A stretch of DNA of 64,000 nucleotides from Spirochaetia bacterium (lineage in GTDB: Bacteria; Spirochaetota; Spirochaetia; CADAEX01), in assembly GCA_045606105.1 (NCBI GenBank), contig JAZURI010000001.1, positions 32,001 to 96,000 on the forward strand. Reading direction: 5' to 3'. A program made the position numbers and the translations under genes. Positions within the stretch are counted from its first letter, which is position 1. Every line of letters starts with the position of its first letter. Under the pieces are notes generated by a model, which ran no database searches, was not told where the DNA came from, and saw nothing but the letters and a program-made list of their open reading frames with translations. Positions 1-64,000 of the stretch are shown one piece after another.

Positions 1-432
1 GCCGGAACACCGGGAATAAGCGATCCGGGCAGTTCCCTTGTAAGGGCTGTCAGGGAGCAGGGGTACAGGATTACACCGATTCCGGGAGTTTCCGCCCTTT
101 CGGCACTGATCAGCGTAAGCGGTGTCCAGGGGAGAGGAATAACCTTCGAGGGATTTCTTTCACCAAAGCCGGGAAGAAGACTTTCCCGTATCAGGGAGCT
201 TATGGAAAGGGAAGAGAGCTTTGTCATATACGAATCTCCTTACAGGATAATCAAGGCCATGGCCGATATTGCATCGGTGGATCCCGAAAGACAGGTGGTG
301 GCCGGCCGGGAGATGACCAAGCTTCACGAGGAATTCATTGCCGGAACAGCTCAGGAGGTACTGGACGATCTTCAGGGCAGGGATAAGATCCAGGGTGAAT
401 TTGCCGTATGCATATACGGACGAAAAAATTAG
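1..432 (+). CDS. rsmI: 16S rRNA (C1402) 2'-O-methyltransferase, 5'-truncated by window
   Basis: Frame 1 reads AGTPGISDPG...FEGFL...YESPYRI...REMTKLHEEF...GEF, typical RsmI motifs. Confidence 0.92.
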   Translation, partial: AGTPGISDPGSSLVRAVREQGYRITPIPGVSALSALISVSGVQGRGITFEGFLSPKPGRRLSRIRELMEREESFVIYESPYRIIKAMADIASVDPERQVVAGREMTKLHEEFIAGTAQEVLDDLQGRDKIQGEFAVCIYGRKN

Positions 433-452
433 TTTATCTTATTTTTCAATAT

Positions 453-460
453 GCCGATAT
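453..460 (+). promoter_or_regulatory. sigma28 (FliA) -10 element GCCGATAT
   Basis: GCCGATAT 21 nt upstream of the flgM-like start; -35 match is poor. Confidence 0.55.
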
Positions 461-481
461 AGAAAATAAGGAAGGTACACG

Positions 482-766
482 ATGACTATAAACAGTCTGA
501 ACAGAGTAAGTTCTGTTCAAGGAAGTGCTGCTGTTGAAAGAACTTCACAGACAGTAAGGATTCAGGAGAAGGATTCTGTCGCTGTGTCATCGGAGGCAAA
601 AACTATGGGAGAAGTTTATGCTGCTGCCGAGGAACTGCGCAATCTTCCCGATGTCAGGACAGATAAGGTTGAAGCTGCAAGGACAGCCCTTAAGGATCCT
701 GATTACATTAACCGGGCTTCAGTGGAAACTGTGGCCGAAAAAATGCTTAACCTGTTCGGCATCTGA
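482..766 (+). CDS. flgM: Anti-sigma28 factor FlgM
   Basis: 94 aa, KDSVAVSSEA and PDVRTDKV motifs, sigma28 -10 upstream. Confidence 0.75.
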   Translation: MTINSLNRVSSVQGSAAVERTSQTVRIQEKDSVAVSSEAKTMGEVYAAAEELRNLPDVRTDKVEAARTALKDPDYINRASVETVAEKMLNLFGI

Positions 767-1527
767 TGTTTACCGAAAAGAAATTCAGATCCCTGGATAA
801 CAGGCTTCAGTACAGAAAGGCAGCCCTGATACTCAGGGAGGCCGAATCTGCCTCTCTTCGCGGCGAGGATGTGGATTTTGACTACATTACCATGATAGTC
901 AATACTGCCTTCCGTGAGGAAAAGGTTAATCCCGGTTTTTTCAGTACCGGCGAAATTTCAAGAAAATTAAGCAATCTCAGATTCTGTGCCATGGAAAGAG
1001 GCGGTATTCAGGTTGCCGACTGGGACCTGAACCTTGCTTCGGATGATGCTGCAGGTTCCAGGGAAAAGCTTCCGGTTTCCGTATATCTGGAAGACCTCAG
1101 GTCCCCCTTCAATGTGGGTTCTGTTTTCAGGAGTGCGGAATCCTTCGGCTTTTCGGAGATACTTCTGTCCGAATATACCCCTACACCGGAGCATCCCCGG
1201 GCAAAACGGAGTGCCATGGGAACCGATGCTGTACTGGACTGGCGGGTCTGTTCCCCGGCCGATCTGGAGGGAAAGCCTCTTTTTGCCCTGGAAACCGACG
1301 GCTGTCCCATAGAGGAGTTCCGGTTTCCTGAAAAGGGTATAATGATTCTCGGCTCCGAGGAGACCGGGATAAGCAGGGAGCTGCTGGAAATGGCAGAAAA
1401 AAGCCTGGGTATCGTTTCAATACCCATGGCCGGTATCAAGAAATCTATAAATGTGGGGGTGGCTTTCGGTATAGCCGCCTATTACTGGACCTCTGCAATC
1501 AGGTCCGGACTCTGCTCAGGGCGATAA
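766..1527 (+). CDS. TrmH/SpoU family RNA methyltransferase
   Basis: LEDLRSPFNVGSVFRSA, LGSEETG, SINVGVA SPOUT motifs. Confidence 0.9.
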   Translation: MFTEKKFRSLDNRLQYRKAALILREAESASLRGEDVDFDYITMIVNTAFREEKVNPGFFSTGEISRKLSNLRFCAMERGGIQVADWDLNLASDDAAGSREKLPVSVYLEDLRSPFNVGSVFRSAESFGFSEILLSEYTPTPEHPRAKRSAMGTDAVLDWRVCSPADLEGKPLFALETDGCPIEEFRFPEKGIMILGSEETGISRELLEMAEKSLGIVSIPMAGIKKSINVGVAFGIAAYYWTSAIRSGLCSGR

Positions 1528-2746
1528 CGGCATTGTGACCTCCGAAGCCGAAGGAGTTGGAGATGATGTTGTCCACCTTCCAATCGATTCCCTTGTTCGG
1601 AATATAATCAAGATCACATTCAGGATCAGGTTCCTCATAGTTTATTGTAGGGGGAAGCCACTGATGGTATATGGAAAGGGCCGATGATACTGCCTCGATT
1701 CCTCCTGCCGCCCCAATGCAGTGTCCTAACATCGATTTTATGGATGAGACCTTGAGCTTGTGGGCATGGCTTCCGAAAACCTCCCTGATGGCAATGGTTT
1801 CAGCCCTGTCGTTGAGCTTGGTTGAGGTGCCGTGGGCATTTACATAGTCGATATCCTCCGGCTTCAGACCTGCCGAAGCAAGGGCATTTCTGATGGCCTG
1901 GACTGCACCGATTCCTTCAGGGTGAGGTGCTGTCATATGATAGGCATCGCAGGTGGCGCCGTAGCCTGTCAGCTCACAGTATATCCTGGCTCCCCTTTTT
2001 ACGGCATGTTCATACTCCTCCAGAACCACTATTCCGGCCCCTTCGCCCATGACAAAACCGTCTCTCCCTTTTTCAAAGGGGCGGCTTGCCTTTTCAGGGT
2101 CATGGTTATGGCTGACGGTAAGTGCCTGGAGAACACAGAAGCCGCCGATGGAAAGCCTGGTTATTCCGGCCTCCACGCCGCCGGTAATCATGATGTCAGC
2201 ACTGCCGTTCTCTATCCAGTGGGCTGCGTTTCCTATGGCATCTGTTCCCGAAGCACAGGCTGTAACCACGGAATAACATGGACCGTGTATATCCAGGACC
2301 ACACCCATGGTTCCTGCTGCCATGTTGGATATCATTTTCGGGATGGTCATTACAGGTATCCGTCTGGGCCCGGAGCTGAAAAGCCGGCCGTAGCCCTCCT
2401 CCATGGAGGCAAAACCCCCTATGCCGTTGCCCAGGACAACTCCGGTGCGGTAGGGATTTTCCCAGCCGGTGCTTCCGAAACCGGCATCCTTAATGGCCTC
2501 CATGGCCGCACATACGGCATACTGAGTAAAAGGGTCCATTCTCTGGGCCAGTTTCCTGTCCATGAAGCCGGCAGGATCGAAATCCTTCAGTTCTCCTGCT
2601 ATCTTTGCCGGAAAATCCTCTGTATCGAACTTTGTTATGGGACCGATTCCGCAGAGACCTTTATGCATGTTTTCCCAGAAGTCGGCAACATTGTTACCGA
2701 TGGGATTGACTGTTCCCAGTCCTGTTATCACAACTCTTTTTCTCAT
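1499..2746 (-). CDS. fabF: Beta-ketoacyl-ACP synthase II
   Basis: RVVITGLG, TACASG, NAHGTST, KSMLGH, SNSFGFGGHN. Confidence 0.95.
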   Translation of the reverse strand: MRKRVVITGLGTVNPIGNNVADFWENMHKGLCGIGPITKFDTEDFPAKIAGELKDFDPAGFMDRKLAQRMDPFTQYAVCAAMEAIKDAGFGSTGWENPYRTGVVLGNGIGGFASMEEGYGRLFSSGPRRIPVMTIPKMISNMAAGTMGVVLDIHGPCYSVVTACASGTDAIGNAAHWIENGSADIMITGGVEAGITRLSIGGFCVLQALTVSHNHDPEKASRPFEKGRDGFVMGEGAGIVVLEEYEHAVKRGARIYCELTGYGATCDAYHMTAPHPEGIGAVQAIRNALASAGLKPEDIDYVNAHGTSTKLNDRAETIAIREVFGSHAHKLKVSSIKSMLGHCIGAAGGIEAVSSALSIYHQWLPPTINYEEPDPECDLDYIPNKGIDWKVDNIISNSFGFGGHNAVIALSRVRT

Positions 2747-2857
2747 AAATTCAATTTAACACAGAGTGTCATATAATACAATTGTTGCAAAAAATAAACT
2801 TTTACTCTTTAAATATAAGTGAAAAATAATTATAATTATACTCAGAGGTCATAAATT

Positions 2858-3919
2858 ATGAATATTAGAGACAGAATGATTATGGCTGAATACAAGAAGC
2901 AGAGACCGCACTTTATTCAGCTGGGAAATATAGTACATGAAATACTCAGCGACATTGCTGAGGACTCCGGTATCCTTGTTGCAGGAATCGAACATAGGGT
3001 AAAGGCAGAAAAGAGCCTTGAGGGAAAGCTTTTCAGAAATGCCGATTATTACCAGAAGCTTGAGGATCTTACAGATATTCTCGGTGCCAGAATGATCTGT
3101 TATTTCCAGGATGAGGTGGATGTCCTCGGTAAATATGTGGAAGAAAACTTTATCATCGACTGGGAAAACAGCTCCGACAAGCGTGCCCTTCTCAAGGCAG
3201 ACAGCTTCGGTTACCTTTCACTTCACTATATCTGTTCCCTTCCTGAAGATGCAGGATATCCGGCCGAGGTATGCGGAAAGAAGTTCGAGATCCAGATCAG
3301 GACCATTCTCCAGCATGCATGGTCTGCCATCAACCACGACCTGGGATACAAGAGCGAGTTCGGTGCTCCGAGACATGTAATCAGGGAATTTGCCCGTCTT
3401 GCAGGTCTTCTTGAAATTGCCGACGAGGAATTTGCAAGAACCAGGGATCACATGAACACATACACAGAGGAAGTAAGAAGCAAGATCATCAACGACAATG
3501 CCGATGATGTCAATATCGACCTTGTTTCTCTCAACGAGTATGTTCTTCACAACAAGAAGATGAATGTTTTCATGAACAGGCTTGCTGCCATCGAGGGCTC
3601 TGAAATTTCTGAAATCAATCCGGAATCATACATCATACAGCTCAGATGGCTCGGTATCGATACTATCGGAAAGCTTCAGGATATGCTTGAAAGAAACGAA
3701 GAGCTTGCATTCCGTCTTGCAGAAAACACACTCAAGGGAAGCGAGCTTGATATCATCAGCTCCAATGCCGCCCTCAGATTCATCTGCCGTGCGGAACTGG
3801 TAAGCGGAAAATATACCGAAGAGCAGGCAGCCGAGTTCCTGAAGATCACAACAAGAAACGACAATCGTGCCGCCAACCAGGCAAAGCGTCTTTTTTCAAT
3901 GGCGAAGGCTTTAAAATGA
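2858..3919 (+). CDS. Small alarmone synthetase (RelA/SpoT SYNTH domain plus C-terminal extension)
   Basis: HRVK..SL..K, DLTDILGAR, GYLSLHY, EIQIRT..QHAW..INHDLGYK. Confidence 0.9.
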   Translation: MNIRDRMIMAEYKKQRPHFIQLGNIVHEILSDIAEDSGILVAGIEHRVKAEKSLEGKLFRNADYYQKLEDLTDILGARMICYFQDEVDVLGKYVEENFIIDWENSSDKRALLKADSFGYLSLHYICSLPEDAGYPAEVCGKKFEIQIRTILQHAWSAINHDLGYKSEFGAPRHVIREFARLAGLLEIADEEFARTRDHMNTYTEEVRSKIINDNADDVNIDLVSLNEYVLHNKKMNVFMNRLAAIEGSEISEINPESYIIQLRWLGIDTIGKLQDMLERNEELAFRLAENTLKGSELDIISSNAALRFICRAELVSGKYTEEQAAEFLKITTRNDNRAANQAKRLFSMAKALK

Positions 3920-4440
3920 GTGAAAGACTCGAGGCAGCTCTTGCTTTTGCAACAGAGAAGCATAAGGGGCAGAAGCGTATCGGCGGTGACGACTACATAA
4001 CTCATCCTATCGCAGTTTCCGAAATCGTAAGGGAGCACGGCGGAGATGAGGACAGCTGTATCGCAGCCCTTTTCCATGATCTTCTGGAGGATACCGATGC
4101 CACAGAGGATGAAATCCGCTCTCTGGGAGGAGATGCCGTTCTTGAGGCGGTAAAGCTTCTGACCAAGCAGGATGGATATGTCATGGAGGATTATGTAGCC
4201 GGAATAAGATCCAATCCCATTGCCTTCATGGTGAAGGGTGCCGACAGACTGCATAACCTGCGCTGCGCCCTCTATACAGATACCGATTTCAAGAGAAGAT
4301 ACATTCTTGAATCCCTTGACTGGTATATCGGCTTCATGCCTGAGATAAAGACAGCGGTAAAGGACCTTGCAAAGTCTCTCGATTCACCGATGACAGAGCT
4401 TTCATTCCTCTACGAACCAATTGATAACTGGAAAATATAA
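3916..4440 (+). CDS. Small alarmone hydrolase, Mesh1-like HD domain
   Basis: H.GQKR...YITHP, AALFHDLLEDT, VKGADRLHN; ATGA overlap with the SAS stop. Confidence 0.85.
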   Translation: MSERLEAALAFATEKHKGQKRIGGDDYITHPIAVSEIVREHGGDEDSCIAALFHDLLEDTDATEDEIRSLGGDAVLEAVKLLTKQDGYVMEDYVAGIRSNPIAFMVKGADRLHNLRCALYTDTDFKRRYILESLDWYIGFMPEIKTAVKDLAKSLDSPMTELSFLYEPIDNWKI

Positions 4441-4458
4441 TCATATAAGGAGAATAAA

Positions 4459-4755
4459 ATGACAATTAACAAAACAAAGGCAGATAATATTATCACACTT
4501 GCACTTGAGGGTCGTCTTGATACAACCACAGCTCCTGAACTTGACAAGGAAATTGATGTTGTTATCGAAGAGACTGCAGACCTGATTTTTGATTTCAAGG
4601 ATCTCGAATATATTTCCTCTGCAGGACTCCGTGTTCTTCTCAAGGCTCAGAAGGCCATGAGCGCAAAGGGAACAATGAAGCTTATCAATGTTAACGATTC
4701 CATCATGGAAGTTTTTGACATCACAGGTTTTGTAGATATTCTTACAATCGAGTAA
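4459..4755 (+). CDS. STAS-domain anti-sigma factor antagonist
   Basis: GRLDTTTA, LEYISSAGLRVLL, FDITGF. Confidence 0.9.
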   Translation: MTINKTKADNIITLALEGRLDTTTAPELDKEIDVVIEETADLIFDFKDLEYISSAGLRVLLKAQKAMSAKGTMKLINVNDSIMEVFDITGFVDILTIE

Positions 4756-4787
4756 GATTTCCTGAGCAGACAGGAGAGCTTCTGCCC

Positions 4788-5696
4788 TCAGTAGGTTCCG
4801 AAGATCCTGTCTGTTTCTTTTTTATCCCTGCTGACGGTAAGTGCCAGTCTGAGAAGGACTGCCGCCTTGGCAGGAGAAAGCATGCAGCTTCCGCTTATCC
4901 TTGATACCGTAACCACCGGAATCTGACTTTTTTTCACTGTTTCCCCGAATTCCAGACTGTATTCCCTGTTGCCTGCGCCGGCCACCACCACGCCGTCGGA
5001 ATGGTTTAATGCATATTCCAGAAGTCCCGGATCTGCATCTGCATGAAAGCAGATAACCGAAACCTTTGGCAGGGTTTCCAGGTTTTCCGTAGTGAATTCT
5101 GTTTCCGTGGTGTGGGGCCGTGCCGGTCTGTGGTAGAAAATGATTCCGTCATCCTGTACCGTACCTATGGTACCGGCCTCTCCCCCGCTGAAGGCAGTAA
5201 CTGAGAACGGACTCTCCTTCACCGCATCCCTGGCTGAAAATATAAGGCCTGAAAATACCACAAGAACTCCCATTCCGGCTGCTTTTTCCGAAAAGGCTGT
5301 ACGGATTGCCCCTCTGAGATTTTCCGCACCGTCCGGGGAGAGGGCAGAGGCGGGCCGCATGGCTCCGGTAATCACCACCGGCTTCCGGGTCTTTACGGTA
5401 AGGTGAAGAAACAGGGCTGTCTCCTCCAGGGTATCGGTTCCGTGGGTGATGACAAAGCCTGCAATATCCTCCCGGGCCGCCTCCCTGTTTATGATGCCGG
5501 TCAGCTTCAGCCAGTGGGAAGCCTTTATGTCATCGGAATTGATGCTGCAGAGAGGAATGATTTCGATATCGGTACCGGCCGGTATTCCGGGCAGCTTTTC
5601 GGGGGAGAGAATTCCGGGGGTGTAGCCTGTGTTCTTTCCCGGCTCCCCCATTCCGGCTATTGTTCCCCCTGTGGTAATCAGTATTATCTTTTTCAT
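4788..5696 (-). CDS. L-asparaginase
   Basis: TGGTIAG, HGTDTLEETA, TGAMRP. Confidence 0.9.
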   Translation of the reverse strand: MKKIILITTGGTIAGMGEPGKNTGYTPGILSPEKLPGIPAGTDIEIIPLCSINSDDIKASHWLKLTGIINREAAREDIAGFVITHGTDTLEETALFLHLTVKTRKPVVITGAMRPASALSPDGAENLRGAIRTAFSEKAAGMGVLVVFSGLIFSARDAVKESPFSVTAFSGGEAGTIGTVQDDGIIFYHRPARPHTTETEFTTENLETLPKVSVICFHADADPGLLEYALNHSDGVVVAGAGNREYSLEFGETVKKSQIPVVTVSRISGSCMLSPAKAAVLLRLALTVSRDKKETDRIFGTY

Positions 5697-5700
5697 GGTA

Positions 5701-6921
5701 TCATATCATAAGCCGTGCCATTACCTTGGCATCATTTACAAGATTGTCGATAACGGCATATTCGTTGGGCATGTGCATGGAATCCTCGATGGTGGACCAT
5801 ACTGCCACATTAAGCCCCAGGTTCCTGAGATGGGCGGCCACTGTGGCTCCGCTGCTTCCCACAGCTTTTGCTTCCCGGCCCGAAACCTCCAGAATGGCCT
5901 TTTTCAGCCTGGTGCAGATTTCGCTGTTCATGTCCGAGGCCTTTGAAACGCTGTGCTGTACCGGCTCCACGGTTACCTTTACTCCGTGCTTTTCCTCCAC
6001 GGCCCGGCAGTGTCCTCCGATTTTTGCCATTACCTCGTCAGTATCTATTTCGGGAAGAACCCTGCAGTCCATGTAGAAGATGTCGCTGCCGGGTATGGTA
6101 TTTACATTCGGGACATTTGCCTCCTTCTTGGTAGGGCTGAAAGTGGAGTACGGTGTATCGAACAGCTCGTTCCTGATTCCGGAATATTCGTCCTGCAGGG
6201 AGTGGAGCCTGATTGCCAGGTCGCAGCCTGCCAGGAAGGCATTCTTTCCGGCAGAAGGATAGGCCCCGTGGCACTGTACCCCTTCCGTGGTTATCCTGAA
6301 CCAGAAGACATTCTTTTCCGCAATCTGGATTTCGTCCCCGGTGGCAGTGCCTGAATCCGGAACCAGAACCAGGTCGTCGGCGGAGAAAAGGTCGGGATAT
6401 CTGTCTATGATGTGGATGATGCCGTAATCGGAGCCTACCTCCTCATCGGCCACAAACAGGAGCTTTACATTGTATTCCGGCACAATACCGTTTTCCTTCA
6501 GTGCCAGGGCTGCCATGACGGAGCATACCATTCCCTGCTGGTTGTCCTCTGTTCCCCGGCCGTAGAGACGCCCATCCTTTTCGGTAACGGTGAATGGGTC
6601 TGTTTCCCAAAGGTCGGTGTTTCCGGGCGGAACCACATCCAGGTGGCTCATTATCCACAGGGTTCTGCCGCTGTTCCTGCCCGGAACGGTAAGGATAAGG
6701 TTTGGTCTGATTCCTGAGGGAACCCTTTCATCAGGAGCGTTGATATATGTAAAGTTGTCAAAGCCTCTGCCTCTGAGCCAGTTCTCAAGGGCCCGGGCCT
6801 TTTCTGCTTCTCCCTCTCCGCCCGATACGGGTGAAATTGCGGGAATCGAGGAAAGGAGAGTCTCCAGCTCAATAATGGTTTTTCTGTTCTCTTCAATAAA
6901 TTTGTCGATTGTATTATTCAT
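5701..6921 (-). CDS. M20 family metallopeptidase (DapE/ArgE-like)
   Basis: SHLDVVP, GRGTEDN, DEE, H.PNE; start placed at MNNTIDKF (6921). Confidence 0.88.
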   Translation of the reverse strand: MNNTIDKFIEENRKTIIELETLLSSIPAISPVSGGEGEAEKARALENWLRGRGFDNFTYINAPDERVPSGIRPNLILTVPGRNSGRTLWIMSHLDVVPPGNTDLWETDPFTVTEKDGRLYGRGTEDNQQGMVCSVMAALALKENGIVPEYNVKLLFVADEEVGSDYGIIHIIDRYPDLFSADDLVLVPDSGTATGDEIQIAEKNVFWFRITTEGVQCHGAYPSAGKNAFLAGCDLAIRLHSLQDEYSGIRNELFDTPYSTFSPTKKEANVPNVNTIPGSDIFYMDCRVLPEIDTDEVMAKIGGHCRAVEEKHGVKVTVEPVQHSVSKASDMNSEICTRLKKAILEVSGREAKAVGSSGATVAAHLRNLGLNVAVWSTIEDSMHMPNEYAVIDNLVNDAKVMARLMI

Positions 6922-6979
6922 TGTTTTATTATAATATTCTCTTTGAAAAAAGTATACTGAATTTTCAAGCGGAGGTAAA

Positions 6980-8260
6980 ATGAGGTTCCTGTGGATTCTT
7001 TTTGTTCTGACCCTTATGTCCTGCTCCAACAAGATGGGGTATTTTCTCGTGGTTTGGCCTGGAGAGGGTGTGGAAATCGAAAATTCCTCCATTCTCCCTA
7101 TCAAATCGGAATCAAATCTCCGCGGAACATACATTCTCAGCCTCGGAAACAAGAAATATGCCGAAATAGACAAGTTCAGAGGCTTCTATTTCAAGAAAGA
7201 GGAGGAGGCGGCAGCTTTCAGGGAGACTCTGGAGCCTTTCAGGAATTCCTATGCCTATGCAAAGAAAAAGACACCGGTAAGGGAGGAGGCCAGCGAGCTG
7301 AGCTCCAGGATCTATATTCTCCGGGAAAGTCAGATAATCAAGGTAATAGGCAGGGGCGAGGAAAAGGTGAAGATAGGGGAGACCCTTGAAGGATACTGGT
7401 ACAGGATCATTACCGATGACGGTGTAACAGGCTACTGCTTTGACCGCAACCTGGCTTTCTTCGAGGATGACGGCTCGGAAAAACAGGGGCCCAAAACCGA
7501 AAAAAAGCAATATCTGGACAAATTCTTTGCAGAAACCTGGTATCCGGAAGCCTACAAGGAAACTGCGGAAAGCCCATATCCTCTTCTCAGCCGTCTCCGC
7601 AGCGGTGAGCATCTGAAGGGGGACAGGGACAAGAAGGAGGTGGTGCTGGTAACCGGGGATTCGGAAATCAGGTTCCGCTATACATCTGTCACTGAGGTGA
7701 ATGACAATACTTTCGTTCTGGGGGGAACCCCTCTGGAGCTTCTTTTCTATCCTGACGGAAAGCTTTTTATCAGGTATTCCCACAAGGGTATCGACTGCTC
7801 CGGCTTCTATGTCCTGCTGGAAAAGCCGCTGGAGGAATACATTGCTGCCGAAACCGAAAAGAAGGAGCAGGAATATGCCGAACTTCTGGGTGGCGATACA
7901 GCCTTCTTCATAAGTGAAAACGGAGGTGTCCTGGGCTTTGATTCCACACGCAGCTTCTACTGGGGCGAGCATTACGGTCTTGAGGAGATAATCCCGCCGG
8001 AATACGGTGTCAGGGGGCTTGTGGGCAACAGCTGCTATGTAAGCCGGAGCCTCAGCAGGAGCAGGGGTTACAAGGGAGTTCTCACCCTGACCTTCACAGA
8101 CAGTGCTGCAGAGCTTGACTTCATTTACAGGAAGCTGAAAAGCGGAATACTGGAGCTGGTATACATTCCTTCGGAATACATTCAGGACGGCGTGGTATCG
8201 GGAATACCGAGCGATGCCAGAAAAATCAATTTCAGACCTATGACAGAGGAAACGGAATAA
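6980..8260 (+). CDS. SH3-domain lipoprotein
   Basis: Lipobox LMSC; bacterial SH3-like GYWYRIITDDGVTGYCF. Confidence 0.65.
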   Translation: MRFLWILFVLTLMSCSNKMGYFLVVWPGEGVEIENSSILPIKSESNLRGTYILSLGNKKYAEIDKFRGFYFKKEEEAAAFRETLEPFRNSYAYAKKKTPVREEASELSSRIYILRESQIIKVIGRGEEKVKIGETLEGYWYRIITDDGVTGYCFDRNLAFFEDDGSEKQGPKTEKKQYLDKFFAETWYPEAYKETAESPYPLLSRLRSGEHLKGDRDKKEVVLVTGDSEIRFRYTSVTEVNDNTFVLGGTPLELLFYPDGKLFIRYSHKGIDCSGFYVLLEKPLEEYIAAETEKKEQEYAELLGGDTAFFISENGGVLGFDSTRSFYWGEHYGLEEIIPPEYGVRGLVGNSCYVSRSLSRSRGYKGVLTLTFTDSAAELDFIYRKLKSGILELVYIPSEYIQDGVVSGIPSDARKINFRPMTEETE

Positions 8261-10200
8261 TGGCTTTTGTTAATCTTTCCGGGGTTTCCATTGCTTTCGG
8301 CGACAGGGATGTACTGAAGGATGCAAACCTCAACATAAACCAGTCCACCAGGGCTGCCATAGCCGGGGCCAACGGCAGCGGCAAGACCACTTTTCTTAAG
8401 ATAATGGCCGGTGTTACAGCTCCGGACCGGGGAACCATGACGGTTCAGAAGGGGACCAGGATAAGCTATCTTCCTCAGGCAGGGCTCTCCCATTCGGGAC
8501 TTACCCTCATGGAGGAGACCGAAAAGTCCTTTTCATATTTCCATTCCCTGCTGGAAAAGCGGGAAATCATAGGTCGGAGACTGGAAAACTACAGGGAGGA
8601 GACAAAGGAGGAGGCTCAGCGTCTTATCGAGGAGGAGCACGAAATCCAGGAACAGCTTCTGGAAAGCGGCTTCTACGACAGGAATGCGGTGAAGGAGAAG
8701 ATCCTTCTGGGTCTGGGCTTCAGGAGAAGCGATTTTGACAAACGTACCGAAGCCTTTTCCGGAGGATGGCAGATGAGAATCGCCCTGGCAAAGATACTGC
8801 TGGAAAATCCCGATATCCTTCTTCTTGACGAGCCTACCAACTATCTGGACCTGGAGGCCCGTATCTGGCTGGAGGACTTTCTTGCAGCCTTCAAGGGGGG
8901 CGTGGTGGTTGTATCCCACGACAGGTCCTTCCTCGATGTTACGGTCAACGAGATATACGAGCTTTTCAACGGAAAGCTGAACCGGTACAAGGGAAACTAT
9001 TCCGAGTACGAAACCCGGCGGGCGGCGGAACTGGAGGCTCTTGTGGAGCGGTACAAGCAGCAGCAGGAGGAGATAGCCAGAACCGAGTTCTTTATCCGTC
9101 GTTTCAGGTATCAGGCCACCAAGGCCAAGCAGGTACAGAGCCGTGTGAAATATCTTGAAGGGCTGGAGCGCATCGAGATTCCCGAAAGCCTCAAGAAAAT
9201 GCATTTTTCATTTCCGAAGCCGCCCCATTCGGGCAATGATGTCCTTATGATCGAGAACCTCAGCAAGGCCTTCGGGGAGAACCATGTTATCAACAATCTC
9301 GATTTTTATGCCTCCAGGGGAGAAAAGATAGTTTTTGCAGGTCGTAACGGAGCGGGAAAATCAACGCTCATGCGTATAATTGCCGGAGTGGACAGAAACC
9401 ATACCGGAACTGTCAGATATGGCACCGATGTAAAGATCGAATATTTCTCTCAGGATTTCGAGGCTACCCTGGATAACGAAAAGACAGTGGAGGAGGAGAT
9501 AGAAGCCTCCGCGCCCACAGAGCTGATTCCTTCGATACGAAGCCTTCTGGGGGCATTCCTCTTCAGGGGTGATGATATCTACAAGAAAATCTCTGTTCTC
9601 AGCGGCGGAGAGAAAAACAGGATAGCACTTCTCAAGATGCTTCTTCATCCGGCCAACCTCCTTATCCTGGACGAGCCCACAAACCATCTTGACCTCATAT
9701 CCAAGGATATTCTCCTGGAGGCGCTGAAATCCTATACCGGTACCGTTCTTTTCGTATCCCACGACAGGTACTTCATAGAAAATCTGGCCGACAGGGTATT
9801 GGAACTGGGAGACGGCAAGGCTGTCAGCTATCTCGGCAGCTATTCCTATTACCTGGAAAAGAAGGCTCAGGAGGAGGCCGGAGCCGGAGCTGCGGCAGAG
9901 CAGCCTAAAGTCCAGACAAAGACTGCGGTCCGTCCCGACAGGGAGGAGGCCAAGCAGCGCAAGCGGGATATCCGGAAGCTGGAGCGGGAGCTGGAGACAG
10001 TGATGACAGAGCTGGATGAGCTGGACAGCCGTTGCTCCGGACTTAATGAGAAAATGGCAGATCCGGCCAACTATTCGGACGGAGCAAAGATAAAGAAACT
10101 CAAGGAAGAGCTTGAGGAGGCGGAAAGGCTCAGGGATGAGAAAACCCTCCGCTGGGAAGAGATCGAGGAGGCACTGGCACTCCTCAGGGAGCAGCAATGA
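8260..10200 (+). CDS. ABC-F family ATPase
   Basis: Two NBDs (GANGSGKT/FSGGW/LDEPTN and GRNGAGKS/LSGGE/LDEPTN), no TM segments, coiled-coil C-terminus. Confidence 0.93.
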   Translation: MAFVNLSGVSIAFGDRDVLKDANLNINQSTRAAIAGANGSGKTTFLKIMAGVTAPDRGTMTVQKGTRISYLPQAGLSHSGLTLMEETEKSFSYFHSLLEKREIIGRRLENYREETKEEAQRLIEEEHEIQEQLLESGFYDRNAVKEKILLGLGFRRSDFDKRTEAFSGGWQMRIALAKILLENPDILLLDEPTNYLDLEARIWLEDFLAAFKGGVVVVSHDRSFLDVTVNEIYELFNGKLNRYKGNYSEYETRRAAELEALVERYKQQQEEIARTEFFIRRFRYQATKAKQVQSRVKYLEGLERIEIPESLKKMHFSFPKPPHSGNDVLMIENLSKAFGENHVINNLDFYASRGEKIVFAGRNGAGKSTLMRIIAGVDRNHTGTVRYGTDVKIEYFSQDFEATLDNEKTVEEEIEASAPTELIPSIRSLLGAFLFRGDDIYKKISVLSGGEKNRIALLKMLLHPANLLILDEPTNHLDLISKDILLEALKSYTGTVLFVSHDRYFIENLADRVLELGDGKAVSYLGSYSYYLEKKAQEEAGAGAAAEQPKVQTKTAVRPDREEAKQRKRDIRKLERELETVMTELDELDSRCSGLNEKMADPANYSDGAKIKKLKEELEEAERLRDEKTLRWEEIEEALALLREQQ

Positions 10201-10787
10201 CAGAACAGGACAGAAGGCTGGTATGGACCGAGACCGCAGCCGGAGAGGAACGGGATTACGGCATATTCAGGACATGTATATCGGAAATGAAGGCCCCTGA
10301 CGGCCGGGAAGGGAATTTCGTAAGGGTAAAGGCTCCTGACTGGATTTATATAGTTGCGGTAGTCAGGGACGACTCCGGCAGGGACTGCTTTCTTATGGTC
10401 CGGCAGTACAGGCACGGTACAGGAAGGATAACCACCGAGTTTCCGGCCGGAACGGTGGAGCCGGGTGAGGATCCCATGGAGACTGCATTCCGGGAGCTGA
10501 AGGAAGAGACCGGCTACGAGGCCGAAAAGATGACCCTGATAGGAAGCGTCAATACCCACTGTGCCATGATGAACAATACCTGTTATACTTTCTTTGCCGA
10601 AGGACTCAGGAAAACCTCAGGCCAGGATTTGGACTACGATGAGACCATAGATGTGGTCCTGGTGCCGGTGGAGGAGGCGGAAAAAGGGTTCGGCAGCGGG
10701 GAACTGACGGAGGCCATGTGCATATCTGCCCATTATTGGTACATTAAGATGAAAAAAATTGGTGCAGAATATGGACAAGAAAAATAA
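10197..10787 (+). CDS. NUDIX hydrolase (ADP-ribose pyrophosphatase-like)
   Basis: RQYR, Nudix box GTVEPGEDPMETAFRELKEETG. Confidence 0.9.
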   Translation: MTEQDRRLVWTETAAGEERDYGIFRTCISEMKAPDGREGNFVRVKAPDWIYIVAVVRDDSGRDCFLMVRQYRHGTGRITTEFPAGTVEPGEDPMETAFRELKEETGYEAEKMTLIGSVNTHCAMMNNTCYTFFAEGLRKTSGQDLDYDETIDVVLVPVEEAEKGFGSGELTEAMCISAHYWYIKMKKIGAEYGQEK

Positions 10788-10810
10788 TTATTGTTATAGT
10801 TAAACAACAC

Positions 10811-10882
10811 GGCGCCCTACCCAAGCGGTAAGGGAGCGGTCTGCAAAACCGTTATGCAGCGGTTCGAATCCGCTGGGCGCCT
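10811..10882 (+). tRNA. tRNA-Cys(GCA)
   Basis: GGCGCCC/GGGCGCC acceptor stem, CTGCAAA anticodon loop, GGTTCGAATCC T arm; no encoded CCA. Confidence 0.95.
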
Positions 10883-10886
10883 CTAT

Positions 10887-10913
10887 GTCTCCCTTTCGGG
10901 AGACTTTTTTTTT
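10887..10913 (+). terminator. Intrinsic terminator after tRNA-Cys
   Basis: GTCTCCC-TTTC-GGGAGAC followed by a long T run. Confidence 0.85.
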
Positions 10914-10932
10914 ACTTGGACGGGGTTCATGT

Positions 10933-11553
10933 ATGAAGTTTTATAGACTGCCTGTAGGTATGCTTCAGACCAACTGCTACATCCTTGCCTGTGAGGAAAC
11001 CGGGAAGGCTGTGATAGTGGATCCGGGAGCAGAGCCGGACAAGATAGAGGCACTTCTTGAAAAAGAGGGGCTTGAGCCTGTAATGATTATCAATACCCAC
11101 GGTCATTTCGACCATATCGGATGTAACGGCTATTTCCACAGACGGGGTATTCCTGTTGCAATCCACAGCGCCGATTCAGGGCTCATGATGGACGGCGGTG
11201 GTGCATCTCTTGCCGGTATTCCCACCGAGCTCAACGAAAAGCCGGACATTCTCCTTGAGGAGGGAGGCTCCGTGGAATTCGGAAACGAGAAGATTGAGGT
11301 TATCTTCACACCGGGACATACACCGGGACACATAGCTCTCTGGCACAGGGAGGGAAAGAAGCTTTTCAGCGGCGATTCCCTTTTCTTCAGAAGCATCGGA
11401 CGGACCGACCTTCCCGGCGGAGACTACGACCTTCTTCTGGAAACACTGAATGAAAAAATCCTTACACTGCCGGCCGATACCGAGGTTTTTCCGGGGCACG
11501 GCCCTTCAACTGACATAATGTCGGAAAAACGGTTCAATCCGTGGTTCCAGTGA
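10933..11553 (+). CDS. MBL-fold metallo-hydrolase (glyoxalase II-like)
   Basis: THGHFDH, TPGHTPG, FSGD, PGHG. Confidence 0.9.
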   Translation: MKFYRLPVGMLQTNCYILACEETGKAVIVDPGAEPDKIEALLEKEGLEPVMIINTHGHFDHIGCNGYFHRRGIPVAIHSADSGLMMDGGGASLAGIPTELNEKPDILLEEGGSVEFGNEKIEVIFTPGHTPGHIALWHREGKKLFSGDSLFFRSIGRTDLPGGDYDLLLETLNEKILTLPADTEVFPGHGPSTDIMSEKRFNPWFQ

Positions 11554-11563
11554 AAAAAGGGGG

Positions 11564-12364
11564 ATGACATTGGAAACAGTACTTAAGCTTGGAATGGTAT
11601 TTCTTGCCGTAGCATCAATATTCTTTCTTTCATACATATATCCTAATATCAAGACACCGAAGTGGGAAAGAAAGATAATTTCCGCAAGATATCTCAGGGA
11701 AAGAAAGCATTTCGACCTGGCAGATGAAATGATTGAGAAGACAATCGGTGAGTTTCCCGACAAGATTCCCCTTTATCTGGTCTATTATCAGTTTTACTCC
11801 ACACCGGAGGACATGAAAAAGATATATGATATCTTTGCCCGCGGGTACGAGCTTACAAAGGATACGGGACTGGGGGTTATCATGGCCCGCTTTCTTATCG
11901 AGGAGGGAGATACCGAAAAGGCTGCTCCGCTGCTTGAGGGAATCAAGGCTGAGGAATTCATGCTTACCCAGAACATGCCTGTATGGGCCGAATATCATTA
12001 CCGCAGAGGCGAGCTGGCCGAAGCTGAAAAGGCATTTGTGGATTTCTACGGAAAGCTTTATCCCGGCATTACCGAAGAGAAGGATCTCCTGTCAAATCTC
12101 CGTACCAATGAGCTGGCATTTCTCCCGCTGGTGAGAAGGCTTCAGGGAAAGAACTGGCGTACCGCCGTGGAATACATTCCTGTAAAATCCATCATGGAGG
12201 AAGAGGACTGGCTTTCATACTACCGTCAGCTGAAGGAAGAAAAAGGTTCCCTTACAGTGACATCCGGTATATACGGTCCTGTAGAAAATCTTTTTGAGTT
12301 CAGAAACGGTGAGCTCGAAAAGAAAACAGATATGCTCCGTGAAATTATGAAGATTTATACCTGA
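11564..12364 (+). CDS. Hypothetical membrane-anchored TPR-like protein
   Basis: N-terminal TM helix followed by helical repeats. Confidence 0.55.
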   Translation: MTLETVLKLGMVFLAVASIFFLSYIYPNIKTPKWERKIISARYLRERKHFDLADEMIEKTIGEFPDKIPLYLVYYQFYSTPEDMKKIYDIFARGYELTKDTGLGVIMARFLIEEGDTEKAAPLLEGIKAEEFMLTQNMPVWAEYHYRRGELAEAEKAFVDFYGKLYPGITEEKDLLSNLRTNELAFLPLVRRLQGKNWRTAVEYIPVKSIMEEEDWLSYYRQLKEEKGSLTVTSGIYGPVENLFEFRNGELEKKTDMLREIMKIYT

Positions 12365-12629
12365 AATCATCTATGATTGCCTGTATATGGGCAATCTGGA
12401 TTTCAGTAAGGCCTTCTGTTATAAGATAATGTTTTTCTGATCTTCCAAGAAGGAAATCGGTGGAAACGTCAAAATAGTCGGCAATTCTAATCAGCATATC
12501 TATTGAAGGCATGATGTTATCATTTTCCCAGTTTGAGATACTCTGTTTTGAGACTCCGAGGGTTTTTGCCAGTGTTGTCTGGCTGATACTTTTCTTGGTT
12601 CTAAGTAATTTTATTCTTTCGTTAAGCAT
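12345..12629 (-). CDS. XRE-family HTH regulator
   Basis: SQTTLAKTLGVSKQSISNWEN...FDVSTDFLLG. Confidence 0.88.
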   Translation of the reverse strand: MLNERIKLLRTKKSISQTTLAKTLGVSKQSISNWENDNIMPSIDMLIRIADYFDVSTDFLLGRSEKHYLITEGLTEIQIAHIQAIIDDFRYKSS

Positions 12630-12827
12630 AAGTGACCCAATTTGTTTTTTAATAACTAAAAAAGTATATTTTAAAATCTTGCTTCATAATAAATACTAAA
12701 GTATTGAAACAGTTGCTTACAAGTATCTGTATTTTGTATTTTTTTATTTTTTAAGTCTATTGTAAGAAAAATCCGTTTGCTATATATTGATTATACCATA
12801 TTTTTATGTGTTTTCGTGGAGGAAGTT

Positions 12828-13037
12828 TTGATAGGAAAACCTATAATATCCATTCAACGCTGTAAGGGCTGCGGACTTTGTATCGGTTCATGCCCTAAGA
12901 ACATCCTTGAAATGTCAAAAGAGACAAACAGGCAGGGTGTTCACTATCCGGTGTGTATAAATGAAGAGGCATGCATCGCTTGTACATTCTGTGCAACCAT
13001 GTGTCCTGATGTAGCAATTGAAATTATAAAATATTAA
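12828..13037 (+). CDS. 2[4Fe-4S] ferredoxin subunit of 2-oxoacid:ferredoxin oxidoreductase
   Basis: Two CxxCxxCxxxCP motifs; TTG start after GGAGG. Confidence 0.88.
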   Translation: MIGKPIISIQRCKGCGLCIGSCPKNILEMSKETNRQGVHYPVCINEEACIACTFCATMCPDVAIEIIKY

Positions 13038-13051
13038 AAGAGTGTTTTGAT

Positions 13052-14101
13052 ATGAGTGAAAAAATTCTTATGAAAGGAAATGAAGCGATAGGAGAAGCCG
13101 CAATCCTCGCCGGTTGCCGCCACTATTTTGCTTATCCTATTACTCCTCAGAATGAAATTCCTGCTTATCTGGCAAAGAGAATGCCTGAAATCGGAGGTAC
13201 TTTCCTTCAGGCCGAAAGCGAGCTTGCTGCCGTAAGCATGGTTATGGGTGCTGCTGCCGGCGGTGCCAGAGTAATGACATCATCATCTTCCCCGGGAATC
13301 TCCCTCAAGCAGGAAGGAATTTCATATATGTCAGGAGCTCAGCTCCCTGCAGTTATCGTCAACATGATGAGAGGCGGTCCGGGTCTCGGAAATATCGCAG
13401 GTGCCCAGGGAGACTACTTCCAGGCAACACGCGGAGGCGGAAACGGAGATTATCATGTTCTGGTCATCGCACCGGGAACAGTACAGGAGCTTGCCGACTA
13501 TACAGTAAAGGCTTTCGAGCTTGCAGACAAATACAGGATTGTTGTAATGATCCTGGGAGACGGATATCTGGGACAGATGTCTGAGCCTCTCGTATTCCCT
13601 AAGGCTGTTGAAAAGCTTCCTGAAAAGGACTGGGCTCTCACAGGTGCAAAGGGAAGAGATCCTCACATCATCGCATCCCTCAGACTCAATCCGGACAACT
13701 ATCTGGAGCAGCATGTATACAATCTCATGAAGATCTACGGCGAAATCGAGGAAAACGAGGTTATCTACGATACCCAGTATATGGATGATGCCGATTTCAT
13801 GATCGTTTCCTACGGTACATGTTCAAGAATCTGCAAGAAGGCAATCAGGGCTCTCAGGGCAGAGGGAATCAAGGTAGGACTTTTCAGACCGATCACACTG
13901 TGGCCATTCCCAAAGAAGGAAATTGCAGAATATGCAAAGAAGGTAAAGAAGATCCTTACAGTTGAAATGAGCATGGGACAGATGGTTCAGGATGTTCAGA
14001 TCAATGCCGGAAAATATGCCGATATCGATTTCTACGGCAGACCGGGCGGAATGCTTCCTGAGGTAGACAAAATCATTCAGAGGGTTAAGAGTTATGTCTG
14101 A
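13052..14101 (+). CDS. vorB: 2-oxoacid:ferredoxin oxidoreductase alpha subunit (VorB-like)
   Basis: MKGNEA, YPITPQ, QAESE, TSSSSPG, RGGPGLG. Confidence 0.8.
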   Translation: MSEKILMKGNEAIGEAAILAGCRHYFAYPITPQNEIPAYLAKRMPEIGGTFLQAESELAAVSMVMGAAAGGARVMTSSSSPGISLKQEGISYMSGAQLPAVIVNMMRGGPGLGNIAGAQGDYFQATRGGGNGDYHVLVIAPGTVQELADYTVKAFELADKYRIVVMILGDGYLGQMSEPLVFPKAVEKLPEKDWALTGAKGRDPHIIASLRLNPDNYLEQHVYNLMKIYGEIEENEVIYDTQYMDDADFMIVSYGTCSRICKKAIRALRAEGIKVGLFRPITLWPFPKKEIAEYAKKVKKILTVEMSMGQMVQDVQINAGKYADIDFYGRPGGMLPEVDKIIQRVKSYV

Positions 14102-14849
14102 AGAAAAAATTTATTCATTTCCTAAATCATTGAAGGATGTAAATACACATTACTGTGCAGGCTGCGGACACGGAATCGTGCACAAGCTCATTGCCCAGAT
14201 CATGGATGAGTTCGGAATCCAGGAAAAGACCCTTCTGGTTGCTCCTGTAGGATGTTCCGTTCTTGCATACAACTATATCAAGGCTGACGGACTTGAAGCA
14301 GCTCACGGAAGAGCTCCTGCGGTTTCAACAGGACTCAAGAGAGTTCACAAGGACAAGATCGTTATCTGCTACCAGGGAGACGGAGACCTTCTGGCTATCG
14401 GTACAGGCGAGACAGTTCATGCCGCAAACAGAGGAGAACATATTACCGTTATCTTCATCAACAACGCTATCTACGGTATGACAGGCGGACAGATGGCTCC
14501 TACCACAATGGAAGGACAGGTAACCAAGACCACTCCTTACGGAAGAAATCCTTCTGAAGTGGGCTGGCCTATCAGAGCCTGTGAAATGCTCAATACCCTT
14601 GAGGCTCCTTACTACATCGAGCGCTGCAGTGTTCACGATGTAAAGAGCATCAACAAGACCAAGAAAGCCATCAGAAAGGCTCTCCAGTATCAGATGGAGG
14701 ACAGAGGATACTCCTTCGTTGAGATTCTTTCCATGTGTCCTACAAACTGGGGTATCGCACCTGACAAGGCTGCAGACTGGGTTCGCGATGTAATGGGCGA
14801 GTACTATCCTGTAAAACTGTTCAGGGATAAAGGAGCGGAAACAAAATGA
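14094..14849 (+). CDS. 2-oxoacid:ferredoxin oxidoreductase beta (TPP-binding) subunit
   Basis: YCAGCGHG, GDGD...NN.IYGMTGGQ, CPTNW. Confidence 0.9.
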   Translation: MSEEKIYSFPKSLKDVNTHYCAGCGHGIVHKLIAQIMDEFGIQEKTLLVAPVGCSVLAYNYIKADGLEAAHGRAPAVSTGLKRVHKDKIVICYQGDGDLLAIGTGETVHAANRGEHITVIFINNAIYGMTGGQMAPTTMEGQVTKTTPYGRNPSEVGWPIRACEMLNTLEAPYYIERCSVHDVKSINKTKKAIRKALQYQMEDRGYSFVEILSMCPTNWGIAPDKAADWVRDVMGEYYPVKLFRDKGAETK

Positions 14850-15391
14850 CAAAAGAGATAATTTTTGCCGGCTTCGGCGGTCAGGGTGTTATTCTGGCCG
14901 GAAAGATTCTTTGTATCGCAGCAATGAAAGAGGATAAGTATGTTTCTCATATCCCATCCTACGGAGCTGAAATGAGAGGGGGAACAGCAAACTGCAGTGT
15001 GGTTATCGCAGACGAGGAAATCGCATCTCCTGTAGTTGAAAACCCGGATATCTGTATTGTTCTCAACAAGCCTTCAATGGACAAGTTCGTACCAAGAATG
15101 AAGAAGGGCGGAGTTCTTATTTACAATACATCACTTATCGAGGATAAACCTTCAAGGGATGATATTACAGTTATCGGAATCGATGCAAACAAGGTAGCTG
15201 CAGAAAACGGAAGCGAAAGAGCTGCAAACATGGTGGCACTGGGTGCTCTCGTTAAGGCTGAGCCATGGCTTTCAAAGGTGGAATCCTTCGAATATGCTCT
15301 TGATCAGGCTATTTCCGCAAGAAACAAGAAATTCAACGAAATTAACCTTAAAGTCATTAAGGCTGGTTTTGACCTAATTACAAAGGCGTAG
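14846..15391 (+). CDS. 2-oxoacid:ferredoxin oxidoreductase gamma subunit
   Basis: AGFGGQGV, SYGAEMRGG, NMVALG. Confidence 0.9.
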   Translation: MTKEIIFAGFGGQGVILAGKILCIAAMKEDKYVSHIPSYGAEMRGGTANCSVVIADEEIASPVVENPDICIVLNKPSMDKFVPRMKKGGVLIYNTSLIEDKPSRDDITVIGIDANKVAAENGSERAANMVALGALVKAEPWLSKVESFEYALDQAISARNKKFNEINLKVIKAGFDLITKA

Positions 15392-15420
15392 GCTTTCTGT
15401 AGTAAGCTGTTATTGCACAA

Positions 15421-15450
15421 AGCCGAGGAAGTAAAGCCTCGGCTTTTTTT
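15421..15450 (+). terminator. Intrinsic terminator after the oxidoreductase operon
   Basis: AGCCGAGG...CCTCGGCT followed by a T run. Confidence 0.8.
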
Positions 15451-15500
15451 ATCTTAATACGAATATTTTTTAAATTTTTTATATAAATTTGGAGGAAAAA

Positions 15501-16076
15501 ATGAGTCAGAAAAACAAAATCGGAGCCAGAATCAAGCTTTTCAGGGAAAGCAGGAACCTTACTATTGAAGATATTGCAGAAAGATCAGGTCTTGCACTGG
15601 GCGAAGTTAAGGCAATCGAAAACGGAGATCTAATTCCGGGACTCACTCCTCTAATTAAAATTGCACGTGTTCTCTGTGTAAGTCTGGGAACCTTCCTGGA
15701 CGATGTGGAAAATATCGGCCCTGTGGTAAACAGGAAGAACGAGGAAAAGGAAGTGAACAGGTTTTCCGAAAAGGAGAATGCCCAGACTTCCGATCTTAAC
15801 TTCTTCTCTCTTGCACAGAACAAGACCGGACGCCATATGGAGCCGTTTGTTATCGACGTGCTTCCGGGCTCCAGCAAGGATTTCCATCTTTCAACCCATG
15901 AGGGAGAGGAATTTATCTTTGTCCTGAAGGGAAAGATCGAGGTAATCTACGGAAAAGACAAATATGAACTTTCGGCAGGAGACAGTATCTACTACGATTC
16001 AATCGTGCATCATCATCTCCATGCGGCAGAGGATGCCCCTGCAAAAATTCTGGCTGTGGTTTATACACCGGCATAA
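15501..16076 (+). CDS. XRE HTH-cupin regulator (copy 1)
   Basis: N-terminal HTH; cupin HEGEEF...GDSIYYDS...H. Confidence 0.88.
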   Translation: MSQKNKIGARIKLFRESRNLTIEDIAERSGLALGEVKAIENGDLIPGLTPLIKIARVLCVSLGTFLDDVENIGPVVNRKNEEKEVNRFSEKENAQTSDLNFFSLAQNKTGRHMEPFVIDVLPGSSKDFHLSTHEGEEFIFVLKGKIEVIYGKDKYELSAGDSIYYDSIVHHHLHAAEDAPAKILAVVYTPA

Positions 16077-16085
16077 GGAGCAGAC

Positions 16086-17726
16086 ATGTTTGAAGTAACC
16101 TTGAGCGAAATGCTCAGACAGAAAACCAAGGAAAATCCCGATCAGGAATTCATGGTTTATGCAGACCGTGATCTCCGTTTTACATATGCTGAATTTGACA
16201 AAAGGGTCGATCATCTGGCCAAGGGGCTCCTGGCTATAGGAATAAAGAAGGGAGATAATGTGGGTATCTGGGCCACAAACGTGCCGGACTGGCTTACATT
16301 CCTTTTTGCCACAGCAAGAATCGGTGCCGTTTTCGTAACCGTAAACACAAATTACAAGCTCAGTGAGCTGGAATATCTGGTAAAGCAGTCTGATATTACC
16401 ACACTCTGCCTTTCCAGCGGTTTCAGGGACAACGACTATGTGGAAATGGTAAGACAGCTGGTACCTGAAGTTGATTATTACGAAAGGGGATATCTCAAAT
16501 CCAAGAAATTTCCTTTCCTTAAGAATATCGTATATATCGGACAGAAGAAGCATCACGGAATGTTCTCCACACAGGAGATCATGCTTCTGGGACAGCATGT
16601 GGACGATAAGGTGCTTCAGAAGGCTGAGGCTGCCGTTGATATCCACGATGTGGTGAATATGCAGTATACATCGGGAACCACAGGCTTCCCTAAAGGGGTA
16701 ATGCTTACTCATTACAATATCCTCAACAACGGATACTATATCGGAGAAAGCATGAAGTATACATCCAAGGAAAGGGTGTGTCTGCCGGTACCACTGTTCC
16801 ACTGCTTCGGTATTGTTCTCGGTGTCATGGCTATCTTTACCCACGGCGCCACACATGTAATGCTGGAACAGTTTGATCCGCTTCTGGCCCTGGCTTCCAT
16901 ACACAAGGAAAGGTGTACCGCCATCTACGGGGTGCCTACCATGTTCATAGCGGAACTGAACCATCCTATGTTCAAGATGTTTGACATGTCCTCTCTCAGA
17001 ACAGGAATCATGGCCGGTTCCCAGTGTCCTGTGGAGCTTATGAAGAGAGTAGTCAACGAGATGAACATGCGGGATATAACCAGCGTATACGGTCTTACCG
17101 AGGCATCTCCGGGCATGACCCAGAGTACCACTCTGGACCCGATTGAAAAGAGGGTGACCACAGTAGGAAAGGAGCTTCCGTTCATCGATGTAAAGGTCCT
17201 GAATCCGGAAACCCTGGAGGAGTGTCCGCCTGAAACAGTGGGCGAGCTCTGCTGCAAGGGATACAATATCATGAAGGGCTATTACAAGATGCCTGAGGAG
17301 ACAGCCAAGATCATAGACAGAAACGGCTATCTCCATTCCGGAGACCTGGGTCTGAAAACCAAGGACGGTTACTTCAAGGTTACCGGAAGAATCAAGGATA
17401 TGATTATCCGCGGCGGTGAAAACATCTATCCTATGGAAATAGAGGAATTCCTCCGTCTTATGCCTGAAATCAAGGATGTACAGGTGGCAGCCATTCCGGA
17501 CGAGAGATACGGAGAGGTGGCAGGCGCTTTCATTATTCTTCATGAGGGCAAGAGCCTGACAGAGGAAAAGGTAAAGGACTTCTGCCGTCAGAAGATATCA
17601 AGATACAAGATTCCACAGTATGTATTTTTCCTGGATCACGATTTTCCTATGACAGGAAGCGGAAAGATCCAGAAATTCAAGCTCACCGAGCTGGGAGTGG
17701 AACTGCTTAAAAAAAGGGAGGTTTAA
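16086..17726 (+). CDS. AMP-dependent acyl-CoA synthetase (copy 1)
   Basis: [40 protein letters not shown]. Confidence 0.92.
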
Positions 17727-18278
17727 ATGAGTGATGAAATGAAAATGGTAGCTGAAAGACTCAAGGGGCTCAGGGAAATCATGGATGTAACACCTGAAGA
17801 AGCAGCAGAAGTATGCCGTCTCGGGGTAGAGGATTACATCAGGCTGGAAACCGGTACAGTGGATATTCCCGTAGGTGTTCTCCAGAGCATGGCCAAGAAA
17901 TACAATTTCGAACTTACCACTCTTATTTCGGGTGATGAGCCTCATATGCGCCATTATTTTGTAACAAGAAAGGGCAAGGGTCTTTCCATCGAAAGACGCC
18001 GCGATTATAAGTATCAGTCTCTGGCTTACGGTTTTGCCGACAGGAAGGCAGATCCGTTCATGGTGGTGGCGTCATCCGAAGACGCCGGTCCCATTCACTT
18101 CAACTCACATCCGGGCCAGGAGTTCAACTACATTATTGAGGGGTCCCTGAAGCTGGTTATCGACAATAAGGAACTTATTCTTGAAGAAGGGGATTCCATA
18201 TATTTTGATGCCACAAAACCTCATGGAATGAAAGCTCTTAATGGCAGAGATGCCAAATTTCTGGCAATTATTTTTTAA
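17727..18278 (+). CDS. XRE HTH-cupin regulator (copy 2)
   Basis: HTH plus HPGQEFNY...GDSIYFD...PHG. Confidence 0.88.
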   Translation: MSDEMKMVAERLKGLREIMDVTPEEAAEVCRLGVEDYIRLETGTVDIPVGVLQSMAKKYNFELTTLISGDEPHMRHYFVTRKGKGLSIERRRDYKYQSLAYGFADRKADPFMVVASSEDAGPIHFNSHPGQEFNYIIEGSLKLVIDNKELILEEGDSIYFDATKPHGMKALNGRDAKFLAIIF

Positions 18279-18292
18279 GGATTTTATTTGCA

Positions 18293-19945
18293 ATGTTAGT
18301 TGAAAAATTTGTAAACAGAACTGAATTCTCGTCATATGACGATTTCTATAATAATTTTGAACTTAAGGTGCCTGACAATTTCAACTTCGCCTTCGATGTG
18401 ATAGATGAACTTGCAGAAAAGATACCGGACGGCAGAGCCATGATATGGCTTGACGACAGAGGTGATTACAGGGAATTCACCTTTGCACAGCTCAAGGAAT
18501 GCAGCGACAGGACAGCAGCTTTCTTCAGGAGCATGGGAATAGGAAAAGGGGATATGGTAATGCTTATCCTCCAGAGAAGGTATGAATGGTGGTTCTCCAT
18601 GATTGCACTTCACAGGCTTGGTGCCGTATGTATTCCGGCAACCCACATGCTGACCAAGGAAGACATCGTGTTCCGTAATAACGCCGCTGAGATAAAGATG
18701 ATTCTTGCGGTAAACGACGGCGATATACCATCCCACGTGGAGTCAGCTATGCCCGATTCTCCTACAGTAAAGCATCTGGTTATGGTGGGAGGAAAAAGGG
18801 ATGGCTGGATAAGCTTTGAAGAGGGCTTTGAAAAGGCAGCCCCGGAGAAGTTCGAACGCGTTACCGAAAACAGCGATATCTCACTTATATATTTTACATC
18901 CGGAACCACAAACCACCCGAAAATGGTGGCTCATGATTTCCTTTATCCTCTGGGACATATCGTTACAGGTTTTTTCTGGCATAACGTAAGACCGGGCGGA
19001 ATTCACCTGACCGTGGCCGACACAGGCTGGGGAAAGGCTGTCTGGGGCAAGTTCTACGGACAGTGGATAAGCGAGGGAACAGTATTCGTTTACGATTACC
19101 ATGCAAGATTCAAGGCTGTGGATCTGGTGGACCTGATACAGAAATACAGGATAACATCCTTCTGTGCTCCCCCTACAATCTACCGCTTCCTTATCCAGGA
19201 GGATCTTTCCGGGTACGACCTTTCTTCCCTGCAGCACTGCACCACAGCCGGCGAGCCTCTTTCCGACGAGGTATTCAACCGCTGGAAGCAGATAACAGGG
19301 CTCAGCATCAGGGAGGGCTTCGGACAGACAGAAACCACTCTTTCTCTCCTGAACTTTGCGGGAGATTCCATGATCAAGCCGGGTGCGGTGGGAAAACCGG
19401 CCCCTTATTACAGGACCGTAATCCTTGACAGCGAAAACAAGGAGTGCGAGGACGGAGAAGTGGGAGAAATCGCTTTCCCTATCAAGGATGGGCATTTTCC
19501 GGGACTTTTCAGGGAATATTACAAGGATGAAGCCAAGACCAAAGCTGTAATGAGGGACGGCTTCTACTTTACCGGAGATACCGCCTGGAGGGACGAGGAC
19601 GGATTCTTCTGGTTTACCGGCCGTAACGACGATGTTATAAAATGCTCAGGCTACAGAATCGGAACCTTTGAGGTGGAAAGCGTGCTTATGCAGCATCCGG
19701 CCGTGGTGGAATGTGCCGTTACAGGGGCTCCCGATCCGGTAAGAGGACAGGTGGTCAAGGCTACAATCGTCCTCGCAGCGGCATACAGACCGGGCAATGA
19801 TGAGTTGGTAAAGGATATCCAGACATTTGTAAAGAATGTTACCGCTCCTTACAAATATCCGAGAATAGTTGAGTTTACCGATGAGCTTCCTAAGACAATC
19901 AGCGGAAAGATCAAGAGAAAGGATCTCCGGGAAGCATCAAAATAG
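18293..19945 (+). CDS. AMP-dependent short/medium-chain acyl-CoA synthetase (copy 2)
   Basis: FTSGTT.HPK, DTGWGK, FGQTET, PYKYPR, PKTISGKI. Confidence 0.92.
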   Translation: MLVEKFVNRTEFSSYDDFYNNFELKVPDNFNFAFDVIDELAEKIPDGRAMIWLDDRGDYREFTFAQLKECSDRTAAFFRSMGIGKGDMVMLILQRRYEWWFSMIALHRLGAVCIPATHMLTKEDIVFRNNAAEIKMILAVNDGDIPSHVESAMPDSPTVKHLVMVGGKRDGWISFEEGFEKAAPEKFERVTENSDISLIYFTSGTTNHPKMVAHDFLYPLGHIVTGFFWHNVRPGGIHLTVADTGWGKAVWGKFYGQWISEGTVFVYDYHARFKAVDLVDLIQKYRITSFCAPPTIYRFLIQEDLSGYDLSSLQHCTTAGEPLSDEVFNRWKQITGLSIREGFGQTETTLSLLNFAGDSMIKPGAVGKPAPYYRTVILDSENKECEDGEVGEIAFPIKDGHFPGLFREYYKDEAKTKAVMRDGFYFTGDTAWRDEDGFFWFTGRNDDVIKCSGYRIGTFEVESVLMQHPAVVECAVTGAPDPVRGQVVKATIVLAAAYRPGNDELVKDIQTFVKNVTAPYKYPRIVEFTDELPKTISGKIKRKDLREASK

Positions 19946-19953
19946 GAGGAACC

Positions 19954-20508
19954 ATGAATACACAGGTCAAGGCAGTTGCAGCCCGTCTCAGGGAACTGCG
20001 CGAAATTATGGATGTTACACCGGAAGAAGCGGCAGAGGTATGCGGCGTTTCGGTAGAGCGTTATCTTGAACTCGAATCAGGAAACACCGATATTCCTATC
20101 AGCGTCATGTTCTGCATGGGAAAGAAGTTCAATATGGATATGAATTCATTCCTTTCGGGAGAGGATTCCAGGAAGGTTTCTTATTTTGTCACCCCTAAGG
20201 ACAAGGGAATAGTGGTGGACAGGCTTGCCGATTACCATTTCGAATCCCTGGCCTACGGTTTTGCCAACAGAAAGGCAGATCCGTTTCTGGTAACAATCAA
20301 TCCGGGACAGATTCCGGTGATTCATCCCACAACCCATCCGGGACAGGAGTTCAACTATGTTATCGAGGGCTCCGTAAGGGTACAGATCGGAAACAGCTCC
20401 GTGGTGCTCAACGAGGGGGATTCCATCTATTTCGATTCTTCACTTCCTCACGGACAGCAGAATGCCGATGACAGAAGGTGTAGATTTATTACAATAATTT
20501 TATTATAA
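19954..20508 (+). CDS. XRE HTH-cupin regulator (copy 3)
   Basis: Close paralog of copy 2 (REIMDVTPEEAAEVC; SLAYGFA.RKADPF; HPGQEFNY). Confidence 0.88.
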   Translation: MNTQVKAVAARLRELREIMDVTPEEAAEVCGVSVERYLELESGNTDIPISVMFCMGKKFNMDMNSFLSGEDSRKVSYFVTPKDKGIVVDRLADYHFESLAYGFANRKADPFLVTINPGQIPVIHPTTHPGQEFNYVIEGSVRVQIGNSSVVLNEGDSIYFDSSLPHGQQNADDRRCRFITIILL

Positions 20509-20538
20509 AATAATAGGACACGATTTAAGGAAATAATA

Positions 20539-22254
20539 ATGGAAGAGTTTTTTTTGCCACGAACGGAGTTTTCTTCCTACAGTGACTTCATGGAAAACTA
20601 TGAGCTGAGAATCCCCGAAAACTTCAATTTCGGATACGATATCATGGATGCAATAGCTGCCAGGACACCCGATGCTCCGGCCATGGTATGGACCAATGAT
20701 GAAGATGAATGCTACAGGATTTCCTTCGGAAAAATGAAGGAGCTTTCCGACAGAGCCGCATCGTTTTTTCTGCAGTGCGGTATAAAAAGAGGGGATTTTG
20801 TCATGCTGATCCTCCAGAGACGATACGAGTTCTGGGTCTCCATGATTGCTCTTCACAAGATCGGTGCAGTAGCCATTCCCGCAACCCATATGCTTACCGT
20901 GGAGGATCTTGTTTTCCGCAACAACTTTGCCGGAATCAAGATGATTGTTGCAGTCAATTCTCCCGACATTATCAGGCATATTTCCGATTCTCTTCCGGAA
21001 TCTCCGACAGTCAGGCTCTGTGCCGCGGTAAACGAGTTCGGAGTAAACAGACCTCTTGACTACGTTCCCGAAGGCTGGGTCGATTTCAACGAAGGGTGCC
21101 GCAAGGCTCCTCCGTTTCCCGTTCTTCCGAGAAGCGAGGTTTCAAGCAACAACGATTACATGCTGGGATATTTCACATCAGGAACCACCAGTCATCCTAA
21201 GCTGGCCATCCATAACTTCCTTTATCCTCTGGGACATATCGTTACAGCCAAGTATTGGCAGAATGTAAGGAAGGGGGGACTTCATCTCACCGTTGCCGAC
21301 AGCGGCTGGGCCAAGACCTCCTGGGGCCGCCTTTACGGACAGTGGATCTGCGAGACCGCCCTTTTCGTTTATGACTATCATTCAAGGTTCCAGCCTACAG
21401 ATCTTCTGGAGCAGGTACAGAAGCATAAGATAACCACCTTCTGTGCTCCTCCTACCATATACCGTTTCCTTATACAGGAGGATCTTTCAGGCTACGACCT
21501 TTCATCCCTCACCCATTGTTCCACAGCGGGAGAGCCTCTTTCCGACGAGGTTTTCAACAAATGGAAGGAGTATACAGGATTTGAAATCACCGAAGGCTTC
21601 GGCCAGACAGAAACCACGGTATCCCTTTTCAATTTCGAGGGGGAGAAAATCAAGCCGGGCTCCGTGGGAAAACCTGCCCCTTACTATGATATCTGCCTTA
21701 TGGATGACAATCTGGAAGAGGTGGGAAATGCAGTTGTGGGGCAGATCTGCTTCAGGCTGAACAAGGAAAAATTCCCGGAAACAGAGGGACGCTTCCCGGG
21801 TCTTGTATGCGAATATTACGGAAGTCCCGAAAAAACCGCCGAGGTATTCAGGGACGGATACTATCTTACAGGCGATACCGCATGGCGCGACGGCGACGGA
21901 CATTACTGGTTCATGGGGCGCTGTGACGACGTAATCAAGTGCTCAGGCTACAGAATCGGTACCTTCGAGGTGGAAAGTGTTCTTGAAGGGCATCCGGCAG
22001 TTCTGGAATGCGCGGTTACGGGAGCTCCCGATCCTATCAGAGGCCAGGTGGTCAAGGCCACCATCGTCCTGACCAAGGAATACAGGCCCGGAAACCACGA
22101 TCTTAAAAAAGAAATACAGAATTATGTAAAAAGTACTACCGCTCCTTACAAATATCCCCGTATAATAGAGTTTGTGGATGAACTTCCTAAAACAATCAGC
22201 GGAAAAATCCGAAGAAATGTTATAAAAAACAAAGACAAGGAGAATGAAAAATGA
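20539..22254 (+). CDS. AMP-dependent acyl-CoA synthetase (copy 3)
   Basis: Close paralog of copy 2, same motifs. Confidence 0.92.
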   Translation: MEEFFLPRTEFSSYSDFMENYELRIPENFNFGYDIMDAIAARTPDAPAMVWTNDEDECYRISFGKMKELSDRAASFFLQCGIKRGDFVMLILQRRYEFWVSMIALHKIGAVAIPATHMLTVEDLVFRNNFAGIKMIVAVNSPDIIRHISDSLPESPTVRLCAAVNEFGVNRPLDYVPEGWVDFNEGCRKAPPFPVLPRSEVSSNNDYMLGYFTSGTTSHPKLAIHNFLYPLGHIVTAKYWQNVRKGGLHLTVADSGWAKTSWGRLYGQWICETALFVYDYHSRFQPTDLLEQVQKHKITTFCAPPTIYRFLIQEDLSGYDLSSLTHCSTAGEPLSDEVFNKWKEYTGFEITEGFGQTETTVSLFNFEGEKIKPGSVGKPAPYYDICLMDDNLEEVGNAVVGQICFRLNKEKFPETEGRFPGLVCEYYGSPEKTAEVFRDGYYLTGDTAWRDGDGHYWFMGRCDDVIKCSGYRIGTFEVESVLEGHPAVLECAVTGAPDPIRGQVVKATIVLTKEYRPGNHDLKKEIQNYVKSTTAPYKYPRIIEFVDELPKTISGKIRRNVIKNKDKENEK

Positions 22255-22757
22255 AAAAATTATTTTTTGTTGTAATGCTGACAGCAGCAGTTTCTGCATT
22301 TGCGGCACCTGCTTCCACAGTTCAGGATCTTGTTCCTGCTCCGGACAGCAAGGCTCCCAAGAATTTTGTTCTGTACAACCAGGATATCTATGAATATAAT
22401 TCCGAAGGAAAACTTATAAAGGAAACTGCGGCGGCAGACAAGGGTGTGGCAGATTCTGTTACAAAGACCTATGAGTATGACGGTGCGGGAAAGCTTATCA
22501 AGGAAAATATTTACTTCAACGGAAAGCTGGATGATTTCATGACCTATGAGTACAACAAGGACGGTACTCTGGCCAAGGAAACAGAATTCAGTGCCAAGGG
22601 AAACATCAAGAATTTCAAGACTTACACCTATCTCGACGGCGGAAAGAGAGTTGAGCGCAAGCATGTGAAATCCGACGGTGTTTATTACCGCTATGTTGTT
22701 AAACTTTACGATGCATCGGGAAATCTTCTCGAGCACTCAGAATACAGATTAAAATAA
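22251..22757 (+). CDS. Secreted protein with YD-like repeats
   Basis: Signal peptide (AFA); repeats YEYNSEGKLIKE, YEYDGAGKLIKE, YEYNKDGTLAKE. Confidence 0.6.
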   Translation: MKKLFFVVMLTAAVSAFAAPASTVQDLVPAPDSKAPKNFVLYNQDIYEYNSEGKLIKETAAADKGVADSVTKTYEYDGAGKLIKENIYFNGKLDDFMTYEYNKDGTLAKETEFSAKGNIKNFKTYTYLDGGKRVERKHVKSDGVYYRYVVKLYDASGNLLEHSEYRLK

Positions 22758-22770
22758 AAGTCAGGAAAAT

Positions 22771-24039
22771 ATGTTAGACATCAGATTCATCAAAGAAAAT
22801 CTTGCACAGGTAAAAAAGAACATTGCCGACAGGAACATGGTTGCGGATGCAGACCTTGTCGTGGAACTTTATGACAGGAAGAACGCCCTTCAGCAGCAGC
22901 TTGACCAGCTGAGACAGAAGAGAAACGAGAATGCCGCAAAAATGAAAGGAAAGCTGGAGCAGGAAGTGCGCCAGGTTCTCATTGCGGAAGGAAAGGAGCT
23001 CAAGGAGCAGATTGCCGTTCTGGAAAAGGATTTTGAGGAACAGGAAGCTGCCTACAGAAAAGCCATGATGGATATTCCGAACATGGCGCATCCGGATGCA
23101 CCTATCGGAAAAGAGGACAAGGAAAACCTGGAAGTAGCCAGATGGGGAGAGGTTCCTCAGTTCGGTTTTGAACCTAAGGATCATGTGGAACTTACAGAAG
23201 CTCTGGATATGGTGGACTTTGAGACAGCCACAAGAGTTTCCGGAACCAAGTTCTATTACCTCAAGAACGAGGCTGTAATCCTGGAACTTGCTCTTACACG
23301 CTATGTAATGGATATCCTCATGAAAGAGGGCTTTACTCCGTTCATTACCCCTGACGTGGCCAAGGAGGAGGTAGCCGCAGGAATCGGCTTCAATCCAAGA
23401 GGCGACGAAAGCAATATCTACACAGTAGAAGGAACAGGAACATGTCTGGTCGGAACAGCCGAAATCACATTGGGCGGTTACCTGGCAGGAAAGACACTGG
23501 AAGCAGACAAGCTGCCTATCAAGATGGCCGGCCTTTCTCACTGCTTCAGAAGAGAAGCCGGAGCTGCAGGTCAGTTCTCAAGAGGTCTCTACAGGGTTCA
23601 TCAGTTCTCAAAGGTAGAGATGTTCATCTACTGTCTTCCTGAAGATTCTGACAGGATGCATCAGTATATCCGTTCCGTGGAGGAGAAGATTTTCCAGGGT
23701 CTCGGAATTCCGTACCGTGTAGTTGATACCTGTACAGGAGACCTGGGTGCATCAGCATACAGAAAATATGACCTTGAGGCATGGATGCCGGGCCGCGGAG
23801 ACTGGGGCGAAATCACCAGTACCTCCAACTGTACCGATTTCCAGGCCCGCCGTCTCGGAATCAAGTACAAGACAGAAAAGGGAAGCGAATATCTGCACAT
23901 GCTCAACGGAACAGCAATGGCGCTTTCCAGGGCAATGATTGCGGTTATCGAGAACTATCAGCAGGAAGACGGCTCTATCCTTATTCCTGAAAACCTGAAG
24001 CCTTATACCGGCTTTGACAGAATCTGTCCTAAGAAATAA
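22771..24039 (+). CDS. serS: Serine--tRNA ligase
   Basis: MLDIRFI, GTAE, FRREAG, GLYRVHQF.KVE, KYDLEAW, SNCTDFQARR, LNGT. Confidence 0.97.
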   Translation: MLDIRFIKENLAQVKKNIADRNMVADADLVVELYDRKNALQQQLDQLRQKRNENAAKMKGKLEQEVRQVLIAEGKELKEQIAVLEKDFEEQEAAYRKAMMDIPNMAHPDAPIGKEDKENLEVARWGEVPQFGFEPKDHVELTEALDMVDFETATRVSGTKFYYLKNEAVILELALTRYVMDILMKEGFTPFITPDVAKEEVAAGIGFNPRGDESNIYTVEGTGTCLVGTAEITLGGYLAGKTLEADKLPIKMAGLSHCFRREAGAAGQFSRGLYRVHQFSKVEMFIYCLPEDSDRMHQYIRSVEEKIFQGLGIPYRVVDTCTGDLGASAYRKYDLEAWMPGRGDWGEITSTSNCTDFQARRLGIKYKTEKGSEYLHMLNGTAMALSRAMIAVIENYQQEDGSILIPENLKPYTGFDRICPKK

Positions 24040-24049
24040 AAGGTAGCTG

Positions 24050-25774
24050 ATGGAATTCTTATCCGGGGTTCTGCCTAACTTTATGCATTTCAATGCTGTG
24101 GAAAGTACAAACCTGGTGCTGCTTCTGGGAACAATCATGTTCCTGGGAGCCATCGGGGGAAGACTTTTTCAGAAGCTCAGGATTCCTCAGGTTGTAGGTT
24201 ATATCGTAATCGGTATAATCATCGGTCAGTCGGGTCTCCAGCTTCTTCACATTGATGTCATTACATCACTGACTCCCCTTTCCAACATAGCTCTGACACT
24301 TATCGGCTTCATGATAGGAAGCGAGCTCCGTATTACTGTAATCAGGAAATACGGAAAGCAGTTTGTGGGAATTCTCCTTCTGGAGGCCATCATTCCGTTT
24401 ATTGTTGTAACTATTCTGGTTACTTCAGTTTCCATGCTTATTACGGGGGATATAATCCTGTCCGTATCCATGGGTGCATTGCTGGGTGCTATCTCGTCGG
24501 CCACGGCTCCTGCAGCCACCACCGATGTTCTCCGTGAAAACCGTACCAAAGGACCTCTTACAACCATTGTTTACGGAATAGTTGCCATGGATGATGCCGT
24601 GGCCCTGATCCTCTACGCAATGGCTGCATCCCTTGCTTCAGCACTGCTGGGAAGCCGTACCGGTTCTCTCATGTCCCAGATAATGATGCTGGGATACGAT
24701 GTCATAGTATCGGTTGTCCTGGGTTCCCTTTTCGGCTTTGTACTGGGGCTTCTCATCAGGAACGTAATGAAGGATGAGGGAAGAATCCTGGCATTCTGTC
24801 TCGGTTCCCTGTTCCTTTCCACCGGTATATGCGAATTTCTCCATCTGGACAACATACTGGCAGCCATGTCCATGGGCTTTTTCATGGTAAACTTTGCCCC
24901 TGCAAAGACCAGACCGGTGTTTGCCCTTACCGAAAAGTTCACACCGCCTATATATGTCCTGTTTTTTGTCCTTGTAGGGGCAAAGCTGAATATATGGCAG
25001 GTGAATGCCTATGTGGCTTTCATTGCGGTGCTGTACATACTCTGCCGTACACTGGGCAAGGCCATCGGTGCCAGAATGGGTGCCAGGCTTACAAAAGCTC
25101 CTGAAACGGTGTACAAGTATCTTCCGTACTGTCTCCTTAGCCAGGCCGGAGTTGCCATCGGTCTTTCCATTGCGGCAGGTCAGGATTTTGCCGATAATAT
25201 CGGACCTACCGTCATGCTCATAATTACTGCCACCACCTTTGTGGTTCAGCTGGCAGGTCCTATTTTTGTAAAGTACGGTGTAACCAAGGCCGGCGAATGC
25301 GGTCTTGACGTGTGTGCCGAAGATATAATGAAGAACTGCTATGTGTCCGATGTGGAAAGCGGCGGACAGAAGGTCTGCTCAAGAACCTTCCATACCGTTG
25401 TCCCGGAAACAGAGAAGCTTACAAACCTTCTGGAATCCTTCAGCCGGCATCATAACCGGAGCTTTGTAGTAAAGGACAGCGAGGGAAAGCTGGCCGGGCT
25501 CATTACCCTGCAGAATCTTCAGGATTCCTTCCAGATTCTGGAATTTTCCCAGGCGGTGATTGCTGCCGATATCATGGATGAATGGAAGGGAGTCTGCAGC
25601 CCGGAAATGTCCATTCCTGAGGTTTACAAGCTTTTTGAAAAATACGATACAGATGTTCTTCCGGTGGTGGACAAGGATGGATTTGTCTGCGGTATCATGG
25701 AAAGACACACCATCGAGCGTTATCTGAAGTCTCAGGTTCTTGCCATCAGGCAGAGAATCGCTCAGCTGGGGTAA
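24050..25774 (+). CDS. Cation:proton antiporter (CPA2-like) with C-terminal CBS pair
   Basis: About 12 TM helices, ATAPA, AMDD, QAGVAIGL; CBS-like C-terminus. Confidence 0.85.
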   Translation: MEFLSGVLPNFMHFNAVESTNLVLLLGTIMFLGAIGGRLFQKLRIPQVVGYIVIGIIIGQSGLQLLHIDVITSLTPLSNIALTLIGFMIGSELRITVIRKYGKQFVGILLLEAIIPFIVVTILVTSVSMLITGDIILSVSMGALLGAISSATAPAATTDVLRENRTKGPLTTIVYGIVAMDDAVALILYAMAASLASALLGSRTGSLMSQIMMLGYDVIVSVVLGSLFGFVLGLLIRNVMKDEGRILAFCLGSLFLSTGICEFLHLDNILAAMSMGFFMVNFAPAKTRPVFALTEKFTPPIYVLFFVLVGAKLNIWQVNAYVAFIAVLYILCRTLGKAIGARMGARLTKAPETVYKYLPYCLLSQAGVAIGLSIAAGQDFADNIGPTVMLIITATTFVVQLAGPIFVKYGVTKAGECGLDVCAEDIMKNCYVSDVESGGQKVCSRTFHTVVPETEKLTNLLESFSRHHNRSFVVKDSEGKLAGLITLQNLQDSFQILEFSQAVIAADIMDEWKGVCSPEMSIPEVYKLFEKYDTDVLPVVDKDGFVCGIMERHTIERYLKSQVLAIRQRIAQLG

Positions 25775-25777
25775 GTC

Positions 25778-26572
25778 ATGGAAACAGTAATTGCTGTCAT
25801 CCTGGGCATAGTGGAAGGGCTTACGGAATTCCTTCCCGTATCATCCACAGGGCATCTTATAATTACCGGAAACATCCTTTCTTTTAACAATCCCGAATTC
25901 GAGAACATGTTCAATGTTGTCATCCAGTTCGGTGCCATAAGTGCGGTAATCTTCTATTTCTGGAAAAGGATATTCCCTTTCGGAAAGCCTGAGGAGGAGA
26001 GAAAAAGGACTTTCCGTCTCTGGTTCCGCATAGCGGCCGGTTTTATCCCGGCAGCGGTATTGGGTGTGCTTCTGGACAACCTTATCGATACCTATCTTTT
26101 TAATCCCGTAACCGTAGCTGCAGCCCTTATGGCAGGTGCGGTTCTGATTTTTATCGCAGAGGGGCGGGGACAGAAAAAAATACGGACAGAGCAGCCGGAG
26201 GATATTTCCTATAAGCAAGCATTCATAGTGGGCTGTTTCCAATGTCTGGCCATGTGGCCCGGCATGTCCAGGTCTGCCTCCACCATTATCGGCGGTATCT
26301 TCTGCGGCTTCTCCAGGGCGGCTGCGGCAGAGTTTTCGTTCCTGCTGGGAATACCGACCATCATGGGGGCATCCCTTTTCAAGCTGATGAAAGGGGGACT
26401 GAGCTTCACATCCTCAGAATGGGGTCTTATCGGAATCGGTACCGTGGTATCCTTCCTTACAGCCTTGCTGGTTATCCATTTCTTTATGGGATACCTGAGA
26501 AAATACAGTCTTAAACCATTTGCCATCTACAGGATAGTGCTGGGAGCCGCGGTTCTCATTTTCTGTCTGTAA
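25778..26572 (+). CDS. uppP: Undecaprenyl-diphosphate phosphatase
   Basis: VEGLTEFLPVSSTGH, PGMSRS.STI, AEFSF. Confidence 0.95.
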   Translation: METVIAVILGIVEGLTEFLPVSSTGHLIITGNILSFNNPEFENMFNVVIQFGAISAVIFYFWKRIFPFGKPEEERKRTFRLWFRIAAGFIPAAVLGVLLDNLIDTYLFNPVTVAAALMAGAVLIFIAEGRGQKKIRTEQPEDISYKQAFIVGCFQCLAMWPGMSRSASTIIGGIFCGFSRAAAAEFSFLLGIPTIMGASLFKLMKGGLSFTSSEWGLIGIGTVVSFLTALLVIHFFMGYLRKYSLKPFAIYRIVLGAAVLIFCL

Positions 26573-26594
26573 GGGTGATATCTAAGGAGATAAC

Positions 26595-27044
26595 ATGAAA
26601 ACAAGAGAAGAATATGTTGAACTGGCCAAAGCCAATTTCAAGAAAGGATATAACTGTTCCCAGGCAGTACTCATGACCTTTGCCGAAGAGCTGGGTATAG
26701 ATCCGGCACAGGCTGAAAAGCTTGCACAGCCCTTCGGAGCCGGAATGGGAGGAATGAGGGAGGTCTGCGGAGCGGTAAGCGGTATGTTCCTCTGTGCCGG
26801 CCTTAAATTCGGCGGCAATCCTGACAAGAAGGCACATTACATGCTTATTCAGGAAATGGCTGAAAAGTTCAGGGAACAGAGCGGCGGCTCCATCATCTGC
26901 CGTGAGCTGCTGGGGCTTTCTCCTGCAGATAAAAGCTGTGCCGCACCAAGGACACCGGAATATTACAAGAAGAGACCATGCGTTGAGCTGGTAGGAGATG
27001 CCGCCGGTATTTTTGCCGATATGTTATTGAAAAGTTCTACTTGA
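26595..27044 (+). CDS. C_GCAxxG_C_C family putative redox protein
   Basis: YNCSQAV, CGAVSG, ICRELL, C. Confidence 0.85.
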   Translation: MKTREEYVELAKANFKKGYNCSQAVLMTFAEELGIDPAQAEKLAQPFGAGMGGMREVCGAVSGMFLCAGLKFGGNPDKKAHYMLIQEMAEKFREQSGGSIICRELLGLSPADKSCAAPRTPEYYKKRPCVELVGDAAGIFADMLLKSST

Positions 27045-27081
27045 TTTTTTCAATATTTGATTTCTATAATAACATAATATT

Positions 27082-27654
27082 ATGAAAGCACTGGAAGAAA
27101 AGATTCTGCGGGAAGGGGTAGTTCTTCCCGGTAATGTTTTAAAGGTAAATTCATTTCTCAATCATAATCTGGATGTGGAATTTCTGGCGGAAATGGGCAG
27201 GGAGATAGCTTCTGTCTATGCCGGTACCCGAATTGACCGTATCCTTACCATAGAGGCATCGGGAATTGCACTGGCGGTTCTCACTGCAACAGAGCTGAAG
27301 GTTCCCGTAACCTTTGCAAAGAAAAACAAGACCAACAATATTTCAGGAAAAGTTTATACAGCACCTATTCATTCCTACACCCACAATATTGATTACACAG
27401 CTGTGGTGACTGCAGATTTTATCAAGACCGGAGAAAATGTACTTCTTATAGATGATTTTCTTGCAAAAGGGGGCGCCCTGAACGGACTTATAAAGATAGC
27501 TGAGCAGGCCGGAGCCAATGTGGTGGGTGCCGCCATAGCCATAGAAAAAGGGTTCCAGGGGGGCGGAGATGCTCTCAGGGCACAGGGTATAAGGGTAGAA
27601 TCCCTTGCAATAATTGAATCCATGAGCGAGAATTCTCTTGAGTTCCGCCATTGA
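27082..27654 (+). CDS. xpt: Xanthine phosphoribosyltransferase
   Basis: LKVNSFLNH, TIEASGI, LIDDFLA.G, IEKGFQGG. Confidence 0.92.
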   Translation: MKALEEKILREGVVLPGNVLKVNSFLNHNLDVEFLAEMGREIASVYAGTRIDRILTIEASGIALAVLTATELKVPVTFAKKNKTNNISGKVYTAPIHSYTHNIDYTAVVTADFIKTGENVLLIDDFLAKGGALNGLIKIAEQAGANVVGAAIAIEKGFQGGGDALRAQGIRVESLAIIESMSENSLEFRH

Positions 27655-27675
27655 TATAAAGAAAAGGATGATAAA

Positions 27676-28941
27676 ATGAAAAAGTTTTTAATGTTTTTGA
27701 CAGCTGCAGCCATAATTTTTTCAATGGTATCATGTGGCGGAAAAAAGGCGGAACCGGCTCCTGCAAAGGCAGCTGCAGCCTCAGCTCCTGCAGTGGAAGC
27801 ACAGAAACCGGCAGGAGATGATTACAGCAATATCAAGATCGGATTTATTTTCCTCCACGATCCTGCATCATCAACCTATGACAACAACTTCTACCAGGCA
27901 GCCCTGGAGGTTCAGAAAAAGCTCGGTCTTTCAAATGACCAGGTTATTTTCAAGTGGAATATCGAAGAGGGCTCCATCTGCTACGATACAGCATGTGATA
28001 TGGCCGACTCAGGATGTAATATTGTATTTGCCGACAGCTTCGGTCACGAAACCTACATGATCCAGGCTGCAAGGGAATATCCAGATGTTCAGTTCTGTCA
28101 TGCCACAGGTACAAAATCCCGTTCCGAGGGAGTTGCAAACTTCCATAACGCCTTTGCTTCCATTTACGAGGGTCGTTATCTGGCAGGTATTGCGGCAGGT
28201 ATGAAAATCAATGAAATGATTGAAAGCGGAAAAATCAAGCCGGAACAGGCTAAGCTGGGTTATGTGGGCGCTTTCCCATATGCAGAGGTTATTTCCGGTT
28301 ATACATCCTTCTTCCTGGGTGCAAGATCCGTATGTCCTACAGCCACAATGGAGGTAACATACACAAACTCATGGTTTGATATTGCCAAGGAAAAGACAGG
28401 TGCCGAAGCTCTTATCAAGAACGGTTGTATCTTTATCAGCCAGCATGCCGACTCAGAGGGTGCACCTAAGGCCTGTGCCGAAAACGGAGTTCCTAATGTA
28501 TCATACAATGTGGATACAATCCATCTCGGACCTGACACAGCCCTTATTTCCTCAAGAATCAACTGGGCTCCTTATTTCGAGCTTATCATCAAGGCCACAG
28601 CAAAGGGCGAAAACTTTGTTACCGATTATATCGGAACCATGGCTACAGGCTCCGTAGAGCTTACAAAGCTTAACGAAAGGGTTGCAGCCAAGGGAACACA
28701 GGAAGCTCTGGACAAGGCAATCAGCGATTTCAAGGCAGGAAAAATCAAGGTATTCGGTACAGACACATTCACCTACAAGGGCGAAAAGCTTACAGAGTAT
28801 ATTGCCGATGTAGTGGATATGGGCGATTTCAAACCTGAAACAAATGTAATCATCAACGGTGAGTTTGTTGAATCGGGAGAGCAGTTCCGTTCAGCACCTT
28901 ACTTTGACATTATGATTGACGGTATCAAGAAATACGAATAA
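27676..28941 (+). CDS. BMP-family nucleoside ABC transporter lipoprotein
   Basis: Lipobox MVSC; SFG, YEGRYLAG.AAG, GYVGAF, QHAD. Confidence 0.88.
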   Translation: MKKFLMFLTAAAIIFSMVSCGGKKAEPAPAKAAAASAPAVEAQKPAGDDYSNIKIGFIFLHDPASSTYDNNFYQAALEVQKKLGLSNDQVIFKWNIEEGSICYDTACDMADSGCNIVFADSFGHETYMIQAAREYPDVQFCHATGTKSRSEGVANFHNAFASIYEGRYLAGIAAGMKINEMIESGKIKPEQAKLGYVGAFPYAEVISGYTSFFLGARSVCPTATMEVTYTNSWFDIAKEKTGAEALIKNGCIFISQHADSEGAPKACAENGVPNVSYNVDTIHLGPDTALISSRINWAPYFELIIKATAKGENFVTDYIGTMATGSVELTKLNERVAAKGTQEALDKAISDFKAGKIKVFGTDTFTYKGEKLTEYIADVVDMGDFKPETNVIINGEFVESGEQFRSAPYFDIMIDGIKKYE

Positions 28942-28952
28942 GGGAGAACAGT

Positions 28953-30488
28953 TTGGCTGTACCTGCAATAGAACTCAGGAACATAACCAAAACCTTTGCC
29001 AGAAAGGTCAATGACAATATTTCATTTACCGTGGAACGGGGTGAGATAGTTGCCCTTCTGGGAGAAAACGGAAGCGGCAAGACCACCCTCATGAACATAA
29101 TTTCCGGAATCTACTATCCCGATTCCGGAGAGATTTTCATAGACGGTAAAAAGGCGGTGATCACATCGCCGAAGGATGCCTTCGGATATAAAATCGGTAT
29201 GATTCATCAGCACTTCAAGCTGGTGGATGTATTTACCGCAGCGGAAAACATTGTGCTGGGGCTGAAGGATTCCGGAAAGTTTGACATGGCCAAGGTCTGT
29301 TCCAGAGTCCGTGAAATCAGTACCAGGTACGGATTTGACATTGATCCCGAAAAGAAGATTTATGAAATGTCGGTATCGGAAAAGCAGGCGGTGGAAATCA
29401 TCAAGGTGATGTACCGCAATGCGGAAATCCTGATACTGGATGAACCTACAGCGGTTCTTACTCCGCAGGAGACCAGAAAGCTTTTCTCCATCCTTAAAAA
29501 GATGAGGGAGGACGGAAAGGCAATCATCATCATTACCCACAAGCTTCATGAGGTAATGGAGCTTTCCAACAGGGTGGTGGTTCTCAGGCGCGGTGAATAT
29601 GCAGGCTTTATCAGAACCTCCGAAACCTCGGAGGCACAGCTTGCCGATATGATGGTAGGTCAGAAGGTAAGGCTGAACATAGAGCGTCCGGAGCCTAAGA
29701 ATGTCCGGAAAAGAATCGAGATAAAGAATCTCAGCTGTCTGGGACCGGAGGGAAACAAGGTTCTGGATGATGTAAGCCTAGATGCCTATTCCGGGGAAAT
29801 TCTCGGTATTGCCGGAATTTCGGGAAGCGGGCAGAAGGAGCTTCTTGAGGCAGTAGTCGGCCTGCAGAAAATAGTCGGCGGAACAATAATGTATACTGAC
29901 CCAAATACAGGAAAGGTCAGCAATCTGGTAAACAAGACACCGCTGCAGATCAGGGCGCTGGGAGTCCGTCTGGCATTTGTTCCTGAGGATCGTCTGGGAA
30001 TGGGACTGGTGGGCAACATGAGCATTACCGATAACATAATGCTCAGAAGCTATACTAAGGGAAACAGCTTTTTCCTGGAAAGAAAGACACCTAAGGATCT
30101 GGCGGAAAAAATCATAAAACAGCTTCAGGTTTCCACACCGGGAGCATCAACTCCGGTCCGCCGTCTTTCGGGCGGTAATGTCCAGAAGGTTCTGGTAGGA
30201 AGGGAAATCGAAGCCACTCCGCCGGTACTCATGGCTGCCTACCCGGTAAGAGGACTGGATATAAATTCTGCATACAATATCTACAAGCTGCTCAACGAAC
30301 AGAAGGAGCAGGGTGTGGCAGTAATATTCGTAGGAGAGGATCTGGATGTTCTTCTTGAGCTCTGCGACAGGATTCTGGTGCTTTCATCAGGCTGTGTGGC
30401 AGGGGTTGTTGACGGTCGTACAGCCTCCAAGGAAGAGATAGGCCTGCTGATGACCAAGGGACAGGGAGGAAAACATGAGACTGCCTGA
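28953..30488 (+). CDS. Nucleoside/sugar ABC transporter ATP-binding protein
   Basis: GENGSGKT, MIHQHF, DEPT, LSGGNVQK; TTG start. Confidence 0.92.
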   Translation: MAVPAIELRNITKTFARKVNDNISFTVERGEIVALLGENGSGKTTLMNIISGIYYPDSGEIFIDGKKAVITSPKDAFGYKIGMIHQHFKLVDVFTAAENIVLGLKDSGKFDMAKVCSRVREISTRYGFDIDPEKKIYEMSVSEKQAVEIIKVMYRNAEILILDEPTAVLTPQETRKLFSILKKMREDGKAIIIITHKLHEVMELSNRVVVLRRGEYAGFIRTSETSEAQLADMMVGQKVRLNIERPEPKNVRKRIEIKNLSCLGPEGNKVLDDVSLDAYSGEILGIAGISGSGQKELLEAVVGLQKIVGGTIMYTDPNTGKVSNLVNKTPLQIRALGVRLAFVPEDRLGMGLVGNMSITDNIMLRSYTKGNSFFLERKTPKDLAEKIIKQLQVSTPGASTPVRRLSGGNVQKVLVGREIEATPPVLMAAYPVRGLDINSAYNIYKLLNEQKEQGVAVIFVGEDLDVLLELCDRILVLSSGCVAGVVDGRTASKEEIGLLMTKGQGGKHETA

Positions 30489-31551
30489 AGTTCATATCAG
30501 CAAACGGAATGCAATACCTATGTACCAGGCCTGGCTCATCAGGGTTGCTGCCATAGTTCTTTCTCTCATAGTCTGCGCCTTTGTGATATATGCCATGACA
30601 AAGCTTAACCCGGCCGAGGTCTACAAGGCCATTTTCGACGGAAGCTTTGCCACCAAGCGCAAGTTCTGGGTTCTGCTCCAGAATACGGCGGTTCTCCTGT
30701 GTATAGCCCTGGCGGTAACACCGGTCTTCAAGATGAAGTTCTGGAATCTCGGTGCGGAAGGACAGGTCCTGGTGGGGGCTCTTGCCAGTGCCGCTCTCAT
30801 GTTCTATGCAAAGGATACACTTCCGGGATGGCTTCTTATAGTACTTATGCTTCTGGCCTCATTGGTTGCCGGCTGTATCTGGGGCGGAGTTCCGGGGTAT
30901 TTCAAGGCCCGTTTCGGAACCAACGAGACCCTTTTTACCCTTATGATGAACTATGTGGCCATACAGTTGGTTTCTTTCAGTATTGCGGTGTGGGTTCCCA
31001 ACGGCTCTGCAGTTTTAGGTATCCTTAACAGAAACACTCAGTGCGGATGGATTCCTCCTATCCTGGGACAGAAATATCTGTTCAATGTACTGGTGGTGGG
31101 GCTTCTTACCATTATCATGTATGTTTATCTGAAGTACAGCAAGCAGGGATACGAAATCTCCGTTGTGGGGGAAAGCGAGAATACTGCCCGATATATCGGT
31201 ATAGATGTAAAGAATGTCATCATCAGGACCTCATGTCTCAGCGGTACCTTGGCCGGTCTGGCAGGATTTATCCTTATGGCAGGGACAAACCATACAGTTT
31301 CCGCTACCATGGCCGGAGGAAACGGCTTTACCGCAGTTCTGGTATCCTGGCTGGCAAAGTTCAATCCCGTCATGATGATATTCACCTCCATGCTTATAGT
31401 TTTCATGCAGCGTGGAAGCGGTGAAATTGCCCAGGTATTCAGGCTCAGCAGCCATATTTCCAGTATAGCCACGGGAATTATCCTGTTTTTCATCATAGGA
31501 AGTGAATTCTTTATAAATTACCGTATTGTTGTGAAAGGAGCTGACAAATGA
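30475..31551 (+). CDS. ABC transporter permease
   Basis: WNLGAEGQ, NE...TLMMNY, multiple TM helices. Confidence 0.9.
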   Translation: MRLPEVHISKRNAIPMYQAWLIRVAAIVLSLIVCAFVIYAMTKLNPAEVYKAIFDGSFATKRKFWVLLQNTAVLLCIALAVTPVFKMKFWNLGAEGQVLVGALASAALMFYAKDTLPGWLLIVLMLLASLVAGCIWGGVPGYFKARFGTNETLFTLMMNYVAIQLVSFSIAVWVPNGSAVLGILNRNTQCGWIPPILGQKYLFNVLVVGLLTIIMYVYLKYSKQGYEISVVGESENTARYIGIDVKNVIIRTSCLSGTLAGLAGFILMAGTNHTVSATMAGGNGFTAVLVSWLAKFNPVMMIFTSMLIVFMQRGSGEIAQVFRLSSHISSIATGIILFFIIGSEFFINYRIVVKGADK

Positions 31552-32531
31552 TAGAAACCATCGGCTTTTTCATTTTTTCTTCCATAAGGCAGGGTGTTCC
31601 TCTTCTGTTCGGTGCCACAGGGGAAATCATTTCCGAAAAGGGCGGCCAGCTTAATCTCGGTATTCCGGGCATCATGTACATGGGCGGTATTTCAGGCATT
31701 ATAGGGGGGTATCTCTACGAGCATTACTGTGCCGATCCGGTACCTCTTCTCTGTATACTTATTCCGTTGGTCTTTACTCTGGTGGGCAGCTGTCTCATGA
31801 CTCTGATCTACAGCTTTCTTACAATCACCCTCCGGGCAAACCAGAATGTAACAGGCCTGGCACTCACCACATTCGGTGTAGGTGTAGGAAACTTCTTCGG
31901 AGGCTCTCTTCTCAGCTTTTTCGGTGAATCGGGTTCCATTTCTCTCATTACCACAGGACAATGGTATCAGGCGCATCTTCCGATAGCAGACAAGCTGGGC
32001 GTTTTCGGCTCCACCTTCCTCAGTCTGGGATTCCTGGCATACATATCCGTGATAATTGCCATTCTTACCGGATGGTTCCTTAACAAGACAAGAACCGGAC
32101 TTCATCTCCGTGCAGTTGGAGAGAACCCTGCAACAGCAGATGCAGCGGGAATAAATGTAACAAAATATAAGTATCTTTCAAGCCTTATCGGCGGAATGAT
32201 TGCCGGATTGGGCGGACTCTACTGGGTAATGGACTACACAGGAGGAACCTGGACCAACAACGGCTTCGGTGACAGGGGATGGCTGGCCATAGCAATCGTT
32301 ATCTTTGCTCTGTGGAAAGCCAAGGCAGCAATACTCTGCTCCTTTGTTTTCGGGGGACTCTATATCTGCAGTATCCTGATTCCGGGACTTTCCTCTGCTC
32401 AGAAGGAGCTCATAAATATGGCTCCTTACGTGGTTACCATCCTGGTACTTATAATCACCAGCATAAAGAACCACCGGGAGAATCAGCCTCCGGCACATCT
32501 GGGACTCAATTATTTCAGGGAAGACAGGTAG
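31548..32531 (+). CDS. ABC transporter permease
   Basis: GEIISEKGG.LNLG, RAVGENP..AD.AG, GWLAIA. Confidence 0.9.
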   Translation: MIETIGFFIFSSIRQGVPLLFGATGEIISEKGGQLNLGIPGIMYMGGISGIIGGYLYEHYCADPVPLLCILIPLVFTLVGSCLMTLIYSFLTITLRANQNVTGLALTTFGVGVGNFFGGSLLSFFGESGSISLITTGQWYQAHLPIADKLGVFGSTFLSLGFLAYISVIIAILTGWFLNKTRTGLHLRAVGENPATADAAGINVTKYKYLSSLIGGMIAGLGGLYWVMDYTGGTWTNNGFGDRGWLAIAIVIFALWKAKAAILCSFVFGGLYICSILIPGLSSAQKELINMAPYVVTILVLIITSIKNHRENQPPAHLGLNYFREDR

Positions 32532-32534
32532 GAC

Positions 32535-32762
32535 TTATTTTACAGCCTTACCATCCAGAATGAAGAATTTATCCTTGTTTGGTTCAATCTCAGGCTTTAC
32601 CACCTTTTCGGTCCAGTCCTGAGGTGCTACCTCTTCAAAGGAAACTGAAATTGCCTCTCTGGGACAACCCCACAGCTCTTCAAAAGCTGCTGTAATCCTG
32701 TCAGCAACCTCTTTCTTTATCTTTTCATCCTTTGGATAAGCTTTTACTGCAATGTATGGCAT
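32535..32762 (-). CDS. 4-oxalocrotonate tautomerase family protein
   Basis: N-terminal Pro (MPYIAVK), about 75 aa, ISVSFEEV...W. Confidence 0.8.
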   Translation of the reverse strand: MPYIAVKAYPKDEKIKKEVADRITAAFEELWGCPREAISVSFEEVAPQDWTEKVVKPEIEPNKDKFFILDGKAVK

Positions 32763-32855
32763 AGTTTTACTCCTTCTTTGATTATAGCACGACAGACCTG
32801 ACAAAGAAAGGGAAAGTTGGAATTTGTTGCTTTTCTCTTTGTTTTTTCTTATCTT

Positions 32856-33572
32856 ATGAATATGGAAAACAAGAAAGCTGTTGTGGCTGGTGCCGTGGTG
32901 CTGGCATTGGGAATCCTTTTTGCAGGAATTTCCCTTACATTCGGAATTAAAGCATTGAAGGCAGATCAGAGAACCGTAACTGTACGCGGATTGTCAGAAC
33001 GGGAATTTGCTGCGGATATGGCAGCATGGCCGGTAACCTTTACCGTAAGCGGCAACGAGCTCCCTACTCTCCGTCAGGAAATCGTGACCAAGACCGATAT
33101 CATCATCGATTTTCTCAAGGCTCACGGCATCAAGGATGGGGAATACACCGTGAAGGAGCCTGCTATCACCGATATCACAGCCAATCCTTATATGGATCAG
33201 AACCAGAAGCGGTATAAATATTTTGCAAAGAACGTGATTTTTGTCCGTTCATCCGATATTGCGGCTGTAAACTCTGCCTTGACCGATTCTATCAACCTGA
33301 TGGACAGCGGAATTGCACTGTCCAACGAGTACGGCAGCCAGATTGAGTACCTTTTTACAGCTCTCAATGACATAAAGCCTGAGATGATTGCTGAAGCCAC
33401 CAGAAACGCACGGGAGGCAGCGGAGCAGTTTGCACTGGATTCGGGAAGCCGGGTAGGCAAGATCAAGAAGGCGACCCAGGGGCTTTTTTCCATTGAGGAT
33501 GCAGCACCGGGATTGCCTGAGAAAAAGAGCGTCCGGGTGGTCACCACCGTGGAATATATCCTTACAGACTGA
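32856..33572 (+). CDS. SIMPL (DUF541) domain protein
   Basis: RTVTVRGLSE, KPEMIAEA..NAR.AA.QFA.DS, A.QG.FSI, RVVTTVEY. Confidence 0.85.
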   Translation: MNMENKKAVVAGAVVLALGILFAGISLTFGIKALKADQRTVTVRGLSEREFAADMAAWPVTFTVSGNELPTLRQEIVTKTDIIIDFLKAHGIKDGEYTVKEPAITDITANPYMDQNQKRYKYFAKNVIFVRSSDIAAVNSALTDSINLMDSGIALSNEYGSQIEYLFTALNDIKPEMIAEATRNAREAAEQFALDSGSRVGKIKKATQGLFSIEDAAPGLPEKKSVRVVTTVEYILTD

Positions 33573-33630
33573 TGTAAAGAAAAACATTGACAATTGCTTT
33601 ATAAAGATGTATCCCTGATTTACAGGGAGA

Positions 33631-33897
33631 ATGACTATGGCAATGACAATGGTAAATTTCAGGATGGATTCCGATCTGAAACAGGAAATGGAGTCTGTCT
33701 GCAAGGAGATGGGATTATCAATGACTACAGCATTCACTATTTTTGCCAGAAAGGTCAGCCGTGAAAAAAGGATACCTTTTGAAATCGCAGTAGATCCTTT
33801 TTATTCAGAAGTAAACATAAACTACCTGAAAAAGCTTGTTTCAGATATCGATTCAGGAAAAGCAGTTTTTACCGAGCACGATATTATTGAGAACTGA
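33631..33897 (+). CDS. RelB/DinJ-family antitoxin
   Basis: VNFRMD..LK, MGLSMTTAF.IFA, RIPFEI..DPFYSE.N. Confidence 0.88.
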   Translation: MTMAMTMVNFRMDSDLKQEMESVCKEMGLSMTTAFTIFARKVSREKRIPFEIAVDPFYSEVNINYLKKLVSDIDSGKAVFTEHDIIEN

Positions 33898-33908
33898 GCA
33901 TGAAGCTG

Positions 33909-34319
33909 TCAGAAGTTGATTTCCTGATTTCCAAATTTTAATTTTTTCGGTGTATAGGTATTATAGTCAAAAGTAAGATAATAAGTGGTTCTGATCATTG
34001 CTCCAAATCCATTCTGTGCATCTACATGTCCTTTTGCCGTTATTGTTCCGTCAGAATTTTTAGATGTGAACTCATATTGGTCAAAAGAGCAGAATTTTGC
34101 TGTTGTAGGTGCTACCAGAAGTTCTTTTATTAATGTTTCACAGTAGTACTTACACATGAATATTTCATCCTTTGTTAAATATGTATGGTCATTTATTTTT
34201 CCGACAAAAGATTTATTTTTATAGATTGGTTCTGTATTAACTAAAACTTCATCTATTTTCTGTTCTACAACCCATACCATAAGGTCATTTTTACTTTCTA
34301 TATTTTTATCTTTAATCAA
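33909..34319 (-). CDS. AT-rich hypothetical protein, probably a 5'-damaged remnant
   Basis: TTG start without SD; frame closes at TAG 34368-34370; L.APTTAKF and VDAQNGFGA motif. Confidence 0.45.
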   Translation of the reverse strand: MIKDKNIESKNDLMVWVVEQKIDEVLVNTEPIYKNKSFVGKINDHTYLTKDEIFMCKYYCETLIKELLVAPTTAKFCSFDQYEFTSKNSDGTITAKGHVDAQNGFGAMIRTTYYLTFDYNTYTPKKLKFGNQEINF

Positions 34320-34543
34320 ATAACTTTTGTTGTCATTTATTGTAAAGTTGCATGAAGAATAAGAAAACTATTTCTTACTTGTAATTCATTATAAATATCT
34401 ATAAATAAAAGAAATAATTCTATTCATCCTTTATAATTCTCATGAACATTAAAAACTGTTAAAAATGAAGAAAAAAGCCTTTTAAACCCCTGTTTAACCC
34501 CCTTTTTTGACCAATCTTGTTACCTAAACTGTTACCCTAAAAT

Positions 34544-34575
34544 TTTAAAGAGAGTACCGGTTTCCCGGCACCCTC
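34544..34575 (-). terminator. Hairpin terminator after dam
   Basis: Minus strand GAGGGTGCCGG-GAAA-CCGGTACTCTC followed by TTT. Confidence 0.6.
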
Positions 34576-35358
34576 TTAAATCTGATAATTAGCAGTCAAT
34601 ACCTCAATCTTTTCCTTTGGGTTCCCAGACTGAATTGACATAGGCTTTGCCATTCTTATTTCTATCTGATACCAACCATTTTTCTTGGTATATTCTCGAA
34701 GCAGCGGATGTCTAAAGGAACTAAGAAGAAACTTCCCTGAAATAGTTTCCAATAATTGAAGAAGCCGCTCAAAGTCCTCTTTCGAATATCCATCGTAATG
34801 TCCCTGGTCAGTATCCGGATACGGTGGGTCTAAATAAAAGAATGTTTCGGGTCTGTCTCTTGAACTTATTATTTTAAGAGCGTCATAACATTCTATCTGA
34901 ACATTTTGAAGCCTGATAGCCAAATCTTCTGAAAATTGCTCACGCTTGTTTTTAAGCTTTTTAGTTGTAGTTCCGCCCACATCATAACCCCATCCAGCTT
35001 CCCAACTGGCTCCAAAAGAAGCGTTGGCTAAAACCCAAACGGCCCAGGCTCTTTTAATTTTGTCAAACATCTCTGGATTCTCGTTTATTACTCGTGCCTG
35101 GTGATGAAGTCTCCGGCTGTGCAGGCTTATCATAATTTCTTGAGCGAGTAACGAGAAATGATTCTGCAGCACCTCGTAAAAATTGATAAGTTCTCCATTC
35201 GTGTCGTTGATGATTTCCGAAGCGGAAGGTTCCTTCCTGAAAAACACAGCGCCGCCCCCGATAAATGGTTCGCAGTAAATTTCATGTTTTGGCATTAAGC
35301 TGATAATTTTCTGTGCCAGCTGTTGTTTGCCCCCATAGTAAGTAATTGGTGTCTTCAT
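34576..35358 (-). CDS. D12-class DNA adenine methyltransferase
   Basis: YYGGK, EPFIGGG, INDTNG.LINFY, YLDPPY; AAGGAGG SD. Confidence 0.92.
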   Translation of the reverse strand: MKTPITYYGGKQQLAQKIISLMPKHEIYCEPFIGGGAVFFRKEPSASEIINDTNGELINFYEVLQNHFSLLAQEIMISLHSRRLHHQARVINENPEMFDKIKRAWAVWVLANASFGASWEAGWGYDVGGTTTKKLKNKREQFSEDLAIRLQNVQIECYDALKIISSRDRPETFFYLDPPYPDTDQGHYDGYSKEDFERLLQLLETISGKFLLSSFRHPLLREYTKKNGWYQIEIRMAKPMSIQSGNPKEKIEVLTANYQI

Positions 35359-35384
35359 TGTTTTCCTCCTTTAGATAATGAAGA

Positions 35385-35491
35385 ACCGCACCGATAAATT
35401 AATTACGGATGATAGCAGTTTTACTGCAGGTGGTGCTACACCTGGCCGGGGGGGGGCGTCCCCTCGACCTGTCATCCGTTTATCTTGCGGT
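35385..35491 (-). ncRNA. Candidate structured RNA (four-way junction on a long stem) in the dam leader
   Basis: Nested complementary segments ACCGCA/TGCGGT, GATAAA/TTTATC, CGGATGA/TCATCCG enclosing three hairpins; strand inferred from context. Confidence 0.6.
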
Positions 35492-35496
35492 ACCAG

Positions 35497-36160
35497 TTAT
35501 TCTTTTTCATTTCCAAATATCCTTTTTTTTGCAATATCGAAGTATTTCTCTTGAATCTCATAACCTATAAACTTGCGATTCAGCACCTTGGCAGCTACAC
35601 CTGTGGTACCACTCCCCATAAAGCAATCCAGGACAACATCGTTTTCTGTTGTACCGTCTTGGATAAGTTTTTTAATAAGGTTGACAGGCTTCTGGGTAGG
35701 ATGGACTTTCTCTCCATCTGTTTTTTTAGCCCCAGAAGAAAACCCAGGAATATCCATAATAACATTACTCCCCCCCCCTCGAAATTTTTGATTTTCCAGT
35801 TGCAAAAATAATAAACTCATGAGCATAGCTATAATAAGAGCCGGGTCCGGCTCCTTTGTCCCAGACTAACAAGTTTTTGATTGTAAGAAACTCATTGATG
35901 ATGGGGTAATAGAACGCATAACCCCGCCAGTCAGTAAAAAAGTAAAAGGAATAATCTGCAGAAAGAACCCTTTTTATTTCTTTCATCAGAGCTTTAAAAA
36001 AATAGGCACTGATATTCAGGTCCGCAAATTCATAGGAACTGCCGTTGTGACTAAGACCTTGGAAGTAAGGAGGGTCTGTAATAATGCAGTTGACGCCGTG
36101 ATCCGGCAGTTTCTTTATTCCTTCGAGGCAATCCGTGTTATAAATTTTTACATTTTCCAT
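35497..36160 (-). pseudogene. Beta-class N4/N6 DNA methyltransferase split by a frameshift at a G9 tract (35770-35778)
   Basis: ORF 35765-36160 has TDPPY; ORF 35497-35826 has HPTQKP and DCFMGSGTT; G8 would join them into 220 aa. Confidence 0.85.
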
Positions 36161-36161
36161 A

Positions 36162-36189
36162 TTGACTTCCTTTAAAAATATGTTATTAT
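36162..36189 (+). promoter_or_regulatory. sigma70 promoter antisense to the late operon
   Basis: TTGACT (36162-67), 16 nt spacer, TGn-TATTAT (36184-89). Confidence 0.6.
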
Positions 36190-36195
36190 TAATTT

Positions 36196-36271
36196 AGAAG
36201 TGGAAACCAAGGAAGCGATGTATTCCCGCCTATGGAATATGGAGCTAAACATTATGGTTTCCATTTTTTTT
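36196..36271 (+). ncRNA. Candidate ~75-nt small RNA overlapping the 3' end of MuF-toxin
   Basis: Downstream of the promoter; closing stem AAGTGGAAACCA/TGGTTTCCATTT, inner hairpin TATTCC-N7-GGAATA, ends in T8. Confidence 0.55.
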
Positions 36272-37733
36272 GCTTTATCGTTTGCCGTGAAATATTATAA
36301 ATTTTGTTCTGCCAGTCTAAAATTACTTCTTTAACAGGGGTCATAATAACCCCTTTATACAATCCATTAATAATTTCATCGGAAGTTGTTTCTGGCAAGG
36401 CTTTTATATATACAATTCTTGCATGTTGAGCTCGACCAGCCCGCTGAATATCATTAGCAATAGAAGTTGTTTTAGGGTTTTTCATTTCACCAATTTGGTT
36501 GTCAATTAACATGTCTGGATTCTTAACTTTAAAAAGGTTACCAGCAGGCAGCATATAAACCTTGTGTCCATTATCTGCTAATCTCCTTGCATTATCATAT
36601 TCTATTTTTGCATCTGTAGGTTCTTTTGCTTCATCCCAGTTTGTGGCTAGTTTTATATAGCCCCCTGTTTTTGATGTATAGTCCAATTTATACCCTTTAA
36701 GTATTTCTTTCTGATAATTTTTCATGTCAAGGTCATATGCCTCCTGAAGAACATCTTTCCAGATTCCAAAATCCTCTGCTCTTTTAATCATAGACGGAGT
36801 AAGTTGCCACCAACTTTCTTTTTCTACAGGATTACCACCGAATCCCTCCTGTGGTTTAAATTTGCGGAACCGCTTCATAGGAGGTTCCTCAACAATTACA
36901 TCTTTGGCAACCTGGGAACTATAAATTCCACGGAATGTTGTCCTGCAATTAAAATGATAAGGTGGGTATCCATACCGATCCCAGAAAGGATGGTCTGCAG
37001 GGAGAGCCAACCCATTAGTCTCCTGAAAAAGCTCGTGGCAGATATGGCTCTGGCGGTCATCATTGATAAAGAAAAGCTGTATAGCCACCGGTTTTGTATC
37101 TTCAAACTCGGTGAGCTTGCCGGAAGTATATATGGTGTTCATATTTGTCCGGTAAACAGTCTCCCAATAGCCCGGTCTTATCGGATCAATATTATCGGTG
37201 TCTATGAGATTTTTTAAATCGCTCCAGCTCTCTGAAATTCCTTTGCCTTTCTCCACTGCATCTATAAGCTGCTGCTGCACCTGGTATACATAATCTGCCT
37301 TGGTCTGGTTTGCAACGCAAAAAGCTCTAAACCGCAGCTTTGGTTCAAGCTCTTCCCATTCTTCTTGGGTAACAGGAATTTGACCTCTTAAGAAATCAAG
37401 AGATTTATCAAATACGACTTCATCAACATCTGCAGAGTTGATTTTTTTAGCCGCATGATTCATTCCGAGCAAGAACGCTCCGGCAAAGGTTATTTCTGAA
37501 TCTTCTACCAATTTGTTGTCGGATGCGATATCGATAGAATAGGCTTCTTCTATCTTTTCTTTTGCAGGAGCTTTGCCATCTGGTGAAAGATGCTTTAAAT
37601 AGTTTTTTAACTCTTCTGCAACAGCCTTATAAAAACGTTTTTTTGCAGCGGTGACAAAGTTCTCAAACTCCTGGCTTTTTATGACTTCCTCTGCAAAGCT
37701 TGTGTCGCTTAAGAGAAGTTCAGAGCTTTTTTT
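36252..37733 (-). CDS. MuF (gp30) minor head protein with C-terminal PD-(D/E)xK CdiA_C-like nuclease; no canonical start in the first 74 codons
   Basis: ETVYRTN, DDRQS..C, HPFW...PP.HFNCR (MuF); KNPDMLID...GEMKNP (nuclease); frame open from 37733. Confidence 0.85.
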   Translation of the reverse strand, partial: KKSSELLLSDTSFAEEVIKSQEFENFVTAAKKRFYKAVAEELKNYLKHLSPDGKAPAKEKIEEAYSIDIASDNKLVEDSEITFAGAFLLGMNHAAKKINSADVDEVVFDKSLDFLRGQIPVTQEEWEELEPKLRFRAFCVANQTKADYVYQVQQQLIDAVEKGKGISESWSDLKNLIDTDNIDPIRPGYWETVYRTNMNTIYTSGKLTEFEDTKPVAIQLFFINDDRQSHICHELFQETNGLALPADHPFWDRYGYPPYHFNCRTTFRGIYSSQVAKDVIVEEPPMKRFRKFKPQEGFGGNPVEKESWWQLTPSMIKRAEDFGIWKDVLQEAYDLDMKNYQKEILKGYKLDYTSKTGGYIKLATNWDEAKEPTDAKIEYDNARRLADNGHKVYMLPAGNLFKVKNPDMLIDNQIGEMKNPKTTSIANDIQRAGRAQHARIVYIKALPETTSDEIINGLYKGVIMTPVKEVILDWQNKIYNISRQTIKQKKWKP

Positions 37734-38929
37734 TTACCAGAATCAGAAAGCATAAAACCCTGGGGCTGTGTCTCTTTCTTGAAAGTGTCATCATCATCGG
37801 CAGGCTGTGGCAATCCGTAGTCTGTATAAAGGGCCTGCTTGGACACAGGAACACCTCTGTCTATTGCCTGCATAAGCTGGTCAAAGCTGGCCTTCTTCTC
37901 GACATTGAACTCAAACTTTGGAGCTATGACATCGGGGCCAAAGTTAAGCTCTACAGTCCAGTCAATTACATGCTGGAGGACGTTCTGCAGCTCCAGGGCA
38001 ATTCCCTTGCAGTCCTCATATAAAAGATCTGCCTGGACTTCTCCCAGGGCAAGGCTGCCGCCGTCTGTCTTGCTGGTGGCAATAGCCTGGCCAGTCAGAC
38101 CGTAACAGATTTGTGTGTCGCAGGCGTCGACCAGGGAAGCAAATCCAATAAGATCTCCTGCCATCCCGACTTCCTTGACATCCCGGATATTTGCCACAGC
38201 TGATGCGGAGCCGGACTCCACACCCAGCAGCATGCGGGCTATATCGTCGGCGCGTTTCTGGATTGAATTCTCATCTCCGTCTGCCTCGAACAGAGCGATG
38301 ATTGATTTGACGCTAAACTTCTCGGTGGCCTGGAGCCAGAACTCGTAGCCGGCCTGCTTGAACATCCATGCCCAGTACACGCAGCGGAGGACAGATGTAC
38401 CATAAGGGTTCTCGTCGTCCGGGTCGTGCTGGAAACGGAGCCACTTATAGTCCTCGTCCAGCTTCTTGCGGTCGCCTATGCCGCCCCAGAAAAGTTCCCA
38501 GTCCGCATTGAAGTAAAAGCGGTCAGGTTTCCTGGTGATGATATTCTCCGGTATCCACTTGCCGGAATTTAAAGCCGGATCTGCCCAGACAAGTTCAGAG
38601 ATGGAAAAACCGTAGTCGAGGGCTGCGAGCATTCTTTTCTCTTTTTTGTACATGTTTTGGAACAGGGGGATATTCCTGATAAAATCATATACTTTGTCAG
38701 GGCAATCTTCCGGCTGATTTATAGCGTGTGGGAAATTGAGGGCAGTGGTCTTGAGCTTGTTCAGGAGAGATTTGATCCTACCGTCTGTCCTCATCTTGCG
38801 GTAGGTCTCGTATGACTCGACAGTTCCCGAGACTATGTCATCAGGGTTTGGCATATAGTTGAGGAAAGACCCCAGCTTGTTGTCGTTTATGACCTGGCTG
38901 GTCATTGTTTTTTTGTCCGCTTTTTTCAT
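37709..38929 (-). CDS. Portal protein, Mu gp29/DUF935-like
   Basis: D.RIKSLL, ALDYGFS..E.VW, NPYG.S.LR..YW.W.FK, GQ, SLALGEVQ. Confidence 0.88.
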   Translation of the reverse strand: MKKADKKTMTSQVINDNKLGSFLNYMPNPDDIVSGTVESYETYRKMRTDGRIKSLLNKLKTTALNFPHAINQPEDCPDKVYDFIRNIPLFQNMYKKEKRMLAALDYGFSISELVWADPALNSGKWIPENIITRKPDRFYFNADWELFWGGIGDRKKLDEDYKWLRFQHDPDDENPYGTSVLRCVYWAWMFKQAGYEFWLQATEKFSVKSIIALFEADGDENSIQKRADDIARMLLGVESGSASAVANIRDVKEVGMAGDLIGFASLVDACDTQICYGLTGQAIATSKTDGGSLALGEVQADLLYEDCKGIALELQNVLQHVIDWTVELNFGPDVIAPKFEFNVEKKASFDQLMQAIDRGVPVSKQALYTDYGLPQPADDDDTFKKETQPQGFMLSDSGKKKALNFS

Positions 38930-40479
38930 ATTCTCGCTCTCCTGATAATATTCTTTGACTTAGGATGATGGTGGTGCCGGCTTACTGCGACTGTACCGGT
39001 ACCGGCTTTTTCGGCTGCCTTGATTGCCAGCCACAAGCCGTCACACAGGTCATCGTATGCGCCCAGCGGAAATTCTGTAAGCTGGGTCTCTATATTGCTG
39101 GTTCCTTTCTCGGGGAACCGTACAAAGCCGTTCTGTATAAGCATGGAGTAGGACCTGATGCGCATCTCCTTTGATGCGCCGCCGGTACCTACTTTTATAA
39201 TAGGAAGATAAACGCTCCGCTCTATGCCCAGCTTCTGGATATAATTGCCATAGATTCCAGAGAACGCCACATCCTCCCATGCTATTGCGCCGAACCGGTA
39301 AGCCCGGTGCAGCATTATCATCTGATCCACAGTCCTCTGCTCGCTGCAGGCTTCTCCGAAACAAGGCAGCACATAGATGATGCCGGTTTCTTTGTCCCTG
39401 GCAATAGGCACCTCTGCAGTACCGTCGTGCTTGCCTGTCGCAGGGTCGACACCCAGGAAGAACCGCAGGTTCCCTTTGGGTGGCAGGCTGCTGTAACGGT
39501 TGGCATCAATCCATTCCTGTTGGATGATACGCTCCTCATCGGCCAGCGGCTCGTTCATATATTCTGTGCTGAACGCTGCGACACCGATGGTCTTCTTTTT
39601 CTCCTCAAGGGATTCCAGATCCCAGTATTCCGGCCACAGTGGTGTGCCGTCTGGGCGTATACATCCCAGGCGCACGGCAATCCACTTGACCAGGGTACCA
39701 GCCTCCAGCTCACGGCAGAGCCTGGATATAGGGTCGTCGTTGTGGAATATGGTGTTGACCCAGATGATGAATGCTTTCTTGCCCAGATTGAATACAACCC
39801 GTTTAAGCCATCGGTATATCTTGTTCCTCTGGGTAGGTGAGTTTACAGCATCATCCTTCAGAAGGTCGTCTGCTACAATCAGATCAGGGCGGTACTGGCG
39901 GTATCTGGTACCTCGCATGGAGGCACCGGAACCTTTAGACTGCAGGCAGGTGCCGTTTGCAAGCTCAAGCCTCTTGTTGGTCCATACTTTTCCCTGGAGC
40001 TGTCCGAAGTCCTCTGCAAGGCGCTCGTTCTCCTCCAGCTCAAGCTTGATATTGTTAAGGTTCTCGCTGGCAGCGTCACCGCTTGCGCCTATAAGAAGCA
40101 CATATCTTGCGCGGCCGGTCAGGACACACCACAGCACATAAGCAAATGACCAGCGGACTGTCTTACCATGCTCTCTCGGCTCGATGAACATGGCTCCTGA
40201 TATCTTTGTGGTTGCCCGGAGCAGCGGCCAGTATTTCTCCCGGACAAAATATCTCAGGTGCTGGGCGTTAGCTGCAGAGAGGCTGCGGCTGTTGGCCACA
40301 TCATATAGCACCTGCTGGTATTCCGCAGGATCCTCAAAGAAGTAGTCTGATAAATAATACTGGCAGAAAAAGCCGAAGTCCTTGGCCGCTTTCTCTTTGC
40401 GCCGCGCAGCTTCAGAGGCTTTTTCAATATCGTTAAAACTGCCATTTAACAGCTCGGCTAATGCCGATTTATCAGCCAT
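38926..40479 (-). CDS. Terminase large subunit
   Basis: PREHGKT, RPDLIVADD, LWPE, F.TEYMNEP, GVDPA, DDLCDG. Confidence 0.92.
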   Translation of the reverse strand: MADKSALAELLNGSFNDIEKASEAARRKEKAAKDFGFFCQYYLSDYFFEDPAEYQQVLYDVANSRSLSAANAQHLRYFVREKYWPLLRATTKISGAMFIEPREHGKTVRWSFAYVLWCVLTGRARYVLLIGASGDAASENLNNIKLELEENERLAEDFGQLQGKVWTNKRLELANGTCLQSKGSGASMRGTRYRQYRPDLIVADDLLKDDAVNSPTQRNKIYRWLKRVVFNLGKKAFIIWVNTIFHNDDPISRLCRELEAGTLVKWIAVRLGCIRPDGTPLWPEYWDLESLEEKKKTIGVAAFSTEYMNEPLADEERIIQQEWIDANRYSSLPPKGNLRFFLGVDPATGKHDGTAEVPIARDKETGIIYVLPCFGEACSEQRTVDQMIMLHRAYRFGAIAWEDVAFSGIYGNYIQKLGIERSVYLPIIKVGTGGASKEMRIRSYSMLIQNGFVRFPEKGTSNIETQLTEFPLGAYDDLCDGLWLAIKAAEKAGTGTVAVSRHHHHPKSKNIIRRARI

Positions 40480-41002
40480 TCTCTTCCTTCGCCCTCATGT
40501 TCTTGACAATCTCTAGAATGGTCTTGAGCACGTCAGGATGCTGGTCTTTCAGCTCCTTGTTGAGCTCGGCTATGAAGTCTGCCTTTGCGGACTCATAGCC
40601 CTTGTTATATTTAAGCCGCTCTGCGGCAAGCTTGGTCTGCGATGTGGCAACCGCTGTAACCAGCTTCGAGATATCGCTGACCGATTTGAGTTCTATGCCG
40701 TCGATGTTCTTGATCTCCGACAGGAACTTGGTGGCGATTACGGCATTGATGGCCTCGATGACCTCGGTGCCGGGATTGTTCTTGATAGCTTCGGTAATGG
40801 CCTTGGCCTCTTCGTAGGCCAGGTTGTAATCTTTGGCAGCCTCTGCAGCGGTCTTGACAGTCCTCCGCACCGCCTCCCTGGATATATCTATGCCGTCCTG
40901 TCTGAGGATGGCCTCAATCTGTTTGCATGTGGTTCCTTTCTTGTAGAGCCTGGTTATGCGCTCGACAAGCCCCAGCAGTTCTGCTTTTGACTTTCTACCC
41001 AT
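40472..41002 (-). CDS. Mu gp27/DUF3486-like terminase small subunit
   Basis: MGRKSK start, HTH-like ISREAVRR, directly upstream of terL. Confidence 0.78.
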   Translation of the reverse strand: MGRKSKAELLGLVERITRLYKKGTTCKQIEAILRQDGIDISREAVRRTVKTAAEAAKDYNLAYEEAKAITEAIKNNPGTEVIEAINAVIATKFLSEIKNIDGIELKSVSDISKLVTAVATSQTKLAAERLKYNKGYESAKADFIAELNKELKDQHPDVLKTILEIVKNMRAKEENG

Positions 41003-41003
41003 A

Positions 41004-41291
41004 TCACGGCTCCGGTACTATTGTGATGCCTGGATCTTCCTTTGTGCCATCTGTGATGTCAATTCCATCCGGTGTGATCCGGTACAGCACAATCTTCTCG
41101 TGCGGTTTGTACGGATGCGGCCGCTCGATTTTCTCCAGATATTTTCTTCCTGCCAGGTATTCCAGGGCTTTCTCTATGTCCCCAACGTGGTGATATTCGA
41201 AGAAGACCCCGATTACAGTCACCTTCTCCACATCGCGGGGATAAATCTCAGCAAGGAAGCTGAGTATCTTGCCTCTTAAAATATTCTTCAT
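41004..41291 (-). CDS. Mu gp26-like winged-HTH protein
   Basis: LRG.IL..L, LEYL, IT.DGID; position before gp27. Confidence 0.6.
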   Translation of the reverse strand: MKNILRGKILSFLAEIYPRDVEKVTVIGVFFEYHHVGDIEKALEYLAGRKYLEKIERPHPYKPHEKIVLYRITPDGIDITDGTKEDPGITIVPEP

Positions 41292-41296
41292 TTATT

Positions 41297-41638
41297 CTAT
41301 CCTTTGTTCATGTATTCCATTATCAGATGACGGATCTCCTTTATCTCCTCGCGCCAGCCACCAAGGTCTTTGTAGTGGTCCTCCTTGGTGACATAGTCGC
41401 GTTCTATTCCGGCGATACGCTCCCTCAGCTCGTCAATCATCTCCTGAAGCTTCTGGTCCCGGCTGTTTGAGGCTTTCTTCACCTCGTCCAGCTCCGACTT
41501 CAGGGCATTGAGCTCGCTCTTCAAGTCCTTGAACTCGCCCTTGATCTCGCGCATGAAAAACCAGATTGCCAGAAGGACTGCCAGGATGGTGGGGACGGCC
41601 CCGAAATCCTTAAAAAGTGTCATGATGAATGTTTCCAT
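41297..41638 (-). CDS. Mu gp25-like membrane/coiled-coil protein
   Basis: N-terminal TM, coiled coil, YVTKED. Confidence 0.55.
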   Translation of the reverse strand: METFIMTLFKDFGAVPTILAVLLAIWFFMREIKGEFKDLKSELNALKSELDEVKKASNSRDQKLQEMIDELRERIAGIERDYVTKEDHYKDLGGWREEIKEIRHLIMEYMNKG

Positions 41639-42009
41639 GCTCTCACTCCTTTATATGTAATACAGCCCAAAAGGCTGATTATGATGCCAGCTCCGACCCC
41701 GGCGGCGAAGAACTTTCCCAGGGGAGCCTTTTCCTGCGGCTCCTTAGCCTCAGCCTTGGTCTTCCAGAACTCCACCTGGGGGGCATATTCCTTGACTCCG
41801 GCCTTGTACCCCTCGGCATAAGCCTCGTCAATGGAAGCCTCAGCCTCTGCGGTCAGGTCATCAACGATCTGATTCACTTCTTCTTCGCTGTATACGTTCT
41901 GCGAGTCTTGCCCTGAAGTCGGCCTTGATACGCTCTCTTGTGCGTATGTGGGCATCAGCATCAGGACTATCAGCAAGCAGCTCATCAGCAGCTTTTTCCT
42001 TGACCTCAA
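41620..42009 (-). CDS. Secreted/membrane protein overlapping the upstream gene (spanin-like position)
   Basis: Signal peptide (TYA-QES), C-terminal TM, no lipobox. Confidence 0.5.
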   Translation of the reverse strand: MRSRKKLLMSCLLIVLMLMPTYAQESVSRPTSGQDSQNVYSEEEVNQIVDDLTAEAEASIDEAYAEGYKAGVKEYAPQVEFWKTKAEAKEPQEKAPLGKFFAAGVGAGIIISLLGCITYKGVRAWKHSS

Positions 42010-42172
42010 TTTCCTTCTCCTTCTTCCTGACCTCGGCTTTCTCCTCCACCACCTTGGCCTTTTCTTTCGCCACCTTGGCAGAGACCTGCTTCCTGCGCAG
42101 CAGGCTTCCTACAGCCAGCCCTCCGAGGAATGCCCCGACCAGCCACTTTATCCAGTCAAGAATCTTTCTCAT
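41861..42172 (-). CDS. Putative i-spanin
   Basis: N-terminal TM then charged coiled coil; follows the holin. Confidence 0.45.
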   Translation of the reverse strand: MRKILDWIKWLVGAFLGGLAVGSLLRRKQVSAKVAKEKAKVVEEKAEVRKKEKEIEVKEKAADELLADSPDADAHIRTRERIKADFRARLAERIQRRRSESDR

Positions 42173-42443
42173 GGTGCAGGAACCTCTTTGCAATAAGCTC
42201 ATAGCCGGACACCGCCAGCATGAATATGACCGCATCCCAGAAAAAAACCTGGTCGGCGGGAATGAAGCCTCCGAACGCCAGCAGGGTGGACATAATTCCG
42301 GCCCATAACGCCGGGAACAGGATTTTGTATCCCTTGAACATATCCCTGCGGTCGAGCTTCTTGATCAGCTCCGAGCCCAGAACTGTGCAGACAACTGCAA
42401 TCAGCACCGGAGCCGGAAGGTAAGATGACAGAACAGATTCCAT
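42156..42443 (-). CDS. Putative holin
   Basis: 95 aa, 3 hydrophobic segments, charged C-terminus, follows the candidate lysin. Confidence 0.55.
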   Translation of the reverse strand: MESVLSSYLPAPVLIAVVCTVLGSELIKKLDRRDMFKGYKILFPALWAGIMSTLLAFGGFIPADQVFFWDAVIFMLAVSGYELIAKRFLHHEKDS

Positions 42444-42451
42444 AATTCCTC

Positions 42452-42979
42452 CTATGCGGTCCTTATGGTGCCGTCAAGGATCTGCCCTTTCTGGACACCT
42501 AGACAAACCAGGGTGTCATTGAAGTCCTCAAGATCCCGGCTTGACAATATGAAGCAGCCGCCTGACCAGGCAAAATTTGTGTCGTTTCCTGTCTTGAAAG
42601 AATAGCGGTCATGTATAAGCCAGCGGCCGTTCTGGAATCCTCCGGCCGTGTTCTGCATGGCATTGTGGTCGACCCACTCGCAGTCCACGTCGAAGGTATT
42701 GATTATGGCATGAATGTGGCCATGGAACAGTCTCGGATCCACGAAACAGCGGACCTGGAATTTCCCGTCGGCTATGGTGTCATGTGTGTCATAGTCTGGA
42801 TGGTTGGCCACGGTCTGGCACTGGTAGGAGCGGATCTTCCGTCCGCCCTTGAGAATAGATATCACATCCAGGGAGTTGTTCTTCCAGTTGTTCGCAAACG
42901 AATTCTTTGTGCTGTCGACCTTATAGAAGAAGGACTCCTTACGTCGCTCAACAAGTATAGATATACTATTATCAATCAT
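42452..42979 (-). CDS. Candidate endolysin, L,D-transpeptidase-like (YkuD/DUF5675-like)
   Basis: First late gene; WLIHD...WSGGCFIL His/Cys motif. Confidence 0.5.
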   Translation of the reverse strand: MIDNSISILVERRKESFFYKVDSTKNSFANNWKNNSLDVISILKGGRKIRSYQCQTVANHPDYDTHDTIADGKFQVRCFVDPRLFHGHIHAIINTFDVDCEWVDHNAMQNTAGGFQNGRWLIHDRYSFKTGNDTNFAWSGGCFILSSRDLEDFNDTLVCLGVQKGQILDGTIRTA

Positions 42980-43033
42980 ACCCGCATATTACATCGCCTG
43001 CAGTGAGCTTGTATATTTGAAGTAGTTCAAAAA
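42980..43033 (-). promoter_or_regulatory. Late promoter of the lysis/packaging arm with activator box
   Basis: TTTTTGAACTACTTCAA-N25-TAATAT-N6-ATG. Confidence 0.75.
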
Positions 43034-43039
43034 GTGACG

Positions 43040-43324
43040 TCAATCGTCATCGTCAGCGAACAGCCACAGCACATCCCGGTTGGGGTCCAGGTGCTCAGGC
43101 GCTGTGATCTTTCTGATCTGCCGGGTGGTGAGGTTGTATCTGCGTGACAATTCACGGTAGGAGGCCCCGGCGGCGAACTCCTCCCGGATCTTCTCATACT
43201 TGTGGTACACGAGGGCATTTTTGGGGAAGTAAACATTCTCGCCCGCGAAGAGCTGGCACAGCTTCATGGCGGCATCCTTGCCCACAGCCGCAATTATCTG
43301 TTCAATCTGCTCGAATTCCCTCAC
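43040..43324 (-). CDS. Mor/C-family transcription activator
   Basis: F.GENVYFP, IREEF..G....ELSRRYNLT.RQIRKI. Confidence 0.85.
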   Translation of the reverse strand: MREFEQIEQIIAAVGKDAAMKLCQLFAGENVYFPKNALVYHKYEKIREEFAAGASYRELSRRYNLTTRQIRKITAPEHLDPNRDVLWLFADDDD

Positions 43325-43734
43325 GCGGGTTCCTCCTTGTTAATGGACATTTGGCGCAGAGCCTCAATGACTTTGGAGGCTTCCCTGCGGTTCAGTTCCC
43401 CCAGGGTCAGGGCATGGGTGATCCTGTTCACAAAGGCATCAAGCGCCTCGGGTGCAGGATTCCTGGCAGTATTCTCCCACAGCGATCTGATATAGCTTTC
43501 CTGTGCTCTTGTTATGAATGAACGGGCAGTACCACCCCTTGACCGCCTGGGCATGAAACCCAGCTTCTTGAAGGCAGCCATAATGCTGTCCACCTGATCT
43601 TCGCTCTTGAGGTCTGCCGCAGATGTGATCCCTGCGCATGAGATAAGCAGCTCTCTGTACTCGTCGTCGGAGAGTCCGCACTGAACCTTCGCAATATGGA
43701 TGGCAGCAATCTTCTGCTTTCTCTTATATATCAT
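43321..43734 (-). CDS. GemA (Mu gp16, DUF1018)-like protein
   Basis: IAAIHIAK...GLSDDEYR.LL, S.ADL, IRSLW, A.KVIEAL. Confidence 0.85.
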   Translation of the reverse strand: MIYKRKQKIAAIHIAKVQCGLSDDEYRELLISCAGITSAADLKSEDQVDSIMAAFKKLGFMPRRSRGGTARSFITRAQESYIRSLWENTARNPAPEALDAFVNRITHALTLGELNRREASKVIEALRQMSINKEEPA

Positions 43735-43795
43735 TCCCCCTCCCCAAAACATGGGGCTGGTGGGATATCCCACCAGTTCCCCTCCCGTGCTGCAT

Positions 43796-44308
43796 TTAAG
43801 CCGTCTTAGCCTTCAGCAGCTCTGCATTGACCTCTTCCTTTTTTGCTTCGCAGAAGAAGTCGTCCTTCACCCGGCGGGCTGCATCCACATTCCGCAGCTG
43901 CTCGTCGTCAAGCTCCGCCATGAGGTCCTTGTTAGGCTCTTCTTTGATCCTGATGTACTTCTCCATGCCCAGCTTATGGAGCAGCTCCACGCAGGTCTTC
44001 TTGCAGGTGATTGATGTGCTCTTGCGGAATCCGAAGATGCCGGAGCTGAGCTCCACGGTCTTCTTGTCCTTGAACAGCTCATCCCTGTTGTACTGAGCAA
44101 ATGCACCGATCATGCTGGAGAGCTCTGCTATGCGTTTACGTTTCTCCTCGCCATCGGCAGCTGCTTTTGCCCGGATGTCTGCAATTCTCTTGTCAGCTGC
44201 CATGTCAATCTTGGCCAGCTCCTTCTCAAGAGTTCCAATCTCCATGAGTGTGGCATCCACATCCTCAAGGCTGGTGAGCTTCTTAAGCTCTGGTTTGATC
44301 CTTGCCAT
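43796..44308 (-). CDS. Mu Gam-like host-nuclease inhibitor
   Basis: KKTVELSSG.FGFR, YIRIKEEPNK, DDFF.E. Confidence 0.82.
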   Translation of the reverse strand: MARIKPELKKLTSLEDVDATLMEIGTLEKELAKIDMAADKRIADIRAKAAADGEEKRKRIAELSSMIGAFAQYNRDELFKDKKTVELSSGIFGFRKSTSITCKKTCVELLHKLGMEKYIRIKEEPNKDLMAELDDEQLRNVDAARRVKDDFFCEAKKEEVNAELLKAKTA

Positions 44309-44545
44309 CTATTTCTCCTTTAAAAAAGTGTTATCCTTGATAAAATCCGCAATCTTACGCACCTCTGTCTGAAGATCGCTTATCTGTTTTCGGGTGTTCT
44401 TGTCCACGGAATACATGAAGGCATCTATCAGTTTTTCCCGGACCAGTGTCAGCTGGTTTTGAAGGTAACATATCCCTTCCTCCTCTAGGTTCAAAAATCG
44501 GGCCGCCTCTCCTGTCCGTTTCAACGGGTTGTATGACTCAGGCAT
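44309..44545 (-). CDS. Hypothetical phage protein
   Basis: Coupled ORF in the early operon with SD. Confidence 0.55.
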   Translation of the reverse strand: MPESYNPLKRTGEAARFLNLEEEGICYLQNQLTLVREKLIDAFMYSVDKNTRKQISDLQTEVRKIADFIKDNTFLKEK

Positions 44546-45203
44546 TATCTTCCTCCTTGTTCTGGTCTTTCTCTACATGGCTGTAGTATTTCTCAATCGC
44601 TTTCTGCATATCCTTGCGCATATTCTCATAGCTGAGCTTGAGAGCAGGGTTCTCTGGAGATGTTATAAAGATATCCACAACCTTGACCGGAACATCTTCG
44701 CCCCGCCGTACAAGCCAGAATGATGACTCGTTGTCATTGATGGACTCAAGCCGGTAGTTGTCAAGCTCCACCTTTGCAAGGGGTGACTTCTTGAACGATT
44801 CTTCCCAGGGAAACGCCACCTGTTCCTCGGCAGCCCCGAGGTTGTAGTGCTTGTGTTCTGTAAGGGCCTGCTGCTCCTTGTTGCATGAAGCGATAGCCTT
44901 GAGAGCTTCGGACACGGTAAGCCCCTGGATTGCCTCCGGATTCGCCCGGAAATGATGGTATATTTTTATGCTGTTGGCGGCATGGCGTTCCGGGATATTG
45001 AGCAGCTGGTAAAAGTCTTTAAGCTTATAACCGTGGGGGGCTTCGTTCCACAGCTCTTCAAGCTTTCTTCCTGCCTCGAAATACAGCTCGACGGCGCTCA
45101 TTATGGCCTCGTGGGCTCTGCCCGTGCATTCCTCCACCTGTGCATACAGGGCAAGGAGCTCCTCCCTGGGGCTTTTTGCCACTTCGTTCTTTCCTTTTTT
45201 CAT
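44538..45203 (-). CDS. Hypothetical phage protein (DUF3102-like N-terminus)
   Basis: ATGA overlap with B; EAG..L...IPER.A. Confidence 0.55.
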   Translation of the reverse strand: MKKGKNEVAKSPREELLALYAQVEECTGRAHEAIMSAVELYFEAGRKLEELWNEAPHGYKLKDFYQLLNIPERHAANSIKIYHHFRANPEAIQGLTVSEALKAIASCNKEQQALTEHKHYNLGAAEEQVAFPWEESFKKSPLAKVELDNYRLESINDNESSFWLVRRGEDVPVKVVDIFITSPENPALKLSYENMRKDMQKAIEKYYSHVEKDQNKEEDNA

Positions 45204-46111
45204 CTGAAGTTCCTCCTTATCACTTTGCTGGCCGCTATCTCGATGATGTCCGGGTCCGGCTCGGTAAGCTTGTTGAGCAGCATTGCGCTCTGGGTCCGCT
45301 CGATTATCCTGGTGAACTGCCGGACATCTGTCCTGGCCACGGAGTAGACCGCATCGAAGCAGTCTTTGTCAAAACTAGGCCATACCGAACGCATGATTGT
45401 CTCGGCATCCTTCTTGGAAAGACCTCCCAGTGGCAGATATACACCTATGCGGCTCTCCAGCTGCCGATGATCTTCCTTCAGATTCTGGATTATATTCTTG
45501 AGTCTGGGCAGGCCTATAAGAACCAGCCCCGACTGCCCCAGGTCATAGACAAGGCGGCGGGTAAACTCAAGCGCATCCGAGCGCAGATAATCTGCCTCGT
45601 CCAGAATGACAACCATGTCCCTGTCATGCAGCGCATCGGCTGTGTTCTTGACCAGAGTCTGGAACTGCACCCTGGCGGTGTCCAAACCAAGCCGGCGGGC
45701 TATCTCCTGAACCATCATCTTCTTGTTCATTCCGGCCACCACCTCGATCAGGATTGTGCTCCGCTCGTTCTCCCTGGCATACCATTTGGCTGCGGTGGAT
45801 TTACCGCTTCCGGCATCGGCCACAATCAAAGCAATATCCTTCTCGGCATGTGCCATTGAAATGGCGTTGACTATGCGGCGCAGGTCGTCAGTCTCCACCA
45901 CGGGGACAGTCTTTCTGGAATGCGCCTGTTCAAGCCTAGCCAGCCATTTGACTATGGCTTCCTCCAGCTTGGTCACATCACCGGCATAGGTGCCGGCCCT
46001 GTAGGAGCTGAGTGCAGCTCCTGAATAGTTCATGTCCTTGGCCGCCCGGTTCTGGCTGATTCTGTACCGGGCCATCGCATCATTAAGCTTTTGCTTTATC
46101 TGCTCGTTCAT
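45200..46111 (-). CDS. MuB-like AAA+ transposition ATPase
   Basis: N-terminal HTH, Walker A DAGSGKS, Walker B ILDEAD, QLESR. Confidence 0.9.
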   Translation of the reverse strand: MNEQIKQKLNDAMARYRISQNRAAKDMNYSGAALSSYRAGTYAGDVTKLEEAIVKWLARLEQAHSRKTVPVVETDDLRRIVNAISMAHAEKDIALIVADAGSGKSTAAKWYARENERSTILIEVVAGMNKKMMVQEIARRLGLDTARVQFQTLVKNTADALHDRDMVVILDEADYLRSDALEFTRRLVYDLGQSGLVLIGLPRLKNIIQNLKEDHRQLESRIGVYLPLGGLSKKDAETIMRSVWPSFDKDCFDAVYSVARTDVRQFTRIIERTQSAMLLNKLTEPDPDIIEIAASKVIRRNFR

Positions 46112-46247
46112 TTTTACTCTCTCTTTTCGGCACAATTATCTCTGCTATCTTGGCGGCAGTTACATTCAACGCCTTCTTTATATATCTCTTGCTTCTGAGT
46201 TTCTTCCTCAGTTCCTCAATTTCCTGCTCTGTTAAACATTCAGTCAT
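46083..46247 (-). CDS. Small basic hypothetical protein
   Basis: ATG overlaps the lipase stop; fills the gap to B. Confidence 0.45.
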   Translation of the reverse strand: MTECLTEQEIEELRKKLRSKRYIKKALNVTAAKIAEIIVPKRESKNERADKAKA

Positions 46248-46851
46248 ACAGTTCTCCCTTGCCATATCCTATGTGGTATTTTTTCACCTTGAAGATCTCA
46301 ATCAGGCTGAAGCGCCTGCCAACCCAGTGGCTGTTCACATGACAGAATCCGGGCAGAGGCGGAGTGTATGGCACAATATCGTTCGGCTGCCGATACTGGA
46401 CAGCACAGCAGCACTGGACTATGTACTCTGCGGTCTTCTTGGAACCACACACCTTAGGAGCTCCGAATGTGAACACATCGGCCTTCCGTCCGGTTCTCCA
46501 GAACAGATCCTCCGCAGCCAGAAGCGCTATTGCGCCGCCCAGGCTCCAGCCCGCAATTATAGGCTTGGCATCAGGATGCTTAAGACATTCCTGGATTATG
46601 TCATGGATCACCTGGTCGTTTCCGGACTTCCACAGCATGCCAAAACCGCCGTGGACAACCATGCAGGAAGTCTGGTTCTTATACAGCTTCCGGGCAAACC
46701 GGAAGTCATTCCAATAGTCCCGCCAGCTCATGCTACCTTGGAAGAGCAGGGCGGGCCGACCCCCGATCTCTGTCACGCAGTAGTCAAGATCAGCTCCAAC
46801 AGTCTTATAATCTGCGTGTTTTATAAGGCTGAAGAGTTCGTTCTGTCTCAT
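46240..46851 (-). CDS. Class 3 lipase-like alpha/beta hydrolase
   Basis: FQGS, VHGGF, GWSLGG nucleophile, TFGAPKV, DIVP, C-terminal H. Confidence 0.85.
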   Translation of the reverse strand: MRQNELFSLIKHADYKTVGADLDYCVTEIGGRPALLFQGSMSWRDYWNDFRFARKLYKNQTSCMVVHGGFGMLWKSGNDQVIHDIIQECLKHPDAKPIIAGWSLGGAIALLAAEDLFWRTGRKADVFTFGAPKVCGSKKTAEYIVQCCCAVQYRQPNDIVPYTPPLPGFCHVNSHWVGRRFSLIEIFKVKKYHIGYGKGELYD

Positions 46852-48776
46852 TGTTCCTCCTTGTCATCATCCTGCAGATTGAGGTAATCGCTATCCCTCC
46901 TGTCGTACAGGTCGATATATTTATTCTTTGTCTTTTTTCTTGCCGGCTTCGGAAGCTGCTCCGATTCCGGCTTCTTATCCAGGAGGCCAAGCTCCTGGTC
47001 AACTTCAATAACATCGCCCTGGTGATAGATTCCGCCCGCCACATCGGCAAGGGTCTGGAATCCCTCCGGTGCGGCCACTTCGGGCAGGCCACGCTCGGCC
47101 ACAGCCACAAGCCCCTGTTGTCTTGCACCGGTAAGCCTCCGGATGCTTTCCTTGAAGTCGCTTCCTTCCAGGAAGAAGTTCCCCCGGGCATTGCATATAT
47201 GCTCGCCCTTGAGAGTGCTTACCGACACCTCGTCGTCGCTAATCAGGCTGGTGTATACACGCACCTCGGTGCCCACATACATCTGCAGGTCAGGGTGCCA
47301 GTAGTTCACGCCGCCAACCTTGACACCGTTCCGGCCGCACTTGCGGATCTCGCCTGTGCATAATGCTGCCGCCAGGGTCTCCTTGCTGACCCTGCGAACC
47401 TGTGAAGGGTCATAGTTCTCCTGGAACACCTGGCTTCTGGTCTTTCCCTCCATGCCCTTGCCCTGGCTCTCGAATCTGTCGTTGATATAGAGGACCATCT
47501 TATTAGCGAACGCTAGGAACTCATCCCAGGAGGGGATATCGTCTCTTTTAGCCTTTCCATCAATGGAGCGGAACATAAGCTGCGCATCCTCCGGCTGGGT
47601 GCGTGTGTCACTTCCCAGGTAGGTACCGAAATCCTTGGCCAGGTATTCGGCCAGGATACGGAAATAGCGCTCCTGCCTGCCTTTTGACTTGCCATTATAT
47701 GTCCGGGTGAAGTGCACCTCGCTTCCTACAATGTTGAAAATGCCTGAGAAGCGCACCTCGGTTTCCTCGCTCATTCCCTCCGGGGTCATAGTCCTGGCGG
47801 TGGTGGTCCAGCCGTTGAGGATCTTCGATCGGTAGTCCTTGCCGTTGTCAAAAAGCAGCTCCCTGGGCACTCCGTACTGCAACACAGCCATGTAGTAGGC
47901 CACAATGATGGAGAGGCTCGACGGCCGGACACTGAAGCACCAGCCTAAAACCTTGCCGCTCCGGTAGTCCTGCATGGTGGTGATCCACGGCCGCACCAGC
48001 TTGCCGTGGTACATGCACACGCAGTCCAGGACATGGTGATCGGAAACCACCCGGTCCATCGACTTGTAGGCCTCCACGTTCTGTTCCATATAGGGCAGGT
48101 ATCTGTTCTCGAACTGGCTGTCGCCCAGCCGGTACTTGTCCCTTATAGCGGGCGGTATCGACTTGAGGAACCGCGCAGCCGTGGAATATGTGCACCGGCT
48201 GTAGGGCACGTTGGCCTTCATAAGCCTGAGCGCATGGCTCATGGTGGGCTGAGAGGTCTGCAGCCAGAATTTGGCCAGCAGATTCTTCTCGGTCTCCGTC
48301 AGCTGCTCTCCTGCGCCGCCCCGGCTTATGCCGTAGCGCGGTGTCACGCCGCTGGCCCCGTTTGCGGTCCAGTCGCGCAGCCATCTGTAGAAAGTGGCCA
48401 GCGACACCTCGCCCAGCTTGCTGTAGATCACTTTTTCTATCTGCTGGCTGTTGTAGGCTTCCACAAAGTCCTGCTTCCTCATGCCGCTGTGGCGGAATGA
48501 TAGCAGCAGGGCGCTCCGCCATGTGGCGGTCTCCCTGGACTTGTCGCTCGCAGCCATGTAAGCCTGTCCGGCCAGGACAGCGCCGCCCTCGCGCTCCTTG
48601 TTCTGCCTTGCGGCGAGCATGAAGCGGATGTCCATGGGCAGCCGGTTCTCCACAAACTGGAGCCCGCCGGATCTCTCGACGCAGGGCCAGCCCTCTTTCC
48701 GCGCCCTCTCAAGCACAGACTTGCGGGTTATGCCCAGCACGTCGGCCAGCTCTCTGGTTCTGACATAATCACTCAT
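46848..48776 (-). CDS. MuA-like DDE transposase
   Basis: N-terminal HTH, VSDHH, FDNGKDY, KGRQERYF, Mu-like C-terminal domain. Confidence 0.92.
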   Translation of the reverse strand: MSDYVRTRELADVLGITRKSVLERARKEGWPCVERSGGLQFVENRLPMDIRFMLAARQNKEREGGAVLAGQAYMAASDKSRETATWRSALLLSFRHSGMRKQDFVEAYNSQQIEKVIYSKLGEVSLATFYRWLRDWTANGASGVTPRYGISRGGAGEQLTETEKNLLAKFWLQTSQPTMSHALRLMKANVPYSRCTYSTAARFLKSIPPAIRDKYRLGDSQFENRYLPYMEQNVEAYKSMDRVVSDHHVLDCVCMYHGKLVRPWITTMQDYRSGKVLGWCFSVRPSSLSIIVAYYMAVLQYGVPRELLFDNGKDYRSKILNGWTTTARTMTPEGMSEETEVRFSGIFNIVGSEVHFTRTYNGKSKGRQERYFRILAEYLAKDFGTYLGSDTRTQPEDAQLMFRSIDGKAKRDDIPSWDEFLAFANKMVLYINDRFESQGKGMEGKTRSQVFQENYDPSQVRRVSKETLAAALCTGEIRKCGRNGVKVGGVNYWHPDLQMYVGTEVRVYTSLISDDEVSVSTLKGEHICNARGNFFLEGSDFKESIRRLTGARQQGLVAVAERGLPEVAAPEGFQTLADVAGGIYHQGDVIEVDQELGLLDKKPESEQLPKPARKKTKNKYIDLYDRRDSDYLNLQDDDKEEQ

Positions 48777-48798
48777 ACAATCCCCCTGATGATTAGCC

Positions 48799-49083
48799 TC
48801 ATGCCATCCTGAGCTTGGCCTCTGCCTCCATGTGGAGCAGGTCGCCGTTGGTCCGCACCGGGAAAAGATATTCCACCGGCAGCCTGAAGAACGCGGCTAT
48901 GCGGCTCTCCAGCTTGCGAGCCCGGTCTCGGCCGGAAATAATCTGGCTGACATAGGCTTGCGATACGCCAACTCTTTCTGCCAGCTCGGTTATTGTCATC
49001 CCATGCTTGGCCAGCTCCACCTTGCACCTGGTAAGCCGTTCCCGGTCCACCGCGTATGGTCTCTTTGCTTTCTGCAACAGCAT
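48799..49083 (-). CDS. Ner/Cro-like HTH regulator
   Basis: TITELAERVGVSQAYVSQIISG; AAGGAGG SD; upstream of A. Confidence 0.8.
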   Translation of the reverse strand: MLLQKAKRPYAVDRERLTRCKVELAKHGMTITELAERVGVSQAYVSQIISGRDRARKLESRIAAFFRLPVEYLFPVRTNGDLLHMEAEAKLRMA

Positions 49084-49258
49084 CGTTGTCCTCCTTATAT
49101 AGTTATGGCAGGCTTGCAGGGCTGCCATATCTCCGGGCCTGCCTGACAGGCCGCCCGGTCTTATTAATTTTTTCCTTTATAAAAAGCTCCACCCCGTGGT
49201 AAGATAGGAGAGAGTAATACCACAAACCACGAGGAGAGCAAAAATGACAAAGAAATAA

Positions 49259-49573
49259 ATGACAAAAGAAAGAATGCTGCATATCGCAAGCGTGCGGCTG
49301 TATCACCATTGGCAGAAACTTTATCCTGGCAAGTTCAAGCAGAAGAAACCCGCAAAAAAGTTTGTGGAGGATCAGCATGCTGCTCATACCAAGCTTACGT
49401 ACTATATTCTTACCGGTGCGAAAGCCGGAGAGAGGCTGGAGGCTTTTCTGATTGCTTGTGATACGCAGGAAATCCATCTGTTAGTCTCCAAGGACGCGAC
49501 CGTTCCCACAATGATGGATGAAATTGATCTGCTTATTGAGAAGAGCAAGAAACTTGTGGCACAGATTCCCTGA
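49259..49573 (+). CDS. Hypothetical protein
   Basis: 104-aa ORF with GAGGAG nearby; antisense to the early operon. Confidence 0.4.
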   Translation: MTKERMLHIASVRLYHHWQKLYPGKFKQKKPAKKFVEDQHAAHTKLTYYILTGAKAGERLEAFLIACDTQEIHLLVSKDATVPTMMDEIDLLIEKSKKLVAQIP

Positions 49574-49672
49574 AGGCTTTGTCTTCTTATATAGAAGATT
49601 GTTGCAATTATCAGTCCCGACATAGGTTTCGGCGGCAGTCTTTGCCATTGCCTTGAGCTTGTTTTTCTTCAT
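49481..49672 (-). CDS. Small hypothetical first early gene
   Basis: GGGGGA SD; downstream of the predicted early promoter. Confidence 0.4.
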   Translation of the reverse strand: MKKNKLKAMAKTAAETYVGTDNCNNLLYKKTKPSGNLCHKFLALLNKQINFIHHCGNGRVLGD

Positions 49673-49810
49673 TATCAGTATCCCCCTGTTAAAGTTTTGG
49701 CCCGGCCTGCCGAAAATGTAATTAGGCTTGCAGAGCTTGCTACTGTATTTTTTGCTGATGAAACGTTAGCTTATAATTCATAAGAAAAAATCCAATTAGG
49801 ATGTAAAAAC

Positions 49811-49879
49811 TGCTTATGTTTTATAAGCAAAAAATAAACGATAAATCGACACAAGTCAATAGATTTTGTCGAAAAATCT
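49811..49879. promoter_or_regulatory. Immunity switch: leftward promoter and candidate operators
   Basis: Minus strand TTGACT-N17-TATTTT (49859-49831); inverted repeats TGCTTAT-N5-ATAAGCA, TCGACA-N15-TGTCGA, AGATTTT-N5-AAAATCT. Confidence 0.55.
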
Positions 49880-49899
49880 TAATTTTGAGGTTATTTTTT

Positions 49900-50844
49900 A
49901 TGGATTGGATAAGAATTATCGACACAATTGAAAGTAAATTCCCAGATAAATCTATTTCAAAGCTGTGTAATGTTCGCTCACAATATATTTCTGATTTGAA
50001 GTCTGGAAAATCAAAAAATCCGGGTTCGGAGTTTACTCTTAAGCTTATTAAGAATTATAACTTAAACCCGAGCTGGCTTTTGAATGAAAAATTACCCATG
50101 TTTTTAGCTGGAACATTTGATGACCAGTTTAGTGCAGAAGAATCAGCAAGCGGTAATGCAGCTGAGCAACTAAAAACTATTAGGCTAATGAAAAACCTTT
50201 CTCAAAGAAAGCTTGCTGAGCTTTTAGAGATTAGCCCAAGTACTATCGCTACGATTGAATCAGCACAGGGCCAGAATCGGCGGGATATTCCCAAAGCTGC
50301 AATGCGTGCTCTGGTTGAAAAAATGAATGTGAATGCCCATTGGCTGCTTACAGGCCAAGGTCCCATGTTTATAGAACAGGACGATGAACATTCCATAACC
50401 GGCTACCGCATTCCTGTACTCAAGCAGAAGGCGTCAGCCGGCCCGGGCCAGGACTGGCAGGGCGAGGAGAATATAGAGCGGTACCTGGACTCTGTCCTGG
50501 ACCTCTCGGCCAGCTTCAGGAAGATCAAGCCCTACGCCTTCGAGGTGCGGGGCGGCAGTATGGCAGGCGCAGGGATCCACTCGGGCGACATAGTGATATT
50601 CGACCCGCATCCGGCGGAGCTGCCGGATGACATCTATGTATATGCACTGGACGGCAGTGTGTTCGTCAAATACATTGTATTCGACGATGCGGACAAGACC
50701 ATAACAACATACAGCTGCATGCCGGACGGTGTGCATAAGCAGGTGGCGGTTATCCACCCGGACGACCCGGCCGATGCCGAGCGGTTCCACCTGTTCGGCA
50801 GGGTCATAGCGTGGCTGCATGAGAACCATCTCATGCGCCGCTGA
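49900..50844 (+). CDS. CI-like repressor with two HTH domains and an S24 peptidase domain
   Basis: Two HTH blocks ending NPSWLL and NAHWLLTG; SAGPG cleavage site, GGSM serine, VK lysine. Confidence 0.88.
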   Translation: MDWIRIIDTIESKFPDKSISKLCNVRSQYISDLKSGKSKNPGSEFTLKLIKNYNLNPSWLLNEKLPMFLAGTFDDQFSAEESASGNAAEQLKTIRLMKNLSQRKLAELLEISPSTIATIESAQGQNRRDIPKAAMRALVEKMNVNAHWLLTGQGPMFIEQDDEHSITGYRIPVLKQKASAGPGQDWQGEENIERYLDSVLDLSASFRKIKPYAFEVRGGSMAGAGIHSGDIVIFDPHPAELPDDIYVYALDGSVFVKYIVFDDADKTITTYSCMPDGVHKQVAVIHPDDPADAERFHLFGRVIAWLHENHLMRR

Positions 50845-50846
50845 CA

Positions 50847-50870
50847 GAAAAGCCCCTCTCCGGGGCTTTT
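50847..50870 (+). terminator. Terminator after the repressor
   Basis: AAAAGCCCC-TCTCC-GGGGCTTTT. Confidence 0.75.
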
Positions 50871-50974
50871 ATTATATAAGGGTGGGAAAAGTATCGACTT
50901 TGGCCGGAAAACGCCTCTAAGGTATTAAAAAACCGTTAAAAAACTCGATGCCGGATAAAACCCGGTCTGCCAAC

Positions 50975-51004
50975 TTGACAGCCGGGCGGTTTAAGAGATA
51001 AATT
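50975..51004 (+). promoter_or_regulatory. sigma70 promoter of the moron
   Basis: TTGACA-N18-TAAATT; the -35 lies inside an imperfect inverted repeat (50961-50986). Confidence 0.55.
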
Positions 51005-51027
51005 TTATATACAGGAGAAACATAAAA

Positions 51028-51279
51028 ATGTATGAAGGTTTGAAGCAGGATTATCAGTATTTTTCTGATAACTTCAAGGATCTGTACAAGCAGTATCCGG
51101 GCAAGTATCTTGTGATCAAAGACTGCCGGGTTTTAAATGCGTACGATGACTTTGATACCGCATACAAGAAGACACTTGAGACAGAGGAGCTGGGCACATT
51201 CATCATCCAGGAATGCAAGGAGAATGACGAGAACCAGTTCATGTATCACCATAACAATGTAGCTTTTGCCGCCATCTGA
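51028..51279 (+). CDS. DUF5678-like small protein
   Basis: [14 protein letters not shown]...DD. Confidence 0.65.
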
Positions 51280-51281
51280 CC

Positions 51282-51803
51282 ATGGATTCATTCACATCTT
51301 CCTATGACAAACTGTCAAATGTACTTAAGAATAAAATAGAAATAGCTCAGGTAGGAAGCTCTTTTTCGGCCCAGGAATGGGTTGCTCTGTGGGATACAGG
51401 GGCTACAAACTCTGTCATAACACAGAAAGTGGTCGATGCCCTCGGCCTGCAGCCGGTCGGTCAGGTACCCTGCAGCACTCCCCAGGGGAGCTATAATGCT
51501 TGGGTCTATTATATCGATGTGAAGCTGCCGAGCTCTGTGATCATCCCCAAGCTGCAGGTGACTTTAGGACAGCCTTTTGGATGCGATATCCTTGTCGGCA
51601 TGGATATAATAGGAAGAGGCGATTTTGCTGTGTCTAACTTTGAGGGCAGGACTGTATTTACTTTCCGCACCCCTTCTCTGATGACTTTCGACTTTGTCAA
51701 TAAATCATATCTTGAGCCCATCGTAAAGCCACCCACACCGGGGCGCAACTCACCATGCCCATGCGGCAGCGGCAAAAAATACAAGCAGTGCTGCGGTCGA
51801 TAA
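51282..51803 (+). CDS. Retropepsin-like aspartyl protease with C-terminal SEC-C motif
   Basis: [34 protein letters not shown]. Confidence 0.88.
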
Positions 51804-51846
51804 TTCTTTAAAAAAACTCGAAAAAATAAAACAATCTCCTTTGCAT

Positions 51847-51900
51847 TTTTTGAACTACTTCAACTACAGATGTTCGCGCCATCCATATTAAGCTGAGGCA
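51847..51900 (+). promoter_or_regulatory. Late promoter of the head/tail arm with activator box
   Basis: TTTTTGAACTACTTCAA-N25-TAAGCT-N6-ATG. Confidence 0.75.
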
Positions 51901-52788
51901 ATGAAAACAAGAAAACGTGAAATTGCTAAGGCGGGGATCTTCGGTTCTGTCGAGAACCCTGTCATCGTCCTGGAGAGCGACCTCAAGGAGATCGCCGAGA
52001 CTTTCCCGGAGATAGGCAAGGCACCCATCCAGCTGGGACACTGGCCGGATGCGGAGCAGCCGAGGCTGGGCAATGTCGTGGGCGTGACCTATGACGAGGC
52101 CACCAAGACTCTCTATGGCGAGATCGAGGAGGAGGATGCGCTGGCGCAGGCTGTCGAGGACGGCTACTACCCTGACGTCTCCATCGGCGCCAAGTCAAGG
52201 GCCACCGACGGCAAGATGTACCTGCACCACCTTGCATACCTGGGAGAGGAGGCTCCGGCAATCAAGGATCTCAAGGACGAGATCAAGACAAGCCTGGGCA
52301 TCGCGGCCTGTGACAAGACCGGCGTGCGTATGCTTCCTGGAACAATGGAGAAAAGGCTCTATCTTTCTGACGAGCCTAAAAAAACTGATCCCCCGGGAGA
52401 GGGCGGAAAGGAGAATAACGTGGACGACAAGCAGAAGGTCGCAGAGCTCGAGGCTGAGAACCAGAAGCTCAAGGAACAGAACCAGGCCCAGGAGAAGATG
52501 CTCTCCGACGCCATGAAGGTTCGGAAGGAAGAGGAGAAGGCTGCGCTCAAAAAGGCAGTCGAGGGCAAGCTCACAGAAGCTCAGACACAGAAGCTCATGG
52601 CACTGGCTGACAGCTGCGAGGGCGGCAGAACCATCGAGCTCGCGGACGGCGAGTCCAAGAGACAGGTTGGCCCTATCAGCATTCTTGCGGAGGTTTTCGA
52701 GGACATCCCCCTCAAGGTGAAACCTGGCAAGCTGGACCTTTCAGACGGCGAACAGCAGCCGGCTGAAATCAATTTCAACGCTATTTAA
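51901..52788 (+). CDS. Mu I-like capsid maturation protease/scaffold
   Basis: APIQLGH, Y.DVS, L.HLA.LG...PAIK.L; coiled-coil C-terminus. Confidence 0.82.
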   Translation: MKTRKREIAKAGIFGSVENPVIVLESDLKEIAETFPEIGKAPIQLGHWPDAEQPRLGNVVGVTYDEATKTLYGEIEEEDALAQAVEDGYYPDVSIGAKSRATDGKMYLHHLAYLGEEAPAIKDLKDEIKTSLGIAACDKTGVRMLPGTMEKRLYLSDEPKKTDPPGEGGKENNVDDKQKVAELEAENQKLKEQNQAQEKMLSDAMKVRKEEEKAALKKAVEGKLTEAQTQKLMALADSCEGGRTIELADGESKRQVGPISILAEVFEDIPLKVKPGKLDLSDGEQQPAEINFNAI

Positions 52789-52800
52789 AAGGAGATTAAA

Positions 52801-53394
52801 ATGGTAATCAACGGAATGATCGGAGAGGTTGATCTGATTGGTAAGCATGCCGCAGACGGCCGGCATGGTCCTGTCATCAAGACAGTGGAATTCAAGGAAA
52901 GTATCGGTGCTCTCGGTGCCGGCGAGCTGCTCTTCAAGGGAAGCGGCGGCGCTGCATCCGCAAAGGATGCCACCCAGGTCCAGGGACAGGTTACCCAGGC
53001 TGCGGACGGAGTCCTGACAGACTTCGACATCGACCTCGGCAAGGCAATCCTGCCGGGCTCTGTGACTGTCAAAACAAACGACAGCACTGCTAAAGAGCTG
53101 GCTGACCAGGGCGACGGAACTCTGGACGGAGATGACGGCGACGGTACTGTGGACTACGCTTCCGGCAAGGTTCACATCGAGTTCGACGCCGCACCTGCTT
53201 ACTCAAAGACTGTGACTGTCAAGGCTGTCCCAGCTGACGGCTTTGTCGGCGTGCTGGATGATGACATCATCGCAGGCGAGGCAGTGGCCAATGCTGTTGT
53301 TCATGGCACCATCTACGAGGGCGTGGCCAAGCTTGACGGCGTGGCAGCAACCCCTGAGCAGCTTGAGTTCCTGAAAGACAAAGGAATCTACTGA
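52801..53394 (+). CDS. Head decoration protein
   Basis: Between protease and capsid; GVL..D, VHG motifs. Confidence 0.55.
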   Translation: MVINGMIGEVDLIGKHAADGRHGPVIKTVEFKESIGALGAGELLFKGSGGAASAKDATQVQGQVTQAADGVLTDFDIDLGKAILPGSVTVKTNDSTAKELADQGDGTLDGDDGDGTVDYASGKVHIEFDAAPAYSKTVTVKAVPADGFVGVLDDDIIAGEAVANAVVHGTIYEGVAKLDGVAATPEQLEFLKDKGIY

Positions 53395-53405
53395 GGAGGA
53401 GAAAT

Positions 53406-54389
53406 ATGCCAGATTTCAATTTCAAGAATTATCTGAACCCGCAGGCACTGACAGGCACTCTTAACAAGATGCCCCCACTGCACACAGTTATCATGGACCT
53501 GATCTATCCAGAGTCCGCCCAGGTCAATCATCCGTTTGACACAATCGGATACGAGGATCTGGCTGCCACCATCAAGAACATCCCTCTGGTGACCAGGGGC
53601 GGACAGTCCTATGCACTGTCTCTTGATGACAACAAGCTGAAGTATATCGACCCGGCCAACCTGAACCCGAGCTACTTCGTGAAGTCTGCTGACCTCAACA
53701 GACTCAGAAATATGCCGGCCCAGTCTGTCCAGGCATATATCAATGCACGGATCGACCGGCTCCGCAGAGCCATCAGAAAATCCAAGGAAGCTATGGCAGC
53801 ACAGTCCCTGACCGGTAAGATCTCCTACGACCTTGAGACCGCCAACGGCGGAATCGTCAAGTATGAGGTGAACTTCGGATCCATCCTGACCCAGACTATC
53901 TCAACCAAGTGGGACGCACAGGCTGCGACACCTGGCAAGATGGTTGCAGACATCGGCAAGATGCTGGGTAAGATCGGCGAGAAGTCCGACGCCACAAAGT
54001 TCGTGGCAATCTGTGACTTCGCCACATTCGGCGTGATCACAGACCTCTGCGGACAGGCAAAGAGCACTCTGCCTATTACTGTCGGCCTTGACAAGATCAA
54101 GATCGGTCAGCTGGAGATTGTGCCTGTTGCCGGTTCTTACTATGACTACTCCTCAGGAGCCAACGTTCCTGTAGTTGAAGCCAAGAAGTTCAAGATCATC
54201 GGTGTTGACGGAGGCTTCCGCTTCTTCAACTGCGCGCTCGACTCCGAGGACGCAAGCTTCGCAGGTATCCCATTCGGTATCCGCGAGGTCAAGAAGGATG
54301 ATCCTGAGGGAAGAAAGCTCATCGCAATGTCACGGCCAATGCCTGTACCAGATGTCAACGCCATCTGCGAGGCAACCGTACTCAGCTGA
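53406..54389 (+). CDS. Major capsid protein (lambda E-like)
   Basis: 327 aa, PLV.RG, E.MAAQ.LTG.I, DPEG....SRP.P. Confidence 0.82.
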   Translation: MPDFNFKNYLNPQALTGTLNKMPPLHTVIMDLIYPESAQVNHPFDTIGYEDLAATIKNIPLVTRGGQSYALSLDDNKLKYIDPANLNPSYFVKSADLNRLRNMPAQSVQAYINARIDRLRRAIRKSKEAMAAQSLTGKISYDLETANGGIVKYEVNFGSILTQTISTKWDAQAATPGKMVADIGKMLGKIGEKSDATKFVAICDFATFGVITDLCGQAKSTLPITVGLDKIKIGQLEIVPVAGSYYDYSSGANVPVVEAKKFKIIGVDGGFRFFNCALDSEDASFAGIPFGIREVKKDDPEGRKLIAMSRPMPVPDVNAICEATVLS

Positions 54390-54401
54390 TAGAGGTGGAA
54401 T

Positions 54402-54869
54402 ATGAGAGAGCACTCCATCGATGATATCCAGGTCATGAATACCCAGCCTGTCTCTGTCTCTGTTTTTGGCACCGCCATAACACAGCAGGAGGTGGAGAAG
54501 CGCCTCTCCAGGAATCTGTTCAAGCAGCTCTCTGACAGCTCGGAGAGCTCTGTTCCAGATGCGATAAACCGCGCACAGATATATGTAGGTACCATCCTCA
54601 AAGGGTTTGGTGTTCGGCTCAACCTTGACGACGACGTGATCCGGGAAGTCGTGCTGCTCAATTCTATCTACGAGCTGCACATGGCCCTCGGCCATGCTGA
54701 GGCCGGCAAGGAGTACCGTGACCGTGCCAAGGATCTGATCCTTGTCACATGGGGAGAGTACCGGGATGCTGACCGCCCGGAGGCGGGGAAAGTCTCCGGG
54801 GGTAGTGTCTTCGGGACAAAGCATTCCGGCAAGTACCGCAGGGCGCTTGAACTCGGGGGGACCCGATGA
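54402..54869 (+). CDS. Head-tail adaptor (Mu gp36-like)
   Basis: Position; DAI.RA, IYEL. Confidence 0.5.
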   Translation: MREHSIDDIQVMNTQPVSVSVFGTAITQQEVEKRLSRNLFKQLSDSSESSVPDAINRAQIYVGTILKGFGVRLNLDDDVIREVVLLNSIYELHMALGHAEAGKEYRDRAKDLILVTWGEYRDADRPEAGKVSGGSVFGTKHSGKYRRALELGGTR

Positions 54870-55453
54870 GCAAGGATGGGATCACTCCTGTTCTTGAGAC
54901 CGTGCTCAAGGGGCTCAAGTCGCCGCACAAGGCGCACGTGGCCGGTGATATGGCCGTGGGCTTCATCCAGAAGCATATCGCAGAGGGCCAGGGTTTCGCG
55001 CCGCTGGCTCCGGCGACTGCTGCGTACAGGGGCAACGGTCAGCCGCTCAGGGACACCGGGCATCTGCTCATGTCGATCAAGTCGGCCAAGCTGGGCGACG
55101 ATGCGGCGTCGGTATTCACCGAGCTTAAATATGCTGCCCTGCAGAACAACGGCGGCGTGATCACAGCCAAGAGGGACTGGCTTTTCATTCCCGCGGCCGG
55201 GACGCGCAGGCTTGAGCGGCGGTACGGCTACAGCCCCAAAGAGGTGCTGGCCGGGCTGCGTGCGGCAGGGTTCTGGGTATTCAGGGTCGGCAGGACGGTA
55301 TGCTACCGGCAGAAAGGCAAGAAGCGGCTGCACGTCGCCTACTACCTTAAGAAGTCGGTCACCGTTCCAGCCCGGAAATTCTTCTATATATCTAATGGAG
55401 AGCTGGAGATGATCAGTCAGGAGGTCGGAGATGTTATCGTATCGGGCGCTTGA
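54866..55453 (+). CDS. Phage virion morphogenesis protein (Mu G-like)
   Basis: F.PL.PAT, PLRDTG.L..SI, YAA..N.GG, VPAR.F. Confidence 0.8.
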   Translation: MSKDGITPVLETVLKGLKSPHKAHVAGDMAVGFIQKHIAEGQGFAPLAPATAAYRGNGQPLRDTGHLLMSIKSAKLGDDAASVFTELKYAALQNNGGVITAKRDWLFIPAAGTRRLERRYGYSPKEVLAGLRAAGFWVFRVGRTVCYRQKGKKRLHVAYYLKKSVTVPARKFFYISNGELEMISQEVGDVIVSGA

Positions 55454-55928
55454 GCTTTTCCATAAGCAGCTGGAGCGGCACATATCCTCCGACAGCTTCG
55501 CCACCAAGGTGGTGATGCTTCCGTCATCTGTGGATGAGAAGGGACTGACCATCCAGCTCGCGGCGCAGAAGGTGCGCCGGCAGGCCGTGCCGGCAGGCGT
55601 GAGGACCAGCCGCTTCCTGAAGGTCCGGGTCTCCGTCAAGGGGACCGCAGAGAGCCTTACAGGGCTTGCGCAGGCGATCGGCTGCATAGATGCTCTTGAC
55701 GACTACCTCGGCATGGGAGACCTGCATCTTGAGGACGAGAGCGGCAGCCAGATACCAAACACCAGGGTCGTTCAGCGTGTATCCGACGAGGACTCGTTCC
55801 TGGACAGCCCGGACTCCACAGACGTTCAGGATGTGGAGGACGTGAGGATGGTGGAGATAACTTTCCCGGTGTCATACCAGGAGACTGCGCAGGCGCAGGT
55901 ACCGGCCCAGGACGGCCAGAATAATTAG
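55431..55928 (+). CDS. Putative tail terminator
   Basis: Size and position before the tail tube. Confidence 0.45.
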   Translation: MLSYRALELFHKQLERHISSDSFATKVVMLPSSVDEKGLTIQLAAQKVRRQAVPAGVRTSRFLKVRVSVKGTAESLTGLAQAIGCIDALDDYLGMGDLHLEDESGSQIPNTRVVQRVSDEDSFLDSPDSTDVQDVEDVRMVEITFPVSYQETAQAQVPAQDGQNN

Positions 55929-55936
55929 GAGGCAAT

Positions 55937-56062
55937 ATGGCACAGTACGTGACCGAATATGTCAAAGACAGGGACGGCAAGATCAGAAAGAAAGAGCCCA
56001 AGAAACCTGCCGAGCCCAAACCAGAAAAAAAGGAAGCCAAGAAGGAGGAAAACCATGGCTGA
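55937..56062 (+). CDS. 41-aa Lys/Glu-rich phage protein (not in ORF track)
   Basis: AGGAGG SD, MAQYVTEYVKDRDGKIRKK...; stop overlaps the tail tube start. Confidence 0.55.
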   Translation: MAQYVTEYVKDRDGKIRKKEPKKPAEPKPEKKEAKKEENHG

Positions 56063-56753
56063 AGAATTTAGCTTAATTGGAGATGATTGCAAGCTGTTCA
56101 CCGGAGCACCGGGAACAGAGAAGAGCGGAGACGGCTCTAAGACTTTCAACGAGCTTGCCGGGGGTGCGGCTGCATCCGGTGACGGAAAAGGCTACTGGCT
56201 GATCACAGCCATCGCTGCAAGCTCAAGCATCTTCCCAGCAGGGGCAAAGGTCGGCATGGTCTTCCCTGCGGCTGGAAGCGAGGTGCCGGCCACCGGAGAC
56301 AAGGCGATGATGCTCACACTGCAGCACATCGCAGATGCGAGCGGCTGGAGCATGGCCGTGTCCAGGGCAGAAGTCGAGGTCACCAAGCTGCATGATGAAT
56401 ACAGACATTACCGCTTCGGAAAGCGCGATGCCCAGATCACCATCAACAGCATCCTGACCCTCGGTGTGACCGACAAGGCCGGCGGCATGGTTGAGAAGAC
56501 CATGACTACCTTCAGAAAGGCAGCTGCCGGAACAACCACAATCACCGAGATTGACAACAAGCCTATCTACTTCCTGGGCTTTGTCCGCCAGACCGCTGTG
56601 GCCGGCGAGACACAGGCATTCGTCTTCGCAAAAGTGGCGCTCTCTGGAATGACACTTGGTGCGCAGATTGGCAGTGCGCAGAGCTACGACACTGCAGCAC
56701 GTCTTCAGAACGACCCTGTGTTCTACACTGAGGAGATTGCTGCAGCATCATGA
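56055..56753 (+). CDS. Major tail (tube) protein
   Basis: AAGGAGG SD, MAEEFS start; WS....R.EVEVT.L.D; position. Confidence 0.65.
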   Translation: MAEEFSLIGDDCKLFTGAPGTEKSGDGSKTFNELAGGAAASGDGKGYWLITAIAASSSIFPAGAKVGMVFPAAGSEVPATGDKAMMLTLQHIADASGWSMAVSRAEVEVTKLHDEYRHYRFGKRDAQITINSILTLGVTDKAGGMVEKTMTTFRKAAAGTTTITEIDNKPIYFLGFVRQTAVAGETQAFVFAKVALSGMTLGAQIGSAQSYDTAARLQNDPVFYTEEIAAAS

Positions 56754-57148
56754 TCATCGAGATAACCAAAGTGAAGACATTTATCCCGGAGTTCCACGGC
56801 AACAAGAAGCTGAGCTCCGGCGACCAGATCAAGGTGACCTACCGCGCAGCCACCATCGACATCAAGGAGCGTCTGTCGGCCCTGTTCGACAAGCGCTCCA
56901 AGTTTGACAAGGACGGCAAGTTCGTGGGCGTCGAGATACTGGAGAAGGACATCACCCCGTCAGTTTTCAACGAGCTTTTAACAGGAATTGAAAACTGCTC
57001 CTACAAGGACTCGAACACCGGCGAGGAGACAGCAATCAAGACCGCGCAGGATCTGCTTGCTGCACCTGTCGAGTTTGACGCCCTTAAGAAGGAGATTGCC
57101 GATGTCCTGCAGAAGGAAGTGTACCGGAAGGTAGAAGAAAAAAACTGA
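56750..57148 (+). CDS. Tail assembly chaperone (G-like)
   Basis: Ends EEKN at slippery A AAA AAC. Confidence 0.7.
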   Translation: MIIEITKVKTFIPEFHGNKKLSSGDQIKVTYRAATIDIKERLSALFDKRSKFDKDGKFVGVEILEKDITPSVFNELLTGIENCSYKDSNTGEETAIKTAQDLLAAPVEFDALKKEIADVLQKEVYRKVEEKN

Positions 57149-57483
57149 GAATCGGGCTCCGGGTTTACCTGTCCGGTAAACACGAGGCCCGGATGATGAA
57201 AGGCAGGGAGAACCTGCTGTGGCCGACCGGGGTGAAGGACGAGAATGGCAAGATGATTGCCATCCCAACGTCGGCGGCCAAAGATTATGTGAACGAGGAT
57301 TTCAGGACTGCGTACAGGATGTACCTGACCACCGAGACCCTCGGATGCCTCCCCTTCGGGGGCGGCTGGGCGGAGCAGCCCGATTGGGTTGTAACCGCGC
57401 TCACAGCTTTCAAGACCGAGATGGCCCTGTGGCGCGAGGAAGAGAGCGTTAGAAAAGAGAGATACCGGAAGATGAGGCGGTAA
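57145..57483 (+). CDS. Tail chaperone -1 frameshift extension (T-like)
   Basis: -1 frame open from the slip site through ORF 57193-57483; LP..GGW.EQP.W motif. Confidence 0.7.
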   Translation: MRIGLRVYLSGKHEARMMKGRENLLWPTGVKDENGKMIAIPTSAAKDYVNEDFRTAYRMYLTTETLGCLPFGGGWAEQPDWVVTALTAFKTEMALWREEESVRKERYRKMRR

Positions 57484-60134
57484 TGGCAGACAAGACACTA
57501 CAGCTTATAATACAGATGCAGGCCCAGGATGCCATAAGGCAGCTGTCCACGATGTCCGACGAGATCAAGACTCTCTCTGACGCCCTGGGCGACAACTCGG
57601 GCGTCTCAAAGGAGCTCGAGGGAACATTCTCCGCCCTGGAGGACGGTGCAAGCCGGCTCCGGGCAGAGCTCCAGCTTTTCGGACGCGCCGATGAGGGTGT
57701 GGCCCGCCAGCAGCAGCTGACACGGGAGGCCATGATTGACTTGGTGTCCAAGGGCGTGGACCCCCAGAGCGAGGCAGTCCAAAAACTTAAAGCACAGTAT
57801 GATCAGCTGGGCACCTCCACGAAGAAGACCGAGGGCTTCATGTCAAGCATGGCCGGACAGTTCATGACTGGCCAGTTTGCCTATACGATGGCTATAAAAG
57901 CCCTCAAAGGCTTCATCAGCCTGGTCAAGGAGTCAGCTGAACTTTACCGGCAGCAGGAGAAAGTGGAGAAAGAGCTTTCCGCTGCCGTGTCAATGAACCC
58001 GATGTACCAGCCCGGCACAGCTGCGCGGCTCAAGGCGTTCGCCGGAGCGCTGCAGGATGTGACTGTCCACGGCGACGAGACCACCATGTCCCTGATGAAG
58101 ACTCTGGTGGCAACAGGGCGTACAGAAGAAGAAGTAAAGAAGATAATCCAGACCGCCGCGAACTTGGACGCTGCCGGCATAATGAGCTATGACTCAGCTG
58201 TTCAGGCGCTGAACATGAGCTACTCCGGCATGACCCTTACCCTGGGCCGGCAGTTCAGCGAGCTCAAGAAGCTGAGCAAGGAGGAGCTGGAGGCTGGAAA
58301 GGCTGTCGACATTCTCGCCGAGAAGGTCAAGGGGTACTCCGAGATGGCAGCCTCAACCGGCGAGGGTTCCATCAAGCAGCTCAAGAATGCCATGGGCGAC
58401 CTCAAGGAGGAGATCGGCTACGGATGGGAAGCTGTATGGGCACCGCACCGGAACGAGTTAACCAAGACTATCAAAAAGTGGACCGACCTTCTGAAGGAGG
58501 CCCGCGAATATACCAAATATAAGAAGCTCAATATCTCCGAGGAGACTCAGACTCTTGAGTCCCTGCAGGGGCAGCGCAACCAGGAGCTTGTGATACTGCA
58601 GCGCTACCGCGATGCTTATGGCAACGGCAACGACCCGGTCGGCAAGCAGCTCATTGCGGACCAGGAGAAGAAGATTTCCGAGCTCAATGCCCTGGTCAAT
58701 AAAGTCCTTTATGCGGAGGACTACGAGTACCAGACAAGGCTGGCAGAGCAGGCTGCAGCAGACAGGGCGCAGACCGAAGCCGACCAGGCTGCGAAGGAAG
58801 CCAAGCAGGCCGAGGATCTGGCAAAGAAGGCCGAGGAAGAGCACCAGGAATGGATTGAGTCAACTTATTCCAGGACAGCCCAGGGACAGCTTGAGGCCAA
58901 GGAGGCCGAGTTCCGGCGTGCCCTTGAGGATCTCGACAAGGCTGCCCCCGGCACCGAGGCTTACAAGAAGGCCATGGCCAACAAGAACCTGCTGGCCGAA
59001 GAGCTCATGGAGCTGCGCGAGATGGGCGGCTCTGCCCTGCAGACTGTGGACACAGTCTCCGGCTATACCTTCGAGCAGATAAACGAGCAGATCCAGAAAG
59101 AACGGGACCAGATCAAGAAGGATCAGGAAGACTATGACAACTGGTTCGCCGAATTATATTCAAGAACAGCACGGGGGCGGCTGGAGGCCAAGGAAGCCGA
59201 GTTCCAGAAAGTGCTGACCGCCCTGGATGCCACCGAGTTTGGCACCGAGGAATACAACCGGTGGCTGGCCATCAAGAACATGATGGCAGAAGACATAATG
59301 GAGCTGCGCGAGAAGGTCGGAGCCGACGCCGGCCCGACTTATGCGCGCACATACAAGCAGGTTATGGATGAAATGACAAGCTACAGCGAGGTATTCAACC
59401 AGATGCTGTACGAGAGCCTGCGCAATATCACCGACATGAGCGAGGAGACCGCTGCTGTGGTCACCAACATGCTCGGCAACATTGCAGACGAAGGATTCAA
59501 CCGGGTCATCGAGGCTTCCAAGGCATTCGGTGCTGCAATGGAGGACGGCAAACTGTCGGCCTCCGAGTTCCAGGAGATTCTGGCAAGACAGGCCGAGGCA
59601 ATTCTGGACATGCTGCCTACCCTGTTCCTTCAGGCCGGTCTCCAGCTCATAGCCAACGGCCAGTGGCCGCTTGGTCTCGGGTTCATGGCAGCGGCCGGGT
59701 CGACGGCCATAATATCCGGCTATGTTTCTTCCAGACGGGGCGAGACAAGATCCGCACGCGGCAATGTGTTCGAGGACGGCCAGCTTGTACGGTTCGCACG
59801 TGGCGGGGTGGCTACTACTCCGCAACATTTCATGCTTGGCGACGGCAGGACTGCAGAATGGGCAGAAGCCGGCCCCGAGGCGATCATGCCTCTGAAGCGG
59901 CTTTCAGACGGCACCTTGGGTGTCCATGCTGAAGGCGGCAGCGAGACTAAAGTTAATATCGTGATCAACAACCTCACCGGCGAAGTGGTAGAGACCAAGG
60001 AGACCACCGGTGCAGACGGCAGCCGTGAGCTTGAGATTACCATAGGAAAGTTCCTGAAGCAGGCCGCTTCCGACGGCACTCTGGACAGCCCTCTAAGCAG
60101 CCGTTACGGCATCAGACCTAAAGGAGTGAGATGA
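57483..60134 (+). CDS. Tape measure protein
   Basis: 883 aa helical; C-terminal ARGNVF, FARGG, EAGPEAIMPL. Confidence 0.9.
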   Translation: MADKTLQLIIQMQAQDAIRQLSTMSDEIKTLSDALGDNSGVSKELEGTFSALEDGASRLRAELQLFGRADEGVARQQQLTREAMIDLVSKGVDPQSEAVQKLKAQYDQLGTSTKKTEGFMSSMAGQFMTGQFAYTMAIKALKGFISLVKESAELYRQQEKVEKELSAAVSMNPMYQPGTAARLKAFAGALQDVTVHGDETTMSLMKTLVATGRTEEEVKKIIQTAANLDAAGIMSYDSAVQALNMSYSGMTLTLGRQFSELKKLSKEELEAGKAVDILAEKVKGYSEMAASTGEGSIKQLKNAMGDLKEEIGYGWEAVWAPHRNELTKTIKKWTDLLKEAREYTKYKKLNISEETQTLESLQGQRNQELVILQRYRDAYGNGNDPVGKQLIADQEKKISELNALVNKVLYAEDYEYQTRLAEQAAADRAQTEADQAAKEAKQAEDLAKKAEEEHQEWIESTYSRTAQGQLEAKEAEFRRALEDLDKAAPGTEAYKKAMANKNLLAEELMELREMGGSALQTVDTVSGYTFEQINEQIQKERDQIKKDQEDYDNWFAELYSRTARGRLEAKEAEFQKVLTALDATEFGTEEYNRWLAIKNMMAEDIMELREKVGADAGPTYARTYKQVMDEMTSYSEVFNQMLYESLRNITDMSEETAAVVTNMLGNIADEGFNRVIEASKAFGAAMEDGKLSASEFQEILARQAEAILDMLPTLFLQAGLQLIANGQWPLGLGFMAAAGSTAIISGYVSSRRGETRSARGNVFEDGQLVRFARGGVATTPQHFMLGDGRTAEWAEAGPEAIMPLKRLSDGTLGVHAEGGSETKVNIVINNLTGEVVETKETTGADGSRELEITIGKFLKQAASDGTLDSPLSSRYGIRPKGVR

Positions 60135-60484
60135 TGGCAGACATATATTACCCTTCCAACCTGCCGGAGATTATAGCTCCGGGATATAACTCAAAGGATC
60201 AGGACGGCGTGATCCGCACTGATATGGATGCCGGCCCGCAGAAAACCAGGCTGCGCTACACCGCATGCAGCGAATACATAAACTGCCAGGTTGTCTGTGA
60301 CGACACAGAGCTGGCCAACTTCATGACATTCTACCGCACCACTACAGCACGCGGCGCGCTGCGCTTTGTGATGAAGCACCCTGTGACCGGCGTGAACAGG
60401 TACTTCAGGCTCATGGAGCCACCAGACCCCGCAGAGACCGGCGGGCTCTGGACGATAAGCCTTAAGCTGGAGGCACTGCCATGA
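60131..60484 (+). CDS. Distal tail protein
   Basis: IRTDMDAGP.K.R.R, F..FY......G...F. Confidence 0.7.
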   Translation: MMADIYYPSNLPEIIAPGYNSKDQDGVIRTDMDAGPQKTRLRYTACSEYINCQVVCDDTELANFMTFYRTTTARGALRFVMKHPVTGVNRYFRLMEPPDPAETGGLWTISLKLEALP

Positions 60485-60948
60485 GCATGTCTTCCAACGC
60501 TGTGGCTGCTGTACTAGCCCAGGAAACATCAGAGGTATTCCTCACTCTGGCCGAGATAACCCACGATACGCTGCAGGAGCCGCTCCGGTTCGTGGACAAT
60601 ACGCAGAACGTGACCCACAACGGCGCGACCTACCAGGCCGTGGCATTCAGGTTCACTCCCCCGACCAGCACCGGGGAAAACGACACACCGGCCAAGCTGG
60701 CAATAGACAATGTGGACCGGGTGATAATGGAGCAGATCATTCCTATAAGCACTCCTCTCAAGATCAGCTTCAAGATTGTCCTGGCATCTTCTCTTAATAC
60801 AGTTGAATGGGAGTCGGGGGAGCTCATACTCCGGGATGTCTCGGCCAACGTGCAGCAGATTTCAGGCTCTCTTTATGACGTATATATCGCAGACCGGGTT
60901 CTTCCTGGCCTATACTTCACACCTTACGATTTCCCGGGGCTTTTCTGA
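60481..60948 (+). CDS. DUF1833 / gpL-like minor tail protein
   Basis: L.EITH, RFV.N, IDNVDR, FTP..FPGLF. Confidence 0.75.
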   Translation: MSMSSNAVAAVLAQETSEVFLTLAEITHDTLQEPLRFVDNTQNVTHNGATYQAVAFRFTPPTSTGENDTPAKLAIDNVDRVIMEQIIPISTPLKISFKIVLASSLNTVEWESGELILRDVSANVQQISGSLYDVYIADRVLPGLYFTPYDFPGLF

Positions 60949-61361
60949 TGAGAGACACACTTCCTTGCTGGGCCGGTGACTACATAGGGATTCCGTTTGT
61001 ATCTGGCGGCAGAGACCCGGACACAGGGCTTGACTGCTACGGCCTTTTTCGGCTCGTGATGAACGACCGCTACGGGAAGAAGCTCCCGGCACTAGATGCG
61101 GGGTACAAGGATGCCTGCAATCCTTCTGAGACCAACAAGATCTACGCAAAGAACAAGCCGCTCATTGCAGGGAGCAGGATTGCGCAGCCCGTGCCTGGCT
61201 GCGGAGTCGTGCTTAAATACTCGGGGCTTCCCACACATGTGGGAGTCTATGTAGGCGGCGGCTATATACTGCATACAACAGCACAGACCGGCGCGGTGCT
61301 TGAGTCTGTGGACAGCCCGCAGATCCGCTGCAGGATAGAAGGATACTATAATGTCAATTAA
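60948..61361 (+). CDS. NlpC/P60 tail tip assembly protein (gpK-like)
   Basis: YIGIPF, GLDCYG, HVGVY, LH. Confidence 0.85.
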   Translation: MRDTLPCWAGDYIGIPFVSGGRDPDTGLDCYGLFRLVMNDRYGKKLPALDAGYKDACNPSETNKIYAKNKPLIAGSRIAQPVPGCGVVLKYSGLPTHVGVYVGGGYILHTTAQTGAVLESVDSPQIRCRIEGYYNVN

Positions 61362-64000
61362 GATAGTCGCCCAGCTGCATCCGTTCAAGACAGATCTCAC
61401 CATAATCCAAAGAAACGCAGCTCCGCTTGCGGAGCTTTATGCCTCCCTTGGGGTTCCGACTGACATAAAGATTGCCAGGATGATGATTGACGACCGCATC
61501 GCGACAGACTTCTCCGAGGTTCCCAAGGATGGCAGCACTGTATATATAAAGGTTGTGCCGGAAGGAAACAACAAAAACGCAGGAAAAGGTATGGGCTGGG
61601 TCGGTGCCATTATGATCGTGGCGGGCGCCTCCATGGTATGGTTCGGACCAACCAGCGGACTCGGTGTGATGCTGATCGGCTCCGGTATAGGCCTGCTGTC
61701 AGGCGGTGTCGCCCTGTACAACATGCAGATCCCGGGGATCGGGGGCAATTCCGACGACATTGGCATAGAACAGGCACCATCTATCCGTGGTGCCAGGAAC
61801 CAGGCCAATCAGTGGGGGCCGGTGCCTATCCTGCTCGGCAAGCATCTTTTATACCCGAGCATAGCGGCGACACCATACACATCTGTGGCCGGTGACATGG
61901 CCGGAAACCTGGCCGGTGACGCTGTGGACAACAGCCAGTATCTGACAATGCTCTACTGTGCCGGATACAAGAACATGAGCATAGACTACTCCACCGTAAA
62001 GATCGGCGATTCCAAGATAACTGATCTTTCCTATACAAAGAACATCACATCCATCAGGAACGGCAGCGACCCATGGATATGGCTTGAGGTCATCCAGAAC
62101 GGCGCTGCCAGCGCAATCTTCCCCAAGGTCTGCAAGGATACCCAGCTCAACCTCGTGATTGAACATGACCAGCCTGTAGTGCGGACCACTGTGGACAAGA
62201 CCACTAAGATCATCGTTGATCTCAGGCTTCCTTCAGGCCTCGGGAAATATAACAAGAAAGGGAAACTGGAGAGCACCACTCTGCAGTATAAGGTGGAATA
62301 TAAGCCTACCGGGCATCCTGATTCCGAGTACAGTTATATATCAATGACGGACCCTTTCACGCCCGGGCCTACGACCATAGGGGATCAGCGGCTGCAGACC
62401 ATACAGTGGCGGTTAGAGAAGACGGTGACATCGGGCCAGTATGAAGTAAGGGTGACCAGAGTTACTGCAGATGCCACTGACACAAGGACCATTGACCAGT
62501 TCCAGTGGGTTTCTCTCAAAAGTGTATTGGATGACAGGCCTGTACGCGCGGAGCGGGCTGCACAGCTCACAATAATTGCGCTCAGAGTCAAGGCAACCAA
62601 TCTAGTCAAGGGATATGTTGACCAGCTCAACTTCGTGGCGCAGAGCGTGCTGCCTGTCTATTCCGGTTCCGGGAGCGGCGCTTCGTCCTGGGCCGGCACC
62701 GCTGCGACATCGAATCCTGCGGCCTGCTTCAAATATGCACTGCAGGGAGCCATCAACACCGTACCTCTGGCAAACAGTCTTATAGACTGGGCAAGCCTTG
62801 AGCCATGGTACCAGTGGTGTGATGTCCACAACTATACATGCAATGCTTATATTGCAGATGAGATCACCCTGCGGCAGCTGCTTTACCAGATAGCCAGCAC
62901 CGCCAGGGCAGAATTTACAAAGGTCAACAACAAGATCGGCGTTGTCCAGGATATAGCAAGAACATCGCATGTCCAGCTGTTCACCCCAAGAAACACATGG
63001 GACTTCGAGGCCACCAAGATGTTCACCGACATACCGGAGGCGCTGGAGATGCAGTTCATCAGCGCACCGGCCGGATATGTTGATGACCAGCGCACTGTCT
63101 ATGATGTCACAGGCGGTTATGGTGATGGCACAGGCGGCACTACCGAGGCCAAGAAGAAGCAGACGGTAAAGCTCTGGGGCGTGACAGATCCGGCCCAGGC
63201 TTACCGTATTGGCAAATACATGTACGCTGTGACCCGCCTCCGCCCATGGATCTACAGCTTCAATGTTGATATAGAATACCTGCTGGCGGGGCGTGGTTCC
63301 CTGGTAAGGCTTGCCCATGATGTGGCTATGCGGGGCCAGGTACAGGGCAGGATTAACGGACGCATCATGGAAGGCTCTGATGTCGCAGGCTTTGTGCTGG
63401 ATGAGCTCGTCACCATGGAGAGCGGCAACTCCTATGTCATCAGGATCAGGAAAAAAGACAACTCGTCAGTCCTGCTGCCTGTAACGACCAGGGCCGGCTC
63501 CTCCAGGGAAGTGTACCTGCAGTCAGCCATCCTGACATCGACAGCTCCTGACACGGAAGATCTCTTTGCCTTCGGTATTTCAGGGCAGGAAACCGACGAT
63601 GTGATTATAACAAAAGTTGAGCCTCTGGATGAGAAGTCGGCCAAAATCACAGCAGTAGATTACAGCCCCGAGATATTCGGCGTTGATGACCCTGCTTATG
63701 TTATTCCCACTTATGATCCAAAGGTTACAGTGGGCGGCATCATGGACAAGGGCACGTCTGATTTTAATCCCTCCCCAGTTTCCGCCACAATCGAGGACCT
63801 TAACAATGTCCTTAACTTGCTGTATGATGGCGTGCCGGAATATATGCCTGCAGATCTGGCCTCTCTGACCGTGACAGCCGTGGAGAACGGGCTGTCCCTG
63901 GAACCTGTGATTGTACAGGAAGGAGCGGTGTCAGGCATCAAATGCCATTACCAGATCAAGCGCGGCAACGCTGACTGGGTGGACATCCCCGCCTACAACA
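61351..64000 (+). CDS. Tail tip / host-specificity protein J (with gpI-like N-terminus), 3'-truncated by window
   Basis: ATG at 61351, frame appears open to the end; GQYEVRVTR, IALRVKAT, SNPA, QLFTPRN. Confidence 0.85.
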   Translation, partial: MSIKIVAQLHPFKTDLTIIQRNAAPLAELYASLGVPTDIKIARMMIDDRIATDFSEVPKDGSTVYIKVVPEGNNKNAGKGMGWVGAIMIVAGASMVWFGPTSGLGVMLIGSGIGLLSGGVALYNMQIPGIGGNSDDIGIEQAPSIRGARNQANQWGPVPILLGKHLLYPSIAATPYTSVAGDMAGNLAGDAVDNSQYLTMLYCAGYKNMSIDYSTVKIGDSKITDLSYTKNITSIRNGSDPWIWLEVIQNGAASAIFPKVCKDTQLNLVIEHDQPVVRTTVDKTTKIIVDLRLPSGLGKYNKKGKLESTTLQYKVEYKPTGHPDSEYSYISMTDPFTPGPTTIGDQRLQTIQWRLEKTVTSGQYEVRVTRVTADATDTRTIDQFQWVSLKSVLDDRPVRAERAAQLTIIALRVKATNLVKGYVDQLNFVAQSVLPVYSGSGSGASSWAGTAATSNPAACFKYALQGAINTVPLANSLIDWASLEPWYQWCDVHNYTCNAYIADEITLRQLLYQIASTARAEFTKVNNKIGVVQDIARTSHVQLFTPRNTWDFEATKMFTDIPEALEMQFISAPAGYVDDQRTVYDVTGGYGDGTGGTTEAKKKQTVKLWGVTDPAQAYRIGKYMYAVTRLRPWIYSFNVDIEYLLAGRGSLVRLAHDVAMRGQVQGRINGRIMEGSDVAGFVLDELVTMESGNSYVIRIRKKDNSSVLLPVTTRAGSSREVYLQSAILTSTAPDTEDLFAFGISGQETDDVIITKVEPLDEKSAKITAVDYSPEIFGVDDPAYVIPTYDPKVTVGGIMDKGTSDFNPSPVSATIEDLNNVLNLLYDGVPEYMPADLASLTVTAVENGLSLEPVIVQEGAVSGIKCHYQIKRGNADWVDIPAYN

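Follow-up and report, generated by a model that had tools for sequence, protein, structure and literature searches.

A predicted convergent small-RNA gene abutting a MuF gene with a CdiA-CT-like nuclease domain: a candidate RNA antidote in a spirochaete prophage

Introduction

The excerpted text of Jamet et al. (2017, PMC5576092) describes MuF polymorphic toxins as proteins with a MuF N-terminus and a variable C-terminus that is swapped between similar phages, in a prophage setting, and the CdiA-2 1026b-type domain (cd13442) is among the toxin domains that it lists. The CdiA-CT of Burkholderia pseudomallei 1026b is, according to the excerpts of PMC9086364, a PD-(D/E)xK tRNase that cuts the acceptor stem of tRNA-Ala and binds one tRNA as a monomer. 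In the excerpted sources its delivery depends on a type V secretion protein, and the protein that neutralises it, CdiI, makes contact with the active site. The immunity factor was always a protein in the searchable literature on polymorphic toxin systems, and full-text literature searches found neither an RNA reported as a polymorphic-toxin immunity factor nor a small RNA described next to MuF toxins.

Toxin-antitoxin systems of types I and III rely on RNA antitoxins. The Bacillus subtilis prophage pairs txpA/RatA and bsrG/SR4 are type I systems in which the antitoxin RNA is convergent with the toxin gene and overlaps its 3′ end. Known type I toxins other than RalR are small membrane peptides, and the type I RNA acts on the message. 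In the type III systems (ToxIN, CptIN and TenpIN), as far as the excerpted sources describe them, a ribonuclease-type toxin is held inactive by a bound non-coding RNA; the antitoxins are arrays of tandem repeats located upstream on the same strand, and they are cut by the toxin.

Here we describe a MuF locus in a 64,000-nucleotide stretch of DNA from a Spirochaetia bacterium (the window; GenBank assembly GCA_045606105.1). It shares with the MuF toxins of PMC5576092 the N-terminus, the exchanged C-terminus and the prophage setting but, unlike those in the excerpted text, has a convergent non-coding unit filling the downstream slot. The C-terminal domain shares its predicted fold and its family with the 1026b CdiA-CT (PDB 4G6V), although it is part of a phage head protein and its proposed partner is an RNA instead of a protein. 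The convergent RNA gene, the overlapping 3′ ends, the prophage site, and the possession of its own promoter and intrinsic terminator recall the type I pairs. However, the candidate toxin is a domain of a virion protein of 420–500 aa, the coding overlap is a few codons, and some of the RNA genes are orphans that have no toxin gene. The proposed logic is that of the type III systems, whereas here one non-repetitive hairpin lies downstream in convergent orientation, and the type III toxins of the excerpted sources belong to a different fold family from the MuF C-terminal domain.

Results and Discussion

The MuF gene and its flanking genes were located on the reverse strand of the window as follows:

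37709–38929, − strand: Mu-type portal gene (PF06074, E 3.4e-56)
36252–37511, − strand: MuF (phage Mu F-like minor head protein) with a C-terminal toxin-type domain (PF04233, phrog_220)
36255–36761, − strand: 169-aa PD-(D/E)xK nuclease-type domain, CdiA-CT 1026b-like, motif NPD...GEMK (profile, fold)
35765–36160, − strand: N-terminal part of an N6/N4 DNA methylase (PF01555), directly downstream and in the same operon direction as MuF

Residues 77–193 of the MuF protein matched Phage_Mu_F (PF04233, E 5.6e-11), and the protein also matched phrog_220, 'minor head protein and DNA pilot' (E 7.5e-25). Its neighbors in the prophage are the Mu portal and the large and small terminase subunits, and MuA, MuB, Gam, Mor and GemA are found in the same prophage arm; the locus has the Phage_Mu_F domain within a prophage packaging module that characterizes MuF polymorphic toxins. 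Counted from a TTG at 37511 the protein has 419 aa; the frame stays open upstream to 37733, 493 aa in total, and an A9 run (37727–37735) links the end of the portal gene to this open frame. The methylase gene is split, with its second part at 35497–35826 and with PF01555 positions 1–109 in one ORF and 145–221 in the other. Given the split methylase and the lack of an ordinary MuF start codon close to the portal gene, the window prophage may be decaying.

The motif region of the MuF C-terminus is ...VKNPDMLIDNQIGEMK.... Its match to CdiA_C (PF18451; E 1.5e-4, 22.3 bits) is under the 26.6-bit gathering cut-off, and the closest relative, P0004, carries PF18451 in its precomputed annotation. The family profile matched PDB 4g6v_A at E 6.5e-6, the sole significant sequence-profile match. 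An AF2 model of the domain (pLDDT 89.5) used as Foldseek query also had 4g6v_A as its sole significant match (E 5.8e-6, probability 1.00, TM 0.63 over the target). In an alignment of 11 sequences P82 and K94 are invariant and D83 is nearly so; across 26 sequences each of the three is close to invariant. The profile alignment places the canonical E-x-K of the MuF family where the 1026b toxin has D-N-Y. The MuF C-terminus is, by profile and predicted fold, a remote homologue of the 1026b CdiA-CT tRNase, in agreement with an earlier note on this DNA that had assigned it to the PD-(D/E)xK, CdiA_C-type domains. The candidate toxin would be a soluble alpha/beta nuclease domain of 169 aa within the 419-aa protein, not a small hydrophobic peptide of the type I kind. 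A single-protein scan of viral contigs found no relative, and neither did an alignment scan with the P0016 group; the locus scans used alignment A3, made of closer relatives, since A2 was too diverse.

The gap between MuF and the methylase gene spans 91 nt (36161–36251). Two features were predicted there on the + strand:

36162–36189, + strand: promoter, TTGACT-N16-TGtTATTAT, with an extended −10 (promoter scan; kept in the orphan copies)
36196–36271, + strand: predicted small RNA of ~76 nt, a single long hairpin with apical loop CGCCUAU and a U8 end (fold, covariance), its 5′ end placed from the promoter position

The promoter is the best sigma-70-type match within 8 kb, with 10 of 12 positions, a score shared by three sites of which only this one has the TG. 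Its −35 hexamer overlaps the RBS/start region of the methylase on the opposite strand. The + strand from 36196 to 36272 folds into a 13-pair closing stem and an 8-pair apical stem with a 7-nt loop (dG −25.4 kcal/mol, z = −4.2), and none of 200 shuffles was as stable; the − strand fold is weaker (dG −18.9, z −3.2). The hairpin is followed by a U-run on the + strand only, encoded by the T8 at 36264–36271. The 3′ stem arm is complementary to the last MuF codons, TGG AAA CCA TAA; arm and U-tract together cover the final four codons along with the stop and the K-rich tail, an overlap of ~20 nt with coding sequence. Its own genome has just one copy of the unit, and no tandem repeats were found in 35400–37800. 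We conclude that the gap is predicted, from its sequence, to hold a genuine, independently transcribed small-RNA gene with a near-consensus, constitutive-type promoter and an intrinsic terminator abutting the MuF stop. Both the promoter, TTGACT-N16-TGnTATTAT, and the ~75-nt hairpin unit with a T8 end overlapping the last toxin codons had been described in the earlier note and are present.

That note had also raised the idea of a tRNA-sized decoy, which found no significant support. A tRNA search ruled out the unit being a tRNA itself. Among the 39 tRNAs of the same genome the best resemblance was to the anticodon arm of tRNA-Arg(CCU), at 13 of 15 positions, with a score of 20 vs 18.1 ± 2.3 for shuffles, which is not significant, and tRNA mimicry was rejected; complementarity of the RNA to the 39 tRNAs was unremarkable. 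The Rfam 15 covariance models had no match at or near the window unit at E up to 10, nor, with a limit of E 1, in ten related loci.

The statement that the 91-bp gap leaves no room for an immunity ORF held up as well. The only ORFs there are one of 26 aa in the sense direction and one of 44 aa on the + strand (36200–36334). We rejected both as hidden peptides, since neither persists in two toxin-less copies of the unit, in genomes G006 and G001: the 26-aa ORF, which fills the gap, has no counterpart in either copy, and the 44-aa ORF, which crosses the terminator, is cut off by a stop after 3 codons in G006. The small immunity ORF of MuF polymorphic toxins is missing from the directly downstream slot of the window. 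None of the 15 small ORFs of the prophage matched known immunity families in Pfam; a protein immunity gene of an unrecognised family may lie elsewhere in the prophage.

Homologous loci were then compared. An A-run plus a long hairpin right after the stop was present in 15 of 15 loci (11 distinct) from three collections, at 36–48% aa identity, and 8 of the 11 distinct loci had a match to the promoter regular expression on the opposite strand, 80–110 nt away. The window and the G006 orphan (L004) match the expression too, which makes 10 of 13 sequences examined; the promoters of L008, L009 and L010 were judged by eye. L022–L027 share the layout of A-run/hairpin and opposite-strand promoter. All six distinct sequences of L028–L036 have, in place of a sigma-70-type promoter, a TAnnTTTG box, which we take to be the Bacteroidota −7 consensus. 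The unit was also visible by eye in eight of nine loci from 401 genomes of the class, with L122 lacking a clear one. The RNA subgroups are mutually unalignable.

A control comparison was based on one scan with the MuF N-terminus, which returned 80 loci, 57 of them distinct and usable (27 with the toxin domain, 30 with other C-termini); because these phages are related to one another, the counts are not independent observations. An antisense terminator lies directly at the stop in 20/27 toxin-domain loci vs 5/30 loci without the domain. The automatic detector found a full convergent promoter-terminator unit at the stop in 17 of the 27 toxin-domain viral loci vs 4 of the 30 controls; it missed 10 of the 27, and by eye two of the 27 (L068 and L070) have no clear unit. 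The distribution of ORFs is the opposite: 8/27 toxin-domain loci vs 23/30 controls have a co-directional ORF of at least 40 aa next to the gene, and in G045 the ATG next to MuF genes with other toxin domains overlaps the stop. No conserved ORF was seen in the downstream slot of the CdiA-CT-like MuF family. The comparison shows that the predicted unit occupies the slot that is taken by a small protein-coding ORF beside MuF genes with other C-termini. The earlier claim that no protein immunity gene lies beside the toxin can be extended to most homologous loci, which have no conserved ORF of immunity size, whereas MuF genes with other C-termini usually have one. Just past the unit in L085 and L110 there is an ORF of no known family (142 and 176 aa, respectively), and these two could be protein immunity genes.

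These data bear on the possibility that the arrangement is due to chance, or is an ordinary sense-strand terminator or mRNA-stabilising hairpin accompanied by a fortuitous promoter in AT-rich DNA. The local GC content around the unit is low (0.37–0.40), promoter-like sites in 33000–41000 are no commoner than in shuffles (16 vs 12.9 ± 2.8), and the overlap of the −35 with the methylase RBS region could explain conservation in close relatives. Nonetheless, we consider this explanation very improbable. The U-run is restricted to the + strand; the promoter-hairpin-U-tract layout recurs in loci that cannot be aligned, even with another promoter type; the 17 units at 27 stops stand against a detector background further downstream of 15 units in 88.9 kb, ~0.17 units per kb; and the G001 copy retains the promoter although the methylase start is lost there. 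It is the comparative data that would place the window unit above chance.

The near-identical backbones of L040, L043, L056 and L057 allow the borders of exchange to be located. Up to 540 nt before the stop these loci are mostly 72–98% identical, one 50-nt block being at 60%; from −540 to +75, the toxin domain and the RNA, identity is only 22–56%; and from +75 to +270, the promoter side, it is again 67–96%. With L044 included, MuF N-terminal identity is 88–94% and C-terminal identity 23–37%, the variable, exchanged C-terminal domain expected of MuF polymorphic toxins. Across 41 distinct loci the hairpin side tracks C-terminal similarity and the promoter side tracks the backbone. As shown by this comparison, the toxin domain and the predicted transcribed part of the RNA are inherited, swapped between phages with 80–98% identity elsewhere, and left in decayed prophages as one module.

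Physical linkage alone could account for the co-variation, as the 70 nt concerned directly adjoin the domain, and the RNA could then have nothing to do with the toxin. It might be a lysogen-expressed regulator of host or phage genes hitch-hiking with the C-terminal cassette, or only a terminator that insulates against inward transcription. The prophage end, a common site of independently transcribed accessory genes, directly follows the unit in many loci, and retention of orphan copies suits any RNA that benefits the host. We regard a toxin-unrelated RNA as unlikely. Each replacement of the toxin domain also replaces the transcribed part and leaves the promoter in place, a pattern not expected of a regulator whose target is fixed. 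The terminator lies within −15 to +12 nt of the stop in 20 scan-found loci, and the unit is also found in mid-operon, ahead of head-protease or methylase genes, in L085, L110, L066 and the window, which ruled out a prophage-end feature. MuF loci with other toxin domains are without the unit even further downstream, where 6 were detected in 50.6 kb.

Both orphan copies belong to genomes of the window's genus and are intact promoter-RNA-terminator units without a toxin gene, at unrelated chromosomal sites. They retain the −35, TG, −10, hairpin and U-tract, and the flanking genes are destroyed. The consensus fold of the window RNA and the two orphans has 25 pairs, and in eight of these both bases have changed in a compensatory way; CCCnGCUAnGG, the apical motif, is retained and the middle stem is rewritten. 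A covariance model of the window-type RNA, R1, scored the window RNA at E 1.6e-21 and had strong matches in only 3 of 141 genomes, namely the window's own and those of both orphan holders, all in the training set; three further matches (E 0.003–0.01) are at the level expected by chance. No DNA match was found in the phage GenBank collection. The convergent small-RNA unit of the earlier note is strengthened by its conserved position and architecture across distant homologues, its co-swapping and its orphans.

The convergent layout, with the RNA 3′ end overlapping the stop and last codons, also suggests a type I-like, cis-antisense regulator that lowers expression of the toxin-bearing MuF and the downstream genes in the lysogen. 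A known prophage nuclease toxin, RalR, is under the control of a small RNA, RalA, according to the excerpted source, and co-swapping with the toxin domain would be automatic for a cis-encoded antisense RNA. The MuF message lacks its own terminator ahead of the unit, and a longer overlap with the RNA would depend on read-through. The RNA would pair with the read-through MuF 3′ region, or its strong convergent promoter would collide with late transcription; MuF read-through is likely, because sense-strand terminators are present in only 2/27 toxin-domain loci. We hold both the cis-antisense regulator and these routes to be improbable. The two orphans are intact with no toxin gene to regulate, and the apical loop motif is conserved as the stems change, which is needless for a purely cis-complementary RNA. 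Such a regulator would be powerless against toxin arriving in a virion or already made during assembly, and repression of MuF in the lytic cycle would be costly because MuF is needed for head assembly. In its pure form, the antisense alternative offered in the earlier note is weakened by the toxin-less orphans and by an overlap limited to the last few codons.

The best explanation, to which we assign a probability of about 0.5, is that the RNA is a trans-acting neutraliser of the MuF nuclease-type domain. On comparative grounds, the predicted RNA is a variable partner of the C-terminal PD-(D/E)xK (CdiA-CT 1026b-like) domain. Most likely, the nuclease would bind the RNA as a ligand that is product-like or is not cleaved. 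The producing cell would thereby be protected while heads are assembled, and lysogens and orphan holders would be shielded from toxin injected by related virions. A broader proposition, which we put forward tentatively and at somewhat less than even odds, is that phage-head polymorphic toxins may have cognate RNA immunity, with a variant-specific hairpin, cassette exchange and orphans as cheap protection; each RNA would then bind and block its own nuclease variant, perhaps by mimicking the RNA substrate. The RNA may be the first candidate antidote of this kind for MuF-type polymorphic toxins.

If the RNA neutralises the nuclease, the fields of RNA antitoxins and of polymorphic toxin-immunity cassettes would be joined, and a specific inhibitor of a tRNase-type enzyme would be only ~75 nt long. 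The seemingly missing immunity genes of some MuF toxins would be accounted for, and short orphan RNA genes would represent bacterial immunity that is invisible to protein-based annotation. The swapped cassettes of L040, L043, L056 and L057 are a ready-made test of specificity.

A convergent, covarying small RNA was also found beside MuF proteins with an LPD3 C-terminus (PF18798). To our knowledge LPD3 is not a known toxin, and the presence of an analogous RNA next to this type of MuF favors a toxin-unrelated role, so the RNA may have a task other than that of an antidote. If, on the other hand, the RNA is an immunity factor, the LPD3-type MuF with its own conserved RNA would be a second toxin-RNA pairing.

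Identification of a Convergent RNA Unit Next to the MuF Gene

The window contains a Mu-like transposable prophage built of two divergent arms. The - strand arm encodes a Ner-like regulator, MuA, MuB, Gam, GemA, Mor, both terminase subunits, the portal and MuF, and the + strand arm encodes the repressor, head protease, major head protein, tape measure and tail genes. The genes around MuF are:

37709-38929, - strand, Mu-type portal gene
36252-37511, - strand, MuF gene, 419 aa counted from TTG
35765-36160 and 35497-35826, - strand, N6/N4 DNA methylase, two ORFs
34576-35358, - strand, Dam-class methylase

A 91-nt gap separates the MuF stop codon (36252-36254) from the methylase start (36160). It contains a predicted + strand promoter, TTGACT-N16-TGtTATTAT (36162-36189). 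An 8-kb scan found three sites with 10/12 matches, of which only this one has the TG; the total count of promoter-like sites did not exceed that of shuffles. A 76-nt stretch (36196-36271, + strand) begins about 7 nt past the -10 and is predicted to form a single long hairpin (dG -25.4 kcal/mol, z -4.2; 0/200 shuffles as stable) with a 7-nt apical loop and a U8 3' end. In the closing stem, the 3' arm is complementary to the final MuF codons. The opposite strand folds more weakly and has no U-run behind the hairpin. The earlier note had described gap, promoter, hairpin and U8, and every detail was correct, coordinates included. The unit is present in one copy in its own 1.46-Mb genome, is not a tRNA, matches no Rfam family and contains no tandem repeat. 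The idea, also raised in that note, that the RNA is a tRNA-sized decoy found no support. The best likeness, 13/15 positions between the apical hairpin UUCC-CGCCUAU-GGAA (36222-36236, + strand) and the anticodon arm of tRNA-Arg(CCU) from the same genome, falls inside the shuffle range and is not significant.

Scans with an alignment of the toxin domain (the C-terminal 169 aa of MuF) produced six metagenome, two genome and seven viral loci at 36-48% identity, both genome loci being labelled Treponemataceae or Treponema MAGs. In 15/15 loci (11 distinct sequences) an A-run and a long hairpin come directly after the stop codon. On the opposite strand, 80-110 nt on, there is TTGAC(A/G/T) or TTGCAT, a spacer of 16-17 nt and a TATAAT-like hexamer, often with TG. 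The promoter regex was positive in 8/11 distinct loci, and in 10/13 sequences when the window and L004, the orphan unit of genome G006, are included; in L008-L010 the -10 is GATATT and the promoter was recognised by eye. The predicted RNAs are 67-111 nt long and all have the terminal long hairpin and U-run, several with an additional 5' hairpin. The layout also recurs in more distant branches, in L022-L027 with sigma-70-type promoters and in L028-L036 with TAnnTTTG at the equivalent position (6/6 distinct sequences), which we take to be the Bacteroidota -7 box. Thus, the promoter type varies between branches and the unit is retained. The toxin domain was found in 9 of 401 genomes of the class and the unit is visible by eye at 8 of these 9 loci, L122 being without it; several other assignments of the unit as present were also made by eye, and since the compared loci belong to related phages, they are less independent than the counts suggest.

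The element has no further feature after the unit in L007-L020, where unrelated host genes come next (GH1, ABC permease, MCP/CheR, AMP-binding enzyme, BspA repeats). The MuF gene is followed by the head protease in L085, L110 and L072, and by a methylase in L066 and the window. The unit is still there in L110 and L066 (detector) and in L085 (by eye), and its location ahead of the head protease (L110, L085) or the methylase (L066, window) ruled out a prophage-end feature.

Comparison of MuF Genes with and without the Toxin Domain

A scan with the MuF N-terminal domain identified 80 viral loci, 77 of which contain the stop codon; the toxin-domain HMM matches 38 of these and does not match 39. 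Removal of duplicates and of loci with <150 nt downstream (20/77) left 27 with the domain and 30 without.

Table. Features following the MuF stop codon
Feature; with domain; without domain
Antisense terminator abutting the stop; 20/27; 5/30
Sense terminator; 2/27; 2/30
Adjoining co-directional ORF of at least 40 aa; 8/27; 23/30
Full unit (promoter regex and terminator 45-130 nt on); 17/27; 4/30

Farther downstream, the background of full units was 9 per 38.3 kb at loci with the domain and 6 per 50.6 kb at those without. Among the seven loci missed by the terminator scan, five have the unit by eye, with a weaker U-run, and two (L068 and L070) are without it. We consider chance a very improbable explanation of the arrangement.

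The adjoining ORFs beside the toxin domain start mostly with TTG or GTG, and those of the controls mostly with an ATG overlapping the stop. In genome G045, two MuF genes with other C-terminal domains show the classic immunity arrangement, each having next to it an ORF with its ATG across the stop. According to Jamet et al., such a downstream ORF is present after 89.4% of 191 MuF toxin genes (PMC5576092); most of the toxin-domain loci have the convergent unit instead. The 91-nt gap of the window leaves no room for an immunity ORF, and an adjoining ORF is less common at toxin-domain loci than in the controls. A protein immunity gene may be located elsewhere in the phage. L085 and L110 have uncharacterised ORFs beyond the unit. 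No Pfam immunity family was found among 15 small prophage ORFs.

Relationship of the Toxin Domain to CdiA-CT

Pfam identified Phage_Mu_F in the MuF protein (E 5.6e-11) and CdiA_C at E 1.5e-4, under the curated cut-off. Relatives of the last 169 residues are scarce, 37 representatives among 1.84 billion at E up to 0.001, most of them C-termini of MuF proteins. The NPD...GEMK motif comprises Pro82, Asp83, Glu92 and Lys94; Pro82 and Lys94 are invariant in an 11-sequence alignment, and Asp83 is almost invariant, both there and across 26 sequences. The family profile matched one convincing solved protein only, the Burkholderia pseudomallei 1026b CdiA-CT (4g6v_A, E 6.5e-6), and this chain was the sole significant Foldseek match (E 5.8e-6, probability 1.00) of a confident AlphaFold model (pLDDT 89.5), upholding the PD-(D/E)xK, CdiA-type C-terminus read in the earlier note. 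Because the Pfam, profile and Foldseek results converge on 4g6v_A/CdiA_C, the domain is, judged by sequence and predicted fold, a remote member of the 1026b CdiA-CT nuclease family. It is presumably toxic, and its substrate may be an RNA. A review (PMC9086364) describes 1026b CdiA-CT as a PD-(D/E)xK tRNase whose cut in tRNA-Ala lies in the acceptor stem; the protein CdiI blocks this toxin at its active site.

Orphan Units and Cassette Exchange

Two genomes of the same genus as the window, G006 and G001, retain the unit as an orphan. The G006 copy is located between chromosomal genes and consists of:

Last 36 codons of a MuF toxin, 61% identical
Complete unit, TTGACT-N16-TGgTATATT, hairpin and U8
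Flank with 11 methylase codons and a Dam gene fragment

The G001 remnant is smaller still and comprises some 40 nt from the MuF end together with a complete unit (TTGACT-N16-TGcTATAGT; hairpin dG -27.2 kcal/mol, z -3.95). It is bracketed by a 41-nt direct repeat (L129 1381-1421 and 1547-1587, 83% identical, 166 nt apart) that seems to derive from the MuF 3' end, and may be a vestige of module copies once arrayed in tandem. The two sites have no flanking sequence in common with each other or with the window. At E up to 1e-5, a search for the toxin domain recovered nothing from G001 and, from G006, just the 36-codon relic. The RNAs of the window, G006 and G001 keep the closing stem and the apical motif CCCnGCUAnGG, and the middle stem is rewritten with pairing preserved; 8 of the 25 consensus pairs have double compensatory changes. 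Genomes G144 (L118 1318-1968) and G196 (L121) have 5'-truncated remnants in which the MuF domain is gone and the toxin domain (frame of 216-222 aa) and convergent unit remain together. The RNA genes are intact amid destroyed neighbours, which argues for an RNA that acts in trans.

DNA was compared along its length in four viral loci (L040, L043, L056, L057). As far as 540 nt ahead of the stop, identity is mostly 72-98%, although a single 50-nt block falls to 60%; it is 22-56% from -540 to +75 nt, the toxin domain and transcribed part of the RNA; and 67-96% from +75 to about +270, the promoter side to the prophage end. Beyond this point are divergent host flanks. The hairpin and promoter sides were also compared pairwise among 41 distinct loci, and the pattern was the same.

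Table. Similarity of the hairpin and promoter sides in pairs of loci
Pairs; stop-proximal 70 nt; next 70 nt
Same backbone, different C-terminus (14 pairs); median z 3.1, 29% >5; median z 11.5, 86% >5
Different backbone, similar C-terminus (6 pairs); median z 17.5, 4/6 >5; median z 2.5, 2/6 >5

The hairpin tracks the toxin domain and the promoter tracks the phage. This pattern is suggestive, not decisive, because physical linkage of adjoining DNA can yield it as well.

Proposed Function

At the sequence level, the unit is a conserved convergent small transcription unit linked to the toxin domain and occupying the place of the usual immunity ORF. We infer that it is transcribed and neutralises the domain. 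Direct inhibition of the nuclease domain by the RNA is the favoured mechanism, with a probability of about 0.5, because the toxin would enter cells as a protein inside virions, where message-level control cannot counter it, because orphans occur without a cognate message, because the loop motif is conserved, and because the transcribed part changes along with the toxin domain. The first two points also weigh against a cis-antisense role, which we regard as unlikely although the RNA overlaps the MuF 3' end. The remaining weight, apart from the hitch-hiking or insulator reading discussed below, goes to readings beyond those named here. Full-text literature searches found no RNA immunity factor reported for a polymorphic toxin and no small RNA next to a MuF toxin. 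Each of the three elements is already known (the toxin family, MuF toxins, RNA antitoxins); their combination, together with the cassette and orphan behaviour, would be new if true.

The four control loci with a full unit all have an LPD3 C-terminus (PF18798). They have in common a clearly homologous RNA (20 predicted pairs, 6 with double compensatory changes in four sequences) that is also convergent and after MuF and differs from the toxin-domain RNA:

L075 3738-3804, - strand, LPD3-type RNA
L082 3732-3795, - strand, LPD3-type RNA
L089 3732-3801, - strand, LPD3-type RNA
L090 3729-3798, - strand, LPD3-type RNA

Two stretches of this RNA, GCAGACUCC and AGCCAAUAC, are invariant, and the loop AUUGGUU could base-pair with the second. 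LPD3 is therefore a second MuF C-terminus coupled to an RNA. It is not among the known toxins, which speaks against reading the RNA strictly as an antidote to a toxin. That the unit is an unrelated hitch-hiking RNA or an insulator is nevertheless doubtful.

Other Features of the Prophage

GC content is 0.37-0.40 across 34-38 kb vs about 0.52 in the remaining prophage arm. This low-GC island (34000-38000) spans the MuF gene, the RNA unit and both methylases and fits later acquisition via recombination. The split methylase (35497-36160, - strand) has overlapping ORFs of 131 and 109 aa, each matching one half of PF01555, and either has a frameshift or depends on slippage. The portal ORF ends just past an A9 run (37709-37740, - strand), from which the MuF frame is open for 74 codons without ATG, GTG or TTG; these codons are similar to an N-terminal extension in homologues. 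Since relatives L024, L042 and L052 have single open frames of 834-994 aa and the upstream frame is open and start-less, the window MuF may be made as a portal-MuF fusion through a shift at A9. The A9 run could otherwise be phase-variable or reflect an assembly error.

In L008-L012, L019, L020, L043, L056 and L057, the stretch 10-40 nt upstream of the RNA promoter -35 carries one or two GTTACC boxes. Farther out in the same loci, between the RNA promoter and the prophage end, there is a conserved TAAAAC(G/A)GG...TTTTAT; both could be operator or transposase-binding sites. Two genes of the window are unusual cargo for a Mu-like phage, a class-3 lipase-like gene between MuA and MuB (46240-46851, - strand) and an ORF with an aspartyl-protease domain and a SEC-C motif that opens the structural arm (51282-51803, + strand).

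Follow-up and report, generated by a model that had tools for sequence, protein, structure and literature searches.

A conserved A/T homopolymer at the portal-MuF junction of Mu-like prophages is a candidate recoding site for a portal-MuF-nuclease fusion

The 64,000-nucleotide stretch of Spirochaetia DNA analyzed here (the window) contains a Mu-like transposable prophage, and the genes described below lie on its minus strand. The large terminase subunit (38926-40479; PHROG 38, E 1.1e-89) is encoded directly upstream of a portal gene of the Mu gp29 type (37709-38929), with the terminase stop and the portal start overlapping in ATGA. From its open reading frame and translation, the zero-frame product of the portal gene is a 406-aa protein that matches Portal_Mu (Pfam PF06074) over residues 40 to 373 (E 3.4e-56; 191.5 bits, cut-off 23.9) and the portal proteins of PHROG 113 (E 1.6e-57). 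Directly after the portal gene comes the open frame of a MuF protein (36252-37733; 493 codons plus a stop at 36252-36254), which matches PHROG 220, "minor head protein and DNA pilot" (E 4.2e-25). Residues 151 to 267 of this frame (36933-37283) match the Phage_Mu_F or SPP1 gp7-type domain (PF04233; E 7.2e-11; 43.3 bits, cut-off 29.6), and a methyltransferase gene lies 91 nt beyond the MuF stop.

The C-terminal part of the MuF frame (residues 330 to 493; 36255-36746) is predicted, from a structure model and a motif, to be a PD-(D/E)XK nuclease resembling CdiA-CT. Its AlphaFold2 model has a mean pLDDT of 85.7, and the best Foldseek match of that model is the CdiA-CT chain 4g6v_A (E 2e-5, probability 1.00). 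The motif residues D407, D411, E416, and K418 are encoded at 36480-36515; D407 and K418 never vary in the alignment of homologues, and D411 hardly does. The Pfam family CdiA_C reaches E 2e-4 and 21.9 bits on the MuF C-terminus, under its cut-off of 26.6. An earlier reading of this DNA, made from the letters and open reading frames, had called the protein a toxin; the nuclease fold and motif agree with that description, but no immunity gene was found beside MuF in the window, and no conserved small open reading frame follows MuF in the 15 relatives with the same C-terminus.

Near the 3' end of the portal gene lies a run of nine A residues (A9; 37727-37735, T9 on the plus strand), which follows GGT in the portal frame and reads AAA-AAA-AAA. 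Between this run and the portal stop, a TAA at 37709-37711 that lies 15 nt past the A9, stand five sense codons (GCT CTG AAC TTC TCT), and the portal protein ends in FMLSDSGKKKALNFS, i.e., in GKKKALNFS followed by the stop. A frame scan places the opening of the MuF frame 2 nt inside the run, at 37733, in the -1 frame relative to the portal. On its upstream side the MuF frame is closed by a TAA (37734-37736) formed by the T of GGT and the first two A residues, and this stop bars entry to the frame from upstream. The frame then continues for 74 codons (37512-37733, beginning KKSSELLLSDTSFAEEVIKSQEFENFVTAAKKRF) before its first ATG, GTG, or TTG, a TTG at 37511. Reading the sequence, we found no purine-rich Shine-Dalgarno element in the 20 nt upstream of that TTG, and in the window no Shine-Dalgarno-like element precedes the A9 or lies at the junction. 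No single uninterrupted open reading frame spans the portal and MuF domains in the window, and a -1 shift is needed to join them; such a shift, or one added A, gives the junction GKKKSSELLLSDTSFAEEVIK and a product of 401 plus 491 aa, about 892 aa in all. The sequence-only reading had described the A9, the portal stop five codons on, the 401- and 491-aa parts, and the start-less 74 codons leading to a TTG that lacks a Shine-Dalgarno element, and each of these features was recovered from the minus-strand sequence, its open reading frames, and their translations.

The sequence-only reading had proposed looking in related prophages for a conserved A-run with the same -1 offset. A single-protein query with the MuF frame gave no matching loci in genome or viral contigs, and it was a profile search of these contigs that recovered them. 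Choosing by MuF homology among the confirmed stretches (best 80 of 112 and best 80 of 114), we examined 160 loci, made up of the window's own locus plus 80 in genome contigs and 79 in viral contigs. Portal and MuF genes are adjacent in 146 of these 160 best-matching loci (window counted), an A or T run of at least 7 lies at the junction in all 146, and MuF is in the -1 frame in 139 of them, so that the run and the offset are indeed shared. The 139 runs comprise A9 (85 loci), A10 (19), T9 (18), T7 (13), T8 (2), and T10 (2). Distinct junction contexts number 125, the related portals are 29% to 69% identical to that of the window, and their zero-frame stops fall from -1 to 52 nt past the run. Because the 19 loci with A10 are still at -1, the offset is no miscount of a fused gene. 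A runs coding for lysine (KKK) and T runs coding for phenylalanine (FF or FFF) occupy different clades, with at least four A/T switches on the portal tree; this interchange indicates that the homopolymer is under selection rather than the peptide, and it rules out selection for a KKK peptide. Four of the 146 loci are exceptions: L038 (A10) and L054 (T10) have MuF at +1, L046 has it at +1 and closed at the run, and L064 has it in frame but with a stop.

Searches closer to the host returned few matches. Among host-genome relatives, 4 of 61 genomes matched, none of them close; in the host order the single match among 20 genomes was the genome itself; and in the host class 2 of 401 sampled genomes matched at E 1e-100 or better, a multi-copy T. 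phagedenis genome lying outside that sample. Among deposited phages, 68 records match the portal, all below 60% identity and the best at 28%, and in the four Mu-like phages that we inspected the portal (472 to 510 aa) and F genes are separate.

Homopolymers are prone to error, and in-frame fusions of portal and MuF exist, both of which would fit a misassembled fused gene or a frameshifted pseudogene in a dead prophage. We regard either as extremely improbable. The common offset in 139 of 146 loci comes from many assemblies in two collections, and contigs from three independent public runs belonging to three studies (X1, X2, and X4) match the window with no indel at the A9; these contigs are consensus sequences of close relatives, in which minority run lengths are hidden, and the contig of X3 stops short of the run. 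None of the runs listed for this stretch was an RNA run. At consensus level, then, the A10 that the sequence-only reading had named as the mark of a plain fusion is absent, and the three agreeing contigs together with the common offset rule out assembly error. Decay is ruled out by the MuF frame, which stays intact for 493 codons and is constrained, and by the prophage itself, which keeps transposase, terminase, protease, capsid, and tail genes.

The host genome avoids A/T runs of at least 9 in coding sequence. Its 1.465 Mb hold 52 such runs, just 11 of which fall within open reading frames of at least 120 aa, and the ratio of coding to noncoding run density declines from 0.38 through 0.25, 0.10, and 0.02 to 0 at lengths 6, 7, 8, 9, and 10, coding runs being those in greedily chosen open reading frames of at least 120 aa rather than in annotated genes. 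By hand arithmetic from 8.1 runs per coding Mb, about 0.002 runs of at least 9 would be expected in the final 240 nt of any one given gene.

In 3 of the 146 loci (L103, L019, and L111), portal and MuF are fused in frame. L103 (A11) stands beside L104 (A10, -1) on the tree and L019 (A10) beside L036 (A9, -1), and L111 (A10) is nearest the A9 of the window, at weak support (81). Fused proteins were also found (P0123 to P0125), fused relatives of the window's genes span 738 to 968 aa, and RefSeq contains T. phagedenis and T. denticola fusions of 896 to 902 aa with KKK at the joint. Natural variants with one A more are thus in-frame fusions, which backs the portal-MuF product proposed earlier.

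The same variants raise the question of whether the run is a DNA-level contingency tract, where replication slippage toggles between separate (A9) and fused (A10) genes and MuF is made from fused copies only. Near-identical T. phagedenis-type sequences carry A10 (L104), A11 with fusion (L103), and an A9 implied by protein P0021, which has a TTG start upstream of the run; RefSeq holds 416-aa portals as well as fusions of 896 to 901 aa, both on contigs of the 3.77-Mb length class; and a G9 tract splits the methyltransferase gene that neighbors MuF in the window. However, the frame states are very unequal (-1 in 139 loci, +1 in 3, and a fusion in 3), which points to selection for the -1 state and not to free switching. 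The three independent contigs of the window's close relatives share one run length, and homopolymer sequencing errors may explain some of the length differences seen elsewhere. We consider a contingency tract unlikely as the source of MuF, while the run-length differences between near-identical prophages suggest that a heritable switch may contribute.

Among the 118 unique -1 loci, the first ATG, GTG, or TTG lies a median of 50 codons past the run (interquartile range, 31.5 to 70), whereas the median point at which homology to the MuF of the window sets in is 10 codons past the run, and in 96 of the 118 it sets in at least 10 codons upstream of the first start codon. The starts that gene callers assign to MuF homologues occupy differing alignment columns. 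Together these positions rule out a conserved independent start, the presence of which the sequence-only reading had named as a refutation of its proposal. The start-less stretch itself aligns to homologues, and its substitutions indicate that it evolves as coding sequence: against a relative about 4% diverged, the MuF frame has 12 changed codons, 6 synonymous and 6 judged conservative, whereas in the other two frames just 1 of 12 and 2 of 13 are synonymous. At the portal stop there are three substitutions, none of which alters the residue encoded in the MuF frame. When the 95 start-less residues were searched against 1.84 billion representatives, the two matches were a MuF fragment and a repetitive coiled-coil protein that we judged spurious.

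MuF could still be translated alone from a noncanonical or internal start, with the run kept for the sake of a lysine-rich portal tail or of the TAA in the -1 frame. Gene callers do pick internal Met or TTG codons (P0003 at MNHAAKK), the homologues P0071, P0023 to P0026, P0036, and P0044 begin with a Met just past the junction, and L084 has an ATG 3 codons past the run that overlaps the portal stop; part of the family may therefore initiate on its own. As a general explanation we find this very doubtful, since no position is conserved, the constrained N-terminal stretch sits upstream of the starts in question, Shine-Dalgarno elements are absent at the window's junction, and a peptide-level reason for the run fails because KKK and FFF interchange.

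These results lead us to a model in which programmed recoding at the RNA level probably yields a portal-MuF fusion of about 892 aa in a minority of products. The original proposal of a portal-fused MuF produced through the A9 draws its support from the shared -1 offset, the lack of a conserved start, and the fusions with one added A. Standard decoding would give the 406-aa portal, ending 5 codons past the A9, but now and then, in the minority of cases, decoding would pass into the -1 frame within the run. This could happen if RNA polymerase inserted one untemplated A, turning A9 into A10 in the mRNA, or if the ribosome slipped back one base on A-AAA-AAA, with identical products. The resulting protein would consist of portal residues 1 to 401, leading through KKK to a linker, the SPP1 gp7-type MuF domain, and the PD-(D/E)XK nuclease, and a few of the twelve portal subunits would thereby carry MuF on their interior (C-terminal) side. 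As MuF has no conserved start of its own in this lineage, the slip rate would fix the MuF-to-portal ratio. The anatomy of the junction, its conservation, the coding constraint on the start-less stretch, and the in-frame natural variants were observed; the occurrence and level of slippage, the entry of the fusion into proheads, any later release of MuF, and the setting of a toxin dose that the sequence-only reading suggested are inferred.

As to how the frame would change, we slightly favor transcriptional slippage over -1 ribosomal frameshifting. Runs of at least 9 occur in 104 of the 118 unique -1 loci, and no stable downstream structure was found: over 60 distinct loci, the mean folding z of the 60 nt beginning 3 nt past the run, compared with mononucleotide shuffles, was -0.06 (controls, 0.01 and 0.08; Mann-Whitney p 0.43; pseudoknots were outside the scope of this folding). 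Both observations count for slippage, as does the host genome's avoidance of coding runs of at least 9. According to PMC1088944, a large fraction of the analyzed genomes shows evident selection against A/T runs from a length of nine nucleotides, and the A9 of Thermus dnaX and the run of Shigella mxiE are cited as slippage sites in use.

A purely ribosomal shift, by -1 frameshifting or poly-A sliding at A-AAA-AAA or U-UUU-UUU with no role for RNA polymerase, would make the same product and is a serious, if somewhat less probable, contender. The GGT AAA AAA AAA of the window contains an in-phase X-XXY-YYZ heptamer, A-AAA-AAA, and a zero-frame stop lies close past the site. All 15 loci with short runs (T7, 13; T8, 2), which represent about three independent origins on the tree, are in the heptamer-permissive phase, and T7 and T8 are short for efficient polymerase slippage. 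PMC4066793 reports an IS cluster in which A_AAA_AAA was proven as a -1 motif. Against an exclusively ribosomal mechanism, most loci keep at least 9 identical bases where 7 would do, the stem-loop signal expected downstream is absent within the scope of the folding, no Shine-Dalgarno-like element stands upstream of the window's run, and MuF at +1 in L038 and L054 would be out of reach of a -1 shift.

Whichever enzyme is responsible, recurrence of one arrangement in about 140 related phage loci looks like a deliberate route to a few portal-MuF fusions. Conserved recoding at this site would be new among the head genes of phages, offering a simple genetic answer to the dosing and capsid targeting of a low-copy portal-bound protein, and it bears on the route by which MuF-linked toxins or nucleases enter the virion. 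More tentatively, virion cargo may be tuned by the homopolymer as by a rheostat that can evolve. How many of the twelve portal subunits bear a covalently attached MuF-nuclease would depend on the base (A or T) and the length (7 to 11) of the run, the tether would guarantee packaging in the capsid, and the head protease would release the nuclease, which would then be injected with the DNA, with A9, A10, and A11 changes in the DNA as a heritable second layer. According to this possibility, MuF in this lineage would never be a free protein, and "minor head proteins" would be misannotated with truncated N-termini throughout an entire clade; where gene callers start MuF at internal codons, about 50 to 90 conserved residues are dropped from the annotation. 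The junction also provides a model from nature for attaching cargo to a portal in substoichiometric amounts.

In the literature that we searched (main texts; supplements may list it), we came across no account of recoding at the portal-MuF junction, and the words "frameshift" and "slippage" are absent from the main text of the paper on MuF polymorphic toxins. Those toxins and SPP1 gp7 resemble the present case in having muf directly after the portal gene and a MuF domain followed by a variable C-terminal domain of toxin type; as no immunity gene follows the nuclease domain, the window's MuF is only a candidate for the MuF toxin subclass. [quoted passage not shown] Programmed -1 frameshifting in these chaperones was reportedly described by Xu et al. 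in 2004.

Portal and MuF-like functions share one polypeptide in Microbacterium phages of subclusters EA3, EA5, and EA8 and of cluster EB, as described in PMC7302621. There the genes are single plain open reading frames, so that every portal subunit carries MuF, whereas in the window and its relatives at -1 (139 of 146 loci) the portal alone would be the default and the fusion needs a change of frame. The Shigella flexneri gene mxiE (mxiEa and mxiEb) offers a further parallel: as presented in PMC1088944, its overlapping open reading frames are joined by one untemplated nucleotide at a T run, and the longer product depends on the slip. The mxiE product, however, is a transcription activator encoded on a virulence plasmid and not a virion protein, while in the prophage the two halves belong to separate, well-known families, portal and MuF, and slippage is predicted from sequence. 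In Thermus thermophilus dnaX, the A9 also lies on the sense strand; according to PMC1088944, its mRNAs cover all three frames, and the two proteins made from them stand in a set ratio. Slippage in dnaX leads to the shorter protein, whereas in the portal-MuF pair it would lead to the longer.

The portal gene of the window ends in a homopolymer at which a second frame, that of MuF, opens without a start codon. The portal ORF (406 aa, 37709-38929, minus strand; Pfam Portal_Mu, E 3.4e-56) directly follows the large terminase gene (38926-40479, minus), and its translation ends ...FMLSDSGKKKALNFS*. A run of nine A's (T9 on the plus strand, 37727-37735) encodes the portal's three lysines as AAA-AAA-AAA and stands five sense codons, or 15 nt, ahead of the portal stop TAA (37709-37711). 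In the portal frame -1, a TAA (37734-37736) is made up of the final T of the GGT ahead of the run and the run's first two A's, after which this frame has no stop for 493 codons (37733 down to 36252). Its earliest ATG, GTG, or TTG is a TTG at 37511, 74 codons in, before which the window sequence has no Shine-Dalgarno motif; the protein collection has the window's own MuF beginning later still (MNHAAKK, 403 aa). The sequence-only reading, which had MuF made as a portal fusion through A9 by a -1 ribosomal shift or by slippage adding one A, was correct in every element that it observed, the predicted junction peptide included. A hydrophobic-(S/A)-D-(S/T) motif occurs twice around the junction (37700-37760), in the portal frame immediately ahead of the run (FMLSDS) and in the MuF frame immediately behind it (LLLSDTS). 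The MuF-frame copy recurs in relatives as FLADSD, FFFADS, or FFSEE (junctions of loci L007, L012, L057, L059, L071, and L076), and the motif could be a protease site or a portal-tail motif.

A miscounted run could turn a plain fusion into two frames. We compared the window over 37300-38200 with Logan contigs from four public runs (X1 to X4) of four studies. At the consensus level, where such contigs report only the majority run length, no A10 appeared: the contigs of X1, X2, and X4 have zero gaps across A9, though they carry 6 to 28 substitutions relative to the window. The X3 contig begins at 37793, short of the run.

Relatives retain the same arrangement. With a profile built from aligned MuF homologues (alignment A1), we collected 80 genome-contig loci and 79 viral-contig loci, drawn from the best 80 of 112 and the best 80 of 114 confirmed stretches, mostly from Treponema or Treponemataceae metagenome-assembled genomes (MAGs), with a few MAGs labelled Nitrospirota, Nitrospinota, "archaeon," or others. 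Among these loci, which were selected by MuF homology and of which many are mutually related, the portal lies directly before MuF in 146 of 160 (window included), and every one of the 146 carries at least 7 consecutive A's or T's at the junction. The conserved homopolymer with the same -1 offset that the sequence-only reading had proposed to look for in related prophages is found in 139 of the 146 (A9 in 85, A10 in 19, T9 in 18, T7 in 13, T8 in 2, and T10 in 2). Three loci are in-frame fusions (L019 and L111 with A10, L103 with A11), and four do not fit: L038 (A10) and L054 (T10) have MuF at +1, L046 is at +1 and closed at the run, and L064 is in frame but with a stop. With identical junction contexts removed, 118 of 125 are -1 and open at the run. 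Runs of A10 keep the -1 offset as well, so a miscounted fusion does not explain it. Clades differ in what the run encodes, Lys-Lys-Lys or Phe-Phe(-Phe), with at least four A/T changes on a portal tree of 117 rows built with FastTree only, so it is the homopolymer that is conserved and not the peptide. The joint in natural in-frame relatives reads ...S/D-KKK-S/N/R..., as predicted for the recoded product. Cultured Mu-like phages are distant (portal identity at most 28%), and the four inspected have portals of 472 to 510 aa and an F gene with its own start.

The open stretch between the run and the first start bears the marks of coding sequence. The first canonical start of the 118 unique -1 loci follows the run at a median distance of 50 codons (interquartile range, 31.5 to 70), and within 10 codons in only 5; homology to the window MuF begins a median of 10 codons past the run and, in 96, at least 10 codons upstream of the first start. 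The starts chosen by gene callers are scattered over different columns of alignment A1 and, when mapped to DNA, fall on non-start codons in the nearest loci. A conserved independent start in homologues, which would have spoken against recoding, is thus not what we found, as start positions vary and homology reaches upstream of them. In a close relative represented in X2 and X4, 12 start-less codons differ, with 6 synonymous and 6 conservative changes in the MuF frame; in the other two frames, the synonymous share is only 1 of 12 and 2 of 13. Around the portal stop lie three substitutions, none of which alters the MuF protein; read in the portal frame, they turn Ser into Cys and TAA into TGA. 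This substitution pattern and the upstream homology indicate that the stretch is coding, yet without a conserved means of initiation. The X1, X2, and X4 contigs, which come from close relatives, match the portal and the first ~54 to 62 MuF codons, beyond which they continue with dissimilar sequence (loose ends at 37546 and 37571); there seems to be a recombination boundary inside "MuF," with the start-less linker traveling with the portal.

We consider RNA-level recoding at the junction quite probable from these sequence comparisons. One extra mRNA base or a -1 ribosomal slip would each reach the MuF frame and produce an identical protein, and, given recoding, we rate the polymerase as slightly more likely than the ribosome to be responsible. 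For the ribosome, sliding along poly-A lysine tracts is another conceivable route. Slippage of the polymerase is favored by the length of the run, which is at least 9 in 104 of 118 unique loci, whereas a heptamer would do for the ribosome, and by the interchangeability of A and T. Stable structure after the run is also lacking, the mean z score against mononucleotide shuffles being -0.06 versus 0.01 and 0.08 for controls (60 loci), and the +1 arrangement of L038 and L054 is bridgeable only by RNA indels. The host, moreover, avoids such runs in genes: with ORFs taken by greedy choice rather than annotation, the ratio of coding to noncoding density falls with run length (0.38, 0.25, 0.10, 0.02, and 0 for runs of 6, 7, 8, 9, and 10), and of 52 A/T runs of at least 9 in the 1.465-Mb genome, 11 lie inside ORFs of at least 120 aa, none longer than 9. 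Most of these 11 lie no more than a few dozen bases from an ORF end. Other genic A9/T9 runs (window 10905-13, which is C1:42905 of host genome G000; C2:76456, C2:176701, C2:190220, C3:169168, and C11:134040) include some that may be further slippage sites or miscalled starts. Sections of Baranov et al. 2005 (PMC1088944) describe selection against A/T runs as evident from nine nucleotides in a large share of the genomes analyzed, and give as cases Thermus dnaX (A9) and Shigella mxiE, where one untemplated base in a U run fuses two ORFs. The ribosome, to which we assign a little under an even chance within the recoding reading, is favored by the X-XXY-YYZ phase, which all 15 of the T7 and T8 loci have, and by A_AAA_AAA being a proven -1 motif in an insertion sequence cluster, according to portions of Sharma et al. 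2014 (PMC4066793), which also note that AAAAAAA and UUUUUUU are underrepresented in all frames, possibly owing to transcriptional slippage.

Run length also varies in DNA. Near-identical sequences of T. phagedenis type have A10 with MuF at -1 (L104) and A11 with a fusion (L103), fused L019 (A10) stands beside -1 relative L036 (A9), and fused L111 is nearest the window's A9 on the tree, with weak support (81). In cultured Treponema (T. phagedenis, T. denticola, and T. putidum; P0021, P0128-P0141, and P0146), RefSeq holds separate portals, truncated MuF proteins, and fusions. Protein P0021 (504 aa) implies A9; the MuF frame would then be open past the run as far as a TTG six codons upstream of it. 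Its cluster has 30 members, and the 15 listed include, at least, 416-aa portals ending ...KKKIQNSRSPVKIF, MuF calls of 332 to 414 aa from an internal Met, and three fused proteins of 896 to 901 aa; T. denticola has a 413-aa portal, MuF proteins of 424 and 426 aa, and a 902-aa fusion. Such differences may reflect replication slippage or homopolymer sequencing error. In either case the states are very unequal (139 -1, 3 fused, and 3 at +1), which points to selection for the -1 state and against constitutive fusion. The complete single-contig genomes G311 and G079 both have A10 with MuF at -1.

The MuF frame carries a Phage_Mu_F domain at residues 151-267 (43.3 bits; cutoff, 29.6) and a subthreshold CdiA_C match at 404-457. 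A structure model of residues 330-493 from 50 aligned sequences (mean pLDDT 85.7, pTM 0.82) has one significant PDB match, the CdiA-CT toxin of 4g6v (E 2e-5, probability 1.00, TM 0.53/0.64), which we take to be a tRNase of PD-(D/E)XK fold; the next, weak matches are Hjc resolvases and other PD-(D/E)XK enzymes. A P-D407...D411...E416-x-K418 motif is present, with D407 and K418 invariant and D411 nearly so in alignment A1. Fold and motif thus support a C-terminal nuclease, while the toxin part of the MuF-toxin reading is only partly supported: no immunity-like ORF follows the window's MuF, only 91 nt separating its stop from a methyltransferase gene, and the 15 relatives whose MuF ends in the same domain have no small ORF in common downstream. 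Where the C-terminal domain is of another kind, a small ORF (52 to 110 aa in L078, L080, L085, L168, L058, L155, L077, L081, L169, and others) often overlaps the MuF stop or lies within ~26 nt of it, and the offsets of -4 to -26 nt at the named loci are the usual toxin-immunity layout, which the window's nuclease type lacks.

The element is a Mu-like transposable prophage (33909-64000) in two divergent arms. The minus arm holds transposase A (46848-48776), transposition protein B (45200-46135), and Gam (43796-44308), followed in order by a gp27-like gene (40472-41002), terminase, portal, MuF, and two methyltransferase genes; the plus arm, from 49816, holds a repressor, head protease (51901-52788), major head protein (53406-54389), tape measure (57483-60134), and tail genes. 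The prophage looks complete, so the recoding site lies in a plausibly active phage. In KS10, as described in part of PMC2628397, morphogenesis, portal, and terminase genes are likewise separated from capsid genes. The N6/N4 DNA methyltransferase after MuF (35497-36160, minus) is split at nine G's (35770-35778) into ORFs of 131 and 109 aa in different frames; Treponema sp. HNW (L017) has an intact homologue of 226 aa after its MuF, and the split copy looks like a phase-variable or frameshifted phage gene. Portal C-termini face the capsid interior, and the Mu portal protein undergoes C-terminal processing. A low-frequency fusion would dose MuF and place it inside the prohead, from which the nearby-encoded head protease could release it.

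Full-text searches of the literature gave no description of portal-MuF recoding, although supplementary tables, such as GeneTack clusters, might list it. "Portal" is absent from the main text of Antonov et al. 2013 (PMC3711429) and from the first 300,000 of 449,034 characters of Atkins et al. 2016 (PMC5009743). MuF polymorphic toxins have been described (PMC5576092) in a main text where neither "frameshift" nor "slippage" occurs, and in-frame portal-MuF fusions of Microbacterium phages are described in part of PMC7302621. Judged by its sequence, we file the portal-MuF site as a putative further case of programmed recoding that yields a minor, extended virion protein.
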